Shown here piece by piece: positions 1 through 37,919 of a stretch of DNA of 37,919 bases. Positions within the stretch are counted from its first letter, which is position 1; every line of letters starts with the position of its first letter. A program made the translations under genes and the position numbers. The notes below the pieces were generated by a model. The model saw only the letters and a list, made by a program, of their open reading frames with translations, did no database searches and had not been told where the DNA came from. The stretch lies in sequence record DRR723986_8468; one strand, 5' to 3'.

Positions 1-20
1 CTCTCCCGACTGAAGACTCA

Positions 21-107
21 AGCTGTTAGCTTAAGGCTAACAGCTGTTGGCATCCAACTGCCCCCGTAGCCACCAAAAAAGATGGGGCAGGAGGCGAAGC
101 CCTCAAG
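21..107. repeat. Cluster of inverted repeats downstream of sdhB, including a degenerate copy of the intergenic repeat core
   Basis: AGCTGTTAGC(21-30)/GCTAACAGCT(36-45) is a perfect IR. Also GTTGG-cat-CCAAC and CTGCCCC...GGGGCAG (58-90). Minus-strand CTTGAGGGCTTCGCC (107-93) resembles CTTGAACGCTGCGCC at 15497. Confidence 0.5.
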
Positions 108-164
108 TTTTCAGAGAGCAAGGCGTTTAAAGCCATCTGATGTTAACACAATCCCTCAGCCTTT

Positions 165-206
165 AAAACAACAAACCCCACCGTCAAAAAGACAGCAGGG
201 TTGTTG
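165..206 (-). terminator. Intrinsic terminator of sdhAB
   Basis: Minus strand reads CAACAACCCTGCTGTC-TTTTT-GACGGTGGGGTTTGTTG-TTTT. The long hairpin pairs well only on the minus strand (G-U pairs), is followed by a U-tract, and lies 37 nt after the sdhB stop. Confidence 0.65.
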
Positions 207-243
207 AACCTTCATTCCCGCAGCAAGCAGGACGGCATTAAAC

Positions 244-999
244 TCAGGCCAATGCGGCTTTTAACAATTCGCGGTTGAGACGCGCAATGTTTTCGACCGA
301 AATTTCCTTAGGACACGCCTCTTCACATTCGCCGGCATTGGAGCAGTTGCCAAAACCAAGATCGTCCATCGTCGTCACCATGTTACGCGCACGATCGTGA
401 GCCTCAACTTTGCCCTGCGGCAGCAATGAGAGATAACTGACCTTGGCACCAACATACAACATGGCCGAAGCGTTAGGGCAGGCTGCCACACACGCTCCAC
501 AGCCAATACATGCAGCGGCATCAAAAGCGTTGTCGGCATCTTCCTTGGGAATCGGCAAGGCATTGGCGTCTGGCGCACTACCGGTACGCACCGAAACATA
601 ACCGCCGGACTGGGTAATCGAGTCAAATGACGTGCGATCAACAACCAGGTCCTTGATAACCGGAAATGCCTTGGCGCGGAAGGGCTCAAGCGAAATTGTC
701 TGGCCGTGACCAAAATTGCGCATGTGCGTCTGGCAGAGCGTTGTACCTTTCTCAGGACCGTGGGCATGCCCGTTAACCACGGCGCCACAGGTTCCGCAGA
801 TACCTTCGCGACAGTCGTGATCAAAAGCAACCGGGTCCTGGCCGTCGGCGATTAACTGATTGTTAAGCACGTCGAGCATTTCCAGAAAGGATGCATCCGT
901 GGAAATTCCCTGGAGCGAATAATTTTCAAAGCGGCCTCCGTCATCCGGACCATTCTGGCGCCAGATGCGCAGCTTAATATCAATGGTGTTCGCGCTCAT
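244..999 (-). CDS. sdhB: Succinate dehydrogenase/fumarate reductase iron-sulfur subunit
   Basis: [2Fe-2S] motif [12 protein letters not shown]...C, [4Fe-4S] [11 protein letters not shown], [3Fe-4S] [20 protein letters not shown] upstream; follows sdhA. Confidence 0.97.
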
Positions 1000-1016
1000 A
1001 TCTATTGGCTCCTTCC

Positions 1017-2927
<1,911 letters not shown>

Positions 2928-3310
2928 CCACAAACTCCTGAGGATAATTGCTTTGGTTTCGCTTGAAATTTTTCGGTCTTAATGGGCTACGAACGGAGCG
3001 CCTGCCACTTGGAATTGGCCGTTGCCGCCAAATTCCCTTTGCTCATAAGAGCGGGTGTTGCTAATTTTTCAAAAGTCTTGGCAAGGGAACGAGTCTATTC
3101 GGGAGCATTTCTGCTGTGGCACAACGGATTACGTCTGTCCAGCAAACAACTCTAAACCTGACTCCCCTGAACCATTGTGCCTTTTACTGTATTCCTTGCT
3201 CGCAAAATAACGAAAATCCGCGACTTTGCGCATACCGGGCCGGGCCAACGCCGTCTGCAATCCGGGAGTATTAGCTCGGGTGGACATCAACAATCAGGTA
3301 CTGCAACTCC

Positions 3311-5764
3311 ATGGCAAAACAACGCTCCAGGCAGGGCAATAAAGATTCCAGACGCGCGCACTCCGGCGCTTCCAGGCCCAATGCACAGCCTACTTCCGGT
3401 GGCGCACATGCCGCCGCCCGCGCCTTTGAAATCCCCGACTCAATGCAGCGTTGGCTGCCGCCCCTATTTTTCCTGCTGACAACGCTAATTTTTTTCTGGC
3501 CCCAGCTGATGGGCACCGCATTTTTTTGGGAAGACTTCGTTGAGCAGTTTTATCCCTGGCAGAGCTTCGCCGCAGCGCACACTTCCGGGTTTACGCTGCC
3601 GCACTGGAATCCCTACGCCGCCAACGGCATGCCCTTCCTGGCCGATGCCCAGGTAGGTGTATTTTATCCGCCGCACTGGCTGCTGGCACTGTTTGTTACG
3701 CCCGAAGGTATGCCGATAGCGCCGCTGCAGGGATTGATTATCCTGCACTTTTTTGTGGCCCAGTGGGGCATGTACTCGCTGGCGCGCCACTGGGGCTGCA
3801 GTAGCGCCGCCGCCATGTTTGCCGGAGTTATCTACGGCCTCTCCGCTCCGCTCGTCCTGCATGCCTTCCACCCGATGATTGTTTATCATCTGGCCTGGTT
3901 TCCGCTGATCGTGCGTTTCACGCACTCGGCACTGACGCAGGCAGACTGGAAACCGGCAATCTACGCCGGGCTGATGATGGGCATGACGCTGCTGGCCGGA
4001 CACCCGCAGACAAGTCTGTACATCCTGACCTTCCTGGGCGCCATGGCCGTCTGGCAAATAGTCGCGGCAGCGCGCAGCGCTGCCAAAGACGACCAGCCGG
4101 AATCCGCTCAGCCCCCGGCATCCCAGCCGGCAGGCATCAGCGTAGCCAAAATCGCACTAGTCTTTGGCCTGGCATTTGCACTCTTCTGCATCCAGTACCT
4201 GCCGACCAGCGAATTTGCCGAAAGAACCGAACGCAGTGAGATGACCTACGAAGCCGCCGCCGAAGGATCGCTGCAGTACTCTCAATTGTTCACCGCCGTC
4301 ACGCCCAAGCTCTTTGGGCACTCCCTGCCGCGCGATCTGGACAATCAAATGCCCTATTACCTGGAAGGCGGCAGTTATTATTTCTACTGGGAAACCGGCT
4401 TTTACGCCGGCTGCGTCGCCCTGATCTTTGCGCTCGTTGGTCTCAGCCGCAAAGTCATTGACCCCGATAATCGCAGTCGTGAAGGTATTTTCCTGCTCGC
4501 CGCCGGAATTTTTGCGCTGCTCTTTGCGCTGGGCGGCAACGGACCGCTTTTCCCGATTATGCACAATCTGCCCTTCTTTGGACAGTTCCGTTTTCCTTCG
4601 CGGATGATGTTTTTTGCCGTCATGGGCATCGCCATGTTCGCCGGCTGGGGACTCGATGCAGTCCTCAAACGCAAGATTGGCAGGCAGCTGAGCGAACAGC
4701 TGCCGGTACTGATCGGCGCAGGTGTCTGCCTGCTCATCGCGCTCGGCACCTTCAGCGGATTCCTGCCGCAGATGTTTGGCGCGCCGCAGGGTCCGGTATT
4801 GGATGCCGTCTCAGCGGCCGCAGCGCCCGCTCTGCTGCTGACGCTCCTGGCGCTGGTGGTGTATTTTCTGGGAGCGCGCGGAATCCTGCCTGGCGCGGCC
4901 GTCTTTGCTGTCGTCACGCTCGCCGCATTCTTTGACGCATATAACAACAGCGCCGACTTTAATCGCACACTCAGCAATCCAGTCAGTGAATACGCGCTGG
5001 CGCCCGAGCAGAAAACCGGCTTCACAACAGATCAGCCCGACTCCCTCTTCCGCGTCAAAATGCGCGAAGGGCCCGTCATCGCCATGAAGCGCAACCAGGG
5101 TTTGATCGACTCGGTCATGCTCTACGAAGTCTACAACCCGCTCCTGCTCAAGGACCGGATCCCCCCGGCGCAGGACTTCGAACAAAGCAAAGACCTGCTC
5201 AATATTCGCTACGAAGTAAAATTCGACCCGCAGCAGGGTGGCTACTGGGCCGAACGGCCACAAGTGCTGCCGCGTGCACGCATGGTTTACCGCAGCATTC
5301 CACAAGCCGATCAGGCCGCCGTACATGCTTTTATGAAAAATAACAGCATCGACTATCGTGCCACCGTCGTTCTGGAGCAGTCCCCCGGCACAACGCTGTC
5401 CTCCGCCGAGCCGGCACAGGTCGAACATTCCGTCAAAGCGCTCAGCTACGAGCACAACCACATGGAATACAGCGTCACAAGTGCCCAGCCCGGCATCCTG
5501 GTTTTAAGCGAAACCTGGTACCCGGCCTGGAAAGCCTATCTGGATGGCGCCGAAGTCCCGATTCTGCGTGCCAATCACTCCCAATGGGCCATCGAAGTCC
5601 CGGACGGAACACATACTGTGCGCATCGAATTTGCTTCCGACGCATTTGCCACAGGACGCAACATCAGCATCGCGGCTTTACTGATCGCACTGGTGGCTCT
5701 GGTCTTCCTGGCGCGCGCTAAATCCACGAAATCGGCGGGAGCTTCCACAGCTTCGGCAAACTAA
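3311..5764 (+). CDS. YfhO-family polytopic membrane protein (GT-C-type glycosyltransferase)
   Basis: 817 aa with many TM helices. N-terminal D..Q.YPW...PHWNPY..NGMPFLAD.Q.GVFYP motif, LAGHPQ, FRFPSR, and C-terminal LVLSETWYPAWKAYLDG...RAN, all typical of YfhO. Confidence 0.88.
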   Translation: MAKQRSRQGNKDSRRAHSGASRPNAQPTSGGAHAAARAFEIPDSMQRWLPPLFFLLTTLIFFWPQLMGTAFFWEDFVEQFYPWQSFAAAHTSGFTLPHWNPYAANGMPFLADAQVGVFYPPHWLLALFVTPEGMPIAPLQGLIILHFFVAQWGMYSLARHWGCSSAAAMFAGVIYGLSAPLVLHAFHPMIVYHLAWFPLIVRFTHSALTQADWKPAIYAGLMMGMTLLAGHPQTSLYILTFLGAMAVWQIVAAARSAAKDDQPESAQPPASQPAGISVAKIALVFGLAFALFCIQYLPTSEFAERTERSEMTYEAAAEGSLQYSQLFTAVTPKLFGHSLPRDLDNQMPYYLEGGSYYFYWETGFYAGCVALIFALVGLSRKVIDPDNRSREGIFLLAAGIFALLFALGGNGPLFPIMHNLPFFGQFRFPSRMMFFAVMGIAMFAGWGLDAVLKRKIGRQLSEQLPVLIGAGVCLLIALGTFSGFLPQMFGAPQGPVLDAVSAAAAPALLLTLLALVVYFLGARGILPGAAVFAVVTLAAFFDAYNNSADFNRTLSNPVSEYALAPEQKTGFTTDQPDSLFRVKMREGPVIAMKRNQGLIDSVMLYEVYNPLLLKDRIPPAQDFEQSKDLLNIRYEVKFDPQQGGYWAERPQVLPRARMVYRSIPQADQAAVHAFMKNNSIDYRATVVLEQSPGTTLSSAEPAQVEHSVKALSYEHNHMEYSVTSAQPGILVLSETWYPAWKAYLDGAEVPILRANHSQWAIEVPDGTHTVRIEFASDAFATGRNISIAALLIALVALVFLARAKSTKSAGASTASAN

Positions 5765-5847
5765 TTCGTCTCGGTCTCTGCAGTCGCTTTTGACGTCCTC
5801 TCCCGGCACGTGCTTCGGCAGGTATTCTTTGGCTGTTAACCTTCTGT

Positions 5848-7452
5848 GTGCGGCATTCCGCGGGCTTTCCCATGCACAACGCCTCCTCAATTTTCGGCAC
5901 CTCAGGCCGCAGCAAAAGCCTCAGTTCCAGTTCCTTCCACTGGTCTTTTAAAAGAGCGCTCAGGTCCTTTTTGGCCCTGGCTTGTTTCTTTTTGTTAGTC
6001 CCTGCGTCGGGATGGATCGGTGCCGCTCCCGCGGCACCAGCCCCTGTGTTGGCAGTCTTGTTAGCTGAAGAGCCCGTAATCCTGCGCTATGCAGACACGC
6101 TTGAAATGCAGACGCGCGCCTCAGGTGAGTTCCGCATTACAACCGGACGCGTCAGCTTTACACAGGGCGAAGTTGTAGTCTTGTGTGACCGCGCCGTGCA
6201 GGATATAGCGCGCAACCGCGTGCGCCTGAATGGCAATGTCCGTTTTCAGCAGGGCAGCGTCACGATGATGACGCCGCGGGCGCTCTACGATGGCAACAGT
6301 CGCATACTTCACGGCTACGATAGTGTCATGCTCGTCGACCGCCAGACAGTGCTGATCGCGCGTGACGGCACCTACAACTCCGCAACGCGAACCGCGCGAT
6401 TTGTGGACAGTGTGATGGTTGAGAACGACTCACTGCTGATCATAACAGACAAACTGGAATACGAACGCGACAGCCAGAACAGTTTTGCCACCGGAAACGT
6501 GCTCGCCGTCGCCAAACACAGCGGCAGCCGCCTTTGGGGTGACACACTCGAAAATATTCCGCAGCAGCACTACACCGTCGCACGTGGCAATCCTATGCTC
6601 TGCCGCGTGGACACGCTCTTCGGCGCCGGAACCGAGACCGGCGACAGCGTGGCTGTACGCCTCGATTCCATGTGTATTCGCGCTGAAGTTCTCGAAGCCT
6701 TTCGCGAGCCCATGCTCGACCGTTATATCGCTACCGACAGCGTTGAGCTCTCGCGCGGTGAGTTAAGTGCGCGCGCCGGCCGCCTGATTTTCGAACGCCA
6801 AAAAGAGCGCATCCGCCTCTACAATGCACCGATTATCTGGATGGATTCAACCCAACTCACCGGCGACAGCATTCTTGTTCTGATTCCCGGCCAGGAACTG
6901 CGCCGCATTGAGGCCGACGGCGCTGCCTTTGCCGCCACACGCGGCGAAAGCGCATTTGCCGATCGTTTTGATCAGCTGGCCGGCAACCACATCGACATCA
7001 ATGTGAGCAGCGATACTCTGCGCGGCATTTTTGCCGGTGATGAGGCCTTCAGCATCACATTCCGCTACGAAGACGGATTTGCCGAGGGCGCCATCCGCAA
7101 TGCCGCCGACTCAATTCGCATCTGGTTTGAGGAAGGCCAGGCCGAACGCGCAGTTGCAATTCGCGAAGTAGATGCATCATTTGTACCGGAGTTCATTGTG
7201 GCGCCGGCACTCGACGAATACAAATTGCTCGACTTTAACTGGGTGGATGATCGCCCGGACATTATGGCGCCGGCAGAGCCAACGGCCGCCACACCGTATA
7301 AACGCTTGCCTGCCGCCTTCCTGGCCGAACAGGGCATCGTTTCGCCACAACTTGAAGTTCTTGAATTTCCGGCGGCCGACACCTCGGCAATTGGTTCACA
7401 AACTCCGCCCGACGCTCCACCAGGCGTCCCTTCCAGTGATGATTCGCGCTGA
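5848..7452 (+). CDS. OstA/LptA-like multi-beta-jellyroll periplasmic protein (LPS transport family); start uncertain (GTG 5848 or ATG 5872)
   Basis: Hydrophobic signal-like segment. Repeats such as GRVSFTQGEVVVLCDRA, GNVRFQQG, ATGNV, TDSVELSRGELSARA and QLTGDSI match Bacteroidota OstA-like proteins. No LptD barrel. Confidence 0.8.
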   Translation: MRHSAGFPMHNASSIFGTSGRSKSLSSSSFHWSFKRALRSFLALACFFLLVPASGWIGAAPAAPAPVLAVLLAEEPVILRYADTLEMQTRASGEFRITTGRVSFTQGEVVVLCDRAVQDIARNRVRLNGNVRFQQGSVTMMTPRALYDGNSRILHGYDSVMLVDRQTVLIARDGTYNSATRTARFVDSVMVENDSLLIITDKLEYERDSQNSFATGNVLAVAKHSGSRLWGDTLENIPQQHYTVARGNPMLCRVDTLFGAGTETGDSVAVRLDSMCIRAEVLEAFREPMLDRYIATDSVELSRGELSARAGRLIFERQKERIRLYNAPIIWMDSTQLTGDSILVLIPGQELRRIEADGAAFAATRGESAFADRFDQLAGNHIDINVSSDTLRGIFAGDEAFSITFRYEDGFAEGAIRNAADSIRIWFEEGQAERAVAIREVDASFVPEFIVAPALDEYKLLDFNWVDDRPDIMAPAEPTAATPYKRLPAAFLAEQGIVSPQLEVLEFPAADTSAIGSQTPPDAPPGVPSSDDSR

Positions 7453-7835
7453 GCTGTGTCATGCTCTTAGCAAATCACAAATGAGCATAATTTCTTAGGC
7501 AGGAATTGACATTCTCAGTTGAATTTGCGAACTTCTTGAGTCTTATGGAGCACACAGTGACGATTCACGTCCATTTCACAAGACATCCAGTGTTCGGGCC
7601 CAACAGATACAACATAAATTGAGAGACAATTGTATCGATAGATAAATACTGTATTTGACACGGTCACAAAGTCGTGTTACCCGTCCTTCAGACTTATCGC
7701 TTCAAAAAGTCACATTGCCTCTACCCGCCGGAGCAATGTGTTGCTGCCGTTTATTCTTCACGTGCCCCCGTCCACGAAGTGCACCTGAGTACGCAGCCCC
7801 GAACCCAGCGTCTCTCTCGCATAGGAATTTAATCT

Positions 7836-10800
7836 ATGAGAAGAACCATACAGTCTTCCAGTCTACTCCTGTGTCTGGCGGCCACCCTCGGCATATTGGC
7901 GTCCTATTCCTCCCTCGAAGCGCGCTCCATGTACGAAGGCCGGCGTTTTTACGTTGGTTTCATGCAAAACGAAGCGTTTCCCAAGCCACCTGAAGCCGGC
8001 CATTTTCTCTCGATTTCAATTGCCACGTGCAAAGACACCCGCGTTCGCATCGTATCGCCAATTCTAAATCGCCCGTTCGTTGAGACGATTCCGGCCAATA
8101 CAATCAGAGACTTCAAAATTACTGTACGCGCCGAGATCGTGCGTGCCGGACAAATTTTGGATCAAATCTTAGAGGTTACATCAGACGAACTCATAACTGT
8201 CAGTGCCTTAAACTCATTCAGAACTTCTGCAGATGCCATGGCAGTCATCCCGGTCTCAGGCTGGGGACGTGAATACGTCGTGGCGTCAATGCCTTGTGAC
8301 AGTTACTGGTTCTGGCCTAGCGGCAGTCAAGAACCCGAAGACATTGCCAGGGAAGAGGCTGACGCAATCCAGCGTCCCGGGCAGTTTCTGATCATGGCCG
8401 CTGAAAATGGTACTACCGTAAGTTATACGCCGTCGACAAACACAAGCACAGGCCTGGGAGCCGGCGTAACACAAACCCAGATTTTGGATGCGGGCCAATG
8501 TTTGCTCATTCAGGCCGCCGGTGGGCCCGATGGTCAAAATGACATTAGCGGCACACATGTCACGGCCGACAAAGAAATTGGCTTTATTTCAGGGCATGTA
8601 CGCACGGCAATTCCCAACTGGATCGAGTTCCCCCTGATAACCCCGTGGCAGCAGCACGACTCCAAGGATCACTTGTGTGAAATGTTGCCTCCGGTCGAAT
8701 CCTGGGGCCAAAACTTCGTGTCGGCTCCATTATACCCCGGCACCGCGCTCGGTGATCACTTCCGCATTTATGCCGCCGAACCCAATACAACCGTCATCAT
8801 TGATGAAGGCAACAGTGAAAGTGTTATCACGATTACAGACCAGCATGTCCCGTTTGACGTTTCTGCCGTCAACAGTGCCACGAGCTGGTCGGCCGACAAG
8901 CCAATCATGCTTGTCCAGCACATGTATACCAATTATGCTTCGCGTCAGCTGACCGGACAAAGCCCGGACCTCTCAATCGAGACTGATCCGGCCATGGTAG
9001 TGCTGCCGTCCACGGAACAGTTTAGCAACCTAGTAAAGTTTCAGTTTCACGATACGGATAACCTGCCGGGCTACAAAGCCATGGTTTATGTAGACGCAGC
9101 CGGGTTGACGTCACTGACGCTCAACGGCGAGTCGGTTCTGGGCAGCAATCCAGAGCTTGCAAATCAGCGCATTGCCGACAGCGACATATTCTGGGTAATC
9201 CTCCAGCTTTCGGCGCTGGAGGCCTATACGCTTAAAACCGACGGTAAAGTCGCCGGGGTGCTGTTTGCCAATGGTGACGTGGAATCCTACGCCTATCCTA
9301 TGGGCTCTTCACTGATTGACCTGGAAAACCCGGACATCGATCCCCCGGTTATTGGCGACGAGGGCAGCGACTACAAATGCGGCCGCATTGAAGGCTGGGT
9401 CTTGGATGACAACCACCGGCAGGCTGGTATCGCCCAGATTGAAGTCGATGAGTCGTCCACGAATAATTTCACCTGGACGATCGGACAGATTGAAGACTCC
9501 ACGCGTTATACAAATTTTACGGCCGACGTCATCGATCCGATGCTGCCGGGCCGCTTTGAGATTGTCGTAATCGACATCAGCGGCAATCGCAACACCTACG
9601 TGTTTGAGTACGAGCCGCCGCAGTTTGACGCTCCCACGGGATTTGTATTCGACGCTTCGGCCTTTGGTGAGCGCGACTGCCAGGAGTATACACTGCGCAA
9701 CACAGGCGAAGAACAGATGCTTATTCGGCGCATCGGGCCTTCTGGTGACGTGCGCATCAACACACCGGACTTACCGGGTTTCCCGATTCGCCTGGAGCCG
9801 GGAGAATCGATCACCTTCAATGTCTGTTATACGCCAAATGGTGAAGCCGACCCGCTCAGCGGCCGCATTTATGTAGAATTTGAATGTGGCGGACGTTATT
9901 GGGTTGACGTAGAGGGATTCGTAGAAAAACCCGTCATCATCAGCATCGGCCACAACTTTGGTGATGTTCGCGTTGGTGATACGGTTTATGCGGACGTTCG
10001 CGTCGTTAATGCCGGCAATGTACCACTCATCGTCAATGGTTTTGACTGTTCTCCATGCCATCGTGTGTTCCGCTTTCCCGGTAATCCATTTCCGTTTACA
10101 CTGCAACCTGGTGATACCACACGCGTTCGCGTTTGTTTTTCGCCGGATGAAGTTGATTTTTTCAGCCGCCCATATTCGGCATCGAACGATCGCGCGCTGG
10201 ATAACGAGTTTTTAATTACCGGCAGTGGGATTGAACCGACGATTGAGATTGCGGGGATCGACTGGCGCGGACGCCGCGTGGGTACGATCCACGACTCGAC
10301 AATCACAATCAGGAACGGCGGCAACGCCTCGATAAGGCTGCTGGACGTGCAGTCCTCACGGCCGCAGGCCTTTGTGCTGGATGCCTCCACGGCAATCGGC
10401 CGCACGCTGGAGCCGAAAGAGGAAGTCACGCTGCCAATCAGCTTCCAGCCGGATCAAAGCATTGATTACAACGAAGAAGTGATACTGACGACCGACTGGA
10501 ATCAGGCTCCGCGCGTCAGTGCCGCCATTCTTGGCATCGGCACCCTGCCGGACATCGTCACACGCGATATTGATTTTGGCCAGGTTAAAGTCGGTGAGTC
10601 GCTCTCGCTGACGCAGGCAGTCATCGAAGCCGGCGGCAATGAGAACCTGACGATTGATCGCATTGAGTTTGTGACACCCGCACAGACAGAATTTGCAGTG
10701 GACCAAGGGCTCTACTTCCGCGCAATGAACCTGCCGGTCAACGAAGATTATCAAATCGAAGCAGAATTCACGCCGCCGGCAATCGGCTTCTTCGAGACGA

Positions 10801-11921
10801 CTGTGCGCGTAATACATGACGCCCTGCCGGCTTTTGAGCGCGAAACTTCCACGTTCAGATTGATTGGTGAAGGTTTCCGGCGCGACACAATTTTATCTAA
10901 TATTATTTTTAGCGTGACAACTCCGCCGTTCGCTTGTCTCGATAATGCAACAGAGGTAATTCTTCGCAATCCGGGCAACGTTGCCCTGGTGATTACGGAG
11001 CTTGACCTTCAGGCAAATCCGGCGCTCGAAGCCAGTTGGGACAACGGCCCAACGCTCCCGCTGGAGCTGCAGCCGGGCGAAGAGTTGAAGTGGAATATCA
11101 GCTTTAGGCCGCAAACATCTGGCGACTTTGACATACAGATTTATTTGAAGGCGCAAGATGGCTACGAAGCAACTTTCAAAGACGTGATCATTGTGGAACG
11201 CGCTAAATTGAAAATCGAATTCAGCGACCTGACGAATGAGGGACACAGCGTCTATCCCGGCGAGGATATTCCACTGGAATTTGGTGGAATTATTGAAGGC
11301 GGTATGGAAGTTCCATTTGATTTTACGATGTTGCTTAATTACAACGGAAGTTCGCTCTCCCCAACTATCAATGCAGGCACCCTATTTCTTACGGATGCCG
11401 CGGGTACAGAGATCAGTTTGCCCCTGGAGATCGTCGAAGAATGGGGTTTAACGCGGGTTTTTACCCAAGAACAGGTTAACTTGGCGCTACCAGCTGTCTG
11501 GCGAGCTGAAGTTCCTTTCCTGGCTTATCTGGATCCCCTGCCTACTCCAAACGTTTCTGTGAGTGTTGCAGAAACGCCATGCATGGAAGGCAGTCAGGAA
11601 CTGATCAACATCAATTTGAACGAAGTTTGTGCGAACCTGGTCAGATTTATTACCTGGGTTCCAATTTTAAAGGTGACAATTGCGCCTAATCCGGCGTCTC
11701 ATGATATAACATTGCGCTATGATGCTCCCGAGGATCAATACGTAACAGTGTCGCTGACAAATACTCTGGGCCGTTCACTTGTTAATGAAAAGAAAATATT
11801 CTTGAAAAAGGGTGAACATTCTCATAAATTAAGATGCTCAGATTTCCCCAGCGGTATGTACTCGGTAACAATTCGCAGTGGAACCAAAGTACAACAACAA
11901 TCCTTACTCATTAATCGGTAG
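7836..11921 (+). CDS. T9SS cargo protein: IgGFc-binding-like N-terminal domain, ASH/choice-of-anchor-D Ig-like repeats and a type A C-terminal sorting domain
   Basis: Signal peptide. GRRFYVGFMQN, PVSGWGREY, DHLCEMLPPVESWG and DPAM are IgGFc-binding-like. About five NxG..L.I repeats with F.P. C-terminus IAPNPAS...FPSGMYSVTI...LLINR. Confidence 0.88.
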   Translation: MRRTIQSSSLLLCLAATLGILASYSSLEARSMYEGRRFYVGFMQNEAFPKPPEAGHFLSISIATCKDTRVRIVSPILNRPFVETIPANTIRDFKITVRAEIVRAGQILDQILEVTSDELITVSALNSFRTSADAMAVIPVSGWGREYVVASMPCDSYWFWPSGSQEPEDIAREEADAIQRPGQFLIMAAENGTTVSYTPSTNTSTGLGAGVTQTQILDAGQCLLIQAAGGPDGQNDISGTHVTADKEIGFISGHVRTAIPNWIEFPLITPWQQHDSKDHLCEMLPPVESWGQNFVSAPLYPGTALGDHFRIYAAEPNTTVIIDEGNSESVITITDQHVPFDVSAVNSATSWSADKPIMLVQHMYTNYASRQLTGQSPDLSIETDPAMVVLPSTEQFSNLVKFQFHDTDNLPGYKAMVYVDAAGLTSLTLNGESVLGSNPELANQRIADSDIFWVILQLSALEAYTLKTDGKVAGVLFANGDVESYAYPMGSSLIDLENPDIDPPVIGDEGSDYKCGRIEGWVLDDNHRQAGIAQIEVDESSTNNFTWTIGQIEDSTRYTNFTADVIDPMLPGRFEIVVIDISGNRNTYVFEYEPPQFDAPTGFVFDASAFGERDCQEYTLRNTGEEQMLIRRIGPSGDVRINTPDLPGFPIRLEPGESITFNVCYTPNGEADPLSGRIYVEFECGGRYWVDVEGFVEKPVIISIGHNFGDVRVGDTVYADVRVVNAGNVPLIVNGFDCSPCHRVFRFPGNPFPFTLQPGDTTRVRVCFSPDEVDFFSRPYSASNDRALDNEFLITGSGIEPTIEIAGIDWRGRRVGTIHDSTITIRNGGNASIRLLDVQSSRPQAFVLDASTAIGRTLEPKEEVTLPISFQPDQSIDYNEEVILTTDWNQAPRVSAAILGIGTLPDIVTRDIDFGQVKVGESLSLTQAVIEAGGNENLTIDRIEFVTPAQTEFAVDQGLYFRAMNLPVNEDYQIEAEFTPPAIGFFETTVRVIHDALPAFERETSTFRLIGEGFRRDTILSNIIFSVTTPPFACLDNATEVILRNPGNVALVITELDLQANPALEASWDNGPTLPLELQPGEELKWNISFRPQTSGDFDIQIYLKAQDGYEATFKDVIIVERAKLKIEFSDLTNEGHSVYPGEDIPLEFGGIIEGGMEVPFDFTMLLNYNGSSLSPTINAGTLFLTDAAGTEISLPLEIVEEWGLTRVFTQEQVNLALPAVWRAEVPFLAYLDPLPTPNVSVSVAETPCMEGSQELININLNEVCANLVRFITWVPILKVTIAPNPASHDITLRYDAPEDQYVTVSLTNTLGRSLVNEKKIFLKKGEHSHKLRCSDFPSGMYSVTIRSGTKVQQQSLLINR

Positions 11922-11930
11922 GAATTCCTT

Positions 11931-12764
11931 ATGATCAAGAAGATGCTCCGGCTTTGTATCTTCTGCGGACTCCTGACCTTGTCCACGTTTCCAGAGCTTG
12001 CAGCTCAACGGGAGTCATCTCCTATTAAACCTGCTGCTCAACCCCCGCGTATATACGTTGGTCCCATCGTTGGATTCAACCAGAATTTCCACAGTGGTGG
12101 ATTTACGTCATTCGTCGAGGATGTGACTTGCCCGAACTTTCGTTCAGGTAATGCAACGGGTTTTTACGTGGGCGGCAGTTTCGAGTATTTACTCGGAGAT
12201 CCAACAGATGCACGTTCATCCCTTCTGGCTCGGTTAACGTACGACACGCGCCCAGCTTCGTTTGAAGAAGAAGACACCGAATATCCGGTGCTTGTAACTA
12301 CCCCGGATGATCCGAATGGTACAGTTATTTTCCCAGTCGTAAATCACGCTGCCGAGATTGATTATAACATGATCAACCTCGACATCATGTACAAGCTTAT
12401 GATCGGCAACACGCGCGTCGGTATCATGGTTGGTCCAGCTGTTGGACTCGTTATGGACGCCAACGTCGAGCAGAAGTTCAATCTTGTCTCCCCACTTGAA
12501 GCACAATTCAAGCCGGATGACTCGAAACCGGAATTCAGGTACGAAGATGAAAATCGTACGATCGTCATTCGTGACGGTGAAGTTCCAGATGCTGCCGGCA
12601 TACGCGTAGGCGTAAAAATCGGTGCATTGTACGAACTCTCGCTCGCACGTTTTATCGTGGTTCCTCACGTAATCTATGACTTCGGTCTGACGAAAGTTAC
12701 TAGCAATGAGGACTGGCGCGTAAATGCTTTCCAAGCTGGCGTCGATGTTCGCTTTGCGCTTTAA
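11931..12764 (+). CDS. Outer membrane beta-barrel protein (PorT/OmpA-barrel-like)
   Basis: Signal peptide, amphipathic beta strands, C-terminal FQAGVDVRFAL resembling a BAM signal; begins 9 nt after the T9SS cargo gene with an AGGA SD. Confidence 0.75.
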   Translation: MIKKMLRLCIFCGLLTLSTFPELAAQRESSPIKPAAQPPRIYVGPIVGFNQNFHSGGFTSFVEDVTCPNFRSGNATGFYVGGSFEYLLGDPTDARSSLLARLTYDTRPASFEEEDTEYPVLVTTPDDPNGTVIFPVVNHAAEIDYNMINLDIMYKLMIGNTRVGIMVGPAVGLVMDANVEQKFNLVSPLEAQFKPDDSKPEFRYEDENRTIVIRDGEVPDAAGIRVGVKIGALYELSLARFIVVPHVIYDFGLTKVTSNEDWRVNAFQAGVDVRFAL

Positions 12765-12854
12765 TGCCAAAACTCAAGTGAATTACCTGCCGTCTGGCGC
12801 AAGCCATTCCAGCGTTCACACATAGTTTTGTCACGCGAGTACCGCAAGGATTAC

Positions 12855-12884
12855 ACGCCCGCCCCCCTCAGGCGGGCGTTTTTT
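12855..12884 (+). terminator. Intrinsic terminator
   Basis: ACGCCCGCC-ccc ctca loop-GGCGGGCGT followed by TTTTT, 90 nt after the barrel gene stop. Confidence 0.9.
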
Positions 12885-13387
12885 GTGCCCTAAATTTTCG
12901 TCTGGTCAGTTTTTTCGCCACGCCCAATCATCACGTCACAAAAACAGGCTGAGAATCAGAAATGATGTAGGCCTGGAGCAGCACCCTCACATCATCAAAA
13001 AGGCCGGCACTACTCGCCTCCCTAACTGCGGCTGCTGATCAATTGATTACATTCCCCTAACGCACTCCCTTTTTACGGCCGATTGCAGCTCAGCGGCCCC
13101 TGGTAGGCTTTGGCAGGATTTTCACGAATTGATTCTTTAGGCTCATGTGTTCTACGCGGAATTGGGGCTGTAAACCTGTGCATCAGCGACAAACAAGATG
13201 GTTATGGCTGCGCCCGCAAAGGGCAAGCAGCTCAAAGTGACTACAATTCTGGATTTTTTGGACCTGCCGACAAGATTCGCCAAATGTTGCATCCTCAAGC
13301 CTGGCGGGCAATTTTAAGGAAATGCGAGCTGGGCTTTTCTTATTTTAGCGTTTTGCACGGCGAGCCGAATTTTGGGAGTAGAATACG

Positions 13388-13894
13388 ATGCAGCAAATGT
13401 GGAGCCCCTGGCGCTCACAATATATCCAGTCGTTTAAGGATGAGGGCGAAAAACCGGCGTGTTTTTTGTGTGCCGCGAACGAAGCCGAAGACCGCGATCA
13501 GGAAAACCTGGTGCTGCACCGCCGCGAACGCTGCCTTGTGATTATGAATCGCTACCCCTACAACAGCGGGCACTTGATGGTTGTGCCGCGCCAACACCAG
13601 GGTGAACTTAACGCGCTGGATGCGGAAACACTTACGGAAATCATGTTAACAATTCGCGATACGGACCAGGTGCTGCGCGAAGTGTTTAAACCACATGGAA
13701 TGAACATTGGCGCCAATCTGGGCCAGGCGGCCGGAGCGGGACTGCCGGACCACATTCACTTCCACCTGGTGCCACGCTGGAATGGCGACACGAATTTTAT
13801 GCCCGTCTTTGCCGATGTTAAAGTCGCGTCCGAGTCTTTGGAGGACAGTTGGAAAAAAATTCACGAAACATTTGAGCGCCGGCATGGCCGATAA
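13388..13894 (+). CDS. HIT-family nucleotide hydrolase (Ap4A phosphorylase/hydrolase, Rv2613c-like)
   Basis: Histidine triad HIHFH, CFLC Zn site, NRYPYNSGHLM, N-terminal WSPWRSQY, VPRWNGDTNFM; GGGAG SD. Confidence 0.92.
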   Translation: MQQMWSPWRSQYIQSFKDEGEKPACFLCAANEAEDRDQENLVLHRRERCLVIMNRYPYNSGHLMVVPRQHQGELNALDAETLTEIMLTIRDTDQVLREVFKPHGMNIGANLGQAAGAGLPDHIHFHLVPRWNGDTNFMPVFADVKVASESLEDSWKKIHETFERRHGR

Positions 13895-14780
13895 ACCAGG
13901 CAAACACATTCAGGCGCGTAAATCGCTTGGGCAGAATTTTCTAGTCGATCGTAATATTGCACGTAAAATCGTGGCGGCCCTGGACTTAAACGATGGTGAC
14001 CAGGTCCTCGAAATTGGACCGGGTGAAGGCGCACTGAGCAAGTTGATTCTGCAGCAAAAAGGTGTGCAGTTAAACGCAATTGAGATTGACAGGCGCGCCG
14101 TAGAACTGCTGCAGGAAATCATCCCGGCCAAACGTTTTCCGCAGTTTAACCTGCACGAAGGTGATGCGCTCCAAATTGATTGGAGCCGGCTTTTAACAAC
14201 TGCACAAAATGCCGAGGCTGCAGCGCCCGGCAACTACAAGCTGGTGGGCAACATCCCCTACTATATCACTGGGCCGCTGCTGTTCCGCGCATTAGACCAG
14301 GCCGAAATTCTGGACCGCGCCGTGATTATGATGCAGCGCGAAGTTGCCAAACGCATAGTTGCTCCACCGCGCAGCAAAGACTATGGCATTTTAACAATTT
14401 CAACGGCACTACGCGGCAAAGCCAAACTGCTGTTTGATGTCTCCCCCGGATGTTTTGTGCCGCGCCCCAACGTGCGTTCGGCAGTTGTACGCTTTGACTT
14501 CAGCGAAGAGCCGCTCTGCGGACCGGAAGCCTATAAACGCATCAAAAAGCTCGTGGACGCGGCATTTAACCAACGGCGCAAGATGCTGTCCAACGCACTG
14601 GAGCGTTACATCCCCAGCCGCTGCGGCATTAACATTCGCGATATAAACACCGAAGCCGCCGGTTATTTTGCAGCCGTCCTCAAAAAACGTGCCGAAGAGT
14701 TAACTCCCACAGACTTTATTGAGCTGGACGCAGAGATCAGCAAGCTCGGACAGAACCGCGCAACAAATGACGATGTTTAA
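13884..14780 (+). CDS. rsmA: 16S rRNA m6,2A1518/1519 dimethyltransferase RsmA/KsgA
   Basis: KSLGQNFL, LEIGPGEG, EID, GNIPYYIT, QREVA, F.PRPNVRS, QRRKML, RAEEL. Start set at ATG 13884, overlapping the HIT gene end. Confidence 0.96.
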   Translation: MADKPGKHIQARKSLGQNFLVDRNIARKIVAALDLNDGDQVLEIGPGEGALSKLILQQKGVQLNAIEIDRRAVELLQEIIPAKRFPQFNLHEGDALQIDWSRLLTTAQNAEAAAPGNYKLVGNIPYYITGPLLFRALDQAEILDRAVIMMQREVAKRIVAPPRSKDYGILTISTALRGKAKLLFDVSPGCFVPRPNVRSAVVRFDFSEEPLCGPEAYKRIKKLVDAAFNQRRKMLSNALERYIPSRCGINIRDINTEAAGYFAAVLKKRAEELTPTDFIELDAEISKLGQNRATNDDV

Positions 14781-15441
14781 GTTTTTTCTGACAGCGGCGT
14801 TCAGCCTGGCGTGCTTTGGTGCAATTGCCTGCAGCAGCAGCTCGGAACGCACCAGCCTGGCGCAGCTTCTGTATCCAGGCATCACGCGCGACGTCCCCAA
14901 GATGTTTTACTTTATCCGCGAGGAGTTAAACACAGCGGCGGCAGTGTCAACACAGGACTCACTCTCCAGGATCGAGGTTTCACGTAACAACGTTGACCGG
15001 ATATACGCACGCGCTCTGGAAGTGGCCGCAGGTGATCATCTGCGTGCTTGTGCACTCGCGGGACTGGGATGTTTAACACACCGCAAGATTCCACTGCGAT
15101 TTGGCCCGGACCTGCCTTTAACATTTGAAAGCGACAGCACACATTTGCTGCGCTTGCAACAGATTCCGGCCGACCTGTTTAAAGACACTCCAGCACATGG
15201 CGATGCCGACAAATTACAGCACTTTTTCCTTTCGGCCTATCTGGCTCTGCGCAGCGACAGCCCGACGCTGGCCAATTTTAGCGGTCAGCTTATTGAGGGC
15301 GGTGAGTCCTTGTTGATCAACGAGCAGGAGAACGACGCGCGCGACCTGGCAGCCAATGCACTCGGCCGCAAATTTGCACGCGCCTTGCAGATGAACATTG
15401 ATACACAACCTTCAGAGATTTTGCGCCTGGCGGATGATTAA
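14767..15441 (+). CDS. Hypothetical lipoprotein with an SAA/YfiM-like DKxxH...E...DxxANxxGR helical domain
   Basis: Lipoprotein-type signal (MTM)FKFFLTAAFSLACFGAIA-C; DKLQHFF and DLAANALGR motifs; start (ATG 14767 or 14773) overlaps the rsmA stop. Confidence 0.7.
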   Translation: MTMFKFFLTAAFSLACFGAIACSSSSERTSLAQLLYPGITRDVPKMFYFIREELNTAAAVSTQDSLSRIEVSRNNVDRIYARALEVAAGDHLRACALAGLGCLTHRKIPLRFGPDLPLTFESDSTHLLRLQQIPADLFKDTPAHGDADKLQHFFLSAYLALRSDSPTLANFSGQLIEGGESLLINEQENDARDLAANALGRKFARALQMNIDTQPSEILRLADD

Positions 15442-15496
15442 CATTTTCGGCTGGAATTGTGGCTTCAATTTTCGCTTTGGGAATGTGGCTTGATTG

Positions 15497-15572
15497 CTTG
15501 AACGCTGCGCCCTCTCACTCTGTTCGCAGGCTGGCTGTTTAATCTTGTTTGTTTTTGGGTTGGACGGCTGGA
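15497..15572 (+). repeat. Dispersed intergenic repeat, copy A
   Basis: 15504-15540 matches 26216-26252 at 30/37 ungapped; 15554-15572 matches 26391-26409 at 18/19. Confidence 0.7.
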
Positions 15573-15586
15573 GTTTTTGGGGCCGT

Positions 15587-15662
15587 CTCAAGAGTTTGCG
15601 GGCGCAGGTGAGGATCCCGGCACTGCTGCCTGGATGCATTGAGGCAGGCTCAAACTCTTGAG
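15587..15662. repeat. 12-bp perfect inverted repeat enclosing an inner hairpin (possible bidirectional terminator)
   Basis: CTCAAGAGTTTG (15587-15598) / CAAACTCTTGAG (15651-15662); inner CTGCCT...AGGCAG; lies between convergent genes. Confidence 0.6.
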
Positions 15663-15839
15663 TCTGAAGTCTTAGAGACTAACAATATGAAAAAACAAGC
15701 CACGCGCTGCAAGCGGGGCGAAGTGCTCAAGCCACCCAATCCAACGTTTATTCGCTAAACAGATAAACTGAACACACTGCAGAATCTGAGACAGATCACA
15801 GAGCCGCCACAACAGCGCTATTAAACACTGAGGCGAAAG

Positions 15840-17306
15840 TTAAAAGGCGTCAGCAAAGTCTGAATTATCAAAATCAGGTGGTTCGTCGCGCGCAAATTCC
15901 GGATTCTCAAAACGCGCATAATCTTTAACAAATGCAAGTTTAACAGCCCCGACAGGACCGTTCCGTTGTTTACCGATAATAATCTCGGCCATACCCTCGG
16001 TAGGCGTGCCATCTTCAAAAGTGACAATCTCGTAGTGTTCGGGACGGTGGATAAACATCACAACGTCGGCATCCTGCTCAATCGATCCGGATTCACGCAA
16101 ATCCGATAGCATCGGGCGTTTATCGGCACGTGTTTCCACAGAACGATTTAACTGTGAAAGCGCAATAATTGGAACGTCGAGTTCCTTGGCAATTTGTTTA
16201 AGTGTCCGCGAAATCATCGAAATTTCACGTTCGCGACTCTCGGCTTTGGGGACGTGCAGCAGCTGGAGGTAGTCAATAATGATTAAACCGATATCGTGCT
16301 CGGACTTAAGACGTCGGCACTTGGCGCGCAGTTCCATTACGGAGAGGTAGGCGCTGTCATCGATATACATTTTAGAATCGGCGAGCACACCAATTTTATT
16401 CGCCAGCTTGGGCAGGTCCATTTCCTTCAGGCGGCCGGTGCGAATACTCTGGGCGTTAACACGCGCCTCGGAACTTAACAAACGAATAACGAGCTGTGCG
16501 GCGGCCATCTCCACCGAGAACACGGCTACGGGAACTTTGGCACCAACACAAACATTACGCGCCATCGAAAGTGCAAACGCAGTTTTACCCATTGAAGGAC
16601 GGGCGGCCAGGATCAGAAGGTCAGACTTCTGCAAACCACCGAGCATGTCATCCAGCTTGGTATATCCGGTTGGGATTCCGCTGACGCCGTTGTCCTGGCC
16701 CTCGCGATCGGAGAGCTGCACAATCATTTCAAATGTTTCTTTGGCCAGGCGTTTCATTGGCGCAAACGAGGTGTTAAGTCGTTTTTCACCGAGTTCAAAG
16801 ATTTTACCTTCGGCAAAATCAATTTCTTCAAGCGCATCGGAAGCAACGCTGTATGAGCGCTCCATGATTTCAGCAGCGGAGTGAATCAGTTCGCGTTTCA
16901 GGTAGTGTTCCTGAACGATGCGCGCATATTTTTCAACGTTGGCCGACGTGGGTGTACGCGCGTTAAGTTCGGCGATGTAATAGGTTCCGCCGAGGTCTTC
17001 GAGCAGTTCCTGTTTGCGCAATTCTTCGCTAAGTGTAACGAAATCGATGGTAATACTCTTATCGAACATGTCCATCATCGTTTCAAAGATGATGCGGTGG
17101 CCGGTTTTATAAAACGCGTCCGGTTCCAGAATTTCGATAACTTTACTAAGCGCACGTTTATCGAGCATGATAGCGCCGAGCACCGCCATCTCAGCATCTT
17201 CCGAGTGCGGTGGCACGCGCTCGTTTGACATTGGAAGATTAACAATATTGGCTCCGCGTTCATTACGCGATCCAGATTGTTTGCCTTTGCTGCTGCTTTG
17301 CGCCAC
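15840..17306 (-). CDS. dnaB: Replicative DNA helicase DnaB
   Basis: PPHSEDAEMAVLG, Walker A AARPSMGKT, FSVEM, IIDYLQL, LSQLNR, DLRESGSIEQDAD, KQRNGP; no intein. Likely start is GTG 17306, because the ORF-track TTG at 17393 overlaps the promoter element. Confidence 0.97.
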   Translation of the reverse strand: MAQSSSKGKQSGSRNERGANIVNLPMSNERVPPHSEDAEMAVLGAIMLDKRALSKVIEILEPDAFYKTGHRIIFETMMDMFDKSITIDFVTLSEELRKQELLEDLGGTYYIAELNARTPTSANVEKYARIVQEHYLKRELIHSAAEIMERSYSVASDALEEIDFAEGKIFELGEKRLNTSFAPMKRLAKETFEMIVQLSDREGQDNGVSGIPTGYTKLDDMLGGLQKSDLLILAARPSMGKTAFALSMARNVCVGAKVPVAVFSVEMAAAQLVIRLLSSEARVNAQSIRTGRLKEMDLPKLANKIGVLADSKMYIDDSAYLSVMELRAKCRRLKSEHDIGLIIIDYLQLLHVPKAESREREISMISRTLKQIAKELDVPIIALSQLNRSVETRADKRPMLSDLRESGSIEQDADVVMFIHRPEHYEIVTFEDGTPTEGMAEIIIGKQRNGPVGAVKLAFVKDYARFENPEFARDEPPDFDNSDFADAF

Positions 17307-17390
17307 TTTTAAATCCGTTTTTGTTTGTGCGTTCGTTAGTAATGTCGGAGCCGCGGAATTACGCGGAAAATTTTCGGTCGCCGCACAGGG

Positions 17391-17398
17391 CAAAGATA
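17391..17398 (-). promoter_or_regulatory. Putative housekeeping promoter element TATCTTTG for dnaB
   Basis: Exact match to the Bacteroidota-type TAnnTTTG -7 consensus (also TAnnnT), about 85 nt upstream of the likely dnaB start. Confidence 0.5.
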
Positions 17399-17568
17399 CA
17401 AGAAATTTGGCTGCAACCGTCTATTTGGTCAATTAATCCTGTGCCTTTGCACATTAATAGCGGCAGGCCGCAGCATGGGGGATTGATTCCTGCAGCAGAC
17501 TTGATTAATTTGTTTTTGTACCGCAGCGATTTTGCGGCAAATTTACTCATCAACCATGGCTGGACTCT

Positions 17569-18870
17569 TTGATAGAATCTACTGAAAAACCCCGTGAAAG
17601 AGCCGTCGCAATTGCTTTAGTCAGCGGCGGAAAGTCACGTTCCCTAGTTATTGAACATCTGGACGAGTTGGCATTTCTGGCGGAAACTGCAGGCGCAGAT
17701 GTAATTGAGCGCATTGTACAGGAGCTGCCCAAACCGAATTCATCTACTTATATCGGCAGTGGTAAGGTTGAAGAAGTCAAAGAATTCATTGAGGCTGAAG
17801 ATATTCAGCTGGCACTGTTTGACGATGACCTGACTCCGGCACAAGTCAAGAATCTTGAAAATGAACTACAAATAAAGGTAGTAGACCGCAGCGGGATTAT
17901 CCTGGACATTTTTGCGGCACATGCGCGCAGTAATGAAGCCAAAACACAAGTGGAGCTGGCACAGCTGGAATACCTCCTGCCGCGCCTGAGCCGCATGTGG
18001 ACGCACCTTTCCAAACAGGTGGGTGGAATTGGCATGAAAGGGCCTGGAGAAACCCAGATTGAAACTGACCGCCGTTTGATCCGCCGCCGCATCACACTCC
18101 TGAAAGGCAAACTGGATAAAATTGCGACCCAAAAGGCCACGCAGCGCAAAGGCCGTGAGTCGATGACGCGTTTTGCCCTGGTTGGATATACCAACGCCGG
18201 CAAGTCGAGTCTGATGAACCTGCTCTCCGCCTCCGAAGTGTATGTGCGTGACAAACTTTTTGCAACGCTGGATACGACGGTGCGCACGATTGAGTTTGAA
18301 AATGGACGTGTGGCCCTCCTCTCGGACACAGTCGGTTTTATTCGCAAACTTCCCTCACACCTGGTGGCGTCCTTCCGTTCAACTTTGGCGGAAATTGTGG
18401 AGGCGGATGTGCTGCTGCACGTGGTGGATGTTTCACATCCGGCGATGCTGGAACATATTCAGTCGGTCAACGAAACGCTCAGAGCATTAAAAGTCAGCAA
18501 GAAACCAACGGTGATGGTCTATAATAAGATCGACTGCCTGGAATCTGTTGAGGAAATGCGCGAGTTGATGTTGGAGCTGGAGCAGGGCATTGCCGTTTCG
18601 GCGCATCGCGGCATAAATATCAGCGGCCTGAGCGCGCATATGCTCGAGATTGCCGAGCGCAATATTGAGACGGTTCTGTTGGCTTACCCCTACAGTGAGA
18701 TGCGTTCGGTGGCGCAGGCATATGAGCTGGCCGACGTAGTTGAGCGACGCGAGCTGGAAACCGGCATCTACCTGACGGCGCGGATCGACAAGCGGCATCT
18801 GCCGCAAATCAGCCAATGGCTGGGTGAACCGCCGCCGGAAGAAGCTGAGACGACGGAAGAATCTGAGTAA
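17569..18870 (+). CDS. hflX: GTPase HflX
   Basis: ILDIFA, QVELAQLEYLLPRL, GPGETQIETDRR, G1 GYTNAGKSS, LFATLDTT, G3 DTVGFI, G4 NKID; TTG start. Confidence 0.97.
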   Translation: MIESTEKPRERAVAIALVSGGKSRSLVIEHLDELAFLAETAGADVIERIVQELPKPNSSTYIGSGKVEEVKEFIEAEDIQLALFDDDLTPAQVKNLENELQIKVVDRSGIILDIFAAHARSNEAKTQVELAQLEYLLPRLSRMWTHLSKQVGGIGMKGPGETQIETDRRLIRRRITLLKGKLDKIATQKATQRKGRESMTRFALVGYTNAGKSSLMNLLSASEVYVRDKLFATLDTTVRTIEFENGRVALLSDTVGFIRKLPSHLVASFRSTLAEIVEADVLLHVVDVSHPAMLEHIQSVNETLRALKVSKKPTVMVYNKIDCLESVEEMRELMLELEQGIAVSAHRGINISGLSAHMLEIAERNIETVLLAYPYSEMRSVAQAYELADVVERRELETGIYLTARIDKRHLPQISQWLGEPPPEEAETTEESE

Positions 18871-18989
18871 AAATGCGGCTGTGAATTTCAAAATCGGCCT
18901 CAATTTTGTAGATTTCGATTTGGTATTGCGTGTGGCGCGTCTGCACGCTGGCGATGCAGACAGTTATCACGATTGGAACAACAACTCTC

Positions 18990-19154
18990 ATGTTCATCAT
19001 AAACCTGATTATTATCGCCGTCTTTGTGTTTTGTTTTTCGATTTTCCTGGTTGTCCTCGCCGGGGAAACACACTTCCTTGTAAGTGTGGGCACTGCTGTT
19101 GTGGTATTTGGTGTGATCATCAAATGGCTGCAGCACACTCTGACGCGATACTAA
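18990..19154 (+). CDS. Small two-TM membrane protein (about 54 aa; alternative ATG 18954)
   Basis: MFIINLIIIAVFVFCFSIFLVVLA and FLVSVGTAVVVFGVIIKW are two hydrophobic helices; fills the gap after hflX on the same strand. Confidence 0.5.
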   Translation: MFIINLIIIAVFVFCFSIFLVVLAGETHFLVSVGTAVVVFGVIIKWLQHTLTRY

Positions 19155-19284
19155 GCGCGGCGACCTGGCTTTTAATACGGCGCGTGACTATCCCGCGCGC
19201 CGCCTGATTCGGCACGTACGCACTTGGTACCAATGCCTTCCTCCTCTCCTTATAGAATTCCAAGCTGAATTCATTGAACATTCT

Positions 19285-19863
19285 ATGAAACAGTCCTCGG
19301 ACCATCAGGCACGTTTGCACAAACTGGGCGACGCGCATTTGGTAGCGGAACTGGTGCGTTTAATGCTCGACGCAGAAGCCGCTGAACTTCCGCTGGATGC
19401 ACCTGCGTATGCGGAGCTGCGCCGGCGTGACTTCAGTGCTGAAGACATTGCGCTGGAAACCGGCAACCTGGTCAACATCGCACGCGGAGGCAGCCCGGTA
19501 GCTACCCGAACCCGCTTCAAACTGTTGCGCAATTTGCGCCGCATTAAACAGGTGGCATTAGCTGCGGCTGTCGTCTCGGTGCTGCTGTTTGCCATCGTAT
19601 TTAGCGGTCAGATGGAAGACGACAGAGCATATCCGATTTTGGGCGGTGTCGCCTTTACAAGCATGTTGTTGGCATTCCTGGCGTATTCACGCCTGTCGAT
19701 TACGCGCCTGAGGCTCTCGCAGCACGAAAGTGATCAAGAGCAGCTTGAAGCCGAAAGAATTGAAGCCAGAAAACAAGCAGCGCGTGACAGCCAAGCCGGA
19801 GACGCCGCAGCGGCAGAGAACCTAGCGAATAAGAACTCATCGAATAATGGTACAAGCGCATAA
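19285..19863 (+). CDS. Hypothetical membrane protein (2 TM, C-terminal coiled/low-complexity tail)
   Basis: 192-aa ORF with two hydrophobic segments; its stop abuts the next start (TAA GTG). Confidence 0.7.
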   Translation: MKQSSDHQARLHKLGDAHLVAELVRLMLDAEAAELPLDAPAYAELRRRDFSAEDIALETGNLVNIARGGSPVATRTRFKLLRNLRRIKQVALAAAVVSVLLFAIVFSGQMEDDRAYPILGGVAFTSMLLAFLAYSRLSITRLRLSQHESDQEQLEAERIEARKQAARDSQAGDAAAAENLANKNSSNNGTSA

Positions 19864-20832
19864 GTGAGTCGGGAGCCAGCAAATATCGTGTTCCCCGCAG
19901 CCCTGCCGCAGCAAGCGCGCATAGGGATTGTTACGCCTGCCGGCCATCTGAGCAATCGCGCCAGAATGGAACAGGCACAGAAATATCTGGAAAGCCGCGG
20001 ACATCAGGTGCATTATGGCGCGCATTTTAATGGCCGGCACCTGGAATACCTGGCCGGCAGTGATGCGGAACGGCGCACGGACTTGCTCGATATGTTTGCC
20101 GATGATTCAATCGATGCTATTTTCTGCGCGCGCGGCGGCTATGGCGTTACGCGCCTGCTGCGCGGCTTTGACTTTGACGTGGTGCGCGCCAACCCCAAGA
20201 TTTTGCTGGGTTTTTCGGACATTACCGCCTTAAACGCGGCGCTCTTTACAGAATGTGGCCTCGTGTCATTTTCGGGTTCCCTGGCGGCGATTGATCTGGG
20301 TGCTGAGGAAAGTGCCGATCCGCTGACGGAACGCAGCCTGTGGGCCGCGCTACATGGCGGCGAGTTGCGCAATGTGGATGTGCAGACGGAAGCACTCGCA
20401 AGTTTGTACGGTGGGCGCGCCAGCGGCCGGCTGATCTGTGGGACTCTGAGTCTCTTCGCCAGTTTGTGCGGCACTCCCTGGTTTCCGGACATGCGCGGCA
20501 AGGTGATTCTGCTGGAAGATGTTGGCGAGCAACCATATGCGGTAGACCGCATGCTCTGTCAGTTGTTTAATTCAGGCGCATTTGACAATGCTGCGGGGCT
20601 GGCATTCGGCGCATTTACGGGCGTGGCGGCACAGCCGCGGCCTGCAGCAACGGCGCAACCGCCGATGATGCAGACCTTGAATGACTGGGCGGCTCGACTG
20701 CAACTGCCCTGCGTGCATGGCGTGCAGTACGGCCATATCCGCTCCAAGCTGACACTTCCCTTTGGCGCAGCTGTTGAGCTCAACGCCGATGAATGCAAAC
20801 TGCGACTGCTGGAACATGGTGTTCGCAGCTAA
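19864..20832 (+). CDS. LD-carboxypeptidase (peptidase S66, muramoyltetrapeptide carboxypeptidase)
   Basis: YLAGSD..R, ARGGYG, catalytic GFSDIT (Ser), LEDVGE (Glu), YGH (His), LPFG. Confidence 0.93.
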   Translation: MSREPANIVFPAALPQQARIGIVTPAGHLSNRARMEQAQKYLESRGHQVHYGAHFNGRHLEYLAGSDAERRTDLLDMFADDSIDAIFCARGGYGVTRLLRGFDFDVVRANPKILLGFSDITALNAALFTECGLVSFSGSLAAIDLGAEESADPLTERSLWAALHGGELRNVDVQTEALASLYGGRASGRLICGTLSLFASLCGTPWFPDMRGKVILLEDVGEQPYAVDRMLCQLFNSGAFDNAAGLAFGAFTGVAAQPRPAATAQPPMMQTLNDWAARLQLPCVHGVQYGHIRSKLTLPFGAAVELNADECKLRLLEHGVRS

Positions 20833-20975
20833 ACTGTTTGTTCACGACCGTTCCTCTCACCGGGTTCGCGAACAGACACCTGGTCAGGCCGACCACTGAA
20901 AAATTTTCCATTCGAATACTCTTTGAAAATGGCAATGTCATTATGGCAGGGTCTAGCCTAAATCCGGTTACACTT

Positions 20976-23900
20976 ATGAAGAACCTTTCCACTTTTCTAT
21001 GTATCCTGTGCATGTCCGCCCTTACGGTCATGGCGCAGGAGACGTTCCACGTCAACGGCGTTCACGATGATCGTCCTGACATTCACGCGCTGACGAATGC
21101 GCGGATAATAACGTCGCCCGGCAACACGATAGCCAAGGGGACTGTAGTTATTGTTGACGGCCGCATCAGCGCTGTGGGCGCCAATGTTTCAATTCCAGCC
21201 GGTGCAGTGGTGCACAATCTGGATGGCTTGACGCTCTACCCTGGATTTGTTGAACTGGACGGCAGCTACGGCATGCCCAAAGTCAAAGAAGCTGAGGGCT
21301 CCGACGGTCCGCAGATGACCACAAAAAAGAAAGGCGCATATAACTGGAATCAGGCGATTCGCTCTGAGACTAATGCGGCTGATATTTTTACGACAAATCA
21401 CGATGCCGCCGAAGAATTGCGCGCTCGTGGTTTCAGCACGGTGCTCTCACACCATCAGGACGGCATTGCGCGCGGAACTTCGGTTCTGGTTTCGACGGCC
21501 GACGCAGACGTGCACGAAGTTGTGCTGCGCGACAATGTTGCGGCGCACTACTCCTTTGACAAAGGCAGTTCTACACAGGACTATCCCGGTTCGCTGATGG
21601 GTGCAATTGCGCTCCTGCGCCAAACCTTCCTGGATGCCGACTGGTACGCCAAGGGCGGCGAACGCGAAGAGTTTAACATCACACTCGCCGAACTTAATGC
21701 AGCCAAAAACCTTCCGCAGTTTTTTGAAGTCACGAACCGACTTGACATTCTGCGCGCCTCCAAAATTGGCAAAGAGTTCAACACACAGTTTATTATTCGC
21801 GGCGGCAACGACAGCTATCAGCGTATCCCGGAGATTAAACAAGCTGGAATCGACCTGGTGGCACCGCTTGACTTCCCCGCCCCGTTTAATGTATCCGATC
21901 CATTTGACGCTTATGACATCAGTCTGGCGCGCATGCAGCACTGGGACCAGGCTCCGGCCGGACCAGCAAATCTGCGCAAGGCCGGCATTCGTTTTGCCTT
22001 AACAAGTGCGGACTCAGAGTCTTCCAAGGACTTCTGGAAGGGCTTGCGCACGGCAATTCAGTTTGGCCTCTCACCGGATGACGCGCTGGCAGCGTTAACA
22101 AATATTCCAGCTGAAATGGTGGGCGCCGAGGATGAAGTCGGCAGCATCAGCAGCGGCAAAGTTGCGAATATCCTGGTGACGACCGGCCTGATTGAGAATA
22201 AAGGCACAAGCCTGGTTCAGCACTGGGTGCAGGGCCACAAACACGAGCTTGGCAATGTTTACCTGCTGCAATTGCGCGGCAAATACTCACTTGACATTGA
22301 AGGCCTTGGATCATATGAACTGGACTTAAGTGGTGACGCCTCCGGCCTGAAAGCCAAAGTTGGCGATGAAAAAGCGACGATGGAGCTTTCCGGACGCTCG
22401 CTGTCTTTGAGTTTCCGTCCCGACGGCAAAGGCAGTGCCGTGCTGTTAAATGGCACGATTGAAGGCGAAGGCAAAGCCACGACTATGCAGGGCCGTGCCC
22501 AGCGCGTCGGCGGCAAGTGGACAAACTGGTCAGCCAAATACAAGTCGGGTCCGAAGGCTGAAAAAGAGACAGCCCTGGAATCCAAAAATCCAGTTACGCA
22601 GTTAACATTTCCCCTGGGAGCTTACGGCTGGGACAAATTGCCCACCGCCGGTAAGTTCCTGATCAAAAATGCGACTGTCTGGACCTGTGAGGCCGACGGC
22701 ATTCTGGAAGGCGCGGATGTTTTGGTCGAAAACGGCAAAATCAGTCAGGTGGGCCAAAACCTGAGTGCCGGTGGCGCAACCGAAATTGACGGCACGGGCA
22801 AACACGTCTCGCCTGGTGTAATTGATGAGCACTCACATATTGCCATCAGCCGTGGCGTTAACGAATGGACCCAGGCCAGCTCCGCCGAAGTGCGGATTGG
22901 CGATGTTGTTAACAGTGACGACGTCAACATTTACCGTCAGTTGGGTGGTGGTGTGACGTGTTCACAGCTGCTGCACGGATCAGCCAATCCGATTGGCGGG
23001 CAGTCGGCATTAATCAAACTGCGTTGGGGGCAGGCGCCTGAGTCGATGAAGTTTGAGAATGCGGACGGCTTTATCAAGTTCGCTCTGGGCGAAAATGTTA
23101 AGCAGTCCAACTGGGGCGATCTTAACACGGTACGTTTCCCGCAGACACGCATGGGCGTTGAACAGGTATTCGTTGATCACTTCACGCGCGCACTGGAATA
23201 TGAAAAGGTGTGGCAGGAATATAATGCTTTGGGTGCTGGGCAGAAGGCTTCTGTGACGGCGCCGCGCCGCGACCTGGATCTTGAGGCTTTGCTGGAAATC
23301 ATTCGGGCTGAGCGCTTTATCACTTGTCACTCATATGTGCAGTCTGAGATTTCGATGTTAATGGATGTGGCCGATCGTTTTGGCTTCCGCATTAACACCT
23401 TTACGCACATTCTGGAAGGTTATAAAGTTGCCGACATTATGGAGAGTCACAATGCCGGCGCTTCTTCCTTTGCCGACTGGTGGGCCTACAAATACGAAGT
23501 TATTGACGCGATTCCGCACAACGGCGCCATCATGCACCGCAAAGGAATTGTGACGGCGTTTAACAGTGACAGCCCGGAAATGGCACGGCGCCTCAACCAG
23601 GAAGCCGGCAAAGCTGTTAAGTATGGCGCTGTAAGCGAAGAAGAGGCGCTTAAGTTTGTGACGCTCAACCCAGCCAAACTGCTGCACATCGACAATCGCG
23701 TCGGCAGCATCAAAGTCGGCAAGGACGCCGACCTGGTTGTCTGGAGTGATCACCCGCTCTCAATTTACGCTAAAGCCGAACAGACTTTTGTTGATGGGAT
23801 TTTGATGTTTGACCGCGCGCGCGACGCTGAGCTGCATGCCGCAGCTGAAAGGCAGCGTCAGCAGCTGATTGATCAAATGCGCCTGGCGCAAGCTTCCGGA

Positions 23901-24017
23901 GCCGAGACGCAGGAAGCCGGCGAAGAGGAAGAATATCACTTCCACTGTGATGATGTCCACGACTTTGGTCGCGAACATGTTAAACATCACAGCCATGGTT
24001 CGCACGGTCACGAGTAA
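20976..24017 (+). CDS. Secreted amidohydrolase-family protein with two amidohydrolase domains and a His-rich tail
   Basis: Signal peptide MKNLSTFLCILCMSALTVMA-Q (start ATG 20976). The C-terminal domain has PGVIDEHSH, CH, FTH, NSD and GSIKVGKDADLV. The N-terminal domain lacks HxH. Confidence 0.9.
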   Translation: MKNLSTFLCILCMSALTVMAQETFHVNGVHDDRPDIHALTNARIITSPGNTIAKGTVVIVDGRISAVGANVSIPAGAVVHNLDGLTLYPGFVELDGSYGMPKVKEAEGSDGPQMTTKKKGAYNWNQAIRSETNAADIFTTNHDAAEELRARGFSTVLSHHQDGIARGTSVLVSTADADVHEVVLRDNVAAHYSFDKGSSTQDYPGSLMGAIALLRQTFLDADWYAKGGEREEFNITLAELNAAKNLPQFFEVTNRLDILRASKIGKEFNTQFIIRGGNDSYQRIPEIKQAGIDLVAPLDFPAPFNVSDPFDAYDISLARMQHWDQAPAGPANLRKAGIRFALTSADSESSKDFWKGLRTAIQFGLSPDDALAALTNIPAEMVGAEDEVGSISSGKVANILVTTGLIENKGTSLVQHWVQGHKHELGNVYLLQLRGKYSLDIEGLGSYELDLSGDASGLKAKVGDEKATMELSGRSLSLSFRPDGKGSAVLLNGTIEGEGKATTMQGRAQRVGGKWTNWSAKYKSGPKAEKETALESKNPVTQLTFPLGAYGWDKLPTAGKFLIKNATVWTCEADGILEGADVLVENGKISQVGQNLSAGGATEIDGTGKHVSPGVIDEHSHIAISRGVNEWTQASSAEVRIGDVVNSDDVNIYRQLGGGVTCSQLLHGSANPIGGQSALIKLRWGQAPESMKFENADGFIKFALGENVKQSNWGDLNTVRFPQTRMGVEQVFVDHFTRALEYEKVWQEYNALGAGQKASVTAPRRDLDLEALLEIIRAERFITCHSYVQSEISMLMDVADRFGFRINTFTHILEGYKVADIMESHNAGASSFADWWAYKYEVIDAIPHNGAIMHRKGIVTAFNSDSPEMARRLNQEAGKAVKYGAVSEEEALKFVTLNPAKLLHIDNRVGSIKVGKDADLVVWSDHPLSIYAKAEQTFVDGILMFDRARDAELHAAAERQRQQLIDQMRLAQASGAETQEAGEEEEYHFHCDDVHDFGREHVKHHSHGSHGHE

Positions 24018-24074
24018 TGCAGCCCTGCATTTAACATCAACAATTTTTGACTACACAATTTTGACTGAATACAT

Positions 24075-25403
24075 ATGAAATCTATTACTCTAATTTTTGT
24101 CTGCGTCTTCATGAGCACGGCGGCTCTCTGGGCTCAGGTGCCCGCGCCGGGCGATGCGCAGACACAAGCAATTTTTCTTAGCAATGCTACGCTGCACCTT
24201 GGCAACGGCTCAGTTGTCAACGACGGCGTCATTGGTTTTGACAGTGGAAAAATCACTGCGCTCGGCAGCAGCGCAGAAGTAAACGTACCTGCCGGCGCGG
24301 ATGTCCGCGATATGAAGGGCGCACATATTTACCCCAGCCTCATCGCTCCCAGCACGAGCCTGGGACTGGTTGAAATTGGAGCTGTACGGGCCACTCGTGA
24401 TCAAAACGAAGTTGGTGCGCTCAATCCAAACGTCCGTTCGCTGGTAGCCTACAACACCAGTTCGCGTGTGACGCCCACCGTGCGCTCGAATGGAATTCTG
24501 GTGGCCCAGGTTACGCCTGGCGGCGGGCGCATTCCCGGCACGTCCAGCCTGGTACACTTTGATGCCTGGAATTGGCGCGACGCTGCAATTGTGGCCGACG
24601 ATGGTGTTCACCTGAACTGGCCGCGCATGACGGTACCAGCCAATGCCGACGAAAAAGACAAGAAGAAACGGCGTGAAGAACGCGCCGAACAGTTGGCTGA
24701 AATCCACGCTTTGTTTACTGAGGCGCAGGCCTACGGTCAAATTGCCAATCCTGAAAAGCGCAACCTGAAGTTGGAAGCTCTCAGCATGCTCTGGCCCCGC
24801 AAAACAGCCACGACGAAAGACTTGCCGACGCGTCAGTTGTTTATTGGTGCCAGTGACGCCCGTTCAATTATGGCGGCGCTAAACTTTGCAGGTGAGTACG
24901 ATCTAAAACCAATCATTATCGGTGGAGCAGATAGTTGGCTGTTAACAGACCAGCTCAAGGCTGCCGGCGCTTCGGTAATTTATCAGCCGACGCACCGCCT
25001 GCCACGCCGCAGACACGAAGCAATTGACCAGCCGTTCAAAACACCGGCGCTCCTGCACGCTGCCGGCATTCCATTTTGTTTAAGTGGCAATGGTAGCTGG
25101 GACGTGCGCAACCTGCCTTTCCTGGCCGGAACCGCAGCCGCATATGGACTGGAACGCGAACAGGCAGTAGCGGCAATGACTTCCAACACTGCCAAGATTT
25201 TGGGTATCGACGACAAACTTGGAACACTTGAAGTTGGCAAAGCCGCCACATTATTTGTTTCCGAGGGCGATGTGCTCGACATGCGCGGCAACAACATTCT
25301 GCACGCCTTTGTTGACGGACGCGAAGTTGACCTGAGCAACAAACAGAAGGAACTCTACAAGAAGTTCTCCAAAAAATATGGCTTGCCGGCACCGCGACCC
25401 TAA
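24075..25403 (+). CDS. Secreted amidohydrolase-fold protein, probably non-catalytic partner
   Basis: Signal peptide; GAHIYPSLIAP in place of HxH; LGLVEIGAVRAT; GTLEVGKAATL. Confidence 0.88.
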   Translation: MKSITLIFVCVFMSTAALWAQVPAPGDAQTQAIFLSNATLHLGNGSVVNDGVIGFDSGKITALGSSAEVNVPAGADVRDMKGAHIYPSLIAPSTSLGLVEIGAVRATRDQNEVGALNPNVRSLVAYNTSSRVTPTVRSNGILVAQVTPGGGRIPGTSSLVHFDAWNWRDAAIVADDGVHLNWPRMTVPANADEKDKKKRREERAEQLAEIHALFTEAQAYGQIANPEKRNLKLEALSMLWPRKTATTKDLPTRQLFIGASDARSIMAALNFAGEYDLKPIIIGGADSWLLTDQLKAAGASVIYQPTHRLPRRRHEAIDQPFKTPALLHAAGIPFCLSGNGSWDVRNLPFLAGTAAAYGLEREQAVAAMTSNTAKILGIDDKLGTLEVGKAATLFVSEGDVLDMRGNNILHAFVDGREVDLSNKQKELYKKFSKKYGLPAPRP

Positions 25404-25538
25404 CTGCTAACTGCAATTGACAGTGTGGAGTTTTGTTGGGTTAACTGATTTCCAGAGCAGGCCGTGGGCATATGTGTTCATGGCCTGTTCTATTTAACAT
25501 CTTTCACTGGACGAACAATTCAAATCGGAGCAGCAGAT

Positions 25539-26069
25539 ATGGAACAGGGCCTGAAAGACAAAACCGGAAAAACACTCGACGAATGGATCAAGATTGTTAA
25601 AACACAAAAACTTGAGAAACACGGCGAGATTCTTAAGTATCTAAAGAGTGAGCACAGTTTTACGCATGGTTTCGCCAATTTTGTTTCACTAAAAGCACGC
25701 GCCGCGGATGCTGCTTCCTTCAGCGAAGAAGATTTACTGGCCGCGCAGTACAAAGGCAAGGAAACGCTCAGAACAATCTACGATTCGCTGCTCAAAAGCA
25801 TTCAGGCTTTTGGCGACGACGTGCAAGTGGCTCCTAAAAAAGCCGCCGTCAGCTTCAAAACCGGCAAACAGTTTGCGCTTATTCAGCCTTCAACAAAAAC
25901 GCGCGTTGACCTTGGCTTAAAGTTAAAAGGTGTTGACAACAGTGGCCGCCTGGAAGGCTCCGGTCCCTTTGGCTCGATGTGCACACACCGCATCAAACTC
26001 AGCGATGTCAGCGACATTGACGAAGAAGTCATCGCCTGGATTAAACAAGCTTACGATGCTTCTAAATAA
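25539..26069 (+). CDS. DUF4287/DUF5655 domain protein
   Basis: KTGKTLDEW...KHGEILKYLKSEH.FTHGFAN (DUF4287-like), then PKK..VS...KQFALIQP.TKTRVDLGL...WIKQAYD (DUF5655-like); GGAG SD 8 nt before ATG 25539. Confidence 0.85.
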   Translation: MEQGLKDKTGKTLDEWIKIVKTQKLEKHGEILKYLKSEHSFTHGFANFVSLKARAADAASFSEEDLLAAQYKGKETLRTIYDSLLKSIQAFGDDVQVAPKKAAVSFKTGKQFALIQPSTKTRVDLGLKLKGVDNSGRLEGSGPFGSMCTHRIKLSDVSDIDEEVIAWIKQAYDASK

Positions 26070-26215
26070 TGCGGCATGTATCTGGTTAACTCACACATTC
26101 ATACCGGCAACCCCAGAGGCTTTTTACACATAGACAAACGGCATTTCCGGTAAACCAACACTGTTGGTCTGGATCTTGGTTTGGGCTTTTAATGAGTTAA
26201 ACCGGACTCCCGGCA

Positions 26216-26409
26216 GCTGCGCCTTTTCACTGCGTTCACCGGCTGGCTGGTTTGAGCGCTGCGCCGCCCTCATTACCATTCGGTGGCTGGCTGGTTCTTT
26301 TTGTTTGGCCTTGAATGACGAACTACAAGCTGATGAACTTGTGAGCGGGCTTTGGGTTAAAGGCTTACCAGTTAAAGTCGGACCTGGGACTTTGGGTTTG
26401 ACGGCTGGA
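26216..26409 (+). repeat. Dispersed intergenic repeat, tandem copies B1/B2 plus the 19-mer block
   Basis: GCTGCGCC...TCA...TTC...GGCTGGCTGGTT at 26216-26252 and 26258-26296; TTTGGGTTTGACGGCTGGA at 26391-26409; homologous to 15497-15572. Confidence 0.7.
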
Positions 26410-26606
26410 TGACGGACGCAATGAATTGTGTTTAAAGACTGGAAGACTAACAAGAAAATCATAGAGCCTGAGACCGCAATGAAATGTAGGGCTCAAAGCG
26501 ATCCGATGCGCAAGGGATCAACTGCCTGCCAAGCCGCCCCCCATAAACTCTGCCGTGAACCGAAGTGACCGGATGTGCCTGAATTGTCAGCAGCTGAAGT
26601 TGCAAC

Positions 26607-26637
26607 AAAAAAAATGCCACTCGGGATGGAGTGGCAT
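26607..26637 (-). terminator. Intrinsic terminator of the TonB receptor-DUF4249 operon
   Basis: Minus strand ATGCCACTC-catccc-GAGTGGCAT followed by TTTTTTT. Confidence 0.9.
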
Positions 26638-26691
26638 AACAGCTTAAGCTACAGTCTTAACATCAAAATTGTGCATTCGAATCAGCGGAGG

Positions 26692-27585
26692 TCAGGGGCT
26701 TTGGTTCTTTAAGATAAACACCGTATCCGTAATTGTTGCAGCAGCAGCAAAGACCCCGGTTCCATCACCCTCAACAGACGCAAGGCGAAAATCGTATTCC
26801 GTGCTACCGCGATGTGTTAAACGAAACCACTCGTAATACTCCTGGTTCGGTGCGTAAATAGTGACAGATTGTTTACCATACCACTTAAACGCAAACCAGA
26901 CAACCGGAGATGAGTTGATGCCGGCAAAACCCCAACGAATCACTTCTTCAAAGTTGGGCGCATCTTCCTCCCAAAAGCGATAAATACGCCGGTTTTGCTC
27001 TTCTGTGGGCGGATCCAAATACTGGCCATAACCCAATGTATCTTCACAACGCACGCCAATTAAATAGGCTGGAGCGTCATCAACTGCCGTCCATTTAAGG
27101 TCGAGTGAGTCGGGAGAATCGAGCGAAATTGTGTCGAGAGGATACTGCAGAACATCGGGCGAATCTTTTGTCCAGGCGATACTTTGCGGCGTACGCGTAA
27201 CTCCCTGAATAAACTTCCCATCGCTTGTGCGTACCTCGATACGGTACAGGAATGAGGGTTTAACAAGGTAAGTCTGGTCGTCGTAAAAGTAATCGCCCAA
27301 ACCATCTTCCGTCTCGCGATACGTTAACTGCAGCGGTGTATCACCATCAAAGATGATAACGTCCGCATCACTAATCAGCGAGTTGGCGTAACGAAAAGTA
27401 TCGAGGACAGGCTGCGTTAGGCTGATGCGAATTCCGTTAATCGGCTGATCGACGTAAAGAAAAGCTTCGACGAGCACTTGCGGAATATAGTTATCTTCGG
27501 GCACGGGATCTTCGCATGCGTTAAGGAACACGAGACCGAGCAGCAGCGCCGTTGAGGCGAATATTTTGGTTGTCATATTTTTCAT
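26692..27585 (-). CDS. DUF4249-family outer membrane lipoprotein
   Basis: Lipobox FLNA-C-ED, VLVEAFL, C-terminal SVEGDGTGVF; directly downstream of the TonB receptor with an AGGAG SD. Confidence 0.8.
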   Translation of the reverse strand: MKNMTTKIFASTALLLGLVFLNACEDPVPEDNYIPQVLVEAFLYVDQPINGIRISLTQPVLDTFRYANSLISDADVIIFDGDTPLQLTYRETEDGLGDYFYDDQTYLVKPSFLYRIEVRTSDGKFIQGVTRTPQSIAWTKDSPDVLQYPLDTISLDSPDSLDLKWTAVDDAPAYLIGVRCEDTLGYGQYLDPPTEEQNRRIYRFWEEDAPNFEEVIRWGFAGINSSPVVWFAFKWYGKQSVTIYAPNQEYYEWFRLTHRGSTEYDFRLASVEGDGTGVFAAAATITDTVFILKNQSP

Positions 27586-27602
27586 AGTGTACTCCTGGGG
27601 GA

Positions 27603-29924
27603 TTAGAACTTCACTTCCAGGGCTATTGTCGGCAAAATTGGCAACAAGCGAACGTCGGTAACTTCTGTCGGGTTTTCGTCGGTTTCGTAGAATCTGAACC
27701 AGATATCGCGGCGAGAATAGACGTTAAACACGTCAATCAGGAGGCGCGCCGGCAGATCAAAAATCGTCATATTGTAGTTGATATTAAGATTCAACTGATG
27801 CGAGTTGGGCAGGCGCAGGCTGTAACGATCGGCCGGAATGGTAATCGTATTGCCCACGTTTTCTCCTGGGAAAAAGCTCCCGAACTGGGAGGTAGCAGGC
27901 GTGTAGGATTGACCAGACTGGAAGGTGAATGAACCACCGACTTCCCAGTCTTCGTTAATCTTGTAGTTCGCCACGATTTTGAGGTCATGCCTGCGGTCGT
28001 ACCTGGGCCTGAAGCTGCGCCCCTGGTTAACACTATCGAAACGCGCAGAAATCCAGCCGAGCGAGTAGCCGATCCAGCCTGTTAAGTCACCACGCTGTTT
28101 CTGAACAAAAATCTCAGCACCGTATGATTCACCTTCACCAACAAAAAACACATCGGCTGTGTTCTCCGCATCAACCACAAAGCGGTTTAACTCGGAGATG
28201 TTTGAGAGGTCTTTATAGTAGACATCAAAGTTAAGTGTGTAGTCGTTGCTCAGCTCGGTTTCAATTGCCGCAATGTAGTGCATGGCGCTTGAAATCGGCA
28301 CGGTAGAATCGGTCGGCAGCCAGGTATCAAAAAATGTGAAGTCGGGGTTGCTGGCCAGGCGCAGGTGTTGATGAAAAACACCCCAGGCAGCTTTAAAGGC
28401 CCAATCTTCAGTTAATTGATAACGCATTGCCAGACGTGGATCAAACGAAAGGTCTTCACCTAAATCGATATAGTTTGCGCGCAGACCAGCCTGCAGCGAG
28501 AGACGCTGATCGACCTGATAGTTGGTTTGGCCAAACAGAGCGTAAACTCCGTCGCGGATAATCAGGTTGGTACTTCCCGTTTCTGTTTCGCCTTCTTCAA
28601 CAGTTGTACGGTCACCACGGAAATTCTGGAAGTAGCCGAATTCCAGACGAGAAGCCTCAAAACCACCCTGAAGTGTTAAGTCATCAGAGGTAAACCACTC
28701 AAAGTTCCCCTTGGCGGAGAAGTCTTCGATATAGTTTTCAACTTCAAACTGAAATCCGGAGTTATCACCGTTAAATCCATTGGTGTACTTACTTCCGGTC
28801 AGGTTAAGTGTCGTAAAGAAACTGTCGCCATACAGACGCGTCCAGCGCAGCGCGCCGGTAACGTTGGAAATTCCAATATTAAACTCGAGGCCGGCGGCTT
28901 CCAGTTTAAGATCATCGGCACTTGTAAAACCGCTAGCGAAGATGCGGTCATTGTCGGATATTTTCTGTGAAATTTTGGCGTTAATATCGTAGAATGCAAA
29001 GTCCGGCAGTGGTTCATCCGGATCCTCAGGAACCAGGTTGACAATCAGATCCAGATACGTTCGGCGGCCGCCGATGAAGAAGGACCCGTTACCCAGTGGA
29101 CCTTCGAGCGAGAGCCGCGAGGAGACAATCCCTAAAGATGCGAGGCCACCAAATTCATTCTGGTTTCCATCTTTCTGTGTTAACTCCAGCACAGCTGAGA
29201 GACGCCCGCCATATGTTGCCGGGAATCCACCTTTAATCAGCTCAACGTCTTTAATGGCGTCGGTGTTAAACGTAGAGAAGAAGCCGAAGAGGTGTGAAGG
29301 GTTGTAGACGGTAATGCCGTCAATCAGCACCAGGTTCTGGTCTGGGGAACCGCCGCGAACAAACAGGCCACTGGAGAGCTGCGAAGATGTTAAAACACCT
29401 GGCAGGTACTGCAGTGAGCGGAAGACGTCGGCTTCACCACCGATGCGCAACTGTTTAAGTTGTTCAACGGGGATATTGACTTTACTGATTGTGATTTGAC
29501 GTTTTTCAACTTGTTTATCGGCTAAGACCTCAACGCCTTCGGTCTCAACATCCTGTTCGCTCAGGTCGATTTCGAGCGACGCAGCCTGATCGGCTTTGAC
29601 CTCTACTTCGACTTCGCGGGAGCGATACCCGAGGAAACTGACTATCAGCGTGTACTTCCCCGGCGGGACATCCGCGATGGAAAAGAATCCGGCTTTGTTG
29701 GTAAATGCGCCGAGGCGTGTGCCCTTGATTGCCACTGTCGCAGAGATTAAGGTCTCACGCGAGAGGCTATCAACAACGTATCCGTTGACTACGCCAACCG
29801 GACTTTGAAGACTTGGCGAGGCCGGTACTGCCGGCAGTGGGCCGGGAGTGGCCGCAGGGAGAAGTATCGAACTTGTGAATAGTAATAATCCACATGCGAC
29901 CATTAGCAATGACCGCTGACCCAT
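27603..29924 (-). CDS. TonB-dependent receptor with N-terminal carboxypeptidase-regulatory-like domain
   Basis: GYVVDS..ETLISATV...TNKAGFFSI...SFLGY; plug LPGV...VRGGSPDQNLVLIDG; KGGFPATYGGRLS; C-terminal F. Confidence 0.93.
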   Translation of the reverse strand: MGQRSLLMVACGLLLFTSSILLPAATPGPLPAVPASPSLQSPVGVVNGYVVDSLSRETLISATVAIKGTRLGAFTNKAGFFSIADVPPGKYTLIVSFLGYRSREVEVEVKADQAASLEIDLSEQDVETEGVEVLADKQVEKRQITISKVNIPVEQLKQLRIGGEADVFRSLQYLPGVLTSSQLSSGLFVRGGSPDQNLVLIDGITVYNPSHLFGFFSTFNTDAIKDVELIKGGFPATYGGRLSAVLELTQKDGNQNEFGGLASLGIVSSRLSLEGPLGNGSFFIGGRRTYLDLIVNLVPEDPDEPLPDFAFYDINAKISQKISDNDRIFASGFTSADDLKLEAAGLEFNIGISNVTGALRWTRLYGDSFFTTLNLTGSKYTNGFNGDNSGFQFEVENYIEDFSAKGNFEWFTSDDLTLQGGFEASRLEFGYFQNFRGDRTTVEEGETETGSTNLIIRDGVYALFGQTNYQVDQRLSLQAGLRANYIDLGEDLSFDPRLAMRYQLTEDWAFKAAWGVFHQHLRLASNPDFTFFDTWLPTDSTVPISSAMHYIAAIETELSNDYTLNFDVYYKDLSNISELNRFVVDAENTADVFFVGEGESYGAEIFVQKQRGDLTGWIGYSLGWISARFDSVNQGRSFRPRYDRRHDLKIVANYKINEDWEVGGSFTFQSGQSYTPATSQFGSFFPGENVGNTITIPADRYSLRLPNSHQLNLNINYNMTIFDLPARLLIDVFNVYSRRDIWFRFYETDENPTEVTDVRLLPILPTIALEVKF

Positions 29925-30118
29925 GTTCTACGTCCTTATCAATCATGAAATGTGCCGCTGCCTGCAACTACAGTCCGCGGAGCCAAACAGGAAGGAATAC
30001 TGCCGTTTAGTAAATGCGACTTTTCCTGACCGCCGCAACAGACGGTTGCTCGCGGTCTTTGTTGCGCTTTTTTTGATGCCTATTTGCACAAAACGGCATA
30101 TAAATGGAGTGAGAGACT

Positions 30119-31714
30119 TCAGGAATGATTGCGTCGCATTCTTGCGATAAAAAATCCATCGGTTCCGTGCAGGTCCGGTGAGAGTGTGATGCTATAGGCA
30201 TCATCGTCGAGTTTGGGAATTGAGATTTGACTCTGAGCGAACACGGCTTCCAGCGGTTCAGGTGAAAAGTCGCGGTTGGTTTGCAGAAATCGCTCGACGA
30301 CGGCGCCGTTTTCGGTATGCATCAGAGAACAGGTGGAGTAAATCAAGACACCACCGGGTTTGACGCAGCGCGAGTAGAGTCGCAGAAGCTCCAGTTGACG
30401 GGTTGCGAGGCGTTTGAGGAGCGCAGGCGTCAATCTCCATTTGAGCGAGGGTGCGCGGCGTGCGGTGCCCATGCCACTGCAGGGTACGTCTACGAGGACA
30501 GCATCACAGCTGTTCTGCAGTTTCTGCAATTGAGGTGGAAAACCGGGCCGGTCATTTTTGCGGCCGCGCAGCAGCAGGGTTTCGATCGAGCGAATTGTGG
30601 CACGTTGCGCACGGCGCGGCAGCTCACGCAAGCGTTTATTTTCAATGTCGGCGGCAATAATTGTGCCTTTGTCTTGCTGCAGTGCTGCCAGGTGCAGCGT
30701 CTTGCCGCCGGCGCCGGCGCAGGCATCCAAAATTTTCCAATGCGGCTCGGGGGCGACGGCGTAGGCCAGTACCTGACTGGCTTCGTCCTGCACTTCGATT
30801 AATCCATGCGTGTAGGCATAGGACTCGGAGAGGTTGCGACGGCGGTCCAGGACTATCGCCGTCGGCGCAAGTTTTCCGGCTTTAGCCTCGACTTCTTCGC
30901 TTTTGAGCCGCTTAAGGGCTTCTTCGCGTTCGGCAACCAGGGTGTTGGTACGCAGTCCGACGGGTGCAGAATTCAAAAGTGCTTCGGCTCTGGCAGACAC
31001 AGTGGACCAGCGTACACTCCCGGTTCCGAGGCCGAATTCATCTTTCCAGGAGCGCAGAATCCAGACGGGCATGGCCAGGCGGTTAGAGAGGAAGTTGAGA
31101 TCTGCGTCGCTGATTTGATCGCGCTTGGCGAGCATGTTTCCGCGCTCGAACATCGCCTGCCAGCGTTCCAGGGTGCGCCAGGCCCACTCATGTCCGGTGC
31201 CCTCGTGCCAGTTGAGCTGCTCTTCCAGGGCCGGAGCCACTGCCGCAACGGTGCGGTCGATGTCCAGCTGCTTATCGGCCTTGAGTTTAATGGCTTCGCC
31301 AAGTTTTTCAGTCGTCTCGAAGATATTGGCGCGTTCGCCCAGTAAAACGACGGCGGCCAGGACGCAGAGCTCCCAGCCGTAATCCTCATCGCGTTCACCG
31401 CTCATCCGCATGCGAATGATGTCTTCCAGAGCCTGGATGTGGTTTGTGCTTGGCGGATGGATCGGCTGGTCGGGGTGTTTTTTGTGATGGCTGCGATCGG
31501 GCATGACGCTCACGATCCCAACTCCGCACCATTCAACCAGGGACAGAGTGCGGTAAGCGGCAAAAACTGTCGCGGAAATAAAGCGTCGCTCGCGCGCGCC
31601 CAGATATTTTTTGGAGCGGAAATAGTTGGAGGCCAATCCATCGGAAGGACGTGTTGACCTTGTAATGGTGCGCAGCAGGCGCGCGCCATGTCCTAATAGT
31701 GAGGCAAGTCTCAT
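30119..31714 (-). CDS. RsmB/NOP-family RNA m5C methyltransferase
   Basis: VQDEASQ, DACAGAGGKT, DVPCSGMG and YSTCS (both catalytic Cys), TDGFF. Confidence 0.92.
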   Translation of the reverse strand: MRLASLLGHGARLLRTITRSTRPSDGLASNYFRSKKYLGARERRFISATVFAAYRTLSLVEWCGVGIVSVMPDRSHHKKHPDQPIHPPSTNHIQALEDIIRMRMSGERDEDYGWELCVLAAVVLLGERANIFETTEKLGEAIKLKADKQLDIDRTVAAVAPALEEQLNWHEGTGHEWAWRTLERWQAMFERGNMLAKRDQISDADLNFLSNRLAMPVWILRSWKDEFGLGTGSVRWSTVSARAEALLNSAPVGLRTNTLVAEREEALKRLKSEEVEAKAGKLAPTAIVLDRRRNLSESYAYTHGLIEVQDEASQVLAYAVAPEPHWKILDACAGAGGKTLHLAALQQDKGTIIAADIENKRLRELPRRAQRATIRSIETLLLRGRKNDRPGFPPQLQKLQNSCDAVLVDVPCSGMGTARRAPSLKWRLTPALLKRLATRQLELLRLYSRCVKPGGVLIYSTCSLMHTENGAVVERFLQTNRDFSPEPLEAVFAQSQISIPKLDDDAYSITLSPDLHGTDGFFIARMRRNHS

Positions 31715-31720
31715 GTACCG

Positions 31721-32728
31721 TCAGTCTTCAATGCTTATCGCCAGCTTACCGAATTGTGCATGTGTGCGCATTTGCTCATATGCCTCCAGAATAGCGTCAA
31801 ACGGGCGTAGTGAATCAATTATCGGCTTAATGTTATGGTGTTGGACCATTTGGACCATTTCGGTGAAATCGCGCGGACTCCCCATGGTTGATCCCAAAAT
31901 GTTGAGTTGTCGCCAGAAAATGCGATGAGTGTCCAGCGTCTTCGGCTTTCCAAGTGTGGAACCATAGATGACCAAACGCCCACCGCTCGATAGACACCGA
32001 AGTATGCCTTCAATCCCATCGCCGCCCGCACCGTCAATGGCGAGGTCAATGCCGCCACTGATTGCGCGCAGCTCTTTACTCCAGTTTTCAGACTTGTAGT
32101 TGACGCCGCCTTCAGCCCCCAGCGCTATGGCACGTTCAATTTTTTCAGCTGACGAAGAGCTGACAAAAACGCGCGCGCCCAGGGCCACGGCAAACTGCAA
32201 TACAAATTGAGCTACGCCGCCGCCGACACCGGAAACCAGGACTGTCTCACCTTTGAGCAGTTTACCACGGGTAACTAATGCTCTATATGCCGTTACGCCT
32301 GCCAGCGGCAGGGCGGCGGCTTCGGCATCCGTCAAATGCTGTGGGGCATCGTGGAGTGCTTCCACATCGGCAAGCATGTATTGGGCAAATGACCCGTCAC
32401 GCTGCATGCCAATTATTCCGTAGCTGTCGCTTTGATACTCCGCCGACGGTCCCCAGTCAAAACCGGGGTCAACAATCACACGCCGGCCCATCTGGCCGCT
32501 GTCGGCTTCGGAACCGACGGCATCAACTATGCCACATGCGTCGGCCCCCTGAACAGAGTCGTAACGAATCGCAGCGTACTGCCCCTGACTAATGTAAAAG
32601 TCTCGTCTGTTAAGGGCCGCAGCTTTAATGCGCAGGCGCACCTGCCCTGCGGCGGGAGTGGGTATACCAATCTCTTCAATCTGCAGGTTTTGCGATCGCC
32701 TGTCGGATAGAATCAGTGCTTTCATCAT
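31721..32728 (-). CDS. MDR-family (zinc-binding ADH/quinone oxidoreductase-like) oxidoreductase
   Basis: AALNRRD, GADACG, AAALPLAGVTAYRAL, GVGGGVA nucleotide-binding loop, GSTMG, QFGK. Confidence 0.92.
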   Translation of the reverse strand: MMKALILSDRRSQNLQIEEIGIPTPAAGQVRLRIKAAALNRRDFYISQGQYAAIRYDSVQGADACGIVDAVGSEADSGQMGRRVIVDPGFDWGPSAEYQSDSYGIIGMQRDGSFAQYMLADVEALHDAPQHLTDAEAAALPLAGVTAYRALVTRGKLLKGETVLVSGVGGGVAQFVLQFAVALGARVFVSSSSAEKIERAIALGAEGGVNYKSENWSKELRAISGGIDLAIDGAGGDGIEGILRCLSSGGRLVIYGSTLGKPKTLDTHRIFWRQLNILGSTMGSPRDFTEMVQMVQHHNIKPIIDSLRPFDAILEAYEQMRTHAQFGKLAISIED

Positions 32729-32900
32729 ACAAATCGCGCAATTTGAGTCCTTAGCGACATTTTTACAGTTTTACGTCAGCCAGGATCGGAGTTGTGTAGC
32801 GCCTGCCCTAACGTTTAAGCTGTTAAATTATTTGTCGAGGCAGACCCTTTTTCGTAGTTTTTGAGCGGACTAAGTAAACCGCGCCAAGATACATCTATCT

Positions 32901-33815
32901 ATGCAGATTTCTCCAGCTATATCGCTTCCACGCGTGCCGGCGACCCAGTTTGCCAATCAACGCGACGCAAACAATGCCGACGGTGAGCAGATTGGACGCC
33001 GCAGCCAGGCTAACGACGAGCGCTCAGCAGGGCGCAGTAATCGCGACCGTCAGTCTGGTCCCGGCAGGGAACTTAGCGAGCAGGAGCAACGCGCGGTTGA
33101 AGAACTCAAACGCGTAGACCGCGAAGTACGAGCACATGAAGCTGCGCACCTGGCCGCTGCAGGCTCACTAGGCAGCGGGCCGACGTATACGTATAAATCG
33201 GGTCCAGACGGCAAACAGTACGTCGTCGGTGGTGAAGTCAGAATTGACACCAGCTCGGTGCCAAATGACCCCGAAGCGACTATCCGTAAAATGCAGCAGG
33301 TACGCCGCGCTGCCTTGGCGCCCGCCGAGCCTTCCGCTCAAGATCGCTCCGTGGCTTCACAGGCGGCACGCACGCAGGCAGAAGCCCGCGCAGAACTGCT
33401 CAGTGAACGCACTGCTGAGCTGACCGGCGAAGACGCCGAAACACAAGATATTGAGCAAAGTGAACAAAGCCCGGCAGTCGATGCTGAGACATCAGGTCCT
33501 TTCGCCGAGGCAGACAACTCCGAACGTGGCTCTGAGTTTGGAGCTGCATTTGAAAATGTAATCCGCTCCGATCAACAAGAAAGCGGTCAGCGTTTTGAGC
33601 CCGCAATAACCGCAGGCGCGGCGTCGGGAATTGATGCTGCAGGCACTGCGGGCGAGACCGAGGCAGCCGGTTTGGGCGCAACAAGAGAAAATTCTAAGAC
33701 AAATGTGTTTGGGCGGCCTTCACTCCTGCCCAATGTTAATGCGATTCAAACCGCAGTTTACGCGAATTCAGCGTACCGTGAAAGCGGTGGCAATTTAGTA
33801 GATGTATTTGCCTGA
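32901..33815 (+). CDS. SprA-related family putative metalloprotease (HExxH)
   Basis: ELKRVDREVRAHEAAH...Y..GPDGKQY.VGGEV.ID...P..TI.KM..V.RAALAPAEPS.QD.SVA signature; disordered acidic C-terminus. Confidence 0.85.
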   Translation: MQISPAISLPRVPATQFANQRDANNADGEQIGRRSQANDERSAGRSNRDRQSGPGRELSEQEQRAVEELKRVDREVRAHEAAHLAAAGSLGSGPTYTYKSGPDGKQYVVGGEVRIDTSSVPNDPEATIRKMQQVRRAALAPAEPSAQDRSVASQAARTQAEARAELLSERTAELTGEDAETQDIEQSEQSPAVDAETSGPFAEADNSERGSEFGAAFENVIRSDQQESGQRFEPAITAGAASGIDAAGTAGETEAAGLGATRENSKTNVFGRPSLLPNVNAIQTAVYANSAYRESGGNLVDVFA

Positions 33816-33829
33816 TGTAAGCGTGGATA

Positions 33830-33847
33830 TGCCTGGAGGTCCAGGCA
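33830..33847. terminator. Short palindrome between convergent genes (possible terminator hairpin)
   Basis: TGCCTGGA-gg-TCCAGGCA; no clear U-tract. Confidence 0.35.
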
Positions 33848-33871
33848 GCTCAGTTTCATCAGCTTGCAGAC

Positions 33872-33929
33872 CCCAGATGTAGCCCAGATGTAGCCCAGAA
33901 GTTAGCGCAGATATTACCCCAGATCTTAC
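33872..33929. repeat. Degenerate 11-12 bp tandem repeat, five copies
   Basis: CCCAGATGTAG CCCAGATGTAG CCCAGAAGTTAG CGCAGATATTAC CCCAGATCTTAC. Confidence 0.85.
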
Positions 33930-35950
33930 CCGAGGGTTTCCCCTGCAATATCAAGAGAATCAGTAGTCCGGCCATTCAGTGGTAGTTTAATAATGAATAA
34001 CGCTCCGCCTTCAGCAGCATCGCGATATTCTATCTGGCCATCCATTCCGTTAAGCAATTTTTTTACGATCCATAAACCCACTCCGGTCGAACTCTCACCG
34101 CCTGTAGGTTTGTTGCTCAAACGACCAAACTTGCGGAAAAGCTGTCCGCGCTCCACCACCGGGACGCCTGGTCCTTCATCTGCGACGTGCAATTCAACAC
34201 CGTCATTGGTCTGCTCAAGAATCACCCGCACGGTACTCTCCGGCGGCGAAAACTTCACTGCATTCGACAACAAGTTGTCAACAACTTGAATCAGAGCGCG
34301 GCGGTCTGCAATCAGCCTGCATTCGTGCTCGGGCATGTTAAGGTTTAGCCGCATTCGTTTATTCTCAAGCTTGCTGCTGAAACCCGTGACAAGCTGCCGC
34401 AGCAGCATCGTAATATCAAATTCTTCCTGATTGATCAGCACTCCATCCGACTCCATTCGGCTGGCGGTTAACAAATCATCCACAAAGTCCAGCATCTGCC
34501 GAACTGTAAATTCAACGTCTTTGGTGAACTCAACTACTTCGCTGCCCACATCGGCAACATTTAACATTTGGCGAACTTGCAGCAGAATATTGGACAGTGG
34601 GTTTTTGATGTCATGCGCCACAATGTCGATCAAATTTCCGCGTTCGCGATCGACTCTTTGAAGTCTCTCGTTAGAATAATTTAACTCGTGCAGGGCGCGG
34701 TTGAGTTCAACGTTGCGCAAACGGTAAATCTCTTTTTCCTTGCGTTCATGCTCCAGGTCATAGCGCGATTGCATCCGCTGGGTCGATTCGCGCACCGAAA
34801 GTTCACGCACGGCTTCGCGCAGCGTGGCATACTGTTTGTGATGATCCAGTGCCAGCTCAATCTTCTTGCTCTGCTCGTAGTATTCTGAGAGGCTTAGGTG
34901 CACTTGACTGCGCAGATCAGCACTCTCCAGCTTGTCTGCAATTTTCAAAGCTGTTTGCAGATGCGGGTAAGCGTCTACAAGTCGATTTTCCAACAAGGCT
35001 ATCGCGCCGAGCATCTGTTCCAGTTGGCACACGGCCGCATCATCGGCATAATAGCTGGCCAATTTAAGTGATTCTTGAGCCGCCGCGCGCGCGGCTTTGG
35101 TCCGGCCGCGCTTGGTGTCTATCTCAGCGCGGATCGAGAGGATACTCAACAGGCACTGTTTGTCATCAAGGATGCGCGCCAAATCGTGGCCGCGTTCCAG
35201 ATAGTGCAGAGCTGAATCGCCGTCACCAAGTGCATGATAGGCATAACCAATGTTACAGAGCGTTGTGGCTTCCGACTGACGGTCCGGCTGGTCTCTGCTC
35301 AACTCCAGGCTGCGCTCATAGTATTCGAGGGCGGGCTGATATTCTTCGAGCGTGAAGTACACATTCCCAATGTTATGCAGCGCCAGCATCTGGCCATAGA
35401 CATCATCCAGATCTTCGCTGATTTGCAGGCTGGCCAGAAATCGCTCTAACGCTTCGTCCAGTCGGCCGGTCTTGCGGAGCAGGTTGCCTATGGATACATC
35501 CAGCTTGCCAATGCCGCGCTTATCGCCAATCGCCTGGCGCAAGTCCAGGCTGCGAACGTACCACTCCAGGGCCGCATCAAAACTTCCGCGGCGTTTATGT
35601 ACGATGCCAATTAACTGTGCGGCTCCCGCCTGGTCACGCTGCGCGCCACAGGCGCGAAACAAACTTTCGGCTTCACTGAAGTTGCGCAGAGCCGCATCAT
35701 AACTTCCCATGATTTCAAAACAATGGCCAATCTGGACCATGCTGCGCGCCATCCAAAATCTGTCGCAGATCCTGGTTGCAATATCGAGTGACTTACGCGC
35801 AAGTTCAAGAGCTCGGTGGGGATTGTTACGCCGGATTGATTCATTCAATTCGTGGTACAGTACTAGATTACGTGCAGACTCAGAGTCTTGCTCCGTTCCC
35901 TCACTGTACTTTTGCAGATCCGCGCGTATGTTTTCGTGCCTTGTACTCAA
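33926..35950 (-). CDS. Cytoplasmic TPR-repeat sensor histidine kinase (orphan)
   Basis: Multiple TPRs (e.g. LHNIGNVY...ALEYYERSL), coiled coil, H-box AHDIKNPL, N-box NLLSNAVKF, G1 DEGPG, G2 TGVGL; no signal peptide or TM; TTG start. Confidence 0.92.
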   Translation of the reverse strand: MSTRHENIRADLQKYSEGTEQDSESARNLVLYHELNESIRRNNPHRALELARKSLDIATRICDRFWMARSMVQIGHCFEIMGSYDAALRNFSEAESLFRACGAQRDQAGAAQLIGIVHKRRGSFDAALEWYVRSLDLRQAIGDKRGIGKLDVSIGNLLRKTGRLDEALERFLASLQISEDLDDVYGQMLALHNIGNVYFTLEEYQPALEYYERSLELSRDQPDRQSEATTLCNIGYAYHALGDGDSALHYLERGHDLARILDDKQCLLSILSIRAEIDTKRGRTKAARAAAQESLKLASYYADDAAVCQLEQMLGAIALLENRLVDAYPHLQTALKIADKLESADLRSQVHLSLSEYYEQSKKIELALDHHKQYATLREAVRELSVRESTQRMQSRYDLEHERKEKEIYRLRNVELNRALHELNYSNERLQRVDRERGNLIDIVAHDIKNPLSNILLQVRQMLNVADVGSEVVEFTKDVEFTVRQMLDFVDDLLTASRMESDGVLINQEEFDITMLLRQLVTGFSSKLENKRMRLNLNMPEHECRLIADRRALIQVVDNLLSNAVKFSPPESTVRVILEQTNDGVELHVADEGPGVPVVERGQLFRKFGRLSNKPTGGESSTGVGLWIVKKLLNGMDGQIEYRDAAEGGALFIIKLPLNGRTTDSLDIAGETLG

Positions 35951-36021
35951 AGTGCCGTTGTATTAGAGGCTTTTGACTTTAAATGTCTAAGTCAATTTTC
36001 TGGCTGCACTGTCGTTGATCA

Positions 36022-37047
36022 ATGCAGGTTATCACATTCCAAGCTAGGAAAATTGTGCCAGACATCAAATATCAATTCCGAGATTCACTCACAGAGTTCA
36101 GTACTTGCTTACGAAGAGCGCATTTCCTCGGATTAATTCTGCTGGCGTTATGCATTCTGCGGCCTGACATTCTTAAGGCGCAGGATACAAATAGTACAAC
36201 AACTTTTGAAGGTAGTACAACAGCCTCTGAAGCTGACAAAACAGCCTCTCAAAGTGATACAACAGCCTCCCGGGGTCCAAACCCTGATCCACTGCGCCTG
36301 GGTTTGGTTGGTGGCGTCACCGCCGCCGGGTTTGTTTACGGCCACGTTTTGCAGAACGACATTTGGTGGAAAGGCGAACGCAGCGATTTTCACTTCAACT
36401 GGCAAGCCGACTGGGAATACTCACTTGGTGCCGACAAGCTCGGGCACATGTATTTCCCCTACGTCATTACCAATGTCTACGGCGACCTGTTCACCTGGAG
36501 TGGGCTGGACACAAGCACAGCCATCTATCTGGCCGGCGGTCTGGCACTGAGTTATCAAACCTACATTGAAATTCGCGATGGCTTTTCGGCGGAATGGGGC
36601 TTTTCCTGGGGAGACATGGCCGCCAACACGCTGGGAGCGGTATATCCAATAGCAGTCCATCATTGGCCACAACTCGATTTTGTCAGGCTTAAGATCAGTT
36701 TTAACCCGACTCAGGAATTTCGCGATGGATCACATGCTGCCATTATCGACGACTACGAAAGCACCACACACTGGCTAAGTTTTGGCGTGCACGACGCATT
36801 GCCACAAAGTCTGCAAACTTATTGGCCGGAATGGCTGCGAATTGCCGTGGGGCATAGCGTGCAGGCACTCGACGGACGTGGCGGCGGCGACCATCGCATT
36901 TTCCTGACGCTGGATTATGGCATTTCCGATTTAGGAGGAGATTGGCAACCCTGGCGTGCAATCAAAAATTTGCTGGAGTTTTATCACTTGCCCGCGCCTG
37001 CGGTGCAGCTACATCCAGATGTCGTTTGGTACGGCTTGCGTTTGTAG
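36022..37047 (+). CDS. DUF2279/YfiM-family protein
   Basis: Signal-like segment, WW.G.RS.FHF, ADKLGH, IEIRDGFS..WGFSWGDMAANTLG, LKISF, DDYE..T.WLS. Confidence 0.85.
   Translation: MQVITFQARKIVPDIKYQFRDSLTEFSTCLRRAHFLGLILLALCILRPDILKAQDTNSTTTFEGSTTASEADKTASQSDTTASRGPNPDPLRLGLVGGVTAAGFVYGHVLQNDIWWKGERSDFHFNWQADWEYSLGADKLGHMYFPYVITNVYGDLFTWSGLDTSTAIYLAGGLALSYQTYIEIRDGFSAEWGFSWGDMAANTLGAVYPIAVHHWPQLDFVRLKISFNPTQEFRDGSHAAIIDDYESTTHWLSFGVHDALPQSLQTYWPEWLRIAVGHSVQALDGRGGGDHRIFLTLDYGISDLGGDWQPWRAIKNLLEFYHLPAPAVQLHPDVVWYGLRL
36193..36276 (+). repeat. Intragenic 21-bp tandem repeat, four copies (7-aa Ser/Thr-rich linker)
   Basis: AGTACAACAACTTTTGAAGGT / AGTACAACAGCCTCTGAAGCT / GACAAAACAGCCTCTCAAAGT / GATACAACAGCCTCCCGGGGT = STTTFEG STTASEA DKTASQS DTTASRG. 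Confidence 0.85.
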
Positions 37048-37055
37048 TTTTGGCC

Positions 37056-37103
37056 AAAAACAAACAAACCTCGGCAACACATTTGTGGTACCAAGGTTTG
37101 TTT
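37056..37103 (-). terminator. Intrinsic terminator, better formed on the minus strand (may be bidirectional)
   Basis: Minus strand AAACAAACCTTGG-tac-CAC-aaat-GTG-ttg-CCGAGGTTTGTTT-GTTTTT; the G-U pairs and U-tract favour the minus strand. Confidence 0.7.
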
Positions 37104-37244
37104 AATCTGCGCCGGCCTGATCACGGGGTCTTATTCCCGCCTATCCTACATGCCTCATGTCTTACTCACTGGTCCGGCGCTGTTAACGCCGGTCTTCCCT
37201 TCCTATCGATAGTTCTCTTCCGCCAGGCCCTACACACAGATTTT
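37056..37244 (-). ncRNA. Candidate structured small RNA (~190 nt), family not recognised
   Basis: Extended -10 immediately upstream; closing stems AATCTGTG/CGCAGATT and GGCCTG/CAGGCC; internal hairpins; duplicated GATAGG.GGGAA..GACC motif; terminator; no credible ORF. Confidence 0.5.
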
Positions 37245-37249
37245 CGCGA

Positions 37250-37258
37250 ATTTTAGCA
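37250..37258 (-). promoter_or_regulatory. Extended -10 promoter TGcTAAAAT
   Basis: Minus strand TGC-TAAAAT (37258-37250); the predicted TSS at ~37244-37243 coincides with the start of the closing stem. Confidence 0.5.
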
Positions 37259-37919
37259 TCTGTCGCACTCACTTCTTGTAACAAGTCAACACGCCGTTCA
37301 GTTACAGCGCAGACATTTAGCAGCTCCACTTTGCAACTCTCATAGGATTGTTAACAATTTGCACAATCAAGCACTGTGCCCGCCGAGAAGTTTGCCCGAG
37401 CGCTCCAGAATTAAACCCCAAAGTTTCGATTTTTGCCGCCGTCCTGCCTGCCTCGCCGTTGCCGGAGAGTTGTTGTTGTTCTAACCGGTCTTTATCGGCG
37501 GCATTTCCTTTTCTGTAAGTGGTAGCTATGGTGCAATAATGTATCGACCTGTCCAAGTGTTACATGTATTCTGCGGCTGCCCAGTTTCTACGTCGGCATG
37601 CAATCCAGGTTGCGAATGTTTGCATTTTTTGTGCATTCTGCACGCTGCACACGCAACAATGTATAATAAGCCACCAAAGCATAATTAGTCACAACCAGGT
37701 CTGCCCTTTTTTGCACGATTATGAGCCGGCAGAATCCGAACTAGAATGCTCATTAAATGCAAGTCATTTTTAATTGCATCTGCAATTGTTTTTGCAATCG
37801 TGAAATTTTCGCACGGACCGTTGACACAGATGTTTCTTGCCGGGCAAATCTGTTTTGGTGGTGTTTACTGCCCCGTTCATGCCGACTTCACTGGACGTTC
37901 AGGTACAAAGTCGGGCCGT

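Follow-up and report, generated by a model that had tools for sequence, protein, structure and literature searches.

A candidate small RNA gene with a conserved minus-strand fold, convergent with a DUF2279 gene

The locus and its homologues

The window, i.e., the whole stretch of DNA analyzed here (37,919 nt of sequence record DRR723986_8468), probably belongs to a clade of the FCB group near the Ignavibacteria, as judged from gene content. Close to its end lies a plus-strand gene (36022–37047) for a predicted DUF2279 (YfiM-like) lipoprotein of 341 aa (Pfam PF10043, E = 8.3e-17), which is preceded by a divergently oriented TPR-histidine-kinase gene and was used as the synteny anchor. The small RNA (sRNA) candidate, 189 nt in length, occupies the minus strand from 37244 to 37056. 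It is convergent with the DUF2279 gene, whose stop codon at 37047 is found 15 nt before the terminator hairpin of the sRNA. The intergenic DNA upstream of the candidate (37245–37919, ≈675 nt) runs to the end of the window and contains no ORF longer than 79 aa, no tRNA and no Rfam match. No sense gene is present downstream of the sRNA in the window.

Using the DUF2279 protein as query, 80 loci with DUF2279 relatives were taken from species-representative genomes. The sRNA was found at two of them, L001 (nhmmer E = 3.5e-18) and L002 (E = 1.6e-17), both from metagenome-assembled genomes. Its position, convergent with the DUF2279 gene and downstream of it, and its orientation are the same there as in the window. 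The conservation in related genomes anticipated by the preliminary description of this DNA is thus borne out by two syntenic homologues with ≈70% nucleotide identity, at loci where the DUF2279 proteins are 60–65% identical. Two other loci with DUF2279 relatives (L003 and L005, 45–55% identity) have their next gene ≈60–80 nt downstream and no sRNA. The RNA is present once per genome in both G001 and G002.

The conservation with L001 and L002 has clear boundaries. It starts abruptly at GAAAA(A)UC, the core runs through CGCAGAUUAAAC, and similarity ends after the terminator; measured from the terminator it reaches 145 nt on the side facing away from the DUF2279 gene. Identity to L001 is 70–75% in three of the four 40-column bins covering the sRNA and 47% in the bin covering the variable P3 loop and junction, vs. 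25–45% in the upstream intergenic DNA, where the alignment was forced. The ≈675 nt upstream show no local similarity to either homologue by BLAST and share no peptide with them. As L001 and L002 are 85% identical to each other, the three sequences represent two effective lineages.

We searched more widely with a covariance model of the core (R1), which scores 138–176 bits on the three known loci. Among 61 relatives of G001 the model gave matches in three genomes, one of which (G007, 20.8 bits) lies inside a histidine-kinase coding sequence and was judged false, leaving the sRNA in 2 of the 61. Within the order of G001, 2 of 151 genomes were matched and the sRNA was not detected in the other 149, nor was it matched in any of the three genomes G003–G005; with so few sequences behind it, R1 is close to a single-sequence model, and further-diverged homologues would be missed by it. 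A class-wide pattern search with up to three mismatches found matches in 9 of 401 genomes, compared to three matches of the reversed-pattern control. Eight of the nine scored at most 11 bits with R1 or nothing at all, and only G001 is a true member. A metagenome scan with GGAAGAGAACN{50,75}GGCATGTAGG returned 18 stretches, which we regard as chance matches, since they have no likeness to the sRNA beyond the two typed blocks and only two of them were scored, weakly, by R1 (12–14 bits).

The RNA had also been proposed to be novel, and this agrees with the Rfam searches. Rfam 15 gave no family at the gathering score for the whole window, nothing of relevance at E ≤ 10 for 36900–37919, and no match at E ≤ 1 for the homologue loci. 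The excerpted literature on CsrA/FliW sRNAs, sRNAs of Ignavibacteria, DUF2279 and sRNAs of Bacteroidota contains no description of this RNA.

Fold and strand of the RNA

The conserved structured core (37100–37244, minus strand) is ≈145 nt long, with its 5′ end placed at the start of conservation rather than by mapped transcripts. All strings named in the preliminary description were found on the minus strand where it had placed them, and the folding that it proposed, of minus-strand 37244–37056, gave a minimum free energy (MFE) of −71.7 kcal/mol. This compares to −50.0 ± 4.0 kcal/mol for 200 dinucleotide-preserving shuffles, none of which was as good (z = −5.42). A sliding 150-nt scan of both strands of 36900–37919 showed the sRNA as the only strongly structured segment. 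Given this z-score, the failure of all 200 shuffles and the lack of any other structured segment in that region, the fold is both real and local. The core on its own has z-scores of −3.3 in the window and −4.8 and −5.3 in the homologues.

The plus strand of the same segment folds to −55.6 kcal/mol (z = −4.16) and also beats its shuffles, but falls 16 kcal/mol short of the stability of the minus-strand fold. Many of the pairs are G-U or swap G-U with G-C or A-U between the sequences, and on the plus strand each G-U would become A-C. Because these G-U pairs and one-sided transitions keep the pairing on the minus strand only, the strand of the sRNA is the minus strand.

Two helices close the core. 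In P1 the 5′ strand AAUCUGUGU (37234–37242) pairs with the 3′ strand GCGCAGAUU (37104–37112), the latter being invariant in all three sequences, and in P2 the strand GGCCUGGC (37222–37229) pairs with AUCAGGCC (37114–37121), as seen in the MFE structure, the consensus fold and the pairing analysis. Together they form a closing stem of 17–19 bp, interrupted by a small bulge or internal loop. The two stems first proposed, AATCTGTG (37242–37235) with CGCAGATT (37111–37104) and GGCCTG (37229–37224) with CAGGCC (37119–37114), correspond to P1 and P2; the pairs of the former helix are kept in the homologues and the latter is found in both the fold and the consensus. The 3′ strands of P1/P2 plus the linker, UCAGGCCGNCGCAGAUUAAACA, are conserved, and so is the linker AUUAAACA; the terminator begins 8 nt after P1.

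The strands enclosed by P1/P2 are purine-rich and make up a multi-way junction from which the hairpins P3 and P4 emerge. P3 (CCGGCG...CGCCGG, 37174–37192, minus strand) is part of the MFE structures of the window and L002 and of the three-sequence consensus, and it matches the hairpin originally described, with two compensatory pairs in the alignment; in the MFE structure of L001 this stretch is paired differently. P4 (GCGGG...CCCGU, 37123–37140, minus strand) is present in all three MFE structures and, like the terminator, in the three-sequence consensus. Other elements of the preliminary description fared less well. The ACATG/CATGT hairpin and the palindrome CTATCGATAG do exist in the window, yet each homologue either lacks them or has them in degraded form, and the supposedly duplicated GATAGG...AAGACC motif was not upheld either, as the same applies to it.

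Three invariant blocks stand out in the junction, all on the minus strand. The first, CGGAAGAGAAC (37212–37222), starts the purine-rich junction and holds the first conserved unpaired GGA, whose three bases have unpaired probabilities of 0.61–1.00 across the three sequences. The second, GGAAGGG (37197–37203), holds the second conserved GGA 18–19 nt after the first. The third, AGGCAUGUAGG (37145–37155), is invariant in the three-sequence alignment and belongs to the junction of the consensus fold, while in the fold of the window alone it is part of the non-conserved ACAUG/CAUGU hairpin.

In the three-sequence alignment the structure comprises 50 pairs in four helices, with 95.3% of cells paired compared to 35–48% in controls where the partners were slid by 1–3 columns. 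Across the four helices four pairs changed on both sides (compensatory) and nine on one side. Helix 1 (P1) has 14 pairs with one compensatory and three one-sided changes and 95% of cells paired, helix 2 (P3) has 11 pairs with two compensatory changes, and helix 4 (the terminator) has 19 pairs with one compensatory and five one-sided changes and 96.5% of cells paired. All six pairs of helix 3 (P4) are invariant and are therefore uninformative for covariation. The structure was derived from the same three sequences used for the pairing analysis, so the figures are supportive and not a statistical proof, and the covariation is thin because no more than three sequences, representing two effective lineages, are available.

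Terminator and upstream DNA

The core is followed by a predicted intrinsic terminator (37056–37103, minus strand), a hairpin of 15–20 bp plus a U-tract, with an inverted repeat as arms (37062–37081 and 37084–37103). It has a G+C-containing stem-loop and then the U-tract, conserved with covariation, as is characteristic of Rho-independent terminators. The hairpin has a folding energy of −24.2 kcal/mol in the window and −25.3 and −22.8 kcal/mol in the homologues. A simple terminator scanner with narrow loop and stem rules left the minus-strand hairpin unlisted. With an A-tract on one flank and the U-tract on the other, the hairpin can be folded on both strands, and it is predicted to be a bidirectional terminator that also serves the DUF2279 gene. 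The terminator alone is therefore no proof of a minus-strand transcript. The preliminary description was right about the hairpin and the U-tract, but its statement that nothing else explains them is incomplete, since the DUF2279 gene ends 15 nt away.

A candidate extended −10 box, TGCTAAAAT, is found upstream of the core at 37250–37258 on the minus strand. The proposed promoter is plausible as far as the sequence in the window goes, but neither its sequence nor its distance is conserved in the homologues: the aligned positions read TGTTTTACA in L001 and TGTTGAATG in L002 and are 11 nt further from the core. A consensus promoter scan that required both hexamers did not report the candidate at 37250–37258. 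As the −10 box is not conserved in L001 and L002, both the 5′ end, placed at the start of conservation, and the independent transcription of the sRNA are putative.

Two palindromes lie further upstream. One, CTTGTAACAAG (37275–37285), covers the −35 position and is unique in the 37.9 kb; the pattern TTGTWACAA is found a single time in this DNA, where 0.34 occurrences would be expected. The other, ATTGTTAACAAT (37347–37358), is a related perfect palindrome of 12 bp, likewise unique in the 37.9 kb, ≈100–115 bp upstream of the core, and of this only GTTAACAA is common to L001 and L002. Both may be operator sites. The palindrome at 37275–37285 and the repeat TGTAAC-N18-GTTACA had been pointed out before and are indeed present in the window, but neither is conserved in the homologues. 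The repeat was also considered as a GacA/UvrY box (TGTAAG-N6-CTTACA) and was rejected, as it departs from that box in spacing and in the sixth base and has no counterpart in L001/L002. A sigma-28 promoter was considered as well. The flagellin genes of G001 have TAAAG-N15-CCGATCA-like promoters, and in L001 the sRNA is closely preceded by ACCGATCC, but there is no matching −35 element and nothing similar in the window, and this candidate was discarded.

Possible roles and relation to known systems

What the analysis shows is a discrete structured minus-strand RNA, syntenic and conserved within clear boundaries in two related genomes and not represented in Rfam. Minus-strand 37244–37056 is probably, although by no means certainly, a real and independently terminated sRNA gene of a narrow uncultivated clade, which would have a promoter of its own and probably act in trans. 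It would be transcribed from that promoter into a ≈145-nt core followed by a ≈45-nt intrinsic terminator. The helices could then serve as a scaffold that presents the three invariant unpaired blocks, CGGAAGAGAAC, GGAAGGG and AGGCAUGUAGG, as the contact surface. If so, binding of a protein via the purine-rich junction and base-pairing with mRNAs via AGGCAUGUAGG or other blocks are about equally plausible, each falling somewhat short of an even chance, with the remainder left to something else.

Regarding base-pairing, Hfq was not found in G001 or G002, as is commonly the case among bacteria of this lineage. Sites in the window that are complementary to either of two invariant blocks are no more frequent than expected by chance, and when the seeds were paired with the G001 leaders of flagellin, fliW and csrA, the duplex energies stayed within background. 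Whole-sRNA duplexes against 23 gene starts were dismissed as long-loop artifacts no better than background. The block AGGCAUGUAGG could cover a start codon. There is a 7-nt match of AGGCAUG to the flagellin-1 start codon region CAUGCCU of G001, where the seed duplexes are again within background.

Regarding protein binding, the preliminary description had suggested titration of CsrA in the manner of CsrB/RsmZ, based on six GGA triplets of which only one is in an ANGGA context. The count of six is correct and there is one A(N)GGA in each of the three sequences, but the triplets are not enriched: 2000 dinucleotide shuffles per sequence gave 5.27 ± 1.57 for the window sRNA, with 43% of the shuffles reaching six, and the homologues have 5 vs. 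4.81 expected (L001) and 4 vs. 4.25 (L002). Only two GGAs are both conserved and unpaired, and both are situated in a junction strand. A third lies where a stem meets its loop and has paired G residues, and none is in a short hairpin loop. The suggested CsrB/RsmZ-like titration is thus not supported by the features put forward for it.

That the RNA would sequester a CsrA/RsmA dimer with its unpaired GGAs and thereby relieve repression of mRNAs such as that of flagellin is, in our view, unlikely. Both G001 and G002 encode csrA (78 bits, above the Pfam cut-off) next to fliW, an observation that concerns these relatives and not the window's own genome. According to the excerpted text of PMC7652899, a CsrA dimer bridges two sites 10–63 nt apart with an optimum near 18 nt, and the two invariant, mostly unpaired GGAAG motifs, 18–19 nt apart, are within this range. 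In the flagellin leaders of G001 there are several GGA sites such as one would expect, some of them ACGGAAG-like, one in a GGCAGGAUGCC hairpin and one over the Shine-Dalgarno sequence, and the purine-rich junction is ill-suited to pair with ribosome-binding sites, which are purine-rich themselves. Against this stand the GGA counts at compositional expectation in all three sequences, the mere two conserved unpaired copies outside short hairpin loops, no more than one A(N)GGA in any sequence and the lack of a match to RUACARGGAUGU, the SELEX consensus of CsrA given in the same excerpt (PMC7652899). The csrA-fliW arrangement, moreover, is that of a protein antagonist and is anti-correlated with BarA-UvrY, the driver of Csr sRNAs, again according to the excerpted PMC7652899. 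No CsrB/Rsm family of Rfam was matched, and csrA (with fliW) is present in 35 of the 61 relatives compared to 2 of 61 for the sRNA. A more specific proposal, which we consider a long shot, is that a FliW-type CsrA is antagonized or otherwise bound by the sRNA, which would be the first such RNA known outside the Gammaproteobacteria, with the two GGAAG motifs forming one high-affinity bridging site for the dimer on a rigid helical scaffold.

The same region might instead contain no independent RNA gene at all, but an extended 3′ region of the DUF2279 gene with a bidirectional terminator, or a conserved element acting at the DNA level, the fold being incidental. That the terminator follows 15 nt after the stop codon and works on both strands fits this explanation, as do the plus-strand fold (z = −4.2), the lack of a conserved promoter at the sRNA in L001/L002 and the small number of effective lineages (two). 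It is still unlikely, as conservation extends 145 nt beyond the terminator and away from the DUF2279 gene, the G-U pairs and one-sided transitions keep pairing on the minus strand only, the fold of that strand is the more stable by 16 kcal/mol, and L003 and L005 have short gaps to the next gene without such a region. The layout, with P1 as closing stem, invariant nucleotides in a multi-way junction and the terminator starting 8 nt past P1, is also reminiscent of an aptamer, the linker AUUAAACA is conserved, and a riboswitch might gate antisense read-through into the convergent DUF2279 gene. However, the terminator (−23 to −25 kcal/mol) does not depend on P1 for its formation, and none of the three sequences shows an antiterminator as alternative pairing; there is no sense gene downstream, the element is single-copy in a narrow clade and no Rfam riboswitch was matched, which makes a riboswitch very unlikely. 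Least probable of all, and hardly credible to us, is a divergent 6S-like RNA that binds the RNA polymerase holoenzyme. There is a loose similarity to 6S RNA in the length of ≈145–190 nt and in the large internal loop held by a long closing stem, and the Rfam 6S and 6S-Flavo models find nothing in G001–G005, which leaves the clade's 6S RNA unassigned, a gap that is real but uninformative in itself. But the apical helix is a hairpin of 7–11 bp and not a long terminal arm, the interior is a multi-way junction and not a two-stranded bubble, and no Rfam 6S match was obtained even at E ≤ 10. 6S RNA is broadly conserved, whereas this RNA was undetected in 149 other genomes of the order and in syntenic relatives.

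As it stands, the preferred reading, that of an sRNA gene, adds one more lineage-specific sRNA candidate, known from three genomes. The regulatory RNAs of uncultivated bacteria of the FCB group are almost uncharted, and an RNA such as this one, structured, with clear limits and with blocks that are invariant and unpaired, offers a clean candidate for experiments as well as a seed for a new RNA family. Should CsrA be the partner, the flagellin-FliW-CsrA partner switch would have an additional RNA layer in this small clade of the FCB group, and this would break the current picture of fliW-linked CsrA as controlled by protein rather than RNA.

Compared to known systems, the candidate resembles RsmY, RsmZ and CsrB of the Gammaproteobacteria as a stand-alone sRNA within 110–350 nt with a Rho-independent terminator and unpaired GGA stretches, and the genomes of its relatives contain csrA. 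It differs in that its GGAs are neither enriched nor placed in hairpin loops, two of them being conserved, and in that it matches no Csr/Rsm family in Rfam. The csrA of the relatives is also linked to fliW, and among them the sRNA is far rarer than csrA.

It is similar in size to 6S RNA (RF00013 and RF01685), and in both the 5′ and 3′ ends pair with each other in a long stem that closes off a large unpaired interior. The 6S RNA, however, is rod-like, with a closing stem, a two-stranded bubble and a long arm, while here a multi-way junction carries hairpins of 7–11 bp and 5–6 bp, and the distribution is narrow. GibS, an Hfq-independent trans-acting sRNA of Bacteroidota, represents a type with which the candidate has in common a structured RNA of ≈145 nt, no Hfq found, an intrinsic terminator and single-stranded segments as possible seeds. 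Unlike that type, the possible seeds here are purine-rich and have no target complementarity above chance, and neither sequence nor Rfam relates the two. Finally, the bidirectional terminators of convergent genes have the same layout as seen here, i.e., one hairpin with an A-tract and a U-tract on its flanks that folds on both strands, the difference being that one of the two "genes" it separates would be a non-coding RNA.

DNA upstream of the RNA

Upstream of the candidate minus-strand small RNA, an apparently non-coding stretch of ≈675 nt (37245–37919) runs up to the end of the window. Its GC content is lower, at 39–46% in places, and short repeats of the TGCA/GCAA type are abundant in it. 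A 20-nt inverted repeat could also be identified here (37620–37639/37743–37762). The DUF2279 loci of two related metagenome-assembled genomes with an RNA homolog (L001 of G001 and L002 of G002) have a gene-free gap of 750 nt at the same place, and its sequence is unrelated to that of the window.

Within these two loci, a block located 150–350 nt upstream of the RNA (4390–4545 on the minus strand of L001 and the matching stretch of L002) shows 95–100% identity between L001 and L002, with flanks at 70–90%. The block has no similarity to the window and no strong structure on either strand (z-scores of +1.1 and -0.4), and contains the hairpin CCGATGC-CGGGC-GCATCGG.

Kinase match and the DUF2279 neighbor

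A full-length match to the covariance model of the RNA core (20.8 bits) was seen in G007, a relative of G001, at L091 1501–1642. It is found within the coiled-coil/HisKA-proximal part of the coding sequence for a TPR histidine kinase of the same family as the window kinase at 33926–35950. With an E-value of 0.025 per genome over 61 genomes, we judged this to be a chance match rather than an RNA homolog. The family of the convergent DUF2279 neighbor is assigned to the 'Lipocone' superfamily in a 2025 eLife paper, and DUF2279 is also named in the 2026 preprint 'YfiM is a lipid-linked oligosaccharide pyrophosphatase'.

Flagellar genes and the kind of host

The genome G001 contains a fliW-csrA region (L092 985–1809), where a MotB/OmpA-like gene is followed by fliW (170 aa, PF02623, E-value 8e-23) and, directly downstream, csrA (102 aa). 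A nearby ORF has a C-terminus which, judged by eye, looks like a T9SS sorting domain. Together with the SprA-related and SusC-like receptor genes carried by the window, this locus and the candidate sorting domain point to a flagellated FCB-group bacterium.

Two tandem flagellin genes are also present in G001 (L115 1330–1475 and 2560–2670), both with predicted sigma-28-like promoters (TAAAG-N15-CCGATCAC and TCAAGA...TCCGATAC). Their leaders contain several GGA motifs, of which one lies within a GGCAGGAUGCC hairpin and one overlaps the Shine-Dalgarno sequence. These promoters and leader motifs agree with a FliW-CsrA-flagellin partner switch in this clade.
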